A stretch of DNA of 49,093 bases, from NCBI GenBank assembly GCA_963694535.1, contig CAVODE010000003.1, forward strand, positions 1-49,093, in the 5' to 3' direction. The DNA comes from Dehalococcoidia bacterium. GTDB taxonomy: Bacteria > Chloroflexota > Dehalococcoidia > UBA2979. Positions 1-49,093 of the stretch are shown piece after piece (within the stretch, counting starts at the first letter, position 1; each line of letters opens with the position of its first letter). The notes under the pieces were generated by a model that saw only the letters and a list, made by a program, of their open reading frames with translations, did no database searches and was not told where the DNA came from. A program made the position numbers and the translations under genes.

Positions 1-723
1 TTAGTCGGCGACGCAAAATTAACTCTTGCTGCTCTTATTCCCGAGGTTCGTGCACTGGTAGGTGATGGTGGACGGGGACGAGCAGACGGTATTGCAGCAG
101 AAATTGCTTCTATCCGCGACGAATGGATAACTGACTGGCGGCCGCGACTTGATGACAACAGTGCTCCACTATCACCCTACAGAGTTATTCGTGATTTACA
201 TGCAACGGTGGATGTAGATAACACGATCATCACGCATGATGCTGGTAGTCCCAGAGATCAATTGTCGCCATTTTGGACTACAGATGTACCACTGAGTTAT
301 ATCGGCTGGGGGAAAACTACACAGCTGGGATATGGGCTTGGTCTGGCTATGGGTGCGAAATTAGCTCGCCCCAATAAGCTCTGTATAAACGTGTGGGGTG
401 ACGCGGCTATTGGATTTACAGGAATGGATTTTGAGACGGCCGTCCGTGAGAATATTCCAATTTTATCTATTCTGTTCAATAATTTTTCGATGGCAATTGA
501 GTTACCGATTATGCAAGTGGCTCGTGAGAAATACGGGTCTACCGATATTTCAGGTAATTACGCTGATATGGCTAAAGCTTTTGGTGGTTACGGTGAGCGT
601 ATTGAACGACCAGAGGATATTATCCCCGCAATTGAACGAGGTATACAAAAGACTCAGGAGGGTACTGCGGTACTTCTAGAGTTTATTACTCAACAGGACC
701 ATACCTATTCAGTCTTCAAATAG
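1..723 (+). CDS. Thiamine pyrophosphate-dependent enzyme (acetolactate synthase-like), 5'-truncated by window edge
   Basis: Frame is open from base 1 (LVGDAKLTL...PLSPYRVI...). C-terminal TPP-binding motif WGDAA...FNN and LGYGLGLAMGAKLA. Confidence 0.9.
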   Translation, partial: LVGDAKLTLAALIPEVRALVGDGGRGRADGIAAEIASIRDEWITDWRPRLDDNSAPLSPYRVIRDLHATVDVDNTIITHDAGSPRDQLSPFWTTDVPLSYIGWGKTTQLGYGLGLAMGAKLARPNKLCINVWGDAAIGFTGMDFETAVRENIPILSILFNNFSMAIELPIMQVAREKYGSTDISGNYADMAKAFGGYGERIERPEDIIPAIERGIQKTQEGTAVLLEFITQQDHTYSVFK

Positions 724-780
724 TATTTGGGGTTATCAGGATTATCTTGTATCCCATACTGCATAAGGGGTTGTGTCTCA

Positions 781-915
781 TAGGTGATCTACGTTGATCT
801 AGGTCTATCTGGAGTTATGTGGCCCGTTTGTGGCCCGAAATTGCCCCGTGCAGGTCGAAGGATCGGCTGGCCTTCTCTTATAGGTGGGGACTGCCTGTAG
901 ATATTTTGCTGAATT
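781..915. repeat. Copy A of diverged ~80-bp direct repeat with arm-type-like short repeats
   Basis: TGTGGCCCG-tt-TGTGGCCCG at 818-837. TGCCCCGTGCAGGTCGAAG (842-860) matches 2184-2202 at 18/19. Degenerate ~10-bp tandem units TAGGTGATC/TACGTTGATC/TAGGTCTATC at 781-809. Confidence 0.65.
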
Positions 916-998
916 CTCGGATCGAGGAGTGGGAGGTCGCGAGGAAGGGGGCCCGTCCCCGTATGAGGGAGGGGTGGTCGCTCCAGGCAAAACCGGGG

Positions 999-1796
999 CT
1001 ATTCCCCTACGAACGCGTGCACTTCTCCCAAGGGACCCAGATCGCCGATGAGCTCGTCTCCCGGTTTCGCCAGGTACATACCGGTTAGGCTACCGGTGCT
1101 GACGTATATGCCCGCAGGCAGTCCGACCCCGACTCGAGACAGTTCGTTGGCGATCCAAACGAGGGGCGCGAGCGGGTGCTCCACCGCGTCGAAGATGCGC
1201 CCTTCACGGCGTTGAGTGCCATTGACGCGCAAAGCGACATCGCCCGCGCTGAAATCGTGGGAACGCCACCCGACGATCGCTTCCCCGAGTACGAGGGTTC
1301 CCGATCCACTTCCATCGGCAAGGATCGCATTCAAGGGCGGGAACCGGTCATCGTGCGCGAAACGGCACTCGGCGATCTCGAGGCCCGGATGGATCGATCC
1401 TACGACGTCCTCGATATCGTTACGCAGATAGGGAGACGACCGAGGAGGCAAGGGTGCTGACAATCGAACCACGAGTTCAACCTCGACGAGGGGGTGAAGC
1501 AGCCTGCGGCCTTCGAGTCGCATCGGTGAGAGGTGGATCTGCGGCTCGTAGACGGGACCGTAGATCGGTGCGTTAGCTCGCAACCGCCTTTGCATCTCCG
1601 GCTTGAACGCTGCAATTTTCCATCCAGCGACGTTCCAGCCAAGGCGGCGCGACACCTCACGCGACACTCGATACGCCGCATCCGTATCGCCTGGAACGAG
1701 GTCGAACGCCAACCCACTTTGCTGCCGGTTCTCGAAACGAAGGGCGGTAAGCAGTTCCGCTAAACGCTCGTTCTCAACGGTTAGGCCTATGTCCAT
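999..1796 (-). CDS. 2-keto-4-pentenoate hydratase / FAH-superfamily hydratase-decarboxylase
   Basis: GWKIA, EVELVV, GLEIAECRF, HPLAPLVWIAN and STGSLTG motifs of the MhpD/HpcG family. GC-rich (37/60 in line 1201-1260). Confidence 0.88.
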   Translation of the reverse strand: MDIGLTVENERLAELLTALRFENRQQSGLAFDLVPGDTDAAYRVSREVSRRLGWNVAGWKIAAFKPEMQRRLRANAPIYGPVYEPQIHLSPMRLEGRRLLHPLVEVELVVRLSAPLPPRSSPYLRNDIEDVVGSIHPGLEIAECRFAHDDRFPPLNAILADGSGSGTLVLGEAIVGWRSHDFSAGDVALRVNGTQRREGRIFDAVEHPLAPLVWIANELSRVGVGLPAGIYVSTGSLTGMYLAKPGDELIGDLGPLGEVHAFVGE

Positions 1797-1933
1797 AGGG
1801 CAGTATCCACAGTGTCGACAGAGGTGAGCAACGTGCTGGTATGCACTTGCGTAAGGACGATCGTTTCTCCCTTACCCCTCATTTCGCAATACCACCTTCT
1901 CCAATTCTTACCAGGTATGTCAATAAACCTCAT
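1787..1933 (-). pseudogene. Possible N-terminal remnant of an alpha/beta-hydrolase (48-aa ORF)
   Basis: Manual translation MRFIDIPGKNWRRWYCEMRGKGETIVLTQVHTS... with GAAGGA upstream. The first 27 aa resemble hydrolase N-termini (Y-x-x-x-G-x-G-x-x-I-V-L) and similarity ends near 1850. Confidence 0.35.
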
Positions 1934-2015
1934 GATGAATTTCCTTCACGTTAGTGAGTAACGTTGTAACTATACTCAAAAAAAGTACTGGGAAAAATTG
2001 GGGGAGTGTACAGGG

Positions 2016-2170
2016 CTACCACTCCGAATCGGGCATTAAGAAGTTCCGCCCATCATATGTAGGGGCAGGATAATCGTGTTTTTTAATGAACTCTTCTTGC
2101 ATTTCTTTTTCAACTTCACGGAATTCTCTCTGGTAAGAAGCCCAAGCCCAATTCCACCGCGAATCACGGG
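2016..2170 (-). pseudogene. Start-less C-terminal gene fragment, family unknown
   Basis: Manual translation ...RDSRWNWAWASYQREFREVEKEMQEEFIKKHDYPAPTYDGRNFLMPDSEW*. Protein-like composition. The 5' side runs into repeat copy B with no start codon at the 5' end of the open frame. Confidence 0.4.
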
Positions 2171-2256
2171 GGTGCCCAAATTGTGCCCCGTGCGGGTCGA
2201 AGTTTTGCTCGGCTGCCTTCTTAGATGGGGGAGTCGCTGTCGATATTTAGCGAGAT
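2171..2256. repeat. Copy B of diverged ~80-bp direct repeat
   Basis: GTGCCC-aaatt-GTGCCC at 2172-2188. Shares TGCCCCGTGC.GGTCGAAG, TCGGCT(G)GCCTTCT and CTGT.GATATTT.GC blocks with 842-909. Confidence 0.65.
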
Positions 2257-2339
2257 CCCAAAGCAAGGGCGGGGTAGTAATTGTGAGTTACGATCAGGGG
2301 ATGACATTTCATATTCTTCACAGTGGTAAGCGAAGAGAA

Positions 2340-3014
2340 ATGTCCGATTGGCTAACATCACTATTTCCAAAAATTCGCCCCGCTTTCATTGCCGATGATG
2401 GTTGCTGGATAGCATCTATGATGACGCGTAGTGCCGAACACAATCCTCCTTGGGCATGGATAGGCTGGGCATTTGACTCTGTGAGTGAAAATGGAGAATT
2501 TACTCGACTTCAAGAGCGAATGATAGAAATGCATGGGGAGAAGAGTTGTGGTGGGCAGGAAGTACTTGATGAAGCAGCCCGGCTGCTGGTTAGTGAGACG
2601 TGCGCTACTGCTTGGAGTGTGCAAAACTTCGGTTCAAACAATCTCCCACGATCAGATGGAGCTCTCTTCGAGATCAATACATCTTGTAACTGGATCGTCT
2701 CAAGTGATGGGGATATGAACTTTGCAATCAATGTCGTGCGGCTACAGCCAGCGAACACTCAACAGGAAATTTTGCAACAGATAATTGACGCCATAGAAAT
2801 AACCAAACTCACTAAACCAGAGGGAATGACTCTAATTTATTTATATGTGGATATTTGGCATGACGGTCCTGGTTATGCGCACGGGTTTGGATACAATATC
2901 GACGTAACCCAGCCAATTATTGATAGTCTTTCGATTTATGCGGGCGAACTCGGTATTCGGTATGTTCTTACAAAACCCTTCCAGTGGGGTAATCCTGTAA
3001 CTGAATGGCTTTAG
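2340..3014 (+). CDS. Hypothetical protein (224 aa)
   Basis: Long ORF with protein-like composition from MSDWLTSLFPK. The upstream in-frame extension to 2076 crosses the repeat and gene fragment and looks spurious. Confidence 0.7.
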   Translation: MSDWLTSLFPKIRPAFIADDGCWIASMMTRSAEHNPPWAWIGWAFDSVSENGEFTRLQERMIEMHGEKSCGGQEVLDEAARLLVSETCATAWSVQNFGSNNLPRSDGALFEINTSCNWIVSSDGDMNFAINVVRLQPANTQQEILQQIIDAIEITKLTKPEGMTLIYLYVDIWHDGPGYAHGFGYNIDVTQPIIDSLSIYAGELGIRYVLTKPFQWGNPVTEWL

Positions 3015-3087
3015 GCGACTGAGCTTAGTTAGAAATTATTCCGAATTTTTAAGATTTAGGATGACATTCTCTTTGCTGTAACTTGGT

Positions 3088-5292
3088 TTATAGAGAAGCG
3101 AAGCGGCGAATAACATTTTCGAGCATTTTCGAAACACCATTATCTCCGGCATTGTGATTGAGGCTGCCACAAAAGCAAATGGATCCAACAGAGAATATTG
3201 CGCCACCGTTAGGCTTGGGGCAGTAGACGATTTCCGCTCGGATCAAATCTTCCGGGTCTTCACCAGTTTCTGTCCTCGTGTGAGTGAGTAATTCCTCCGG
3301 AACTGCTATAAAGCTCTCGCTATGATTTTCACTTACTGCAAGAATCACTGTCTCTGGTGGAGTGCCAAGCTCCTGGTCTGCCCGATCCAGCTCGAATCCC
3401 GCAGCGCCTCCCCCACTAAATCCATAATCACCTAGCTTCTCTTCGCCGACACCGTCGAAAATCCACGACACATCCTCGTCGTAACTTTCACGTGTTCGTT
3501 TGTAATACGAACTTTCAAAAAGCCCCTGTGCTGAAAAACCCACGCCTACAAGTTTTTGTGGAGGCCGCCCATTACGCCTCCATAACCCACCATATCCGCC
3601 ATCTAGTTGATGGTGAGATTCGCCAGGCTTAGGCGACCAAGCACGAATTCCACCTTCGGCCCGACGCAGTTCGATAACACCTGGGAGAGTAGGAACACGC
3701 GTGATTTTCCAGTAAAAACCGTTACCCCCAAGGTATACCAAATTGCCACCCGAATCGACGTAACTTTGAAGGGAATCCAGCATCTTGGCCGTATGATATT
3801 CCGGGTGTGAACTAGTAAGGATGGTGTCGTAGCTCGCAAGTAATTCTAGGCCTTCGTCGTCGAGGTCCTCGTCAGTGACTACATCAAACGAGATCCCTTT
3901 TTTTTCCAACCAATATAAAAGATGGGTATCAGCTGGAAAATGCCTTAAACCAGATCCAGCTTTGTCAGTAAAGGTGATATAACCGGGTCGAACAGTCAGC
4001 GCTGGCCGGAGCCGAGATGATATTGATATACCTGTTCCATCGGGGTGAAAATTATATGTGGAACGCCCGTAGATTGGATAATCATCTGGATTGAAAGGGG
4101 TGGCACCCCACTCTTTCATTCGAGTTCGCATCTCAGCATCACAATTACCACGTGCATGATTTGTGTAGGCCTGGTGAGTAAATGTAGATGCCAAAAAACA
4201 GATTTTGTTTTTTGGGCCACTTTTGTCAGGTAGTACGTAAAAGGGAAGAATATCGGTGGAGTCGTCTTTTTTAAGCCGCACGCCATAAACACCACTTGGA
4301 GTGTCTGACGGGATCGTTATTTGAAAATCAGTCTTCCAACGGCAGTCATAGAGGTCGTCTTCATGGAAATGGATCGCGGCATACTCACGTGGGGCCTTTT
4401 GCCAATCCATTTTGTCCCCTGACCAACGGGCACCTGACATTCCTCGGTACGGAATATTAATTAATCTGCCGGAAAGCCCGAATGGCCCTCTATCAACAAT
4501 GCTTTGAGTATTGATACCAATTGCAAAGTCCCACCAAGCTAGGATGGCACCTGAGGGCGCTTTGTCCGGAAGTGGCACCGCTCTTGGTTCTAAATATAAT
4601 TCATTATAAAACGCAGGATCTTCTAAACGACCGTTGAAATGGTCCTCGGAAATCGCTTCGGTTTTGCGAGCTGCAAAGACAAGAGGAATCTCATCTGGGA
4701 GTGGTGCGAGGTCTCTCGACTCGGATAGACTTTTTACCTTCTCGTCTTTAAGGTCCCGTACACCCAGAACCAGGCGACTTTTGGAAACATCATAGCCCGC
4801 CCAAACTTGATGCCAATTCTTGTACTTTAATGCATCGGGTAATTCGACTTGGTATAGTTCTGATTCAGCTGCTTGATATGAAAATACAAGCTTTCCTTGT
4901 TTGGTACTTAGTTGCCACCCAACTCCCTCACTATCGAGCGCACTAGCGATCACTGATGTCTCTTCTTTGAGAAGCCAGGGCTGAACTAGTACCGTAAATA
5001 GCATCACCTCGCCGGTGAAATAAACATTACCAGGAACGACAGCATATGACCCTATGTTGATGTCTTGGGGCCGCGCTCGGTAGGTTGGTTTCAGGCCAAA
5101 ATCACGTGGTTCGTATAAGACGCCGGGGCCCTCAGGATTTGGGTCAGCGGAAATAATTCTGACCGTATCGACGTCATATGTTCCCTGAAAAGCGGCACTG
5201 ACTTTAACTGAAATTGATTCTCCCTGACGGGCAGACATCGGATCAAGGTAGCCCGTGATTGGGAGGACAGCTTCTTTCGATTCGTTTGTCAT
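3088..5292 (-). CDS. N,N-dimethylformamidase large (beta) subunit family protein
   Basis: 734 aa. LamG-like N-terminal insert, AIHFHEDDL, QAYTNH, STYNFHPDG, HPEY, YLGGNGFYW, GAAGFELD and FSVGSI motifs. Confidence 0.9.
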   Translation of the reverse strand: MTNESKEAVLPITGYLDPMSARQGESISVKVSAAFQGTYDVDTVRIISADPNPEGPGVLYEPRDFGLKPTYRARPQDINIGSYAVVPGNVYFTGEVMLFTVLVQPWLLKEETSVIASALDSEGVGWQLSTKQGKLVFSYQAAESELYQVELPDALKYKNWHQVWAGYDVSKSRLVLGVRDLKDEKVKSLSESRDLAPLPDEIPLVFAARKTEAISEDHFNGRLEDPAFYNELYLEPRAVPLPDKAPSGAILAWWDFAIGINTQSIVDRGPFGLSGRLINIPYRGMSGARWSGDKMDWQKAPREYAAIHFHEDDLYDCRWKTDFQITIPSDTPSGVYGVRLKKDDSTDILPFYVLPDKSGPKNKICFLASTFTHQAYTNHARGNCDAEMRTRMKEWGATPFNPDDYPIYGRSTYNFHPDGTGISISSRLRPALTVRPGYITFTDKAGSGLRHFPADTHLLYWLEKKGISFDVVTDEDLDDEGLELLASYDTILTSSHPEYHTAKMLDSLQSYVDSGGNLVYLGGNGFYWKITRVPTLPGVIELRRAEGGIRAWSPKPGESHHQLDGGYGGLWRRNGRPPQKLVGVGFSAQGLFESSYYKRTRESYDEDVSWIFDGVGEEKLGDYGFSGGGAAGFELDRADQELGTPPETVILAVSENHSESFIAVPEELLTHTRTETGEDPEDLIRAEIVYCPKPNGGAIFSVGSICFCGSLNHNAGDNGVSKMLENVIRRFASL

Positions 5293-5575
5293 ATTAAAAC
5301 CCTTTCGACTTAATCAACTTCGCGCTTTAGAAGTGACAATGTTACTTTCTTTTATTGCTCATTTAAGCACTGTTGTAGTTTCAACAACCTGCTCCTTCTG
5401 GGTATTCCCATATGATAATCAATCTGACTACGATTAGACCGAATTGTGAGTGCCTATCTGCTGCTTGCGCTGGGGATCACTAATTTGAGTGTTCCTGTAG
5501 GTAGTATTTTTTGCTGCTTCATTAGTTATGTTTTTGAAAAAGAGGTAGAATTCCATCAACAGGAATGGAGGAGAT

Positions 5576-6448
5576 ATGAGACTCTCTGCGACCTTTAAAG
5601 TAGGCAATATTTCGGTCGCGGCACTTTCTGATGCTGCCGCAAAAATGCCGCTTCCGAGATTTTTTAATGAAGTTCCGAATGAAGAATGGACCTCGGCCCT
5701 TTCGATTGATAGTCCAGACGAGTCAGTACCGTTTAATTTCGGGTCATTTTTGCTTCGAGGTAATGGTCGAACAGTACTTCTTGATACAGGTTTTGGTGAA
5801 CAAGGTCCATATGCGGCGGCTGAGGGCGCAGCGGGGTTACTGGACCGAATTCGCGATTTAGGAGTCGGTTTGGACGAGATAGATGCCGTAATTCATACCC
5901 ATCTTCACTTTGATCATGTGGGCTGGAACACAGTGACGGAGGATAACGAAAGAGTTCCTACATTTAGGAATGCTATCTGGCGCGTGTCCGACGAAGAAAT
6001 TAATTGGTGGAATGGCGGAGCTGTGCAACCACATCCGGATTATGAACACATACTTAGAGACGTCTTTGATCCGATCGTGGAAACTGGAAAAGTCGAGTCA
6101 TTTTCCGGCGAGACACTAGTTGAACCCTTCCTTACATCGATTCCTACGCCCGGTCATACGCCTGGGCACACCTCATTTTTACTTTCGTCCGCCGGTGAGC
6201 ATTTACTTTTGGTTGGTGACGCGGCACATCATCCAGAGCACCTTGTTCATCATGATTGGGTTCCCGCCGTGGACAATGACCCAGCGGAAACAACACGGTC
6301 TCGTAGGCGTATTGTCGACCTTGCGATTGAGAAAGATGCAATGGTGACTGGTGGGCATTTTCCAATTTTGACAGTCGGAAAACTATCTAAAATCAACAAT
6401 GAAGTCAGTTTTTTGGAGGTCGATATCAATGAAACTGATGTGTTTTAG
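5576..6448 (+). CDS. Metallo-beta-lactamase-fold hydrolase (lactonase / methyl-parathion hydrolase-like)
   Basis: LLDTG, HTHLHFDH, TPGHTPGH, GDAAH and GGHF motifs. Strong GGAGG RBS. Confidence 0.9.
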   Translation: MRLSATFKVGNISVAALSDAAAKMPLPRFFNEVPNEEWTSALSIDSPDESVPFNFGSFLLRGNGRTVLLDTGFGEQGPYAAAEGAAGLLDRIRDLGVGLDEIDAVIHTHLHFDHVGWNTVTEDNERVPTFRNAIWRVSDEEINWWNGGAVQPHPDYEHILRDVFDPIVETGKVESFSGETLVEPFLTSIPTPGHTPGHTSFLLSSAGEHLLLVGDAAHHPEHLVHHDWVPAVDNDPAETTRSRRRIVDLAIEKDAMVTGGHFPILTVGKLSKINNEVSFLEVDINETDVF

Positions 6449-6538
6449 GCTGGTTATTAGATTTATTGAAAACACGACGAATTTACACCTATCGTTTATT
6501 ATCAATAATGAACATATTTATATCAGTAGGAGGTAGTG

Positions 6539-6853
6539 ATGGCTAAGTTTTTACTTGTTGGGTCATATGGTCCTGAAGCGCTAGCAGCTGCGACGAGTCA
6601 AGGTTTTGAGAGTCGTGTGAAGTATATAAAAGACCTGGCAGAATCACTGGGTATGACGATAGAAACTGCTTATTTTGCATATGGCGATGATGATATTGTT
6701 CTTATTGGTGACGGTACCTCTGAGGCCGCATTAGCTTTTTCCCTAGCAGTTAACTCATCCGGTGCCGTAGCAGCAACAATCACTCCATTGATTACTGCGG
6801 CGGAAATGGACGCAGCAGCGGCCAAAGTTCCTAACTACCAGCCACCAAAATAA
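6539..6853 (+). CDS. GYD domain-containing protein
   Basis: ~104 aa. SYGPEA...R...AESLG...YFAYGDDDIV...TPLITAAEMD...NYQPP pattern. AGGAGG RBS. Confidence 0.8.
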   Translation: MAKFLLVGSYGPEALAAATSQGFESRVKYIKDLAESLGMTIETAYFAYGDDDIVLIGDGTSEAALAFSLAVNSSGAVAATITPLITAAEMDAAAAKVPNYQPPK

Positions 6854-6892
6854 AAAGCTAATTGAAGTCCAGTATTTGATCTCTGATTATTG

Positions 6893-7969
6893 CTATGCGA
6901 GATGTAGTGAGGTAGCTATTTCCTCTATTAGGGCTTTCTGTGCAGGAGTGAGTTCTTGGCCGGGCATATCATCCCTGCCAGTTTGGTCACTAATTTCAGT
7001 TCTGAAACCGCTTAGCGCTTCGATTGTGGCGAGTCCACAAAACGGCACGTATCGCTTGGAATAGCCACCTTCATGCGAGAGTACCAGTTTGCCGTTGCAG
7101 GTATCCGCAGCAATCGCCATTAGTTCTTTTGTAAGATCTCGGTACGCCTCGGCTGTGAGTAACATTCTGCCTAGCGGGTCATACACACTCGCGTCAAATC
7201 CGCATGGCACCAAAATCAATTCAGGCTGAAAGGCCCTAACTGCCGGGCCAACGATGCGCCTGAATACTGTTTCATAGGCGCCTCGGCCTGAACCAGCAGG
7301 GAGAGGGATGTTTATGTTGTAATTTTCGCCAGAATTTACGCCGCGCTCTATAAATTTCCCCGACTCTGCTGGGAATAAGCCATCTTGATGAATTGAAATA
7401 GTTAGCACATTTGAATCTTCGTAGAAGGCTTGTTGTGTGCCGTTCCCGTGGTGGACATCCCAGTCGATGGTCGCAATTCGTTCGATTCCCCACACCTCTT
7501 TGGCGTGCATTGCAGCCAGGGCGACATTAGCAAATATGCAGAAGCCTCTACCTAAATCTCTTTCGGCATGATGTCCAGGTGGCCGTACCAGTGCGTACGC
7601 GTTATTGACGTCGCCTTTGAGTACGGCATCAGTCGCAATTATTGTCCCGCCCGCCGCTAGTTTAGCTATTTCGTACGAGCCTGCACCAAATGGTGTACCT
7701 GGCCCAGCCGATCCACCATACGCGTCGCTCAAGGTCCGTATTCGTGTTACATACTCCTCCGTGTGAAATCGCAATAGTTCTTGCTCGGACGCCATTCTTG
7801 GTTTGAGCTGAACTAATTCTTCGCTTAAGCCAGAAAGATCGAGTAAGTTTTTAAGCCTCCGTTTAGTATCGGGATTTTCGAAGTGTTCGTCAGGTTCAAT
7901 ATTTGAGGCAGCACCACTTCCAGTGTCATGCCACATATATTTTTCGTGCCAAACAAATCCAGTAGACAT
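6893..7969 (-). CDS. Class II histone deacetylase-family amidohydrolase
   Basis: RPPGHHA, GFC, DWDVHHGNGTQ, GFDA and HEGGY motifs all intact. Confidence 0.93.
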   Translation of the reverse strand: MSTGFVWHEKYMWHDTGSGAASNIEPDEHFENPDTKRRLKNLLDLSGLSEELVQLKPRMASEQELLRFHTEEYVTRIRTLSDAYGGSAGPGTPFGAGSYEIAKLAAGGTIIATDAVLKGDVNNAYALVRPPGHHAERDLGRGFCIFANVALAAMHAKEVWGIERIATIDWDVHHGNGTQQAFYEDSNVLTISIHQDGLFPAESGKFIERGVNSGENYNINIPLPAGSGRGAYETVFRRIVGPAVRAFQPELILVPCGFDASVYDPLGRMLLTAEAYRDLTKELMAIAADTCNGKLVLSHEGGYSKRYVPFCGLATIEALSGFRTEISDQTGRDDMPGQELTPAQKALIEEIATSLHLA

Positions 7970-8041
7970 TTCGCCGGTTCCTATTCTCAGTTTGCTAGGA
8001 GTCTAGCAAACTTAAGCTATTTTTTGATATTGATTTCTTAA

Positions 8042-8845
8042 TTAACTGCTTGCAGACCGGCCGCCATCGACTCGGAGTGCCACGCCACTAATAAACTTAG
8101 CTTCTTCTGAATGTAGGAATAGCGAGGCATTGGCAATATCCCAGCCCGTTCCCATTTTCCCGCCTAACGGTACCTGACTATTTCTCTGCGCTACTAATTC
8201 AGCCCGGTCTGCACCTGCGGTGACACGGGCTTCTATAGCCATCGGTGTATTGATTAGTCCGGGTAGAATCGTATTCGCGCGAATCGAATATTGAGCGTTT
8301 GCAGATGCCAGATTTTCAGTGAGGGCTATTATCGCGGCTTTGGTGGTTTTGTAGCCTATAAATGGATACGACCCTGAGAACACAGCCATAGATGAAATAT
8401 TGATAATAGATCCGCTTTGCTGCTCTCTCATATGTGGAAGAGCGTGTTTTGATGGCAGCCATACCCCCCTCAGGTTGACCGCATATATTTGATCGAATGC
8501 TTCTACTTCTAGATCTGTGGCCGACCCATCTTTAAGAGCTACGCTGGCTCCAACATTGTTATGTAGAATATCGATTCGACCGAATTCACTAATACAAGTT
8601 TTTATTGCAGCGGCTATCTGCGATTCGTCAGTAACGTCCGCCTTGCACGAGATTGAGATGCCATTGTCATCTTTGATCAGTTGGCTAGTTTCTGAGGCAG
8701 ATTCAAGATCTCGGTCAACAACTACTACCCGCGCGCCTTCACGAGCTAGTACAAGAGCTGTTGCTCTACCGTTTCCGACGGTTTCTCCAGAGGTCTGTCC
8801 GCCTCCTATTACAATTGCGACTTTATCTTGAACTCTCCCTGACAT
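8042..8845 (-). CDS. Short-chain dehydrogenase/reductase
   Basis: GGG..GETVGNGRA nucleotide-binding loop, LHNNVG, NISS, YKTTK catalytic motif, VDGG. Alternative start at 8863. Confidence 0.9.
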   Translation of the reverse strand: MSGRVQDKVAIVIGGGQTSGETVGNGRATALVLAREGARVVVVDRDLESASETSQLIKDDNGISISCKADVTDESQIAAAIKTCISEFGRIDILHNNVGASVALKDGSATDLEVEAFDQIYAVNLRGVWLPSKHALPHMREQQSGSIINISSMAVFSGSYPFIGYKTTKAAIIALTENLASANAQYSIRANTILPGLINTPMAIEARVTAGADRAELVAQRNSQVPLGGKMGTGWDIANASLFLHSEEAKFISGVALRVDGGRSASS

Positions 8846-8924
8846 GAGCGCTAATTCCTCCATAACGATTCATGATTGAACTCGATTTTTGCACGACACT
8901 AGTGTATGTCAATTTAGATTCAGA

Positions 8925-9686
8925 TCAGTTTGTTCCAGTGAATCCTCGAATAATCAGAACGGTTGCAGAGGCAATAAGCAAGGCGATGGTTAGGGATTTG
9001 AATATTTGTTCAGTCATGAGATCTCTGGTTTTCTGAGAAATATAATTCCCTACGAATACGGCTAGTAGTCCAGGGACGGCGTAGTAGATTATTTGCCAAG
9101 AAAACACGCCCATAATCAGTAGAATTATTGTGGTAGGGAGTGCCATTGCAATCATATATGCAAACATTCTTGATCTAATTTGATCAGACCCGCCACCAAT
9201 CCAATGCTGATAAATAATTACGGGTGGCCCAGGCATTGAGACTGACCCACGAAGTAACCCAGAGACGGCGCCCGCGAGAATTTGCAGTTTCATTGTTTCT
9301 TTGTGAGTGTCTGTACTCATTCTTGACCGAATCAAGGTGCCCATCGCACTGATAGCAATCCCGAATCCGACACAAATTAGAATAGTTTGCTCACTGCCAG
9401 CTAATAACACCCAAGCTCCTAGTGGAGTCACTGCTGTTGCTGCCAAGGCGATGGGTAGGATTGATCTAATTTTCGTTCGTGGCGTGTATTCCGCATAGCT
9501 TATTGCTGAAACTCCGAGACCAACTAATTGTGTAAGCGCGATCGCGGATTTAGGGTCGATGAATAACGTTAGTAACGGAACGAGGAGTACGGCATAGCCA
9601 AAGCCAAGAGTTGACTGGGTGTAGGCCGAGAGGCCGATGCAAAAACATATAACGATAGCTTCTGGGACTAAATTAAGATCAAACAT
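8925..9686 (-). CDS. TauE/SafE family (TSUP) membrane transporter
   Basis: Highly hydrophobic, with LGFGYAVLLVPLL and SMPGPPVIIY motifs. Confidence 0.85.
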   Translation of the reverse strand: MFDLNLVPEAIVICFCIGLSAYTQSTLGFGYAVLLVPLLTLFIDPKSAIALTQLVGLGVSAISYAEYTPRTKIRSILPIALAATAVTPLGAWVLLAGSEQTILICVGFGIAISAMGTLIRSRMSTDTHKETMKLQILAGAVSGLLRGSVSMPGPPVIIYQHWIGGGSDQIRSRMFAYMIAMALPTTIILLIMGVFSWQIIYYAVPGLLAVFVGNYISQKTRDLMTEQIFKSLTIALLIASATVLIIRGFTGTN

Positions 9687-9802
9687 GTTGTGCCTTAACG
9701 GGAATACCAAAGAGCTAGTGTACTAAGCATTTTCAGTGATGTATCAAGTATGATTTTCCACGTCTAGTATTTATGATTAGAAGGTAGAACCTAGAGGTGA
9801 AT

Positions 9803-11113
9803 ATGCAGACTGAAGAGTTGATTTGGAAGAACTGGGCTGAGAACCAATCATGCGTTCCACAGCTAATTGAATCCCCGACCACTGAGGAAGAGCTAAGCAC
9901 TGTTATCAGAAAGGCTGTGCAGTCGGATCTAAAAATCAAGGCTGTGGGTACGGGTCATTCCTTTACGGGCACGGCTTTGACCAACGGAGTACTGATCGAT
10001 TTGTCTGATTATAATCAAATTATTGATGTCGACGTTTCTAAGAAACAAGTTACGGTACAGGTTGGCAAAAAACTTGAACATTTGAGCCCTGAGCTTTGGG
10101 ATCATGGGTTGGCGATGTCTGACTTGGGCGATATTGCCTACCAATCGGTAGCGGGGGCAATTTCTACTGGTACACACGGCACAGGTCTGGGGTTCGGCTG
10201 TTTAGCTACACAGGTGGTGTCAGCTCGTGTGATTACTGGTGAAGGTGAACTGATCGACTGCTCTTTAGAAAAAGATGTTGAGTTATTTCGTGCAGCGGTG
10301 GTTGGAGTCGGAGCGGCAGGAATATTGTCGACCGTCACGTTGCAACTTGAGTCCGCATTTAATCTGCATGCACTTGAGATGATGATGCCACTTGAAGAGG
10401 TCCTTTCCAAACAAGAAGACTTTATTCGCGACAACGAGCATTTTGAATATTTCTGTCATCCGAGTATGGATGCTGCTTTCACTAAGCGAAATAATCGCAC
10501 AGAGCAAACTATCTCGGAGTTTTCTAGGTGGCGAAGATGGTACGAGGAAGAATTTTCATACAATTACCTCAGACGAGCAGCTATGGTCGCTACTAAAATT
10601 TCTCCGCGACTTGGCACGCTTATTGGTGATTCTCTACCCTCCGGGACCAGAGAAAACTACGTAGATCGTTCTTACGCCGTGTTTACGTCAGAGCGCAAAT
10701 TAAAATTTGTTGAAATGGAATATTTTATTCCCAGGGAGTTTGCTCGAGAAGCTTTAGAAAGAACACTAGACTTTATACAGAACTCAGGCTTGGAGATATC
10801 GATGCCAATTGAGGTGCGTTGGGCTAGAGCTGACAACTTGCCTCTTAGCATGTGCTTTGGGCGAGAGACTGCATCGATCGCAATTCACGTCAGGCAGAAT
10901 GATCCATTTGAGCCCTATTTCGTTCCTGTTGAAACCATTATGCGTGATTATGGCGGTCGACCTCACTGGGGTAAGATGCACTTTCAGACCGCGGCGACAT
11001 TGAGGGATCTGTATCCAGAGTGGGAGTCTTTTCAGAGAGCCCGAAAGATACTGGATCCGAACGGTCGACTCGCAAATGCCTATACTGATCGCGTGTTAGG
11101 ACCTATTCAGTAG
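9803..11113 (+). CDS. FAD-linked aldonolactone oxidase (L-gulonolactone / D-arabinono-1,4-lactone oxidase family)
   Basis: NWA, VGTGHSFT (covalent FAD His), GAISTGTHGTG, EMEY, PIEVR and RPHWGK motifs. Confidence 0.92.
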   Translation: MQTEELIWKNWAENQSCVPQLIESPTTEEELSTVIRKAVQSDLKIKAVGTGHSFTGTALTNGVLIDLSDYNQIIDVDVSKKQVTVQVGKKLEHLSPELWDHGLAMSDLGDIAYQSVAGAISTGTHGTGLGFGCLATQVVSARVITGEGELIDCSLEKDVELFRAAVVGVGAAGILSTVTLQLESAFNLHALEMMMPLEEVLSKQEDFIRDNEHFEYFCHPSMDAAFTKRNNRTEQTISEFSRWRRWYEEEFSYNYLRRAAMVATKISPRLGTLIGDSLPSGTRENYVDRSYAVFTSERKLKFVEMEYFIPREFAREALERTLDFIQNSGLEISMPIEVRWARADNLPLSMCFGRETASIAIHVRQNDPFEPYFVPVETIMRDYGGRPHWGKMHFQTAATLRDLYPEWESFQRARKILDPNGRLANAYTDRVLGPIQ

Positions 11114-11134
11114 TACAAATCCATCAGACGAGAT

Positions 11135-11902
11135 CTAGAATCTGTAGTATCCGCCATCAATTACGAAGTCTTCACCTGTCTGGTAGGATGAGGCGTCACT
11201 CGCAAGATATACCGCGATGCCGGCGAAATCTTCAGGTTGTCCCCAGCGTCTTACTGGAACTCTCTTAATAACACGTTCTTCGAAGGTCTCGTCACCCACC
11301 CGTGGTGCTGTCATCGCTGTTTCAATCCATCCCGGAATGATGGTATTTGCTGTTATGCCGTATCTAGCTAACTCGACGGAAAGTCCGCGCGTCATAGAAA
11401 TCATGGCACCTTTCGTAGCTGCATATGCTTCGTTCCTTGCGGCACCGTCTAAAGCCGAGAGACTTGAAGTGCCGACTAGACGCCCTCCCTCTCCGCGCTC
11501 AATCATATGTTTTGCGGCCACCCGAAACGTAAAAAATGTACCATCAAGGTTGATTCCCATAACTCGATTCCATACGTCGGTCGGGAATTCGTGAAATGGT
11601 GCGCCACCACCGGCGCCTGCGTTAGCGAAACATGAGTCAACTTTTCCAAATAAATTCAAGGTTTCAGCAAATGCTGCTTCAACTTCATTTTCTTGCGACA
11701 CATCGCACCGAAGTGCTGCAGCCTTGCCACCAACGGCAAGTATTTCTTTTTCAGCCGCAGCATTTTTTTCTGGATTTGTACCCCAGATGCAGATGTCTGC
11801 TCCAGCCTGCGCTAGACCAATCGCCATACCAAGGCCAATGCCGCTATTGCCACCGGTTATGAGGGCTACTTTTCCTGTGAGATCGAAAGGTGCGAATGCC
11901 AT
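11135..11902 (-). CDS. Short-chain dehydrogenase/reductase (KduD / gluconate 5-dehydrogenase-like)
   Basis: FDLTGKVALITGGNSGIG, ANAG, YAATK, PGWIET and IDGGY motifs. Confidence 0.9.
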   Translation of the reverse strand: MAFAPFDLTGKVALITGGNSGIGLGMAIGLAQAGADICIWGTNPEKNAAAEKEILAVGGKAAALRCDVSQENEVEAAFAETLNLFGKVDSCFANAGAGGGAPFHEFPTDVWNRVMGINLDGTFFTFRVAAKHMIERGEGGRLVGTSSLSALDGAARNEAYAATKGAMISMTRGLSVELARYGITANTIIPGWIETAMTAPRVGDETFEERVIKRVPVRRWGQPEDFAGIAVYLASDASSYQTGEDFVIDGGYYRF

Positions 11903-12044
11903 GAGTATTCCTTTACGTTATAAGCCTGAGGCTTTCTAGTTTTGTTTGTCGCGACTACTGTAGTGTCAATTTTTGCTCGTCACAGTGACGATTGTATGTG
12001 AGTTGCCGTTGAAAGTCTTCTGCTAGTTGATTTTAGGTCGGCTA

Positions 12045-12641
12045 TCACAGTCCAACCACAGTAATAACAAAAAAAATACCCAGAATAAATACAATACTGA
12101 AGGCTATCCAGAGAGAGAGCGTGTTGGAGAAGAAGCTATTAGATTTATTGCTTTCTTCCAATCTAGCACTCCTACTCTCCCAAATTGATCGGGCTGATTC
12201 GCCATACCGATTAGTTTCCCTATCTCCAGGTAGACATAGCCAAAACAAATTGAGCGTGACGGATGCAAAAAATGCCAGTACGAAGGGGATGAGTAACGCG
12301 AAATGCCAAAATTCCACATCACCCGTGAATAGAATTAGCCAAAATCCACCAATAAGTAAGATTAGAACACCTACTGGCCAGAAAAATCTTGAACCTGGTC
12401 GCCCAGTATCGTGGAGTCGCCGGACTCCAACCGCCATGGTGGGTAAAAATATAGCAAGTTGGATCAATATGAGAATTACTTCAGGAATGAAATCGGGTAA
12501 CCATGAGTCGATGACGATAATGGATATTAACCAATAGAGCGAGATAAAAAGGATCCAAAACCAATATTCAGACCTTGATGCTCGACCTTTGAATACAAAA
12601 TACTTGACCAGCACAGTACGAATTGCTTCAAAAAAGGTCAT
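12045..12641 (-). CDS. DUF805 (YhaH-like) inner membrane protein
   Basis: KYFVFKGRASRSEYW, AVGVRRLHDTGRPG and NRYG motifs. Confidence 0.9.
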   Translation of the reverse strand: MTFFEAIRTVLVKYFVFKGRASRSEYWFWILFISLYWLISIIVIDSWLPDFIPEVILILIQLAIFLPTMAVGVRRLHDTGRPGSRFFWPVGVLILLIGGFWLILFTGDVEFWHFALLIPFVLAFFASVTLNLFWLCLPGDRETNRYGESARSIWESRSARLEESNKSNSFFSNTLSLWIAFSIVFILGIFFVITVVGL

Positions 12642-12764
12642 CTGTAGCTCAATATATAGATGTGTCTCATGTGTCAACTTATAGTACAGCAGTGATTACG
12701 TTGGTAAGAAGCCCTGATTTATCTCTATACTTTGTATGGCGGGATTATGAGGAGACATGACAGC

Positions 12765-13631
12765 ATGAAGAATGAGTCTGATGGAATAACAGATTTTATG
12801 CCGAAAGCTGGCTGGCCACGTGTAATAGCAGGATTTTTACTCCTAGTTCTTGGTTCATGGGTAGTTATGGGTTTGGCTGCGGCACGAGTATCCTTTGATA
12901 GTGGTGTGCTCTCCGATATCTTTTGGACGGAGATCCTCGTTGTGTTTTGGATAGGGCTTGCGGTCATTAGCTTGCAGATATCTAATACTGCGAAAGATAA
13001 CCCATCTAGATCGCCGGTTGCGCCATACTTGCCACCTTTATGTTCTGCCATCACTCTCCCGGGAATAGCCCTGCTGATTGTATTTCTTTGGGTTGGATTC
13101 GATGAGGCAAGTCAGACAATTCTGAGAATGACGTACAGCTTTTTAGCCTTGGGACTGGCGGGCGCATATTGCTCGGTTATTGGACTTGGTAGGATTCCGG
13201 CGAGGTGGAGACCTCTCAGATGGTTTCTCTATGGTATAGCTGCTGTTGGGGCAATAGAGTCACTCGAAGCACTATGGCTGCATGGTGAGATAAGTACGGA
13301 AGGAACCCTAACAGAGGGTTTTGGGCAAGTTGGAGTTGCATTTATTGTTGCACTGCTTGCGTATTTTATTTTGGCAGGAATTTTGTACAGTATCCTCAAG
13401 GAAACACAGGCTCGTCAGCAGATATTTGTAGTGATGGTCTACCTAATCGCAGCGTTGATTGGTTTTACATTTGGCGTAATTGCACTTTCTGATGAATTTG
13501 AACCAGGACCATTCAGGTTAATTTTGGCATCTACCGTTTTGTTAGCTACCGTAACTCCTCTTCTTGTAGTCTTTCACTGGTGGCCTGAAACTGTCGACAC
13601 TAGGCAGTCAGCTCACATTGAGAGAGATTGA
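12765..13631 (+). CDS. Hypothetical multi-pass membrane protein
   Basis: About 8 hydrophobic segments and an AGGAG RBS upstream. Confidence 0.75.
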   Translation: MKNESDGITDFMPKAGWPRVIAGFLLLVLGSWVVMGLAAARVSFDSGVLSDIFWTEILVVFWIGLAVISLQISNTAKDNPSRSPVAPYLPPLCSAITLPGIALLIVFLWVGFDEASQTILRMTYSFLALGLAGAYCSVIGLGRIPARWRPLRWFLYGIAAVGAIESLEALWLHGEISTEGTLTEGFGQVGVAFIVALLAYFILAGILYSILKETQARQQIFVVMVYLIAALIGFTFGVIALSDEFEPGPFRLILASTVLLATVTPLLVVFHWWPETVDTRQSAHIERD

Positions 13632-14175
13632 GGACTACTTGTCTGACGTACTGATTGAATCTCAACAAGATGATCAACTGCAACTTGCTACGCCGCTGCG
13701 CAGGCTGGCAGCAGCAGTCATTGACGCACTAATTGATATTGCACTCATAGTTTTTCCGATCATTATTTTTATGATCGGTGCTTTTTCGGGAGGTGCACTA
13801 CTAGGTCTTTTCATAATCCTTGGTTTTGCTGTGTTTGCTGGAATTGTTGTCTGGAGAATTATTTGTTTAGGACATGGACAGACACCTGGTAAGGAATTCC
13901 TGTGTTTATTTGTGATGCGTGAGGATGGCTCTCGTTCAGGTGGTTGGTATACATTTTTACGTGAGTGGGTGATTAAGTGGTTCTTATTTTTTGTCGTACT
14001 GTCTTCATTTAGTATTGGTCTGGTGCCAATACTCGCGGGTGCTTGGTTGCTATGGGACCGCAGGCGCCAGACTCTTTGGGATAAGATTGTGTCTACTGAG
14101 ATTGTGTATATTCCCGATGGGAAACGACCATTAACGAATGGAGAAATAGATCGACCATATCGTAGGGGATTGTAA
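13618..14175 (+). CDS. RDD family membrane protein
   Basis: LATPLRRLAAAVID, GQTPGK and RRQTLWDKI motifs. Overlaps the upstream gene. Confidence 0.9.
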   Translation: MREIEDYLSDVLIESQQDDQLQLATPLRRLAAAVIDALIDIALIVFPIIIFMIGAFSGGALLGLFIILGFAVFAGIVVWRIICLGHGQTPGKEFLCLFVMREDGSRSGGWYTFLREWVIKWFLFFVVLSSFSIGLVPILAGAWLLWDRRRQTLWDKIVSTEIVYIPDGKRPLTNGEIDRPYRRGL

Positions 14176-14221
14176 ATAAAGACAAAGCCCCGGTGTTTAG
14201 CCGGGGCTTTGTCTTTATTTA
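14173..14221. terminator. Bidirectional intrinsic terminator between RDD gene and groEL
   Basis: Perfect 21-bp inverted repeat TAAATAAAGACAAAGCCCCGG / CCGGGGCTTTGTCTTTATTTA with a 7-nt loop, between convergent genes. Confidence 0.9.
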
Positions 14222-14238
14222 TTCTGAATAGTGTGTGG

Positions 14239-15921
14239 CTAGAAGCCCCCCATACCACCCATACCACCCATACCACCCATGTCCATACCGCCCATACCGC
14301 CCATATCACCTCCCCCAGGAGGACCCATAGGCGCAAGTGGCTCTGGGATTTCACCCACAGCTACTTCAGTCGTAAGCATAAGACTTGCAATTGAAGTAGC
14401 GCTTTCTAGAGCAACTCGGGATACTTTCACCGGATCAATAATGCCCAGCTCAAACATATCGCCCATTTCGTCTGTTGCTGCGTTATATCCAACTGTATCT
14501 GGAGTAGCGGCCCGTACGTTTTCGACAACAACGCTCGGCTCTTGACCAGCGTTGTCAACAATTTGTCTAAGTGGGGCTTCCAAGGCACGTTGTACAAGTA
14601 CTGCGCCTGTTTTTTCATCTCCTGATAGAGATTCAATCAAAACATCAATCGAGGGCTGTGCTCTAATAAAGGCAACACCACCGCCTGGCACAACGCCTTC
14701 TTCAACGGCTGCGCGTGTTGCAGATAGTGCATCTTCGATCCTGAATTTTTTTTCACGAAGCTCAACTTCAGTCGCGCCGCCAACTTTTATAACAGCAACT
14801 CCTCCGACGAGTTTAGCTAGCCTCTCCTGCATCTTTTCGCGGTCGAAGTCAGACCCTGCATCCTGAATTTGGGCACGAATTTGACGGATACGTTGTTGAA
14901 TCGCCTCGTCCGAGCCAGCACCTTCGATGATAGTAGTCATGCTTGCGTCGGATACGATCCGATGCGCATGCCCCAAGTCTGCTAGTTGAGTGTCAGCAAG
15001 TTTACGACCCATATCATTAGTGATGTAAGTGGCACCCGTTAGTATTGCTAAATCTTCGAGCATAGCCTTTCTTCTGTCACCGAATGAAGGGGCCTTAATG
15101 ATTAGAGGATTCACTGCACCTTTCATCTTGTTCACAATTAATGTCTGCAGTGATTCGCCTTCTAGATCCTCACAAATTATGAAGAAGTTTTTAGAGACGG
15201 CTAACACCTTTTCAAGAAGGGGTAGAAAGTCTTGTAGTGAGTTGATGGCATGATCGGTGATCAAAATATAAGGATCGTCCAATTGTGCTTCCATTCGATC
15301 ATTATTTGTTACAAAGTAGGGGGAAATATACCCTCTATCAATTTGCAATCCATCGACAACTTCAATTTCATCGTCGAGTCCACGCCCATCCTCGATGGTA
15401 ATGACTCCATCTTTTCCAACTTGCTCCATTACGTCACCGATGAGATCGCCGATTCTTTTTTCATTTGCTGAAATTGATGCAACTGATTGAATCATTTCTT
15501 TCTCTTCAACTGGTACCGACTGACTCACTAGGTTTTCAATTGCTACGCGAGTGGCAGCATCCATACCTTTTTTTAGATACATCGGATTTGCACCGGCCGC
15601 GATATTTCGCAAGCCTTCGTGGAACATCGCCTGAGCAAATACAGTCGCCGTAGTCGTTCCATCACCAGCAATATCGTTTGTGCGCACGGCTACGGTTTTT
15701 ACTAACTGAGCGCCCATATTATGGAAACGATCGGTAAGTTCAATTTCACGAGCCACCGTCACGCCATCCTTAGTGATGACTGCCGGCCCATAGTTTTTGT
15801 CAAGTACAACGTTTCGACCTTTTGGTCCAAGTGTTGCACGCACTGAATTAGCAAGAATATCTACCCCATGACGTAATTCACGTCGGGCAGCTTCGTCGAA
15901 GCGAAGTCGCTTAGCAGTCAT
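14239..15921 (-). CDS. groEL: Chaperonin GroEL
   Basis: TLGPKGRNV, ITKDGVTVA, AGDGTTTAT, KAPSFGDRRK and C-terminal GGM repeats. Confidence 0.99.
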   Translation of the reverse strand: MTAKRLRFDEAARRELRHGVDILANSVRATLGPKGRNVVLDKNYGPAVITKDGVTVAREIELTDRFHNMGAQLVKTVAVRTNDIAGDGTTTATVFAQAMFHEGLRNIAAGANPMYLKKGMDAATRVAIENLVSQSVPVEEKEMIQSVASISANEKRIGDLIGDVMEQVGKDGVITIEDGRGLDDEIEVVDGLQIDRGYISPYFVTNNDRMEAQLDDPYILITDHAINSLQDFLPLLEKVLAVSKNFFIICEDLEGESLQTLIVNKMKGAVNPLIIKAPSFGDRRKAMLEDLAILTGATYITNDMGRKLADTQLADLGHAHRIVSDASMTTIIEGAGSDEAIQQRIRQIRAQIQDAGSDFDREKMQERLAKLVGGVAVIKVGGATEVELREKKFRIEDALSATRAAVEEGVVPGGGVAFIRAQPSIDVLIESLSGDEKTGAVLVQRALEAPLRQIVDNAGQEPSVVVENVRAATPDTVGYNAATDEMGDMFELGIIDPVKVSRVALESATSIASLMLTTEVAVGEIPEPLAPMGPPGGGDMGGMGGMDMGGMGGMGGMGGF

Positions 15922-15975
15922 TTAGTGCTCCTAAATTTTCAGATTTGTAAATATGTTATAGACGTTAATCGACTT

Positions 15976-16275
15976 TTAGTCTTCTAGCTTAGCTAATACG
16001 TCTTGATATCGAATGATGATGTAATCTTCTGAATCCACAGATACATCTTGACCTGTGTATTTCTGATAGAGAACGCGATCACCGGCCTTTATGTCATCCA
16101 TGCTCTGGACCTCACCGTTCTCAAGCGGTCGCCCTGGACCTACAGCTACGACATGTCCGTGCTGTGGCGCTTCCTTAGCTGAATCTGGAATAACTAATCC
16201 ACTAGTTGTAATCTCTTCAGCCTCAACAGCCTTAAGAATAATGTGGTCTGTAACTGGAACTACACCTGTTGCCAT
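15976..16275 (-). CDS. groES: Co-chaperonin GroES
   Basis: TTSGLVIPDSAKEAPQHGHVVAVGPG motif, directly upstream of groEL. GAGAGG RBS before MATG. Confidence 0.97.
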   Translation of the reverse strand: MATGVVPVTDHIILKAVEAEEITTSGLVIPDSAKEAPQHGHVVAVGPGRPLENGEVQSMDDIKAGDRVLYQKYTGQDVSVDSEDYIIIRYQDVLAKLED

Positions 16276-16483
16276 ATTTTTCAGTCCTCTCTCATGCTTT
16301 GTTTTCACTATCTTCTTTATTACGTGGTGAAATATTTTTTCACCACATACCTACCAAATCTGAGTAGCATCGGAAAATCCGACTTTATTCCTCATTCTGG
16401 ATTTTTGCTTTTGAGTCGCGTCGACTCCGCCGTCCATATTTAGACGACGAATAAGTTGAAACCCACCGCAAGCAGAAATCATG

Positions 16484-16510
16484 TTAGCACTCTCCTGCCG
16501 AGAGTGCTAG
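16484..16510. promoter_or_regulatory. CIRCE element (HrcA operator) of groESL
   Basis: TTAGCACTC-N9-GAGTGCTAG, one mismatch from consensus, upstream of groES. Confidence 0.93.
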
Positions 16511-16632
16511 GTCCTTATCGAAATCATTTTACGGGCATAGATTATGGGTGTGGTTATGACAGATGCTCACGAACTCGTTTACGATAACGTCACGCGCGTC
16601 AGTGCGATTAGTAAGATTTAGGGAGTCAAACA

Positions 16633-17394
16633 ATGTGTTTTCCGTATGATGCCGAACCGCCAGTCCCTCAAATATTGGGGGCCGCTGTAGAAAATGAAAG
16701 TTTCACGCTTAGAGCTGCGGATGGGAATGAATTTTCAGCATTCTCAGCCAAGGGCGACGGTTCTGAAGAGGCTGCTGTTTTGATTCTGCCGGATGTACGC
16801 GGTTTATTTCACTTTTATGAAGAGCTTGCTCTGAGATTTGCAGAGAGAAATATAGATTCGTTAGCTATCGACTACTTTGGAAGAACAGCAGGTCTTGGTG
16901 CACGTGCGGAGGAATTTTCTTGGCAAGAGCATGTTGCACAGTCAACTTTCGAAGGCGTTAAAAGTGACGTCGCAGCAGCCGTCGAATATCTCCAAGGGGA
17001 AGACTCATCTCGCCCAATTTTTACATTAGGTTTCTGTTTTGGTGGTTCAAATTCTTGGCATCAGGCAGCGAACGGTCATGGATTGGCTGGGGCTATTGGC
17101 TTTTACGGACACCCAGATAGACCTGATTTCCCTCAAGGTGCATCAGGCGTGATTGAGAGAATTGGCGATATCTCATGTCCCATACTTGGACTGATGGGTG
17201 GAGCTGATCAAGGTATACCTAGTGACATTGTTAATAAGTTTGATCGAGAATTAACGGCGAGTAGCATTGAACATCAAATAGTCACCTATCCTGACGCGCC
17301 ACATTCTTTTTTTGACAGACACTTTGAGGAGTTTGCCAGTGAGTCTGCTGACGCCTGGGGGAAAGTTCTAGCGTTCATTGCAGAAAATTCTTAA
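16633..17394 (+). CDS. Dienelactone hydrolase family protein
   Basis: LPDVRGL, GFCFGG nucleophile motif, GGAD and YPDAPHSFF. Confidence 0.92.
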   Translation: MCFPYDAEPPVPQILGAAVENESFTLRAADGNEFSAFSAKGDGSEEAAVLILPDVRGLFHFYEELALRFAERNIDSLAIDYFGRTAGLGARAEEFSWQEHVAQSTFEGVKSDVAAAVEYLQGEDSSRPIFTLGFCFGGSNSWHQAANGHGLAGAIGFYGHPDRPDFPQGASGVIERIGDISCPILGLMGGADQGIPSDIVNKFDRELTASSIEHQIVTYPDAPHSFFDRHFEEFASESADAWGKVLAFIAENS

Positions 17395-17442
17395 CCGGCC
17401 TAACGTTGGTGTTAAGTTTCGGCATAAGATTGGTGTTTCTAA

Positions 17443-18351
17443 ATGAAATTTAGTATTTGGCCTCATTTAAGTGGAAAATTCAGCGATCTTATTGATATAT
17501 GTTCGAAGGCCGAAGCATCTGGCTGGGATGGAATTTGGGTAGCGGATCATTTCATGCCAAATACTGGAGATAAGTCTACGGGATCAGGACCGACGTCTGA
17601 GGCGTGGACTACGCTCTCAGCAATTGCAGCTTTAGTACCGAGGGTTCGCATTGGAACTTTGGTGAGCGGAAACACATATCGTAGCCCCGCAGTTCTTGCA
17701 AAAATGGCGGCAGAGGTGGACGTTATAAGTAATGGTCGCCTCGTACTCGGGTTAGGGGCAGGGTGGCAGGAAAACGAACATTTGGCCTATGGCATTGAAT
17801 TTTCGACAGTCGGGGGCAGGCTTGCTCGCCTCAAAGAGAGTATTCAAATAATCAGATCCCTTTTCGATGAAGAATTCACAAGTTTCTCAGGTAAGTATTA
17901 TGAAATCACGGATGCGCCACTTAGCCCGAAGCCAGTTCAGGCTCATCTTCCGATTCTTGTAGGTGGGGGTGGCGAGAAAGTTACATTGAAAATTACTGCA
18001 ATGTTTGCTGATGAGTGGAATGTTTGGGGTAGTCCTGAAGTATTGAAACAGAAAGGGCATATTTTAGACCAGCACTGTGAAGCGATCGATAGAGATCCAC
18101 AAGAGATCAGGCGGTCAGCTCAGGCGTTATTTTTTGTTTCAAAAGATGCGGCTGCGGTTGACCGAGCCAAGGAAAATGCGACGGATCGATTGATAGCAGG
18201 CAGCCCGGATGAAATGGTTGAGGTTATTGCGCAGTATGCTGAGGCCGGAGTCAATGAACTGATTGTGCCCAACTTTAATATGGGTAATACAAATAAAGTG
18301 AACGAGACTTATGACTTTTGGATGCAGGATGTTATACGTCAGCTAGGCTAG
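17443..18351 (+). CDS. LLM-class F420-dependent oxidoreductase
   Basis: WVADHFMP, LVSGNTYRSPAVLAKMA, GLGAGWQENEH..YG and GGGGEKVTL motifs. Confidence 0.92.
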   Translation: MKFSIWPHLSGKFSDLIDICSKAEASGWDGIWVADHFMPNTGDKSTGSGPTSEAWTTLSAIAALVPRVRIGTLVSGNTYRSPAVLAKMAAEVDVISNGRLVLGLGAGWQENEHLAYGIEFSTVGGRLARLKESIQIIRSLFDEEFTSFSGKYYEITDAPLSPKPVQAHLPILVGGGGEKVTLKITAMFADEWNVWGSPEVLKQKGHILDQHCEAIDRDPQEIRRSAQALFFVSKDAAAVDRAKENATDRLIAGSPDEMVEVIAQYAEAGVNELIVPNFNMGNTNKVNETYDFWMQDVIRQLG

Positions 18352-18380
18352 CAAAATACTTTACGGGAATACCTAACAGT

Positions 18381-18950
18381 TTATATACGTTCTTCGAGTA
18401 GAGACCAAACCATATTTTCTGTTTGAGTTGTTGCGTGCCCTTCTCTAAGAATCCTTACCAATAATCTGCTGTCATATCCAAATTCTGACAGATACTGTTG
18501 TATCTCTTCCACGCGTTCATTTGCTTGAAGAATTACGGCGAGCACTAGCTCCCATTCAGGTGGGGTACAAGGAATACGATGTCCGTCTAAGGATCCATGA
18601 TTCAAGGCATTCCAGAGAGAAGGAATCTGTACAGGAGAAAATCTCTCCCCTGCACCCTCGAATACCGGATCACCCATTACGAAGATAGGTATCTCCTCCC
18701 GGGTGAGTTGGAGTCGCGTACCAGACACCACCGCCGAGGATATGTGGTCAGGTTCTTCTCCGAGCATTTTGCCTATAGTCGTAACTATTTTATCCGTAGT
18801 CATAAATTCGATAGTGTCGTATTGAGTGTTCAGACCTTGCAACTGGAGCGAGCCGCTACCGATCAAGGCCCAATCAGTGGGTTCCGGCGTGGCTTCTTCC
18901 ATCACACTAACAAGGATTCTGAGTACTGTTTTATAAGTTTGTGTCAGCAT
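18381..18950 (-). CDS. Hypothetical protein with nucleotidyltransferase-like N-terminus
   Basis: WALIGSGSLQLQG resembles the hGS motif of pol-beta NTases, but the DxD motif is not canonical. AAGGA RBS. Confidence 0.6.
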   Translation of the reverse strand: MLTQTYKTVLRILVSVMEEATPEPTDWALIGSGSLQLQGLNTQYDTIEFMTTDKIVTTIGKMLGEEPDHISSAVVSGTRLQLTREEIPIFVMGDPVFEGAGERFSPVQIPSLWNALNHGSLDGHRIPCTPPEWELVLAVILQANERVEEIQQYLSEFGYDSRLLVRILREGHATTQTENMVWSLLEERI

Positions 18951-19056
18951 GATTGTCCTTATTAGTCGACCCAGTTAAGGGCCTTGAATGGTATCTCTAA
19001 ATAGCCTCAATGGCGATAATCAATCGCTTAATGAAGTTTTTCGGTATTATCATTGT

Positions 19057-19131
19057 GGGCCTGTAGCTCAGTGGTAGAGCAATCGGCTTTTAACCGATTG
19101 GCCGTGGGTTCGATCCCCACCGGGCCCACCA
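19057..19131 (+). tRNA. tRNA-Lys (anticodon UUU)
   Basis: GGGCCTG/CGGGCCC acceptor stem, AGCTCAGTGGTAGAGC D-arm, ATCGG-CTTTTAA-CCGAT anticodon arm, GTTCGAT T-loop and encoded CCA. Confidence 0.98.
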
Positions 19132-19305
19132 ATCCTTCACTCTTTGTTCCTTTTTAAAATAATTAGAAACGGCCGTGGTTCTGCCAGGTTATTTTTAATT
19201 TTGAACCTGCTGAAAAATGGGTGTTGTGATCAGGCCTGCTGTTTCTGCACCGAGTGCATGTGCTTTGATCAAGCTATATTAGTTGGGAATGTGGAGGTGT
19301 GAAAT

Positions 19306-20373
19306 ATGAAAACGGCCGTTACTACTTTGGATCCAATGGTTTTTGAGATTATTGAATCAGATGTGAAGTCACCAGATCTGACGGAAGTTTTGATCCGAGT
19401 TAAAGCGTGTGGTATTTGTGGCTCTGATCTACATGCATACAGAGATCCAAGCCATTGGCTCTCGCCCGATGCTAGTTGGAAAGCTGGCCGAGTTCTCGGT
19501 CATGAGATAGCTGGGGAAGTAGTTGAACTGGGCGCAAGCGTCGGCCGTTTTGAGATTGGCGATCACGTAACTCTGCAACCTAGATTGTTTTGTGGGGAGT
19601 GTGCTGAATGTCGAACGGGGCGCACAGAGATTTGCCAGCAATCTAACGGATTGTTTGGTGGTGAACTTCCTGGTGGTTTCTCAGAATATTTAACTGTTCC
19701 ACAAGAAAATTTATTTCGAATTTCTGACTCAGTTGATTTTGCTGTGGCGGCATTAGCTGAGCCGTTGGCAGTGGCGGTTCATGGCCACAGAGTGGCCGCA
19801 CAACTTGATAGTAGTCGGCCAACGTATGGTGAACGGGTTCTCGTTCTTGGATCTGGGCCAATAGGATTAATGTCTACATTTTATGCCAAGCAATCGGGCG
19901 CAAGCGAAGTTATTGCTACTTATCGTTATCCACAGCAGCGGGATGCCGCATTGCGTCTAGGAGCGACCCAAGTGTTTCATTCTGAAGATGAGGAAGGTTT
20001 GCAATCTTTTTGCGAATCAGTACCCGTAGATTCAGTTATCGAGACGGTTGGGGGAAGTGCAGACACCGCAGCGCTTGCCTGCAGGTTAGTCAGGCGAGGC
20101 GGGCGCGTTGTTATTTTGGGAGTATTTTCCAGAAGTGTGATGATGCCAGCGCACGTCATCCTCTCTAAGCAATTGCGGGTGGCAGGAACAGTGTTTTATA
20201 GTTACGTGGGTTTTAAACATGATTATGAACTGGCAGTAGAGCTTTTGGAAAATAATACTGATCTGATGTCGGAGTTGATTACACATCGCGTTTCACTACA
20301 GGATGCGGGGAACGGAATAAGGCTTGCAGGTGACAAGGCCAGTGGAGCAATTAAGGTCACCATTGAACCGTAG
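19306..20373 (+). CDS. Zinc-dependent alcohol dehydrogenase (threonine/sorbitol dehydrogenase-like)
   Basis: CGICGSD, GHE, CGECAEC...C, EPLAVAVH and GSGPIG motifs. Confidence 0.93.
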   Translation: MKTAVTTLDPMVFEIIESDVKSPDLTEVLIRVKACGICGSDLHAYRDPSHWLSPDASWKAGRVLGHEIAGEVVELGASVGRFEIGDHVTLQPRLFCGECAECRTGRTEICQQSNGLFGGELPGGFSEYLTVPQENLFRISDSVDFAVAALAEPLAVAVHGHRVAAQLDSSRPTYGERVLVLGSGPIGLMSTFYAKQSGASEVIATYRYPQQRDAALRLGATQVFHSEDEEGLQSFCESVPVDSVIETVGGSADTAALACRLVRRGGRVVILGVFSRSVMMPAHVILSKQLRVAGTVFYSYVGFKHDYELAVELLENNTDLMSELITHRVSLQDAGNGIRLAGDKASGAIKVTIEP

Positions 20374-20450
20374 AGATGGTGAATATGGCTCTATTGCGAA
20401 AGAGAATTTGTTTGTCAGATGCGATCAGAATTGTGAGGTAAAATAACACT

Positions 20451-21218
20451 ATGTTAGTTCTGCTATCACCAGCTAAGGGCCAGAATTTTGAGCCCACTCA
20501 GGCTGAACTTCATGTGTCGGAACCTCGGTTACTTTCAAAAAGTAATGAATTGGTTGAGATACTTCGTTTATACAGTCCTGACGAACTTATGACATTGATG
20601 AATGTCAGCGAGAAAATTGGAAATTTGACGGCAGAGCGATTTGCGTCTTTTAGTACTCCATTTAATGTGTCAAATGCGAAGCCAGCTGCATTTGCATTCT
20701 CTGGTGACGTATACAAGGGTTTAGCGATTGATGACTTTACCCAAAATGACCTTAAATTTGCCCAAAATCATGTAAGAATTCTTTCTGGATTGTATGGCGT
20801 GTTGAGACCTCTTGATCTTATACAACCCTACCGCTTAGAAATGGGCACTCGGTTGGATACCAAGGCTGGCTCAGATTTATACCAATACTGGGGCTCTTCT
20901 ATTTCAGAGTGTTTGATGACAGATCTAGAGGACCAAGAAGACGATTTGATCATTAATTTAGCGTCTAATGAATACTTCAAAGCGGTGAATGGCGCAGATA
21001 TTCAGACTAACGTTAGTACACCTGTCTTCAAAGATTGGAAAAACGGTAAATACAAGATTATTTCGTTTTTCGCGAAAAATGCTCGGGGCGCTATGGCTAG
21101 GTGGATTATTAAGCAGCAGGCGCAGAAAGCCACAGACTTGTTCGATTTCGGACAGAACGGTTACGAATATAGCGAAGAACTCTCCGCCGTGAACAGTCCT
21201 GTTTTTCTTCGTGGTTAG
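20451..21218 (+). CDS. yaaA: Peroxide stress protein YaaA (DUF328)
   Basis: LSPAK, GDVY.G, ILSGLYGVLRPLDLIQPYRLEMG, NLASNEY and ISFFAK.ARG motifs. Confidence 0.95.
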   Translation: MLVLLSPAKGQNFEPTQAELHVSEPRLLSKSNELVEILRLYSPDELMTLMNVSEKIGNLTAERFASFSTPFNVSNAKPAAFAFSGDVYKGLAIDDFTQNDLKFAQNHVRILSGLYGVLRPLDLIQPYRLEMGTRLDTKAGSDLYQYWGSSISECLMTDLEDQEDDLIINLASNEYFKAVNGADIQTNVSTPVFKDWKNGKYKIISFFAKNARGAMARWIIKQQAQKATDLFDFGQNGYEYSEELSAVNSPVFLRG

Positions 21219-21316
21219 TCTGCGAAAATTTAGTAAATTAGATTTATCAATTTCGATAAGTTGATGAAATGTACAGATTTATCGTTACTATTGTATAAGC
21301 GCCTATCCATTTGATA

Positions 21317-21346
21317 TTGACAGGTCACTATAAAAAATCATACAGT
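21317..21346 (+). promoter_or_regulatory. Putative sigma70-type promoter of nrdJ
   Basis: TTGACA-N18-TACAGT about 155 nt upstream of the ATG. Confidence 0.55.
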
Positions 21347-21500
21347 TCAGTACCCAGTAATTTTTATGCTTAAACGCTTGGGCGAGTGATCATTTAAAAG
21401 CCAAACATGTGAATATTAGTTGGCTTAGTTGTTTCCCAAGCCACAGCGTAACCAAGGCATATTAATATTGTGCCGATTAGTAACTAACTAGGAGTACTTG

Positions 21501-24500
21501 ATGAAGATCAATCGTCGTTTTACAAAATCAGGTCAAAGCCCTTACGAGGGAGTTCCTTTTGTAAAAAAAGATTCTCGTATAAAGGAATTTGATGGAACTA
21601 TTGTGTTTGAGGCAAAGGATATATCAATACCGGAATCCTTTTCTCAGGTCGCTACAGACGTCATGGCTCAGAAGTACTTTAGAAGAGCGGGTGTTCCAAG
21701 CGAGACGATAGCTATTGCTGAAGAGGGAATACCGGACTGGGCCCAGCGACGCGAACCTGCAGACGGCAGTACGTTTGGTGGGGAAACGGATGCTCGACAA
21801 TCATTTGATCGTTTGGGCTTGACGTGGGCTTATTGGGGCCTGAAGAATAATTATTTCGACAGTGATGAGGATGCTTTGGCATTTGCTGATGAGGTACGTT
21901 ACATGATGGCTCGTCAGATGGTGGCACCAAATTCACCTCAATGGTTTAACACAGGCCTACATTGGGCGTATGGAATTGAAGGCCCGTCTCAAGGCCATTG
22001 GTTTGTTGATCCTGAGTCTGCAGAGATGCGGCCATCAACATCAGCATATGAACGTCCTCAACCGCACGCATGTTTTATTCAGTCGGTAGCGGATGATCTT
22101 GTTAATCAAGGTGGAATCATGGACCTATGGACTCGTGAGGCGCGAGTTTTTAAGTATGGTTCTGGGACAGGTTCTAATTTCTCTTCGATCAGAGGTGATA
22201 ATGAGGGATTATCTGGTGGTGGGCAGTCTTCAGGGTTGATGTCATTTCTAAAGATTGGGGATAGATCTGCCGGAGCTATTAAATCAGGTGGAACAACGCG
22301 TCGAGCAGCGAAGATGGTTATTCTAGATGCAGATCATCCAGATATTGAGGAATTTATTGAGTGGAAAGTGAAAGAAGAGCAAAAGGTAGCATCTCTAGTC
22401 ACTGGGTCAAAAATTACACGTAGACATTTAACTGATATTTTTAGATTAGCTTCAGATGAGGACGCTGGTGGTATCGACGTCACTGAGAATAAAGCTCTTC
22501 GAAAGGCCATCAGGTCAGCACGGGCTGATAGCGTAGTTGAATCAGTTATATCACGAGTTCTTGATTTTGTTCAGCAAGGTTACGGTGATGTTGATTTTGA
22601 TGAATTCGATCTGGATTGGCAAGGCGAGGCATACCAGACTGTTTCAGGGCAAAACTCTAATAATTCCATCCGCGTGACGGCCGATTTTTTGGATGCAGTG
22701 CGAAAGGATGATTCTTGGGATTTGATTCGAAGAACAGATGGTGAAGTCAGTAAAACTATTCGGGCAAGAGATCTTTGGTCAAAAGTTGCGTTAGCAGCAT
22801 GGCAGAGTGCTGATCCCGGAGTTCAGTATGATTCGACAATTAACGAGTGGCACACCACACCAACGGGTGGACGTATAAACGGATCAAATCCATGTTCCGA
22901 ATATATGTTCCTAGATGATACGGCGTGTAATTTAGCATCACTTAATTTGGCATCCTTTTATGATGCTGACACGAAGGTATTTGATATACCTGCTTATGAA
23001 CATGGAATTCGATTATGGACAATTGTTCTGGAAATTTCGGTACTCATGGCTCAATTTCCTTCGGAAGCGATTGCTCGACGTTCGTATGACTATCGCACCT
23101 TAGGTCTTGGATATGCCAGTTTAGGAGCTTTGTTAATGCAGAAGGGCGTTGCGTATGATTCGCCGGAAGCCTTGGCATTTGCAGGAACATTAACGGCTAT
23201 TATGACCGGCTGTTCCTATGCGACATCGGCTGAGATGGCTGGTGAGCTAGGGGCTTTTCCTCGGTATGAAGAGAATGACGGTGCAATGTTACGAGTTATG
23301 CGTAATCATCGGAGGGCTGCATACTCCTCCCCGGCTGATGATTATGAAGAGTTAAGCGTACTTCCGGTAGCCATAAATGAGACCTACGCGGATTCACAAC
23401 TTCTTGAGGCATCAAGAAAATGGTGGGATGACGCAGTCAAATTAGGTGAGAGGCATGGTTACAGGAATGCTCAAACGACCCTTATAGCTCCAACAGGAAC
23501 GATAGGTCTGCTGATGGATTGTGATACGACTGGGGTTGAGCCAGACTTCGCACTAATTAAATTTAAAAAGTTAGCAGGTGGGGGATTCTTTAGAATTATT
23601 AACGAATCTGTGCCGGCGGCTCTAAAGGAATTAGGTTATGCGGAGACCGAAGTTAATGAGATCGTTCAGTACGCGATTGGGTCGCATTCAATTAATAGCT
23701 CTCCTCATGTGAATAGGCAGTCACTCAGTGAATTGGGTTTGTCCGAGTTTGATATAGGCAAAGTAGAAGAAGCTTTGGTCTGGGCCCCTCACGTTTCAGT
23801 CGCGGTGAATACGCTGGTAACTGAAAGTGAGCTAATGAATGCTTTAGGAATCTCATCAGATGATTCGAGTGTTCCGGGTTTCGATTTGCTAACTGCACTG
23901 GGTTTCGATCCAGTAGAGATTGTACAAGCGAACGATTATATAAACGGTCGAATGACAGTTGAGGGTGCTCCTCATTTGCGTGATGAGCATTTGAACGTCT
24001 TTGATTGTGCAAATAAGTGTGGTGATTACGGAACAAGATATATTGATGCAATGGCACATGTCAGAATGTTGGCAGCCGCACAGCCATTTTTGTCAGGAGC
24101 TATTTCAAAAACTATCAACATGCCAACAGAGGCCACAGTTGGAGAGGTAACCGAGGTTTATGATGAGGCCGCGCGATTAGGCGTAAAAGCGCTGGCACTA
24201 TATCGTGATGGATCCAAGCTATCGCAACCATTGTCTTCTGTTAAGAGCATGTTGTTGTCAGGTGGCGCAGAATTTGAGGATACTGAGGAATTCACGCAAG
24301 CGATTGTGGAATCAGCTGAGCGATTAATTGGATCGCGCCGCGGTCATCGAGAGGATTTGCCTAGTCGAAGGCCTGGTGGATATACCCAGAAAGCTATGGT
24401 AGGTGGACACACTATCTATTTGCGGACGGGTGAATACCCGGAGATCGGTGCTGATGGTCGGCCGCGATTGGGTGAGATATTTATTGATACGGCGAAGGAT

Positions 24501-25052
24501 GGTGCAGCTTTTCGTAGTTTGATGAATTGTTTTGCAACAGCAGTTTCTGTGGGTTTGCAATACGGAGTTCCTCTTGAAACGTTTGTTGATAAGTTTACGT
24601 TTAGAGCGTTCGAACCAGCAGGTCTGGTACAAGGACATGATCGAATTAAGAATGCCCGATCGATTATTGACTATATATTCCGAGATCTAGGTGTGACATA
24701 TCTCGGCATGGAGAATTTAGCGCATGTTCCTGAGGTTGAGACAGAGGTACAAAGCACTTCGATTCACGCGGAACCAGAAGTGCTTTCGCCTGATTTAATT
24801 GACGAACCAGATAATATTTCAGTTTTGGAATTCCCTGCCAGAATACCAGTGGTGGAGGAATCAGTGATTCCAGTAGTTAGTGGTGGAAATGATTTTCCTT
24901 CGACTGACTCAACACTCTTAGCACAACAGACAGAAGCAAAACGATATGGATTTGAAGGTGATGCTTGTGCAATGTGTGGTGAATTTAAGATGGTAAGATC
25001 GGGGACGTGCTTGAAGTGTATGGTTTGCGGCGAAACTACAGGCTGTAGCTAA
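21501..25052 (+). CDS. nrdJ: Vitamin B12-dependent (class II) ribonucleotide reductase
   Basis: [67 protein letters not shown], a TSCPD-type domain and terminal CxxC..CxxC..GCS. Confidence 0.97.
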
Positions 25053-26362
25053 GTTGAAATTTCGTTGATTTTGGAAGGAATTGCTTCCGACAGATTTCGT
25101 TGGCCATTTCTTGTGACGAGAATGTCGTCTTCAATTCGTATACCGATTCCCCTGAGCTCTTTGGGCACGCCATCGATATTCATGGGGAAATAAAGACCTG
25201 GTTCAACCGTGAGCACCATTCCAGATTTGAGCTTTACAGGAGTTTGGTCAGGATTGCTGTAATTACCCGCATCATGGACGTCAAGACCCAACCAGTGACT
25301 AGTTCCGTGCATGTAAAACGGCCGATACGCAAAAGAGTTCTCAATACTTTTTCGCGTGCCCTTGAGAACCTTAAGATTTTTCAGCCCATCTATTAGGACT
25401 CGAACAGCTGCTTTATGCGGTTCATAGAAAGTCACGCCGGGCTTTACGGATTCAATCGCGGTTTGTTGAGCCGACAAGACTATTTCGTACACATCTTTTT
25501 GCGCTGAGGTGAATTTTCCACTAGCCGGATATGTTCGACTGACATCAGCGGAATACAAATCCCACTCTGCACCAGTGTCGAGTAAAAGGAGGTCTTTATT
25601 TTTAATACGTGCACGGTTAGCAGTGTAATGAAGCGTACAGGAATTATTACCTGCTGCGACGATAGATGGGAAACCATCACGCACTGATCCGAGTCGTCGA
25701 TATTCGGACTCGAGAATTGCTTGAACCTCGTATTCAGTTCTTCCAGGCTTGTCGAGTTGTTCGATGTTGGCTAGTCCAGCCGCAGTGATATTTATTGCTT
25801 CTTGTAAAGCATTAACTTCATTGTTCGATTTAATTACTCTTAAACTGTCAATTATTTCTTGAGGATCGCGTACCGCATTAAGTGGTGAACCGCCTCTTTG
25901 TCGCCCATCTCGTCTTTCAGCGATTTGATTTGTAACCAGTTGATCGATAGTTGAATTTGTACCGATGCTATACCAAACACTGTCACTCTTTTTGATGAGT
26001 TTCGGCAATTCCGAGGAGAGTTCGTCGATATCGAATGTCTGATTGGCATCATACCGACTAATTGCTTTTCTAAGGCCTATTCGTGGACCTACCCATGTCT
26101 CCATTATAGGATCATGCTTTCTGACAAAGAGCGTGTATGGCTTGCTACTGCCAGGTGTAAATACAGCTACAGAACTTGGTTCTGGAAATCCAGTTAGATA
26201 GTGGAACGAAGAGTTTTGGCGAAATGGATAGTAGACGTCGCCATTTCGAATTATTTCCTCACCTGAAACCAATATGGCAATGTTTCCATCACCTATTTTT
26301 TTCATAAAACGATTTCTGCGGTTAATGAAGTCTTCGCGAGGGATCGTGTTGTTTGAACTCAT
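25049..26362 (-). CDS. pepP: Xaa-Pro aminopeptidase
   Basis: [53 protein letters not shown] and GIRIEDD motifs. Confidence 0.96.
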
Positions 26363-26373
26363 AAGGCAAAATA

Positions 26374-27189
26374 CTATCTGAAAATATCACAGGCTGCACT
26401 TATTCCAATAATAATCAGACCGACTGCCAGAGCTCGCATCAGGTTACCTTCACCAGTTCTTTGTCGAACTTTTATGGCAATTGGCCCTGCTATTAGGACG
26501 CCAGCTGCGAGCCAGGGAATATCGTCGAGTGGCGAACCACCCACGTTATTGAAGAAATGAACACCTGTGACGCTGAGAGATTGGATCAGTATTAACAAAT
26601 GCATACTCGGCACAGCTATGTCATGCGGTACTCGCTGTATTCGAGTCATTACTGGTATACCAATCGGGCCACCTCCAATACCTGCTAAGGCTGAAAAAAA
26701 TGCAGTTCCAACCTGCGCAATTCCAGTCCGAGCCAGGGGGACGGTGTAGCTATAGAGGTTTCCTTGCTGGTCTTTAATCTTACGGGACCATCCTTGGTTA
26801 GGTGTAAAATCTTTAACCGTGGTTGGGCGCAATATTATGTATATACCAATCAGGACCAAGAACAGCCCAAAAGCAAACGAAAAATAGACACGCTCGATAA
26901 GTTCCGTGGTGAGACCTCCAAGAATGGCGGCAGGTATTCCTATCATCGCAAGCAAGAGGATTAGTTTTCCATCAATCCTTTGTTCACGAATGGAGAGTAA
27001 AACTTGAATAGCTGAGTTAATGACCACATAAATCAGTGCTGCGGCAGTAATCTCAGTTGGAGTAGCGTCAGGATGTCGCATTAGCAGAATTGGAGCGATT
27101 AAGAACCCCCCACCTGCTCCGATGGCTCCGGCATAAATTCCTGTTGCTGCTCCAAGGATTATGAGAAAAACTGGATCAGTAAATTCCAT
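26374..27189 (-). CDS. TauE/SafE family (TSUP) membrane transporter
   Basis: IGAGGGFLIAP and AGIGGGPIGIP duplicated motifs. Hydrophobic. Confidence 0.9.
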   Translation of the reverse strand: MEFTDPVFLIILGAATGIYAGAIGAGGGFLIAPILLMRHPDATPTEITAAALIYVVINSAIQVLLSIREQRIDGKLILLLAMIGIPAAILGGLTTELIERVYFSFAFGLFLVLIGIYIILRPTTVKDFTPNQGWSRKIKDQQGNLYSYTVPLARTGIAQVGTAFFSALAGIGGGPIGIPVMTRIQRVPHDIAVPSMHLLILIQSLSVTGVHFFNNVGGSPLDDIPWLAAGVLIAGPIAIKVRQRTGEGNLMRALAVGLIIIGISAACDIFR

Positions 27190-27210
27190 CAATTTGTTGA
27201 TGCGTTCCTG

Positions 27211-28572
27211 TTATTGGGGGGCGCGAAGAAATTCTGGTAAAAGATGATCTGGATATCTGTCTCCTACATGACCTTGCTCAAGTAACTCTTTATATTCTAA
27301 GTCACTATAGCCAAGCAATTCCTTATATATCTCTTCACTATGCTCACCAAGCCTTGGGGGAGCCGTGCGGAGTTTATTTGGTGTATTAATCCATTTAGTC
27401 ATTATTCCGGGGTATCGATAGTTTCCAATTACTGGGGAATCTAGTTCTTCAAAAAAGCCGCGATTAATTAGTTGAGGTGAGCTGAGGAGTTCAACATCAT
27501 CCATGACGGGACCAGCACAAACTCCGGCTAGTTGTAGTTGTTGAAATAGTTCGTTCTTGTCATATTCGACCGTGAATTTCGCAAGCTCTTCATGAAGCGC
27601 GTCACGATTATTAAATCGTGATAACTGTGTTGCGAATTTCGTATCTTTCTGTAGTAAGTCTGCATGGAGTACCTCACATAAGGTCCGCCACTCACTATCT
27701 TCAGACACATCTATCGCAATCCATTGATCTATGCCGTGGGTCGGAAATACGCCGTGGGGGGCATGTGAGTGATGAGTATTTCCTTGTGGCCCTGCAACCC
27801 GGTCATTCATTTCGAAGTCTAGAATAAACTCTCCTAGGTTGGACAGAAATCCCTCTGCTAGCGGCATTTCTATCTGCTGACCTTCACCTGTTAGATCCCG
27901 ATAACGGAGCGCAGCCGTGATAACAGTAGCGCCAAGTAATCCCGCAAAGGCATCCGCCGTGAATGCCTCCCCAGTTTGATCTGGAGTTCCATCAGGATAG
28001 CCGCGTAGATAATGGTGGCCGATCATCGCTTCAACGTGTGTACCGAAGGCACGATAACCTTTGTATGGGCCCGATAGTCCATATGCTGGCATTCGAAGCA
28101 TAATAAGACGGGGGTTTATTTTCTTGAGCGTGTCGTAGGTTATTCCTGCTTTTTCTATTGTCGTTGGAACATTGTTCTCAACAAGAACATCGACTTCTTT
28201 TATAAGTTTTAGAAAGGCTTGTTTGCCCTCGCTCGTCATTATGTTGCATGCCATCGATTTCTTGTTTCGGCTATGCGAATTAAATCCAGGGTTCCTATTC
28301 CAGGGCTCATCCCCAGGTTCGAAGTCAGGATATGCACTCAGTGTGATTCCATTATTCGCCATTTCAATGAGTTGCTCGCGAGGGGCAATGCGTTCAGCTC
28401 CTCTTGAGTAGGGTTGAATCGCATTTATGGGTTCCACTCGAATAACCTCTGCTCCCCATTCGGCGAGAACTTGAGTGCAGTGTGGTCCGGCCCAAACAAC
28501 CGTAATTGCAGCTACTTTAACTCCATCTAACGGTAAATCTGATTTGGTTGGGGTCTCTTGTTTAGTTTCCAT
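27211..28572 (-). CDS. Family III CoA-transferase (CaiB/BaiF)
   Basis: WAGP, WGAEVIRVE, RNKKS, DVLVEN, TADAFAG (catalytic Asp) and PRLGEH motifs. Confidence 0.93.
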   Translation of the reverse strand: METKQETPTKSDLPLDGVKVAAITVVWAGPHCTQVLAEWGAEVIRVEPINAIQPYSRGAERIAPREQLIEMANNGITLSAYPDFEPGDEPWNRNPGFNSHSRNKKSMACNIMTSEGKQAFLKLIKEVDVLVENNVPTTIEKAGITYDTLKKINPRLIMLRMPAYGLSGPYKGYRAFGTHVEAMIGHHYLRGYPDGTPDQTGEAFTADAFAGLLGATVITAALRYRDLTGEGQQIEMPLAEGFLSNLGEFILDFEMNDRVAGPQGNTHHSHAPHGVFPTHGIDQWIAIDVSEDSEWRTLCEVLHADLLQKDTKFATQLSRFNNRDALHEELAKFTVEYDKNELFQQLQLAGVCAGPVMDDVELLSSPQLINRGFFEELDSPVIGNYRYPGIMTKWINTPNKLRTAPPRLGEHSEEIYKELLGYSDLEYKELLEQGHVGDRYPDHLLPEFLRAPQ

Positions 28573-28585
28573 GATTAGTTAACCC

Positions 28586-29794
28586 TCATACTACTTTTGC
28601 TCGACGCAGTTGAACTATGTCGGAATTCGTGTAGCCCATATCTGTAAGAACACTAAAGGTATGTTCACCCAGTAACGGAGCACGTTTCATTTGTTTTCGA
28701 GTCGCGCCCGAGGTGACAAAATGTCGTCCTGGGTAGCGAATACTACCCGTTTCGGGATGCTCAACTTCCTCCCAGACATTTCTTTCCTGATAGTGAGGGT
28801 CATTTAGAAGATCTTCTACGGTCAATATTGCGCCACCTAAAATTCCGATCGATTGGGTAGCTGCTACAGCCTCTCGCTTGGTGCGATCGATCAGCCAAAT
28901 GGCGTATGACGCTTCCATTTCTTCGATAAATGTCGTTGACATTTGGGTGGCCGGTTTTTTTGCATCAGGATGTTCTGCTAAATCTTCGCGACCGATGAGT
29001 CGTAGAAATGCCGGAACATGTTTGCTGGTGCCGGCCATTATATTTGCGTACCCGTCTTTTGCTGGCCGAGGGCCGGAGGCAGTCCTGCCTAGCGATCCAC
29101 CTCGCTTATTACTTCTGCCCGTATAGGATGCAGACGTGAGGCCAGGAGCTCTTCTATCACGAAATCCAGCTTGAGCCTCGTAGACAGACTGATCAATATG
29201 ATCGCCAGATCCACCGCGTTCAACTCGCAAACGGGCGAGTATGCACGCATATGTCAGAGACAGGCCTGCATGGTAATGCGCTAGATTTCCGCCAAGCTTG
29301 ATGGGCTCCTTAGTCGGATCGCCATTCATATGCATTGGACCTGCCATTGCTTGAAGAACTAGCTCAGAACCTTTGAAATCTTTCCAAGGTCCAGTTTGTC
29401 CAAACGAAGTGAGGGATCCCATTACCAGATCCGTTCGATTGGAAGTGACCGCTTCGTAACCCAAACCAAGCGATTCAAGGGTGCCCGGATTGAAATTTTC
29501 GATCACTATGTCGTAGGAATCTATTAGCGAGCGGACTATATCTTTTCCGCTTGCTGTAGATAAGTCACAAGTGATGGATCGTTTGTTTGTATTTAAATGC
29601 AAAAAAAGTGCTGACGTTTCTTTGTTTGGAATGTCTTTTAGAAAAGGTCCCTCTGAACGAGAAGGATCCCCTTCCAGCGGCTCAACTTTGAGAACATCAG
29701 CACCGTAATCGGCGAAAATTTTTCCTGAGTATGGAACACCAACCATAGTACCCAGTTCGAGTACCTTGATGCCTTCAAATAGTTGCCTCGTCAT
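28586..29794 (-). CDS. Family III CoA-transferase (CaiB/BaiF), catalytic Asp apparently replaced
   Basis: YGADVLKVE, NTNKRS, FGQTGP and APLLGEH motifs. LAHYHAG at the xDxxxG position. Confidence 0.9.
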   Translation of the reverse strand: MTRQLFEGIKVLELGTMVGVPYSGKIFADYGADVLKVEPLEGDPSRSEGPFLKDIPNKETSALFLHLNTNKRSITCDLSTASGKDIVRSLIDSYDIVIENFNPGTLESLGLGYEAVTSNRTDLVMGSLTSFGQTGPWKDFKGSELVLQAMAGPMHMNGDPTKEPIKLGGNLAHYHAGLSLTYACILARLRVERGGSGDHIDQSVYEAQAGFRDRRAPGLTSASYTGRSNKRGGSLGRTASGPRPAKDGYANIMAGTSKHVPAFLRLIGREDLAEHPDAKKPATQMSTTFIEEMEASYAIWLIDRTKREAVAATQSIGILGGAILTVEDLLNDPHYQERNVWEEVEHPETGSIRYPGRHFVTSGATRKQMKRAPLLGEHTFSVLTDMGYTNSDIVQLRRAKVV

Positions 29795-29827
29795 TTATTA
29801 AACCTTTATCCATTCGTAAAGTGCCTA

Positions 29828-30688
29828 TTAATAACCTTTGAACTCCGGAGGTCGACGCTCAACAAAAGACCGGAAACCCTCTTTTGCATCACTTGTTTTC
29901 AGTAATCCTGCCTGAGCATTCCATTCATGGATGAGCCATTGCTCTGCCGACCCTGATGTGTCTAATGACGAGTGCAAGAGGCGCCGAATCTCCGCTGCCG
30001 CTAATGGTGGACCAGCTGCAACTTTCCGCGCATAGTCAACTGCCTCTGATAGGAGATCCTCATCTTCGACCACCCTATTTACTAGGCCGAGTTCGAGTAA
30101 TTTGTCTGATGGCATTACATCACTGTGGTACATTACTTCGAAAGCGCGAGCTGATCCAACTACCCGGGGAAGAAACCAGAGAACGCCATAATCTGAGACT
30201 ATTCCGCGTTTGAAAAAAATTGGCCCCATTCGCGCCGATTTCGCTGCAATTCGAATGTCACAGGCCATTGCCATACCGAATCCAGCACCTGCCGTGGCTC
30301 CGTTGATCGCGCCGATAATAGGGACATCAGATTTAATGAAACTTAACGCTGTTGCAACTGATCGGTTGTGATGTGGAAGGCGGTCATAGCGTGGGAGGCT
30401 GGGAACAGCATCATCTGACTCTTGGCTCGAATCAGCTGGTGTACGATCAGGCGTGATTTCCGCTCCTGCGCAGAAGGCTCGGCCGCTGCCTGTTAACACC
30501 ATAGCTCTGACTGAATCTTCTTTTGAAGCGAATGCTAAGGCTGCCCCTAGACCCTGCCCGAGTGTCGCGTTCAACGAGTTCATCTGTTCCGGGCGGTTGA
30601 ATGTTGTGACGAGCACTCCCTCGTCATCAAGTTCTGCTATGACGTCACCTTTTGAAATATCTTGGATACTGTCTATTATTTTAGTCAT
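29828..30688 (-). CDS. Enoyl-CoA hydratase/isomerase (crotonase) family, PaaG-like
   Basis: FNRPEQMNSL, GRAFCAG, INGATAGAGFGMAMACD and F.KRGIVSDYG (Asp type, no Glu pair). Confidence 0.9.
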   Translation of the reverse strand: MTKIIDSIQDISKGDVIAELDDEGVLVTTFNRPEQMNSLNATLGQGLGAALAFASKEDSVRAMVLTGSGRAFCAGAEITPDRTPADSSQESDDAVPSLPRYDRLPHHNRSVATALSFIKSDVPIIGAINGATAGAGFGMAMACDIRIAAKSARMGPIFFKRGIVSDYGVLWFLPRVVGSARAFEVMYHSDVMPSDKLLELGLVNRVVEDEDLLSEAVDYARKVAAGPPLAAAEIRRLLHSSLDTSGSAEQWLIHEWNAQAGLLKTSDAKEGFRSFVERRPPEFKGY

Positions 30689-30847
30689 GGGCTCCCCCTC
30701 GTTGAGTGGCTTATAGTTGACCGGAGTTTATGTTGTGAGAGTGTAGCCTGTCTGGGCGGCATCCGTGAGTGTTTTAATGTACTAAAAGATGGGAATAGTC
30801 GCTTTTTCTTATTTTTAAAGCGATGCTAGTCAATTATTGAGGTGATT

Positions 30848-33800
30848 ATGAAGCTTGGTAAATTACTTGTGGCTAATCGAGGTGAGATAGCAGTTCGAAT
30901 TATTCGGGCTGCCTCTGAGCTCGGTATAGAGACGTGCTCGATATATTCTGAAGCAGACATTAATTCAATGCATTGGCGAAGGGCCAATGAGGCATTCTTA
31001 CTTCAAGGCCTGGGTGCTCAGCCGTATTTAGACATAGAGCAAATCGTACAGGTGGCTACTGATGCTGGATGTACCGCGGTACATCCGGGATATGGCTTTC
31101 TTAGCGAAAATCCTGAGTTTGCTATCAAGTGTGAATCCGCTGGGATAAAGTTTGTCGGCCCAGAATCTTCCTCACTAAACGTTTTTGGCGACAAAGTATT
31201 GGCGAGACAAGTCGCGATGCAGCACGGAGTACCTGTTTTACCAGGACTTGACCACCCTGTAACCGTCACTGAAGCAATGGAATTTCTGGGATCTTTGGAA
31301 GAGAATCAGTCAGCGATTCTTAAGGCTGTGCATGGCGGAGGTGGGCGTGGGGTTCGTGTACTTGAAAAGGATAGTGACGTTGAACAGGCGTACCGAGGGG
31401 CACAGACTGAGGCTGAATCATCCTTTGGGAATGCAGATCTCTACATCGAAAGATATCTACCTAATGTTCGTCATATTGAAGTGCAAATAGCCGGTGACTC
31501 AACTGGTGTGATCTCACATTTCTGGGAGCGTGATTGTTCCATACAGAGGCGTCACCAGAAAATTATTGAGATAGCTCCAGCTCCGTTTTTGGATGAGGTC
31601 GTTAGGGATGCGTTACTGGCGGCGGCGGTAACAATCGGAGAGGCCGTAAATTACGAAAATCTAGGCACCGTGGAGTTTTTGGTTTCGACAAACCAGACAG
31701 AATCGAGCGAATTCTTTTTCATTGAGGTAAATCCAAGATTGCAGGTAGAGCACACAGTAACTGAGGAAGTTACAGGTATTGATTTGGTACAGACACAATT
31801 GCGAATTGCTTCAGGTGAGAATCTTGCATCACTTGGTCTTTTACAAGGATCGATTGCGCCAGCCCAAGGTTACGCGATTCAGGCAAGAGTAAATATGGAG
31901 AAAATCAACGAAGACGCCACCGTGGTTCCATCAGCGGGAACACTATCAGTGTTTGCTCCACCTTCAGGTCTTGGTGTACGGACGGATACTTTTGGTTACA
32001 GCGGTTATCAGACTGGTACAAATTTTGATTCACTTCTGGCGAAAGTGATTGGATATTCCAGTTCTCATGAATTTGCTCCTGCGGTCGCACGGGTTGAAAA
32101 TGCGCTGGCCGAGTTTGATATCAAAGGTGTGGATACCAATATATCTTTTTTGAGAGCCATTCTTGGGCATCAATCGTTTCGGAATGGAGAAGTGCACACA
32201 CGTTTTGTTGATTCAGAGGCCGCTGAACTCAACCAGCTTGCCAAAGAAATCGGTGACAGTGTCTTATTGGGTGTTGCCGAGCCGAGCGAACAGGCTGGGG
32301 CAACGATCGATTCCAATGACCCTTTGGCGGTACTGGATTATGGAATACAAGCGATTAGGACTGCAGAGACACAGTCTGCTCCAGAGCTAGGTGGACAATC
32401 AGATGCCCCTGGATCAGTAAGGTCACCTCTGCAGGGTACTGTCGTATCTATTGAAGTGTCGTTTGGCGAGGAAGTACAAGCCGGACAACTACTAGCGGTA
32501 ATGGAATCGATGAAAATGCAGCATGAAATTAAAGCTCATTTAAGTGGTTCGGTCAGTGTTATTAGTGTCAGCTCCGGCGACACTCTTTGGGAGAATCACA
32601 CTTTGATGATCATCGAAGCACACGAAGTCTCGGGGTCTGTTATTGAAGGTGACAATTCAGTCGATTTAGAGTTCATTCGTCCTGATCTCGAGGAAATTTT
32701 GGTACGCCGCGCGGCGACTCTAGATGAGAATCGAGAAGAGGCGGTGTCCAAGCGCCATTCTCGAAATCTGAGGACAGTTCAGGAAAATGTAGAGGATTTG
32801 TTCGATACAGGAACTTTTTTGGAGTACGGACCTCTAGTTCTAGCAAACCAGTTCTCACGTCGTAGCTTGAACGAATTAATTGAAAAGACACCAAGAGACG
32901 GGATGATTACCGGTATGGGGAGCGTGAACGGAGATCTATTTTCTGGTTCTGAAAGTATGGTGGCAACAATTGCATATGATTATATGGTTTTGGCCGGTAC
33001 GCAAGGGAACAGAAATCATCAAAAAACCGATCGAATGATTGAAGTAGCGCGAAACTCACAACTACCCCTGGTTTTGTTTGCGGAAGGCGGCGGTGGTCGA
33101 CCCGGAGATGATGGACTTCAGGCAGCTGGTGGTAGCTCAACATTTGCTTCTTTTTCAACCCTAAGCGGTCTGGTCCCTATGGTTGGAATTACGGCAGGCC
33201 GTTGTTTTGCCGGCAATGCCTCATTACTTGCTTGTTGTGACGTGATTATCGCCACCGAAGGATCGAATATTGGCATGGGGGGGCCGGCAATGATCGAGGG
33301 CGGTGGCCTAGGTATTTTTGCTCCTGAAGATATTGGTCCGATGGAAATACAGATACCCAACGGGGTTGTAGATATATCGGTTAAAGACGAAGCAGAAGCC
33401 GTTCAAGTTGCCAAGAAATACCTGTCTTACTTCCAGGGGTCAGTGGATACATGGGAGGCTCCTGATCAGCGCGAAATGAGACAGATTGTCCCTGAAAATA
33501 GATTGCGAGTCTATAACGTCCGAGACGTGATTAATACATTGTCTGACATTGACTCCATACTTGAGATTCGGCCTGAGTTTGGAATTGGGATTGTCACTGC
33601 GTTGGTCCGTGTGGAAGGCAGGAGCTTGGGCGTAATTGCTAACAATCCTGGTCATTTGGGTGGTGCTATTGACTCGGATGGTGCTGACAAAGCGGCTCGA
33701 TTTATGCAGCTTTGCGATGCGTTTGATCTGCCGTTGCTCACGCTAGTCGACACTCCTGGCATCATGGTTGGGCCTGAGGTCGAAAAGACCGCTTTAGTAC

Positions 33801-34225
33801 GTCACGCTAATCGCCTATTTTTGCATGGTGCCAATATTGAAACGACTTTCATGTCAATTATTTTACGAAAGGCATATGGGCTTGGCGCGATAGCCATGAC
33901 TGGCGGTAATTATCGCCAACCACAGTTCACCGTATCTTGGCCGACGGGGGAGTTTGGCGGAATGGGCCTGGAGGGTTCGGTAAAGCTTGGCTATCGTGAT
34001 GAACTTGCGTCCATTGCAGATCCACGAGAGCGATTAGAAAAATATGAAGCAATGGTGGCTCAGGCATATGAACGTGGTAAAGCTTTGAATACGGGAATGA
34101 ACTTCGGTTTTGATGACACGATCGATCCCGCAGAATCGAGGGCGTGGATTGCGGGAACCCTCAAGGCAGCAAAATCGCCTCCAGTAAGATCCGGGAAAAA
34201 GCGCCCATTTATCGATGCGTGGTAG
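30848..34225 (+). CDS. Single-chain biotin-dependent acyl-CoA carboxylase (BC-BCCP-CT fusion)
   Basis: ANRGEIA, HPGYGFLSE, RDCSIQRRHQK, EVNPRLQVEH, biotinyl ESMKM, AGTQG, EGGGGRPGD and DTPGIMVG motifs. Confidence 0.95.
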   Translation: MKLGKLLVANRGEIAVRIIRAASELGIETCSIYSEADINSMHWRRANEAFLLQGLGAQPYLDIEQIVQVATDAGCTAVHPGYGFLSENPEFAIKCESAGIKFVGPESSSLNVFGDKVLARQVAMQHGVPVLPGLDHPVTVTEAMEFLGSLEENQSAILKAVHGGGGRGVRVLEKDSDVEQAYRGAQTEAESSFGNADLYIERYLPNVRHIEVQIAGDSTGVISHFWERDCSIQRRHQKIIEIAPAPFLDEVVRDALLAAAVTIGEAVNYENLGTVEFLVSTNQTESSEFFFIEVNPRLQVEHTVTEEVTGIDLVQTQLRIASGENLASLGLLQGSIAPAQGYAIQARVNMEKINEDATVVPSAGTLSVFAPPSGLGVRTDTFGYSGYQTGTNFDSLLAKVIGYSSSHEFAPAVARVENALAEFDIKGVDTNISFLRAILGHQSFRNGEVHTRFVDSEAAELNQLAKEIGDSVLLGVAEPSEQAGATIDSNDPLAVLDYGIQAIRTAETQSAPELGGQSDAPGSVRSPLQGTVVSIEVSFGEEVQAGQLLAVMESMKMQHEIKAHLSGSVSVISVSSGDTLWENHTLMIIEAHEVSGSVIEGDNSVDLEFIRPDLEEILVRRAATLDENREEAVSKRHSRNLRTVQENVEDLFDTGTFLEYGPLVLANQFSRRSLNELIEKTPRDGMITGMGSVNGDLFSGSESMVATIAYDYMVLAGTQGNRNHQKTDRMIEVARNSQLPLVLFAEGGGGRPGDDGLQAAGGSSTFASFSTLSGLVPMVGITAGRCFAGNASLLACCDVIIATEGSNIGMGGPAMIEGGGLGIFAPEDIGPMEIQIPNGVVDISVKDEAEAVQVAKKYLSYFQGSVDTWEAPDQREMRQIVPENRLRVYNVRDVINTLSDIDSILEIRPEFGIGIVTALVRVEGRSLGVIANNPGHLGGAIDSDGADKAARFMQLCDAFDLPLLTLVDTPGIMVGPEVEKTALVRHANRLFLHGANIETTFMSIILRKAYGLGAIAMTGGNYRQPQFTVSWPTGEFGGMGLEGSVKLGYRDELASIADPRERLEKYEAMVAQAYERGKALNTGMNFGFDDTIDPAESRAWIAGTLKAAKSPPVRSGKKRPFIDAW

Positions 34226-34233
34226 GAAGAAAG

Positions 34234-34893
34234 TCAGCGAATCCTTAAATCCAAAGGCGATGCAGTTTTTTGCTTTAAGGCAGAAACAAGATCGGCGATC
34301 GTTTTGATCTCGGTTGGGAATATGGTTGCCGCTCTTCCGACCGCCTGAACTGAATGAGCATCTGACCCCCCAACAGCAGCTACACCTAATTCTTCAGCTA
34401 GTCTCACATAGTAGCCATCATCACTGTCAGAATGATCGCCGTTGACTGCTTCGATCCCAGCGAACCAATTTTGTATTTCTTCACTAGAGGGCCTGCGTAG
34501 AGTTCCTGTTGACCGCATGGGATGTGCGACGATCAAAGCGGCACCTTCTTCTTCGGCACTCTTAATTAAGTGATCTATCATTAATAATTGGGGACGATAT
34601 CGAGAGAAACCGTAGGCAAGAACATGGCCGAAGTTAGTTCCTAACTCGATAGCCGGAAGGACATTGATCTGGAAAATGTCACTGAGCCGCTTTGTATCTT
34701 CCTCAGGCCAGAGCGCATTGTGTTCGGTCAGGCAAATTCCATCGAGTCCTCGCGCAGCTGCTTGGCCCACGAGTTTCTCGACGCTCACTCCACTATCGAG
34801 TGATTTGTCTGAGCTGTGTGCATGCATCTCGAAGATAGAACCACCTTCAGGCCGATACTGTCTTGGGGATTTCAGTTGGATATCTGTGCTCAC
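34234..34893 (-). CDS. PHP-domain metallophosphoesterase
   Basis: EMHAHS..S.DS, LTEHN, GHVL, AHP and GGSDAH motifs. Confidence 0.92.
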   Translation of the reverse strand: MSTDIQLKSPRQYRPEGGSIFEMHAHSSDKSLDSGVSVEKLVGQAAARGLDGICLTEHNALWPEEDTKRLSDIFQINVLPAIELGTNFGHVLAYGFSRYRPQLLMIDHLIKSAEEEGAALIVAHPMRSTGTLRRPSSEEIQNWFAGIEAVNGDHSDSDDGYYVRLAEELGVAAVGGSDAHSVQAVGRAATIFPTEIKTIADLVSALKQKTASPLDLRIR

Positions 34894-34939
34894 GGAAAAT
34901 TAGTGCCTCATAGCTTAGCTACTTGTGAATCATTGAATT

Positions 34940-35911
34940 CTAACGCAGAAGCTCAATGAGTTCAGGCAATACAGCTAGGCAATCATCGATGATACCTATA
35001 TCGGCATATTTGAAAATAGGAGCATCTGGATCGGAATTAATTGCGACAATCAGCCGAGCGTTGGAGCATCCAGCCATGTGTTGACTAGCTCCCGAAATAC
35101 CTGCTGCAATATAGAGCGCAGGAGCAACGGTGGTGCCGGTCAGTCCAATTTGTTCTGTGGGTGGCGCCCAATATTCATCAACGATCGCTCGAGATGCTCC
35201 AGGCATTCCCTTTATTAGGGTCGCCAATTCTCTCACGAGCCCAAAATTTTCAGCATTTTGTAATCCTCGACCACCAGACACAACTATCTCAGCATTTTCA
35301 AGACGAGGTCCTTCATCAGCTGTTGCCTCAGTGATAACTCGCACCCTGTCAGCCGAGAGTTCAAGATTGAGTTCTACTATATCCGAGGAGTTTTCTGGGT
35401 AAGGCGTCGGGGCTTCAGCAGCAGCTGGTCGCAGACCAACGACTACAGGCGAAGTAGAATCGACTTGGTAGAGTGCTCTGGCAGCACCTCCATACACAGC
35501 CGCCTCAATTTCGGTATGCTGCTCATTTACTGTTTGAATCCCTGTCACGTTCATTACACAGGTACCGTCTATCCGTCTCGACAATCTGGGGATAAATTCA
35601 AGCGTTGACGGGTGTCTGCCGATGAGCACTATGTGTGCCCCTGAGGCGGAAACAATGTGAGCAGCAGCGGAAACCATATTGTCTCCTGAAAACCGATCCA
35701 GCAGCGGATCTTCGATCGTGTAGACCTTTGTCGCACCAAGCGCAGTAACTTCTGCGATTGCGGACGAGTTATCTGCACCGATGAGCCCGCATTCCACAGG
35801 GCGTCCGGTATTTTCTGATAGATTCTGAGCGAAACCTAAGGCTTCACGAGCCCCTATATTAATTTGTGACGTCTCATCAATATGTGCCAGCACAAGAATG
35901 GGATCAGGCAT
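34940..35911 (-). CDS. etfA: Electron transfer flavoprotein alpha subunit
   Basis: VVSGGRGL, GASRAIVD, QIGLTG, LYIAAGISGASQH and INSDPDAPIF motifs. Confidence 0.96.
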   Translation of the reverse strand: MPDPILVLAHIDETSQINIGAREALGFAQNLSENTGRPVECGLIGADNSSAIAEVTALGATKVYTIEDPLLDRFSGDNMVSAAAHIVSASGAHIVLIGRHPSTLEFIPRLSRRIDGTCVMNVTGIQTVNEQHTEIEAAVYGGAARALYQVDSTSPVVVGLRPAAAEAPTPYPENSSDIVELNLELSADRVRVITEATADEGPRLENAEIVVSGGRGLQNAENFGLVRELATLIKGMPGASRAIVDEYWAPPTEQIGLTGTTVAPALYIAAGISGASQHMAGCSNARLIVAINSDPDAPIFKYADIGIIDDCLAVLPELIELLR

Positions 35912-36719
35912 TCAGGGCACCTCGTTCTCTAAGAATCTGCAGTAAATGTATTGCCTTTTCCTTCGGATCAACACCTTCAATTATTTCGCAGTCTCCCTGC
36001 ACTTCTGGGACCGTTAAGAGTTTGATGCTCATTTTTTCAATGGCTGGACCTGACAGCAGTTCGTCGGCTTGAAAAACGGTAGGGGGGTTACGACGGGACT
36101 GAATCATGCGCCGGCTACTCGGATACCGTGGTTGTCCGATCTCATTGCTAACAGCCACTACCGCTGGCAGATTGCATGCCAGTGTTTCCGGCCCGTTTGG
36201 AGTCACAACGTTAACATGCAATGATTGTGTTTGTTCGTCAAAACTTACCTGAGATGCCATGGTGATGAACGGCATTCCGAGATCCTCGGACAAGATTGCC
36301 GGGACGGCGCCTTGGTCGTAATCAGAACCCTGACGACCACATAAAATGAGATCGACATCTCCTAGATTTTTGGCCACGGTGGCAAGTATCTGAGAAATCC
36401 GGAACGGATTACCGGATTGCTTTTCGTCATCATGCACGTGAATGGTGTTTTCAGCTCCCATTGCGTAGCATCGCTTTAGTACATCAGGGGCCGTATCTGA
36501 GCCAACCGTGACTGCTGTCACGCGTGTACCCACTTGAGCCTCGGCAATCTGTAGGGCAGCCTCCATAGCCTGTTCGTCGTAGGCATTAATAATATGTGGC
36601 ACGGTCGCTCCGGTATTAAACCCTCGCCCATCCTCGCTAACTTCTAAGCGTCCCCATAACGCATAACTGTTAATACCGTCTGGATCCAACACTTGTTTTG
36701 CTGCCACAAGAATATGCAT
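35904..36719 (-). CDS. etfB: Electron transfer flavoprotein beta subunit
   Basis: KQVLDP, NAYDEQAMEAALQ, CGRQGSDYD and PRYP motifs. 8-bp overlap with etfA. Confidence 0.95.
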   Translation of the reverse strand: MHILVAAKQVLDPDGINSYALWGRLEVSEDGRGFNTGATVPHIINAYDEQAMEAALQIAEAQVGTRVTAVTVGSDTAPDVLKRCYAMGAENTIHVHDDEKQSGNPFRISQILATVAKNLGDVDLILCGRQGSDYDQGAVPAILSEDLGMPFITMASQVSFDEQTQSLHVNVVTPNGPETLACNLPAVVAVSNEIGQPRYPSSRRMIQSRRNPPTVFQADELLSGPAIEKMSIKLLTVPEVQGDCEIIEGVDPKEKAIHLLQILRERGALNA

Positions 36720-36743
36720 AGTGCCCCTTATACCTCCAGAGAT

Positions 36744-37025
36744 TTAGTCGAGAGAATAGACGTAGGATTCCTCACACCAAACGAATTCATCCTCAAAATC
36801 ATCTGGCTTGACCGACAACTGACCTATTTCTAACCAGTACCAAGGAGGATCTCCCTGAACAATTTTGCGCCCAGTTAAAACTCCTTCGAATTCAGCACGT
36901 GACGCAAAATTGGTGTTTCCAACTTGGGTGCCACCATCCGCTTCAACCCGTCTACCAACGAGTTCGGAATCGAGCGTGATCTCCATCGATCCCTCGGACT
37001 GCCCCGATTCTATCTTTTCGCTCAT
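36744..37025 (-). CDS. Small acidic hypothetical protein
   Basis: 93-aa ORF tightly packed in the minus-strand operon. Confidence 0.7.
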   Translation of the reverse strand: MSEKIESGQSEGSMEITLDSELVGRRVEADGGTQVGNTNFASRAEFEGVLTGRKIVQGDPPWYWLEIGQLSVKPDDFEDEFVWCEESYVYSLD

Positions 37026-37045
37026 GAAAAGTGTTCAGGTCAGAC

Positions 37046-38164
37046 TTAAGCTGTCGCTGATGCTTCAGTAGCACGCTCGAAGAGTTCAAGCGCTTCGTCG
37101 GCCATCTCATATACGACCTCAGCTGCTGGTTTGATTGCATCAATGCCAACGATTGCCTGACCTGCTGGTGTAGTCATCCAATCTTCGAGATTTGCTTCCT
37201 TAATGTCGCGGAGCACATCGTTCACGAGCATACCTTGAAGCGGCATAGGGAGAGTATCGGGTGCCCCGTCCTCTTTCCAAATATCAGACCATCTTGATCG
37301 AAGCTGTCGTATTGGCTTTCCGGACATGGCACGTGACTGTACGGCGTCCTCCACTTTGGAGTCTATTATTCGTTGTTTTAGGAACATGGCGGTTTCTGAT
37401 TCATGAGTAGCGAGCCAGATAGTACCGGTCCAAACCCCCGCCGATCCCATTGCAATCGAGGCTGCGAGATGTTTACCACTCGATACTCCGCCTGCAGCTA
37501 GAACGAGCGTATCCGTACCTTCGGCCATTTTTACAATTTCGGGCACCAGCGTAAAAGTGCCTACCGTTCCACTATGTCCGCCAGAGTCATAGCCCTGAGC
37601 TACCACAACATCGACGCCTGCTTCGATTTGTCTACGGGCTTGTCGTGGAAGTCCCACGAGTCCCCAGACTTTCATACCCTCTTGATGGGCCCGTTCGATA
37701 ATGAATGCGGGGCTGCCTAGGCCGGACGCGAATATAGGTACTTTTTCCTCAAATAACACATCAAGCTGCTGACGGGATCGCTCCAAAAGATTTTCATAAC
37801 CAGAGTAGGTCGGGTCAATATCACTTGGTGGCGGAGAATCAGGAGCACCTGAAACAGACTTAACGTGCTGCACAAATGTTCGATGTTCGTCCGGGATCAT
37901 TTCGTCCAGATCTTCACGATTTCCCTCAACAAATGAGGCAGGGACTAGCAAATCAACACCAAACGGCTTATCACCAATTTTGTCCCGAATCCAGCGAATA
38001 TCTGACCGTAGTTCATCCGGTTTAAGTCCGGTCGCCCCAAGTATTCCAATCCCACCTGCATTCGAAACGGCGGCAATTACGTCTTTAGTATGAGCGAATG
38101 CAACAACCGGAATTTCACATCCATATTCTTCGCAAAGCTTTGTGTTTAGTGGGTTTCCATCCAT
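37046..38164 (-). CDS. Nitronate monooxygenase / FabK-like FMN oxidoreductase
   Basis: AAVSNAGGIGILG, AQGYDSGGH, LAAGGV and GVWTGT motifs. Confidence 0.9.
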   Translation of the reverse strand: MDGNPLNTKLCEEYGCEIPVVAFAHTKDVIAAVSNAGGIGILGATGLKPDELRSDIRWIRDKIGDKPFGVDLLVPASFVEGNREDLDEMIPDEHRTFVQHVKSVSGAPDSPPPSDIDPTYSGYENLLERSRQQLDVLFEEKVPIFASGLGSPAFIIERAHQEGMKVWGLVGLPRQARRQIEAGVDVVVAQGYDSGGHSGTVGTFTLVPEIVKMAEGTDTLVLAAGGVSSGKHLAASIAMGSAGVWTGTIWLATHESETAMFLKQRIIDSKVEDAVQSRAMSGKPIRQLRSRWSDIWKEDGAPDTLPMPLQGMLVNDVLRDIKEANLEDWMTTPAGQAIVGIDAIKPAAEVVYEMADEALELFERATEASATA

Positions 38165-38204
38165 TTCGGTGACTCCTTATTAGTTTTTTTAACTTCTGTT
38201 ATTT

Positions 38205-39011
38205 TTACACCAGTACTGCTGGCGTCAGGGTAAATTCTTCAATCATTTCATCGGCATATGCTATTCGACCTGACAGCTCGCCGCCTTCATCATGTACTAG
38301 CCTGAGGCATGCTTCTGCCATGTTTTCAACTGGGACTACTCGATCTTTATTTGATTCATTCACCAATCCATGGTGCACAACTCCAGGAGTCGCGACGAGA
38401 CCTGGAGAGATTGCATTTACCCTGATATTTTGATCGGCAACTTCAGATGCAAGACCGGTAGACAGTCTCTCAAGTGCTGCTTTGCACATTCCGTACACAG
38501 TGCCGCCGGATGCGGGCCCGCCAACTTCTGGATGTAGAGCTGCGTGGGACGAAATATTAAGTATCCAACCACTTCCTGTTTCACGCATACTTTCCATAGC
38601 GAGTTGAGCCAGATGCAGTGGCCCGTGGACTTGCACCTCGAACATAAGTTTTTGACGTTTTTCCGGAAATTCTGCGATAGGGATGAAGTAAGTTACCGCT
38701 GCATTATTCACTACGATATCAACGCTTCCAAAAAGCGCCTTAGTGGTCTCAATAAGCTGAACTCGATCTTCCGCCAGTGCCATATCGCATCTAACTGCGG
38801 CTGCTTCACCACCTGCATCATTAATCCGTTTCACGACGGAATTCATGCTCCCCGCTAAGATATGATCTCCATCATCAACGGTTCGTGCTGAGACGACCAC
38901 TTTGGCGCCTTCCATCGCATATCGAATAGCGATTGCTTCTCCAATACCACGTGATGCTCCAGTGATAATTGCGACTTTGCCGGCTAATAATCCATTTTTG
39001 TTAATTGACAT
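38205..39011 (-). CDS. Short-chain dehydrogenase/reductase
   Basis: TGASRGIG, VNNAA, NISS and YGMCK motifs. Confidence 0.92.
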   Translation of the reverse strand: MSINKNGLLAGKVAIITGASRGIGEAIAIRYAMEGAKVVVSARTVDDGDHILAGSMNSVVKRINDAGGEAAAVRCDMALAEDRVQLIETTKALFGSVDIVVNNAAVTYFIPIAEFPEKRQKLMFEVQVHGPLHLAQLAMESMRETGSGWILNISSHAALHPEVGGPASGGTVYGMCKAALERLSTGLASEVADQNIRVNAISPGLVATPGVVHHGLVNESNKDRVVPVENMAEACLRLVHDEGGELSGRIAYADEMIEEFTLTPAVLV

Positions 39012-39059
39012 CTATACCCCCGTATTTCTGTTTGCTCAGCTTAGCGCATTTCTGCTAAA

Positions 39060-40307
39060 TCAGATGATTCCATTACTTCGAAACTTTATTACTTTTTCCT
39101 CTTCATACCCTAGTAGATCGATCAATATCTCATCGTTATCAGCGCCGGTACTTGGTGTGGGGCCACTGATTTCACCCTGCCCTTTTTCGAGTTTCCATAT
39201 CACTCCGCGGTAGACCGAATCAAGAGAGAAATTGTTGTCGGTCACGGTGAGACTACTTCGGTGAAGGCTGTTGAGATTCTCATCGTTAACTAGGTCCAGC
39301 GCCCCCATGACTGGGTATGCTGGAATTTTGGACTGTTGGAGAATTTTTGTCAGTTGCATTGCTGTGTAATTCTTAGTCCATGATTCAACAGTCTCGTCTA
39401 ATTCATCTTGATTATCGAGTCGGCCCTGTAATGTTTCAAACTTAGAGTTTGTAATATTCTTTGATTTTTGTGCTGCTAGATCTTTAAATACTTCCCATTC
39501 CTCTTGATTTCGAACTGAGATTGACACCCATTCATCGAGTCCTGATGTTTTGTAGTAACCGTGTGGTGCTGTCGCTGGATATCTGTTGCCTTGAGGACCA
39601 GCAACTCGGCCGTTTAAAAAGTAATCCATGAGTGGTTCAGCTATTCGTTGAATACAAGCTTCTCCCTGAGCTAGGTCAATATGTTGGCCGCGTCCGGTCG
39701 CGTCGCGATATTCAAGCGCCGCAAGTATTGCAAAAAACGCATGACCTGCCGCCGTCGGATCCAAATCTGCTTGGTCTTCTTGAGGATGGTCAGAATCGTG
39801 GTACCCAAGAACACTTTTTATTCCATAGAGAGCAGCCAGAGAGGGACCATAGGTAACGAGATCTCTCCAAGGGCCATCGGTTGCCCCTGTAGCCGAGAGT
39901 GAGGCCAGTATTATCTTTGGGTTAACCTTTGTAAGAACGTCAAAGCCGAGACCTAACGAAGGCATTACGCGGGCTGAAAAGTTTTCGACTACTACGTCGC
40001 TGACTGCGATGAGCTTCTTATATATTTCTTTACCATCTTTTGTTTGCAGATCCAGGCTTAAGCTTTTCTTACCTCGATCAAATGCGTGATATGCCATCGG
40101 ATCAGAGATATCAACTGCATCTCGAGTTGCTGTACCAACCATTCCTTTGCCTGCCATGGATACTCCCGATCCACCCGTAGGAGATTGTATTTTTATGACT
40201 TCCGCGCCCATGTCCTTAAAGCTCATTCCAAGAAGGGGTCCAGCCCAGACATGGCCGTGATCTATTACTCGTATTCCGCTGAGTGGACCGTCAGTTGTTG
40301 TAGTCAT
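39060..40307 (-). CDS. Family III CoA-transferase (CaiB/BaiF)
   Basis: GPLSGIRVID...VWAGP, MGAEVIKI, DRGKKS, VVENFS and LDPTAAG motifs. Confidence 0.93.
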   Translation of the reverse strand: MTTTTDGPLSGIRVIDHGHVWAGPLLGMSFKDMGAEVIKIQSPTGGSGVSMAGKGMVGTATRDAVDISDPMAYHAFDRGKKSLSLDLQTKDGKEIYKKLIAVSDVVVENFSARVMPSLGLGFDVLTKVNPKIILASLSATGATDGPWRDLVTYGPSLAALYGIKSVLGYHDSDHPQEDQADLDPTAAGHAFFAILAALEYRDATGRGQHIDLAQGEACIQRIAEPLMDYFLNGRVAGPQGNRYPATAPHGYYKTSGLDEWVSISVRNQEEWEVFKDLAAQKSKNITNSKFETLQGRLDNQDELDETVESWTKNYTAMQLTKILQQSKIPAYPVMGALDLVNDENLNSLHRSSLTVTDNNFSLDSVYRGVIWKLEKGQGEISGPTPSTGADNDEILIDLLGYEEEKVIKFRSNGII

Positions 40308-41518
40308 TAGGTAATCCCCAGCTTTGCAAGACTGGATCTTTCAGAGGCGGTGAGTCCTAATCTGGTTTTAAAGAATTCCTCATTATGCTCGCCAAGCTGT
40401 GGCGCAGGCCGGTAAACTGCCCACGGTGTTTTTGAAAATAGATATGGCGCGCCCGGTATTTTATAACTGCCAACAACAGGATGTTCGATCTCATGCCAAA
40501 ATCCTCTGAGAGTTAAATGTTCACTTTTGGCTATTTCATCGACCGTGTTGACTGGTTGGAAAGGAATTCTGTTCTCGGAGAACAGTTTAAATAATTCTGA
40601 TCGAGTTTTACCTTTCATCCATGGATGCCAAAATGCGTCTAATTCCTTGTGCCACTCGAAAGACAGCCATCTATCGGAGAGCCTCGGATCATCTGCCCAG
40701 TCAGGATTATCCATAAGATTGATAAATCGTTTCCATTGCTCATCTACCATCGTTATTACCTCAACAAAGCCATCAGAGGCTGGAGCAACCTGCCATGGAT
40801 AAAATCCGCTTCGATGTGTACCGTCTCTTGAGCCGAGTATTCCTTGAAAGACAAATCCCGGAACACCTGAGCCGCCTAGGTAACTCGCCATAACCTCTAC
40901 CACAGAGATCCACGCATGCAGGCCTTGGTTAAGTTGTCTTTTCTTGCGCAGCGCGAGTAGAGCCGCGATGGCACCATGAATGCCGCCCTGGAAATCGGCC
41001 GCACAGTAAGGCAGCCAAAGCGGAACTTTATCAGGGCTTCCAATCTTCTTCGAGGCACCTGAAGCGGCTGTAGCCGTTAATGCTGTACCCGCCCAGTCTC
41101 TATATGGCGTGTCATAACCAAATATTGTGATCGATGACATGACTAGCATGTCGTTTTTTTTGGATAGTGATTCATAACTCAAAGGATCGTTTGCGCCGTC
41201 CTCCAGAGAGAGATTACTGATTACTAAATCTACATCTGCGACAGCCGAGATCAATAGGTCCTGACCGTCTTCAGTAGCCAAGTCAAGAGTCACACTTTTT
41301 TTGTTAGTGTTGAGGAACAGGTGTAACCCGCTTTTCTCTATATGCGGAATGTCTTTTGGAAAAGGACCATGGCTACGGAGCGAATCACCTGTTATAGGTT
41401 TTTCTATTTTGATAACTTCAGCACCTAGATCAGCCAATAATTTTCCAGCGTAGGCCACAGAGATGAAGTCACCGATCTCGAGTACTCGTAAATTTTTCAG
41501 TGGTCCGTTTATGTCCAT
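40307..41518 (-). CDS. Family III CoA-transferase (CaiB/BaiF)
   Basis: LADLGAEVIKIE, NTNKKS, ADFQGG and APQLGEHN motifs. TAATG stop/start overlap with the downstream gene. Confidence 0.93.
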   Translation of the reverse strand: MDINGPLKNLRVLEIGDFISVAYAGKLLADLGAEVIKIEKPITGDSLRSHGPFPKDIPHIEKSGLHLFLNTNKKSVTLDLATEDGQDLLISAVADVDLVISNLSLEDGANDPLSYESLSKKNDMLVMSSITIFGYDTPYRDWAGTALTATAASGASKKIGSPDKVPLWLPYCAADFQGGIHGAIAALLALRKKRQLNQGLHAWISVVEVMASYLGGSGVPGFVFQGILGSRDGTHRSGFYPWQVAPASDGFVEVITMVDEQWKRFINLMDNPDWADDPRLSDRWLSFEWHKELDAFWHPWMKGKTRSELFKLFSENRIPFQPVNTVDEIAKSEHLTLRGFWHEIEHPVVGSYKIPGAPYLFSKTPWAVYRPAPQLGEHNEEFFKTRLGLTASERSSLAKLGIT

Positions 41519-41677
41519 AACTATGTCCTGTGCCGGAATCATAGTGAACACTGTCAACTTTTTCTATGAAAAATCTCAAAAGACTTAAGAATTACGTCAA
41601 ACCAATGCATTTGGTGAGGTGTGAATTAGAAATTCTTATTCACATAGCAGAGGCTTTTGAGAGACAAATTCAACTTG

Positions 41678-42157
41678 CTATTTATTTTTTCGCATTTCGG
41701 TGAATTTAATCATCTTAATTGCTTCGGAAACATTCATTCGACCGATTGGCCCTGACGCGTATAGTGATCCTAGAATTTTGCCATCAGTATCTAATAAAAA
41801 TTCCGCTGGTTGGGAATATTCACCGTGGTGATCTACTCCCCACCAACCACCGATTGATTCGGTATGGCGCTTTTCTAGGCTGTGAATCATAGTGAATGTA
41901 AGATTATTTTTCGTGACCACCTCGGTTGCCTGGTCATGTGTATCTACGCTGGCCGCATACACTGTCACTCCCAGCTGGTCCAACTCTTTTTTTGCAGACT
42001 CCCATTCGGCCAACTGCCGATTGCAAAACGGTCACCAGTGTCCACGGTAGAAAAGCACAGCCGCGTAGTTACTGGAAATATCTCTAGGTAGTTCAATTTT
42101 GTCCTTGTCGAGTGTTTTAAAAACAAGTGAGGGGAAGGTCATATTTTGTTGAAGCAT
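41678..42157 (-). CDS. Peroxiredoxin-like (AhpC/TSA, redoxin) selenoprotein, 159 aa, Sec at codon 42
   Basis: Reading through TGA at 42032-42034 gives MLQQNMTFPSLVFKTLDKDKIELPRDISSNYAAVLFYRGHW-U-PFCNRQLAEW...VYAASVD...QPAEFLLDTDGKI, i.e. UxxC in the family's FYRGxWCPxC motif. Confidence 0.88.
41990..42031 (-). promoter_or_regulatory. Putative bacterial SECIS element
   Basis: On the mRNA right after UGA: lower stem UUUUGCA/UGCAAAA and upper stem UCGGC/GCCGA with loop AGUUG, starting 16 nt after UGA with G at loop position 2. Confidence 0.72.
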
Positions 42158-42175
42158 ATAGTTAAATACTATCGC

Positions 42176-42604
42176 CTATTCGGGCGCAAAACTTGATCGA
42201 GCTTGTGCTCCCCATTTGCCATCAATTTTTCTCATTATCCAAAGAGCTTGCTGAGTGGTAATTGCGCGCTCCTGTTCGTCGTAACGAGTCCATTGAATAA
42301 AGAGGTGTACTTTTTTTTCGGAAGCTTGCATCACTTCAACTGAGTCGAGCATGGTGTATTTCCAAGATACTCCTGCCCTATCCATAAAGCCGCGTAGATA
42401 TTTTTCTTCCAGTTCCTTTCTAGTTTGATAAATAGTTACATGTTCACCGGCAATGCGGATATGTGGAATGTGTAACCTCTCAAAAAGAGTTCTATGGTCC
42501 GCGTCATTTAGAGCGGTCATATATTCCTGAACAGCACGTATTGCACCTGATTCAGCCGCCCGAAGCTGCTGTTTAGTTATTTTCTGAGGTTCTAATCTTG
42601 ACAA
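42176..42604 (-). CDS. Hypothetical protein, probable NTF2/SnoaL-like fold
   Basis: Pattern AVQEYMTALN...PHIRI...KVHLFIQWTRYD...WIMRKIDGKWG. Start uncertain. Confidence 0.7.
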   Translation of the reverse strand: MSRLEPQKITKQQLRAAESGAIRAVQEYMTALNDADHRTLFERLHIPHIRIAGEHVTIYQTRKELEEKYLRGFMDRAGVSWKYTMLDSVEVMQASEKKVHLFIQWTRYDEQERAITTQQALWIMRKIDGKWGAQARSSFAPE

Positions 42605-42696
42605 CTTTTGACTAACTAACCATTTACTACGGACGGAGGATAATTCACATCTTCAGTTTACCTGTTTTTATAGATTTTTTTAGATATAGTTACATT

Positions 42697-42794
42697 AGTT
42701 ACGTGCTGACTTATTAGTCAGCAATAATTGGATGCGGGGGCTTCTACCCCAAATCTAATAAGGAGCGAGGCTCAACCTCGCTCCTTATTTTTTT
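42697..42794 (+). ncRNA. Candidate ~100-nt structured small RNA or attenuator leader
   Basis: TATAGT -10-like box (42685-42690), then hairpins TGCTGACT/AGTCAGCA and TTGGAT..GGGG/CCCC..ATCTAA, then a terminator. No plus-strand CDS upstream. Confidence 0.45.
42757..42794 (+). terminator. Intrinsic terminator
   Basis: 14-bp perfect IR AATAAGGAGCGAGG / CCTCGCTCCTTATT with a 5-nt loop, running into T7. Confidence 0.85.
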
Positions 42795-42862
42795 AAGCAA
42801 AACTACCTATTTGAAAACGCATCGTGTAATTTCTTACCGAAAATATTAGACTTAAACACATT

Positions 42863-43024
42863 ATGAAATCACTTACGCGACGTCATCAGTACAGGCCAAG
42901 CATTCGAGTAATTACTGGATACGGCGTTTTGTTGTTAGTAAGCGGTGCACTAGCTTGGATTTCAATTCTGATGTGGTTCAGTAGACAGGTTTCTAAGGTG
43001 ATTAATACGTCTTTCAGCGAGTAA
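42863..43024 (+). CDS. Small single-pass membrane peptide (53 aa), below ORF-track cutoff
   Basis: MKSLTRRHQYRPSIRVITGYGVLLLVSGALAWISILMWFSRQVSKVINTSFSE*: basic N-terminus plus a ~22-aa hydrophobic helix. No clear SD. Confidence 0.5.
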   Translation: MKSLTRRHQYRPSIRVITGYGVLLLVSGALAWISILMWFSRQVSKVINTSFSE

Positions 43025-43116
43025 TAGAGTTTTATGAGTTATTGGTTTACCAGCAGACTTAGCTAGTGAGTGGGTACAATCAGATTAGTATTTAAATATG
43101 TATTGTGGAGAATATT

Positions 43117-43722
43117 ATGCCAAAAGATTTCACAGATGGCCAGCGAGAGGTTCAAGCTCAAGCTGACTCAGTTCGACTTGCTGATCAAATGGCTGAGAAA
43201 GCCGTACATTCCTCTATTCGAGAGAATGATCGACTTTTCATAGAGGCACGAGATATGTTTTTTCTAGCGACGATCGACGCGGATGGTCACTCCAATTGTT
43301 CATACAAAGGCGGTTCACCAGGTTTCGTGAAAGTACTGGACGAAGAAACAATTGCGTTTCCTGTTTATGACGGAAATGGAATGTTTATGACTGCTGGCAG
43401 TATTGTCGACAATGGCGAAGTCGGATTACTATTTATTGATTTTGAAGGCCAGAGTCGAATGCGCCTCAATGGCACAGCATCGCTTCACTCCTCAGACGAT
43501 TTATTGTCCGAATATCCTGAGGCCCAATTTATTGTGAAAGTTAAGGCGCGCGAAGTATTTGTTAATTGCCCCCGATACATTCATAAGTTAGAGCTCGTTG
43601 AGAGATCGGTGTTTGTTCCGGAGTCTGGAACAAAAACACCAATAGCAGACTGGAAAGTGAAGATGATCGAGGCTGGTTCTGGTGATTTATTAAGTTCCAA
43701 GGATCAGACGTTATCTGATTAG
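43117..43722 (+). CDS. Pyridoxamine 5'-phosphate oxidase-family flavin-binding protein
   Basis: FFLAT, CSYKGGSPGFV, YDGNGMF, VGLLFIDF..RMRLNG and NCPRYIH motifs. Confidence 0.9.
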   Translation: MPKDFTDGQREVQAQADSVRLADQMAEKAVHSSIRENDRLFIEARDMFFLATIDADGHSNCSYKGGSPGFVKVLDEETIAFPVYDGNGMFMTAGSIVDNGEVGLLFIDFEGQSRMRLNGTASLHSSDDLLSEYPEAQFIVKVKAREVFVNCPRYIHKLELVERSVFVPESGTKTPIADWKVKMIEAGSGDLLSSKDQTLSD

Positions 43723-43746
43723 ATATTCAAACTGATTTTGATAAAG

Positions 43747-43778
43747 AGATATGCCCGCACATGTGCACGGGCATATCT
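43747..43778. terminator. Hairpin between convergent genes
   Basis: 11-bp IR AGATATGCCCG / CGGGCATATCT. Confidence 0.65.
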
Positions 43779-43791
43779 ACAAAGTCTGCTA

Positions 43792-44154
43792 CTAATACAC
43801 CGTTACTATTGCTACCACAGCAACAACAACAGGGAGAATTAGATTTGTCGCTCGAAACATGGCCCAGGGTGTTGCTTTTAAATCTGCATAAGTCGAAGTG
43901 TTTTTTATTTCCTCGTCTTCAAGTAGATCTGAGGCGATCATCATTGAGCCTTTAATGGCTGGATCACCAGCAATTATTTGGAAAAGAGCGGCAACAACTA
44001 TTGCAACGCTTACCAGTAGTCGCTCGGAGCTCGCGATGTCTGCGGCGACAATTGTTATGACAAGAGCCATTTGGCTAGTGATAGCAATTGCACTGACTTT
44101 CCAATAATCGCCAATTCGGTTTCTAAGACCTTCGCTAAGTTCATCTCGGTTCAT
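43792..44154 (-). CDS. Hypothetical membrane protein (3 TM)
   Basis: 120 aa with three hydrophobic stretches and an AAGGAG RBS. Confidence 0.75.
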   Translation of the reverse strand: MNRDELSEGLRNRIGDYWKVSAIAITSQMALVITIVAADIASSERLLVSVAIVVAALFQIIAGDPAIKGSMMIASDLLEDEEIKNTSTYADLKATPWAMFRATNLILPVVVAVVAIVTVY

Positions 44155-44187
44155 CGAGTCTCCTTTTGATTCACGTTAAGAATACAG

Positions 44188-44233
44188 CTTGCTACACAAG
44201 ATTTGTGTTAAAAAATCTTGTGTAGCAAGATTT
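44188..44233. repeat. 17-bp perfect inverted repeat with nested alternative IR
   Basis: CTTGCTACACAAGATTT (44188-44204) / AAATCTTGTGTAGCAAG (44213-44229). CAAGATTT recurs at 44226-44233. Confidence 0.8.
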
Positions 44234-44291
44234 ACTAGGCCACTCGATCCATTATTTTATTGTTAATTGACCGTGAGACTATTAGGACTGG

Positions 44292-44534
44292 TCAAAGAGT
44301 GAGATGCGTGTCATCACACAGAGGCTGGTCACCAGAATTTTTACACCCACAAAAATAGATTTCCTCATCAGCTTCGGCCGTGTACTTCACTGGCTTAAAG
44401 TCAGTCCCACGATGCGAGGAGTCACAAAATGGTTGTTTGTCACTCTTTCCGCATGAACACCATAAATAATTCTTGCCCTTTTCCACTTTGACGATGTATG
44501 GGTCTTTTTGTGCTATGACTGGTAGCTCTTTCAT
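44292..44534 (-). CDS. CDGSH iron-sulfur domain protein (two-motif, MiNT type)
   Basis: CSCGKSDKQPFCDSSH and CGCKNSGDQPLCDDTH motifs. Confidence 0.93.
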   Translation of the reverse strand: MKELPVIAQKDPYIVKVEKGKNYLWCSCGKSDKQPFCDSSHRGTDFKPVKYTAEADEEIYFCGCKNSGDQPLCDDTHLTL

Positions 44535-44616
44535 TTTTAAACCTTCCTGACAACGAGTCCCTACATAATTTGTTCGGGACTGAGTTAAGTCGAATCGTAC
44601 CAGATTTCTCTGGACC

Positions 44617-44643
44617 TGATAGCAGATCGGGTTTCTGCTATCA
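44617..44643. terminator. Hairpin downstream of the 44682-45584 gene
   Basis: 10-bp IR TGATAGCAGA / TCTGCTATCA with a 7-nt loop. No strong U tract. Confidence 0.45.
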
Positions 44644-44681
44644 AAGAACCAGCTAGTCGTGCGATAATTTCAAGTAGGTGG

Positions 44682-45584
44682 CTATTTTCTTGAGCGCTTA
44701 GGCGATTTATTAGCTGTATGGCACCGCTTACAACAGTGAAGAATCGCTTTTCCGGGCTTAATCGTAGGAGCTGAACTAGGCAAGGTGCATTGGCAGTAAT
44801 TTTCGTTGGAACGGCGTTCACAGCGCGTTTCATAGCGTCGTTCGCATGCCTCATAATCAACACCAGTGATTAACTCTCGAGCCATCAAAAGCCAACAATA
44901 GCCAGCCAGAGAATTCGGAAGCAATGTCGGTAGTGTCTGATTACGCTGAATAGTGATGTCACCTGACGTGTGTTGTTTAATTTTCCGTTTGATTAATGAG
45001 TCATGAGTGGATATTCCCGTATCGTCAATCGTTTTAACCGTTGGGTTATTAACGAGATCGTCAGTGCAGTTGACCGACTTCTTGAGTACGCAATAACTCA
45101 AATCAAACCATTCATTAAACCAAGATTTCAGGCGTGGATAATTCACGAAACGACCAGTACCGCCGTGTAGGGGTCGAAGACGCAGATGATCACTGGTTAG
45201 AAAGTCTCCATATTCGCGAGCAAACTCTATGGCTATGCGCTCAAAAGTTTGTTCATGATCCTCATATTCACCAACGAGTGTGAGTTCAACGGAGGTAGCA
45301 TTCCCTTTTTTATCTTGCTCAAAGTGTGTTTTGGTTTCAATGTTGCCAAGAAAGAGGCGGGCTATATAGCGATGAATGTCGTAATCCTTAACAGTTAGTG
45401 GCGCATAGACCTGTGTGACTTGGTATGGTGAGCCCGGTGATTTCTCCTGATGTTCCAGTAAGTGAGGCCATATCAGAAACTTGTCGAATTTACCGGTTGA
45501 TCTATTTTTCTCGCGTTTAACAGCTGGCTCTCCATAGCTGAGATTTAAGAACGGACTTATAAGAATGTCAGCCATTGGTCTCAT
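44682..45584 (-). CDS. Hypothetical protein with Cys-rich basic C-terminus (CGNR-zinc-finger-like)
   Basis: ...LLPNSLAGYCWLLMA...YEACERRYETRC...YCQC...HCCKRCHTANKSPKRSRK. Confidence 0.6.
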   Translation of the reverse strand: MRPMADILISPFLNLSYGEPAVKREKNRSTGKFDKFLIWPHLLEHQEKSPGSPYQVTQVYAPLTVKDYDIHRYIARLFLGNIETKTHFEQDKKGNATSVELTLVGEYEDHEQTFERIAIEFAREYGDFLTSDHLRLRPLHGGTGRFVNYPRLKSWFNEWFDLSYCVLKKSVNCTDDLVNNPTVKTIDDTGISTHDSLIKRKIKQHTSGDITIQRNQTLPTLLPNSLAGYCWLLMARELITGVDYEACERRYETRCERRSNENYCQCTLPSSAPTIKPGKAILHCCKRCHTANKSPKRSRK

Positions 45585-45625
45585 CCTCTCTTCGAGCAGT
45601 AGCCCTTCATGTTAAAAGATGATTG

Positions 45626-46018
45626 CTAAGAAACGGCGGCTATCGTTTCTATTTCAACTTTTACATCAGGTCGAAAAAGACCAGCAACATAAATCCAGCT
45701 CATAGCGGGCGGGCCTTCGGGGAACTCTTTCGTATTTGCTTTGCCGATGCTTGCCCAGTCACTCGGTTCTTCAGTCAGGAATACAGTGATTCTCGCGATA
45801 TCGATTGCTGATCCTCCTTCAGACGCAACTATGGCGTTGATGTTAGCGAGCGCTTGTGCGTACTGGGCTTCAAGCCCAGTGATAATACTCCCATCCATTC
45901 GATTTCCGATTTGGCCTGCAATAGCGAGGATGCGTTGATTGCTTGGGATGATCGCAAGATTTCGGTACCCACCTGCTGGTGCTGGCGAGGTATCTGGATC
46001 AACAAATTTTACGCTCAT
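45626..46018 (-). CDS. RidA/YjgF family protein
   Basis: PAPAGGY, IAGQIG, QALANI, PPAMS and KVEIETIA motifs. Confidence 0.9.
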   Translation of the reverse strand: MSVKFVDPDTSPAPAGGYRNLAIIPSNQRILAIAGQIGNRMDGSIITGLEAQYAQALANINAIVASEGGSAIDIARITVFLTEEPSDWASIGKANTKEFPEGPPAMSWIYVAGLFRPDVKVEIETIAAVS

Positions 46019-46180
46019 TATTTCATTCCTTTTGGGTGTGCAATAGTTGTCTCTATGTCGAGGGATAATAATACAGTTAATCTTTCGATGAAGTTATTTA
46101 GTTGTGATGTCGCACTCAATCTCTGTAGTCAACGTCACGGCTAATTATCTTTTGAAGGTTATGAACGAAGGGACAGAAAA

Positions 46181-47125
46181 ATGAAGTTCGGAGCATCGGT
46201 ATCAAGTTATACAACAACCTGGGATGAAATAAGCGGCGCCGTTGCCACCATGGAATCAGGTCGGTGGGAAAGTATTTGGTTTCCAGATCATTTTATACCG
46301 CCAGCCGCGTGGAAGGGCGCCGAAGATGAACCAATTTTTGAATCTTGGTCACTTCTTGCTGCCGTTGCCGGCATGACTACAAAATTGCGGATGGGACACA
46401 TGGTAAGTGGGAATACATACCGGAACCCTGGTCTGGTCGCAAAAATGGCGACCACCATCGATCAAATTTCTCACGGGCGATTTATCCTCAGTGTCGGCGC
46501 GGCTTGGTTTAAGCGGGAACATGAGGCCTATGGCTGGGATTTTCCCTCTTTGGGTGAAAGATCTAATCGATTCGAAGAGGCCTGTCAGTTGATACACGAG
46601 TTATTTACTTCGATTGAGCCCGTGGATTTCCAAGGCAAGTATTACACGTTGGCGAAAGCGCCGCTTTCACCAACGTCAGTTCAGAACCCTCACATACCTA
46701 TCATGGTTGGTGGAATGGGTGAAAAAAGGACGCTGAGAACTCTGGCAAAGTATGGAGATATTTGGAATTTAGATGGTTTTGCAGTGGGTAAGGAGGAGAA
46801 TGAGCGTTATGGCGGTATGTCACTTCAGCTATACAAGCACAAGGTAGAAGTGATTGAGAGGCACTGCGAAGATGTTGGGCGAGATCCGACCGAAATTAAG
46901 TACACAATTTCCATGCCAGTGAAGCTCTCTGAAAATAATAATGAAACCGACCTATTTATTAACCAGGTAGGATCTGGAACGGTTGCGGGTACTGCGGACT
47001 ATATTATTCAGCGCGTTGGCGAGTTTATTGACGCAGGGGTGGATGAGATTATGTTTTCCCCTCGTCCCAGTAATTCCGATTCTTTACAGAGATTAGACGA
47101 AGAAGTTCTTTCGGCCTTTGATTAG
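46181..47125 (+). CDS. LLM-class F420-dependent oxidoreductase
   Basis: WFPDHF, VSGNTYRNPGLVAKMATTIDQISHGR, EHEAYG and GGMGEKRTL motifs. Confidence 0.92.
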   Translation: MKFGASVSSYTTTWDEISGAVATMESGRWESIWFPDHFIPPAAWKGAEDEPIFESWSLLAAVAGMTTKLRMGHMVSGNTYRNPGLVAKMATTIDQISHGRFILSVGAAWFKREHEAYGWDFPSLGERSNRFEEACQLIHELFTSIEPVDFQGKYYTLAKAPLSPTSVQNPHIPIMVGGMGEKRTLRTLAKYGDIWNLDGFAVGKEENERYGGMSLQLYKHKVEVIERHCEDVGRDPTEIKYTISMPVKLSENNNETDLFINQVGSGTVAGTADYIIQRVGEFIDAGVDEIMFSPRPSNSDSLQRLDEEVLSAFD

Positions 47126-47140
47126 ATTTGCGATTTTAGA

Positions 47141-47194
47141 AGGTGATCCGTTATTGGTGAACTCGGCAAAGCTTTGGCCAATAACGGATCACCT
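47141..47194. repeat. 17-bp perfect inverted repeat with 20-nt spacer between convergent genes
   Basis: AGGTGATCCGTTATTGG / CCAATAACGGATCACCT. Confidence 0.8.
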
Positions 47195-47256
47195 CCATCT
47201 TAGAGCTTGTGTGAGTAAGCAACCATAAGGCCGAGCGAAGGAAACCTATTTGGGTA

Positions 47257-47436
47257 TCAGTTTTTCTTTCCGTTGTAAGCTTCGTCTAACTGTGACCACT
47301 TGGCTCGTCCATTCCGTTGTTCCCAGCGAGAGATAGCGTCTCGTTCTGACTTTTTAGATTTGGCCTGTTCTCGCGCATTGTTTTTAGCTTTGTCTAGCAA
47401 CAATTTTATGGTGGCTGGATCAGCCTTATTAGACAT
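47257..47436 (-). CDS. Small basic hypothetical protein (59 aa)
   Basis: GGAG RBS before MSNKAD. Helical charged sequence. Confidence 0.6.
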   Translation of the reverse strand: MSNKADPATIKLLLDKAKNNAREQAKSKKSERDAISRWEQRNGRAKWSQLDEAYNGKKN

Positions 47437-47519
47437 ATTTTTCTCCAACAGTGTTAAAGGTTTTATGATTTCATCTCAAACTAGGTAACAAATCTCATCC
47501 GCAATAAATACATAATTTC

Positions 47520-47948
47520 CTAGACTGGAACTGCCACGAATACCGGAATGACGCGTGAAGTTTTCTCTTGATACTCCTCATAGGGTGGGTACGCTGCTAC
47601 CGCGATCTTCCAGAGTCGCGCTTTTTCCACTGGGTCAGTAACCTCGTGCACTGACATTGATTGTACTTTGTCAATATCTCTGATTTCCACGCTTGGCTCG
47701 GATTTTAGGTTGTAGTACCAGACTGGATGTTTGGGTGCACCACCCCATGATGCTACCAAGACATAATTGTCTCCATCCACAACACGCATTAAGGGTGTCT
47801 TCCTGACCGCTGCTGTTTTGTTGCCTTTGTTGGTCACAATAATGCAGGGCAAGTCAAATAGCGTTGTACCTTCAGCGCCGTTGCTACTTTCATATAGTTC
47901 TACTTGATTAGCAACCCAGTCAATCGGGTTTGCGATGTACTCACTCAT
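47520..47948 (-). CDS. Deazaflavin (F420)-dependent nitroreductase family protein (Ddn/FDOR-A)
   Basis: RKTPLMRV, VASWGGAPKHPVWYYNL and YQEKTSRVIPVF motifs. Confidence 0.93.
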   Translation of the reverse strand: MSEYIANPIDWVANQVELYESSNGAEGTTLFDLPCIIVTNKGNKTAAVRKTPLMRVVDGDNYVLVASWGGAPKHPVWYYNLKSEPSVEIRDIDKVQSMSVHEVTDPVEKARLWKIAVAAYPPYEEYQEKTSRVIPVFVAVPV

Positions 47949-48085
47949 GATTCCTCCATTAGTCCGCTTACATAAGAGATGTAGTGTATTTGATTTGAGG
48001 TATTCAGCGATAAGTTTAGAAATGATTTATCGATAATCAATTTAGCGGATACAGAAGGTGAGCTGACTGGGGGAACGATGAGATT

Positions 48086-49093
48086 TTATTCAAATGCGTT
48101 GTCAGGCCTATCTAAGCCATAATGGTCACGTAACGTATTACCTCGGTATTCGGTTCTGAAGATTCCTTTTTTTTGTAATAGTGGAACCACCTCGTCGATA
48201 AAAACGTCCAACATTTTAGGTAACACGGGTGGCATAAGATTAATACCATCAGCTACACCATCGGTGAACCAATCTTCAATAAGATTCGCGATATGTTCGG
48301 GGGTCCCTGAAACAACGTAATGGCCACGTGCACCCGCTAACTTTGACAGTAACTGCCGCATTGTAGGCCTTTCATTACGGACTACTCCGAGAATCACCTC
48401 AGTACGACTCCGCGCAGCCTCTACAGTGGAGGGGTCCGGAAAGTCGTCTGGCGAAAGCGGTGTATCAAGTGGAAGGTGAGAGAAGTCTGTGCCGCCGAAC
48501 CTAGCGGAGAGACTAATTAGGCCCTCTTGGGGATCAGCTAGGTCATTTAGGTCAGCCCTGAACTGCTGTGCTTCGGCATCAGTTGAGGCAATTACCGGAC
48601 TCAGACCCGGTAATATCAAACATTGATTTTCGTTACGACCTTCTGCCTTCACGAGTGATTTTAGATCACCATAAAATGCCTTCGCTGATGACTTTTCCAT
48701 ATGCGCCGTGAATACTGCTTCAGCATGTTGAGCAGCGAATTTACGACCTGTGTCGGAGGAACCGGCTTGTACGAGTACTGGCCAACCCTGTGGCCCGCGA
48801 GGCACATTAAGTGGGCCGGCGACGTTGTAAAAATGTCCCTCGTGCCCGCCCTCGCGAACACTATTGTCCTTTAAATATTTTCCATTTTCTCGGTCATCGA
48901 TAATCGCATCGTCCGACCAGCTGTCCCATAAACTCCTAGTTACCGCCATAAATTCATCAGCGCGAGCATATCGTTCGGCGTGGCTAATCTGACTTGCATA
49001 ACCATAATTTCGTGCAGCTGGCGCAGACCAGGACGTGACGATATTCCAGCCGATTCGACCATTACTAATATGATCGAGTGATGCAAACTGTCT
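48086..49093 (-). CDS. NtaA/DmoA/SnaA-family LLM flavin-dependent monooxygenase, 5'-truncated by window edge
   Basis: Frame is open to the window end: RQFASLDHISNGRIGWNIVTS...ERYARADEF...LWDSW, QAGSS and FRTEYRGNTLRDH. Confidence 0.93.
   Translation of the reverse strand, partial: RQFASLDHISNGRIGWNIVTSWSAPAARNYGYASQISHAERYARADEFMAVTRSLWDSWSDDAIIDDRENGKYLKDNSVREGGHEGHFYNVAGPLNVPRGPQGWPVLVQAGSSDTGRKFAAQHAEAVFTAHMEKSSAKAFYGDLKSLVKAEGRNENQCLILPGLSPVIASTDAEAQQFRADLNDLADPQEGLISLSARFGGTDFSHLPLDTPLSPDDFPDPSTVEAARSRTEVILGVVRNERPTMRQLLSKLAGARGHYVVSGTPEHIANLIEDWFTDGVADGINLMPPVLPKMLDVFIDEVVPLLQKKGIFRTEYRGNTLRDHYGLDRPDNAFE

Follow-up and report, generated by a model that had tools for sequence, protein, structure and literature searches.

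An in-frame TGA very probably encodes selenocysteine in a mis-annotated peroxiredoxin-like gene of a Dehalococcoidia bacterium

Results

Gene frame and public annotation

The window, by which we mean the whole stretch of 49,093 nucleotides that was analysed, carries on its minus strand (42157-41678) one frame of 159 codons, read from an ATG at 42157 to a TAG at 41680-41678 (Table 1). The sole internal stop of this frame is a TGA at 42034-42032, codon 42, around which the translation runs ...AAVLFYRGHW-U-PFCNRQLAEW.... Under translation table 11, the only ORF seen in the gene body is one of 111 aa (42013-41678), which starts at a TTG and contains no Cys, and a 41-residue ORF lies upstream of it. 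The original prediction, namely that the ORF track shows only a Cys-less 111-aa fragment while the same frame runs upstream through a single TGA (42032-42034) to an ATG at 42157, giving FYRGHW-U-PFC, is confirmed by this reading. The ATG is supported as the start by the N-terminal MLQQNM, which is kept in three of three congeners, and by distant homologues, whose N-termini carry LQQG..FP.

Table 1. Features of the peroxiredoxin-like locus, in positions of the window
Feature	Coordinates	Strand	Remarks
Full CDS of the predicted Prx-like selenoprotein	41678..42157	-	159 codons plus TAG; ATG at 42157
Probable Sec codon UGA (U42, which opens the UxxC motif)	42032..42034	-	Aligned codon is TGA/TGC/TGT in the family; corresponds to the first Cys of ResA WCxxC
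Cys45 codon, second position of UxxC	42023..42025	-	Falls on the peroxidatic Cys position of AhpC and BCP in alignments; almost unchanged across 45 homologues
Candidate bacterial SECIS element	42001..42025	-	Inner hairpin 42020-42006, loop 42015-42011, short coaxial extension
TTG (Leu49), start of the 111-aa ORF according to gene callers	42011..42013	-	Inside the loop of the candidate SECIS element

The gene has as neighbours two CoA-transferase family III genes, a PNPOx-like gene and, upstream, a 142-residue ORF for which Pfam gives no match. The 142-aa ORF, CoA-transferase and PNPOx-like genes were considered as operon partners and set aside, as they recur only in the three congeners among 32 loci; being common only within the genus, they give no functional lead.

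Standard annotation had been expected to truncate this gene, and the public record bears this out. The nearest named NCBI entry is a 111-aa protein of 93% identity, [quoted passage not shown], and the public proteins P0003 and P0004, also of 111 aa, start at the TTG of Leu49. Among 24 database homologues, 13 start only at the Sec position or beyond it and thus have no N-terminal part, and six are full-length with Cys at that position. The residue printed there is W in four of the 24 (P0002, P0007, P0008 and P0015) and S in P0006; W is also printed in P0047, which belongs to a set of 45 homologues. The stretch 42157-41678 is a real gene that is mis-annotated in public records.

Taken at face value, these records describe a TGA that is a real stop, so that the locus would be a pseudogene, a nonsense allele, or a 41-residue peptide followed by a separately started 111-residue protein. 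Table 11 yields exactly these two pieces, and the shortened public homologues agree with such a reading. However, the 111-residue piece would be without the whole active site, and the comparisons with relatives described below also speak against a stop.

Conservation of the TGA codon and selection on its flanks

Six-frame searches were carried out on 61 related genomes (E <= 1e-5) and on 401 genomes sampled evenly from the class (E <= 1e-12), and gave matches in 12 and 30 of them, respectively, with the window's own genome counted in both. From these matches, 32 loci (L019-L022 and L031-L058) were extracted; three second-copy matches lie outside this set, two with no stop and one listed with a single TGA. 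The codon aligned with U42 is TGA in 24 loci, TGC in 5 and TGT in 3, and the TGA-bearing loci span at least 10 families of the class. The original prediction had proposed to check whether homologues carry only TGA or TGY at this codon, and this is what the 32 loci have. All other in-frame TGAs are found 115-129 codons downstream, at the end of the gene. That 24 of the 32 loci, from at least 10 families, share this TGA while the others have Cys codons argues against a real stop.

A sequencing or assembly error at codon 42 also had to be weighed, since the genome assembly to which the window belongs (1.93 Mb) is fragmented into 158 contigs, with 92.75% completeness and 3.5% contamination. The same 480-nt gene is nevertheless present in the separately assembled congeners G002 (92% protein identity) and G003 (86%), where the TGA is found again, as it is in 21 more distant loci. 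In addition, 16 seawater DNA runs each contain 92% or more of the words sampled from 41600-42260; 8 of these runs are flagged as a possible source of the assembly and 8 are not. In one run (X9), from which the assembly may itself have been made, a 21-kb DNA contig covers the whole stretch, keeps the TGA and differs at a single position by a synonymous A>G at 42125 (CTT to CTC in codon 11). In a metatranscriptome library (X17), a 213-nt contig spans 41876-42088, including the TGA, with zero differences. The fear that the TGA might be unique to this assembly has therefore not materialised, and we regard an error at this codon as a practically negligible explanation. The X17 contig is compatible with transcription of the gene but is no proof of it, as such libraries can hold DNA. 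The RNA-library contigs X18 and X19 are limited to the 3' portion of the gene and the spacer beyond it, and no single one of the contigs X17-X19 spans the whole gene.

Selection was estimated by the Nei-Gojobori method among the window's genome (G000), G002 and G003, for which dS is 0.41-1.07. Upstream of the TGA (codons 1-41), the omega values are 0.066, 0.086 and 0.064, and downstream of it (codons 43-159) they are 0.073, 0.140 and 0.096. Relaxed selection on the flanking codons had been named as an outcome that would count against a selenoprotein, and the opposite was observed. Since omega is purifying on both sides of the TGA, both halves are taken to be translated and constrained, which is difficult to reconcile with a real stop at codon 42.

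A further congener, G001, might seem to favour the stop, as a remnant of the gene lies there between intact neighbours. This remnant has lost about 270 nt, contains small indels and reads TCA where the others have TGA. It is a decayed copy and differs from the window's gene: the true pseudogene in this genus shows a deletion and frameshifts and has lost the TGA. Decay of the kind seen in G001 would be the outcome of a lapse of selection on this gene. In view of this evidence, we consider it very improbable that the TGA is a real stop. Among the other genomes of the genus, no match was found in four of seven, each 75-83% complete; the gene is therefore either dispensable or often unassembled.

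A hairpin directly after the UGA

Downstream of the UGA, the mRNA can form an inner hairpin, UCGGC-AGUUG-GCCGA, with an energy of -6.7 kcal/mol and a UGA-to-loop distance of 16 nt. The MFE fold and the centroid fold both contain this hairpin. Beyond an A-A mismatch, two more base pairs lengthen it, and the local MFE with this extension is -9.1 kcal/mol over 27 nt and -10.8 kcal/mol over 39 nt. Based on the published limits for bacterial SECIS elements, the loop has 3-9 nt, the upper stem 4-16 bp and the UGA-loop distance 16-37 nt (PMC13188914, Fig. 2 legend); the first or second loop nucleotide is a G, as a rule with G or U after it, and the MFE is -7.5 kcal/mol or lower (PMC13188914). The 5-nt AGUUG loop and the 5-bp UCGGC/GCCGA stem lie within these limits, the loop sequence A-G-U-U-G has its G at the second position, and the spacing of 16 nt is at the lower limit. 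Compared with -7.5 kcal/mol, the inner hairpin alone falls short (-6.7) and the extended forms do not (-9.1 or -10.8), so that the outcome depends on the stretch that is folded. The predicted loop at 16 nt from the UGA with a G in its first two positions was thus recovered, and the predicted agreement with the bacterial SECIS model holds for loop, stem, G and spacing, while for energy it holds only with the extension.

The original prediction had described a two-part structure, with an outer stem UUUUGCA/UGCAAAA below the inner hairpin. The outer stem can be drawn here, but the two-stem structure (-10.1 kcal/mol) is less stable than the MFE structure with the other extension (-10.8 kcal/mol), and it is weaker in the congener G003 (-7.8 kcal/mol). 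Over the 24 Sec forms, a conserved outer stem was rejected: 39.1% of its positions are paired compared with 38.2% after shuffling, 171 of 500 shuffles reach the observed value, and slid registers equal it. The inner part of the predicted hairpin, which is conserved and covarying as set out below, stands, whereas the outer part pairs only at control level.

Thermodynamic stability was dropped as support for a SECIS element, because the 66-nt stretch that surrounds the UGA folds with an unremarkable energy (z = -0.57). As read from the sequences, the case for a SECIS element rests instead on conservation, covariation and the contrast between Sec and Cys forms. Within the genus, the three congeners share the 21 nt AATCGGCAGTTGGCCGAATGG without a change, even at synonymous sites, despite dS values of 0.4-1.1, although the conserved peptide R-Q-L-A accounts for part of the nucleotide conservation of the hairpin.

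For a wider comparison, columns 10-36 after the UGA were folded locally in a uniform manner in the 24 Sec forms and the 8 Cys forms. Of the 24 Sec forms, 21 place a loop of AGUUG or AGUUA 16 nt past the UGA, on stems that vary in sequence and length, and the remaining three have a 4-nt loop (AGUU, AGUU and GGUC) 20 nt past the UGA. The AGUU loop is therefore present in 23 of the 24 Sec forms, GGUC taking its place in one, and by the same uniform fold it is absent from the Cys forms (0/8). The mean local MFE is -8.36 kcal/mol in the Sec forms and -2.68 kcal/mol in the Cys forms (Mann-Whitney p 0.002, a value that, like the shuffle counts given below, overstates independence because the compared genomes are kin). 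An earlier bulge-free hairpin finder had placed the loop at 16 nt in only 12 of the 24 Sec forms, choosing other hairpins in the g41 and f30 groups; it was superseded by the uniform local fold. The stems in relatives measure 4-10 bp.

With a fixed 10-bp helix, which was derived from the same sequences as those tested, 70.9% of the cells are paired in the Sec forms, 17 cells are changed on both sides, and the covariation is 0.279, a value reached by none of 500 shuffles and compared with 0.03-0.12 in slid registers. In the Cys forms, the same helix is 35.0% paired, with a covariation of 0.089 that is matched by 455 of 500 shuffles. At helix pair 15-29, for example, the 23 distinct Sec rows have GC in 14, UA in 5 and CG in 2. 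The codons point in the same direction: for the Leu at +7, 21 of the 24 Sec forms use UUG or UUA and all eight Cys forms use CUN, and the codon at +6 is CAG in all 24 Sec forms and in 3 of the 8 Cys forms. This codon choice at +6 and +7 fits a constraint acting on the RNA.

Genetic code and selenocysteine machinery

There are 37 stop-to-stop frames of at least 200 codons in the window, and 8 of them end in TGA; since TGA closes these long frames, it is not reassigned. The window's genome has a tRNA-Sec of 68 bits (gathering score 47), which ARAGORN also calls as tRNA-SeC with anticodon tca (UCA), together with selB (330 bits, cut-off 242) and selD (352 bits, cut-off 125), the latter having one in-frame TGA of its own. 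Only the C-terminal third of selA was found (model positions 324-445), at the first bases of contig C153. Because selA is full-length in the congeners G002 and G003 and in the distant relative G056 (525-551 bits), the partial copy is read as an assembly break. The predicted Sec trait of the organism is borne out by these genes, with tRNA-Sec(UCA), selB and selD in hand and a selA fragment at a contig edge, and the host genome appears to be capable of Sec decoding.

Among the compared genomes, selB is above its cut-off in all 23 other TGA-form genomes, or 24 of 24 when the window's own genome is counted, and in three of the eight Cys-form genomes (G173, G139 and G313), a distribution that we give as a pattern and without a statistical test, as the genomes are kin. 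The Cys-form genomes without selB over the cut-off are G161, G063, G121, G104 and G178, which are 97, 98, 97, 93 and 70% complete, respectively.

These data also bear on the possibility that the TGA is read as Trp, Gly or Cys, through a changed code or near-cognate suppression. The W printed in P0002, P0007, P0008, P0015 and P0047 would agree with such a reading, and some pipelines used TGA=Trp. However, TGA acts as a terminator of long frames in this very window, the homologue column is Cys rather than Trp or Gly, and the covarying hairpin follows the codon in TGA forms only. Together with the presence of tRNA-Sec(UCA), selB and selD, and with a TGA form confined to selB genomes, this makes a standard amino acid at codon 42 an exceedingly improbable outcome. 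The in-frame TGA very probably encodes selenocysteine.

Fold and active site of the product

The 159-residue product matches Pfam AhpC-TSA (PF00578) with an E-value of 2.1e-17 (63.6 bits, cut-off 26) and Redoxin with 6e-12. None of the curated NCBIfam models is over its cut-off: the best scores are 35.0, 32.8, 29.9, 29.1 and 27.7 bits, compared with cut-offs of 140, 272, 270, 120 and 170, where the equivalogs considered are PrxU (NF040737), BCP (NF006960), AhpC (TIGR03137), SelL-related (NF040769) and ResA (NF002854). An AlphaFold model based on 45 homologues has a pLDDT of 96.7 and a pTM of 0.92, and places residue 42 directly before helix 43-54, as its N-cap. In Foldseek, peroxiredoxins rank first, with Bcp4 (3hjp) at a TM of 0.85 followed by Prx6 and AhpC types. 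The family profile finds BCP 2cx3 in the PDB at 1.2e-19, and the best single-sequence PDB match is ResA 4nmu (E 1e-4). Residues Y37, R38, G39, C45, G139 and R140 are near-invariant in the 45 homologues.

Peroxiredoxins are characterised by a catalytic signature of Pro, Thr/Ser and Cys (PxxxT/SxxC), plus an Arg. The product shares the fold of the peroxiredoxins proper (BCP/PrxQ, AhpC, Sec-Prx TxxU and PrxU), and its C45 falls on the peroxidatic Cys, that is, on the Cys of F-V-C-P in AhpC and of S-P-V-C-T in BCP 2cx3. In contrast, the other catalytic positions are replaced in the 2cx3 alignment, with R38 for Pro, U42 for Thr/Ser and P117 for the Arg of "kRavF", and the Sec lies three residues before the peroxidatic position. 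The score against PrxU (NF040737) is likewise only 29.9 bits, far from the cut-off of 270. Since only one of the four catalytic residues of peroxiredoxins is kept, the protein is not filed as a peroxiredoxin proper.

Two other groups place a redox pair on a related scaffold. In the ResA/TlpA proteins (WCxxC on an AhpC/TSA-Redoxin scaffold), the W-C-x-x-C of 4nmu aligns with W-U-P-F-C, and the Pro before the strand "FLLD" of the product aligns with a Pro of ResA. Proteins of the ResA type are exported and membrane-anchored, whereas no hydrophobic stretch could be read at the N-terminus of the window's protein, and its score against NCBIfam ResA is 27.7 bits for a cut-off of 170. The lack of an N-terminal hydrophobic stretch is the reason for which the protein is taken to be cytoplasmic, as its sequence suggests it probably is. 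The PRX_like2 group is defined by CxxC or UxxC on a Prx-like scaffold, and the window's protein resembles the SelL-related family NF040769/PRX_like2 in having this arrangement. It differs in reaching 29.1 bits where 120 are asked for, over residues 7-90 only, and is a non-member by this NCBI criterion.

The model and alignments thus favour a peroxiredoxin-fold scaffold with a thioredoxin-type redox centre, in which Sec would be the exposed, attacking residue at a helix N-cap. No solved structure or curated family model in the PDB and NCBIfam searches covers the clade YRGxW-U/C-xxC...YASGPIGR to which the protein belongs.

Discussion

Prx-like UxxC selenoproteins have been in the literature since the work of Zhang, Fomenko and Gladyshev in 2005 (PMC1088965). 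The GOS study of Zhang and Gladyshev in 2008 reported, for the Prx-like 1 family (pfam00578, UxxC), 225 selenoproteins and 2,740 Cys homologues (PMC2398784), and a survey of 2016 has a "Prx-like thiol:disulfide oxidoreductase" in its table of selenoprotein families (PMC5029168). The main text of that survey makes no mention of Chloroflexi or Dehalococcoid, and our literature search found no paper joining "selenoprotein" and "SAR202". According to a review of 2026, the Prx-like thiol:disulfide oxidoreductase family is "predicted with high confidence" (PMC13188914), and in the printed descriptions of the Prx-like family its function is a predicted one.

The product described here has the PF00578 domain and a UGA at the first position of UxxC, aligned with Cys in homologues. 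As far as the published description of the Prx-like 1 family goes, the two agree in PF00578, in distant homology to Prx, in a thioredoxin-like UxxC with Sec first, in marine origin, in the existence of Cys homologues and in a bacterial SECIS directly after the UGA, and there is no difference in kind. We are highly confident that the locus is a genuine gene for a selenoprotein of the Prx-like UxxC type. The original prediction had held that Prx-like selenoproteins are known as a class and that the novelty is limited, which the literature supports (PMC1088965, PMC2398784, PMC13188914). Selenoproteins of the kind that it encodes have been known from marine bacteria since 2005, and the result is an annotation fix and no discovery.

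Based on the established bacterial pathway, we infer Sec insertion at this codon; the catalytic cycle, substrate and reductant outlined here are likewise proposals. SelB carrying Sec-tRNA(Sec, UCA) would bind the hairpin with the AGUUG loop that starts 16 nt past the UGA, and would deliver Sec to the ribosome at UGA 42 in competition with release factor 2. In the folded protein, U42 would cap the N-terminus of helix 43-54 and form the UxxC pair with C45. The selenolate of U42 could then attack an oxidised substrate, namely a disulfide or possibly a peroxide, after which C45 would resolve the intermediate to give a U42-C45 selenenylsulfide. A thiol system, for example thioredoxin, may re-reduce this bond.

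As to the reaction catalysed, we lean towards a thiol-disulfide oxidoreductase rather than a peroxidase. If the protein were a true peroxidase, H2O2 or an organic hydroperoxide would convert Sec42 to a selenenic acid, which C45 would resolve, in a GPx-like chemistry on a peroxiredoxin scaffold. The fold and the best profile matches are those of BCP-type peroxiredoxins (2cx3 at 1.2e-19, Bcp4 at TM 0.85), C45 occupies the position of the peroxidatic Cys, and the near-invariant R38 and R140 might stand in for the missing catalytic Arg. Set against this are the loss of three of the four active-site positions of Prx (R38, U42 and P117) and the best single-sequence match in the PDB, ResA, a thiol-disulfide oxidoreductase whose WCxxC falls on WUxxC. 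The motif itself is a thioredoxin-like UxxC, which has been separated in the literature from the TxxU of Sec-containing Prx (PMC1088965). A true peroxidase therefore seems somewhat unlikely to us. This alternative concerns only the function of the protein, and the gene would still encode a selenoprotein.

A bolder reading is that the YRGxW-U/C-xxC...YASGPIGR clade is a distinct, uncharacterised class of enzyme, in which Sec would attack a peroxide or another substrate, a built-in resolving Cys would sit one helical turn away, and R38 and R140 would rebuild the active site. We put this forward as a speculation that is doubtful at present; if true, the clade would represent a third way to build a selenium peroxidase, besides GPx and Sec-Prx.

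Returning to the selenoprotein gene itself, its main value lies in the correction of annotation, as the public record of the 93%-identical gene is without its active site. Knowledge of selenoproteins in general is unchanged by it. For the modelling of SECIS elements in this class, the 24 Sec forms and 8 Cys forms, taken together with their hairpins, are a small but clean data set. BSepDB gives two Dehalococcoidia genomes with 49 and 46 selenoproteins (PMC13326102), and the gene fits with these published Dehalococcoidia of more than 40 selenoproteins. The selenoproteome of this marine Dehalococcoidia genome gains one entry.

Neighbourhood of the selenoprotein gene and its decay in a congener

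In the window, the Prx-like selenoprotein gene is preceded by an ORF of 142 aa without a Pfam match and accompanied by two CoA-transferase family III genes (Pfam E-values 2.5e-79 and 5.3e-80). At 40307 the first gene's stop overlaps the second gene's start. The 142-aa product is 67-84% identical across three congeners, one of which, G001, carries only a decayed selenoprotein gene. This remnant occupies the orthologous slot, flanked by the intact 142-aa ORF and a CoA-transferase gene, and its damage comprises a deletion of approximately 270 nt, small indels and the change of the Sec TGA to TCA. In G001, selB is still present.

Features in the window and in related loci
Feature	Position	Strand	Remarks
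142-aa ORF	42176-42604	(-)	stop 18 nt ahead of selenoprotein ATG
Two tandem CoA-transferase family III genes	39060-41557	(-)	415 and 416 aa
tRNA-Sec model match, sub-threshold	19055-19129	(+)	39.7 bits vs 47
selD	G000:C4:36501-37439 (L017)		outside window
selA, partial	G000:C153:1-384 (L009)		outside window; model positions 324-445 only
Prx-like remnant, G001 (same genus)	L023:1440-1830
AhpC/TSA-DsbD_N family	L026:1351-2343 (example)		TGA in L024, L026, L027, L028, L029; TGT in L025

Selenocysteine machinery outside the window

Since the selD gene of the organism's own genome (G000) has one in-frame TGA, its selenophosphate synthetase is probably a selenoprotein as well. The selA piece sits at the first bases of its contig, and the N-terminal two thirds of the gene were not found in the G000 assembly. 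The tRNA-Sec model match within the window is presumably an ordinary tRNA gene.

The Sec position in homologues and in a second family

In the public records of five proteins of the Prx-like family (P0002, P0007, P0008, P0015 and P0047) the Sec position reads Trp, presumably the result of translating TGA with a different code, and the public call for P0006 has Ser there (FYRGHW-S-PYC).

A second, longer family was observed in the same bacterial family, in which an AhpC/TSA domain with FHRSxRW-U-PFC is fused to a DsbD_N domain (Pfam). TGA is found in five of its six loci and a Cys codon in the remaining one. Judged by inspection of the sequences, a hairpin of 6 bp, GCAGCU-CGUGC-AGCUGC, is common to all five Sec forms and lies some 20 nt past the UGA; this hairpin is disrupted in the Cys form.

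Within the Prx-like family, two Cys forms, L043 (genome G063) and L044 (genome G121), retain a hairpin, AGCU-AGCC-AGCU, at the position where two Sec forms, L037 and L042, have their shifted hairpin, AGCU-AGUU-AGCU. No selB above the cut-off was detected in G063 or G121. In these two Cys forms, Cys could have replaced Sec recently.
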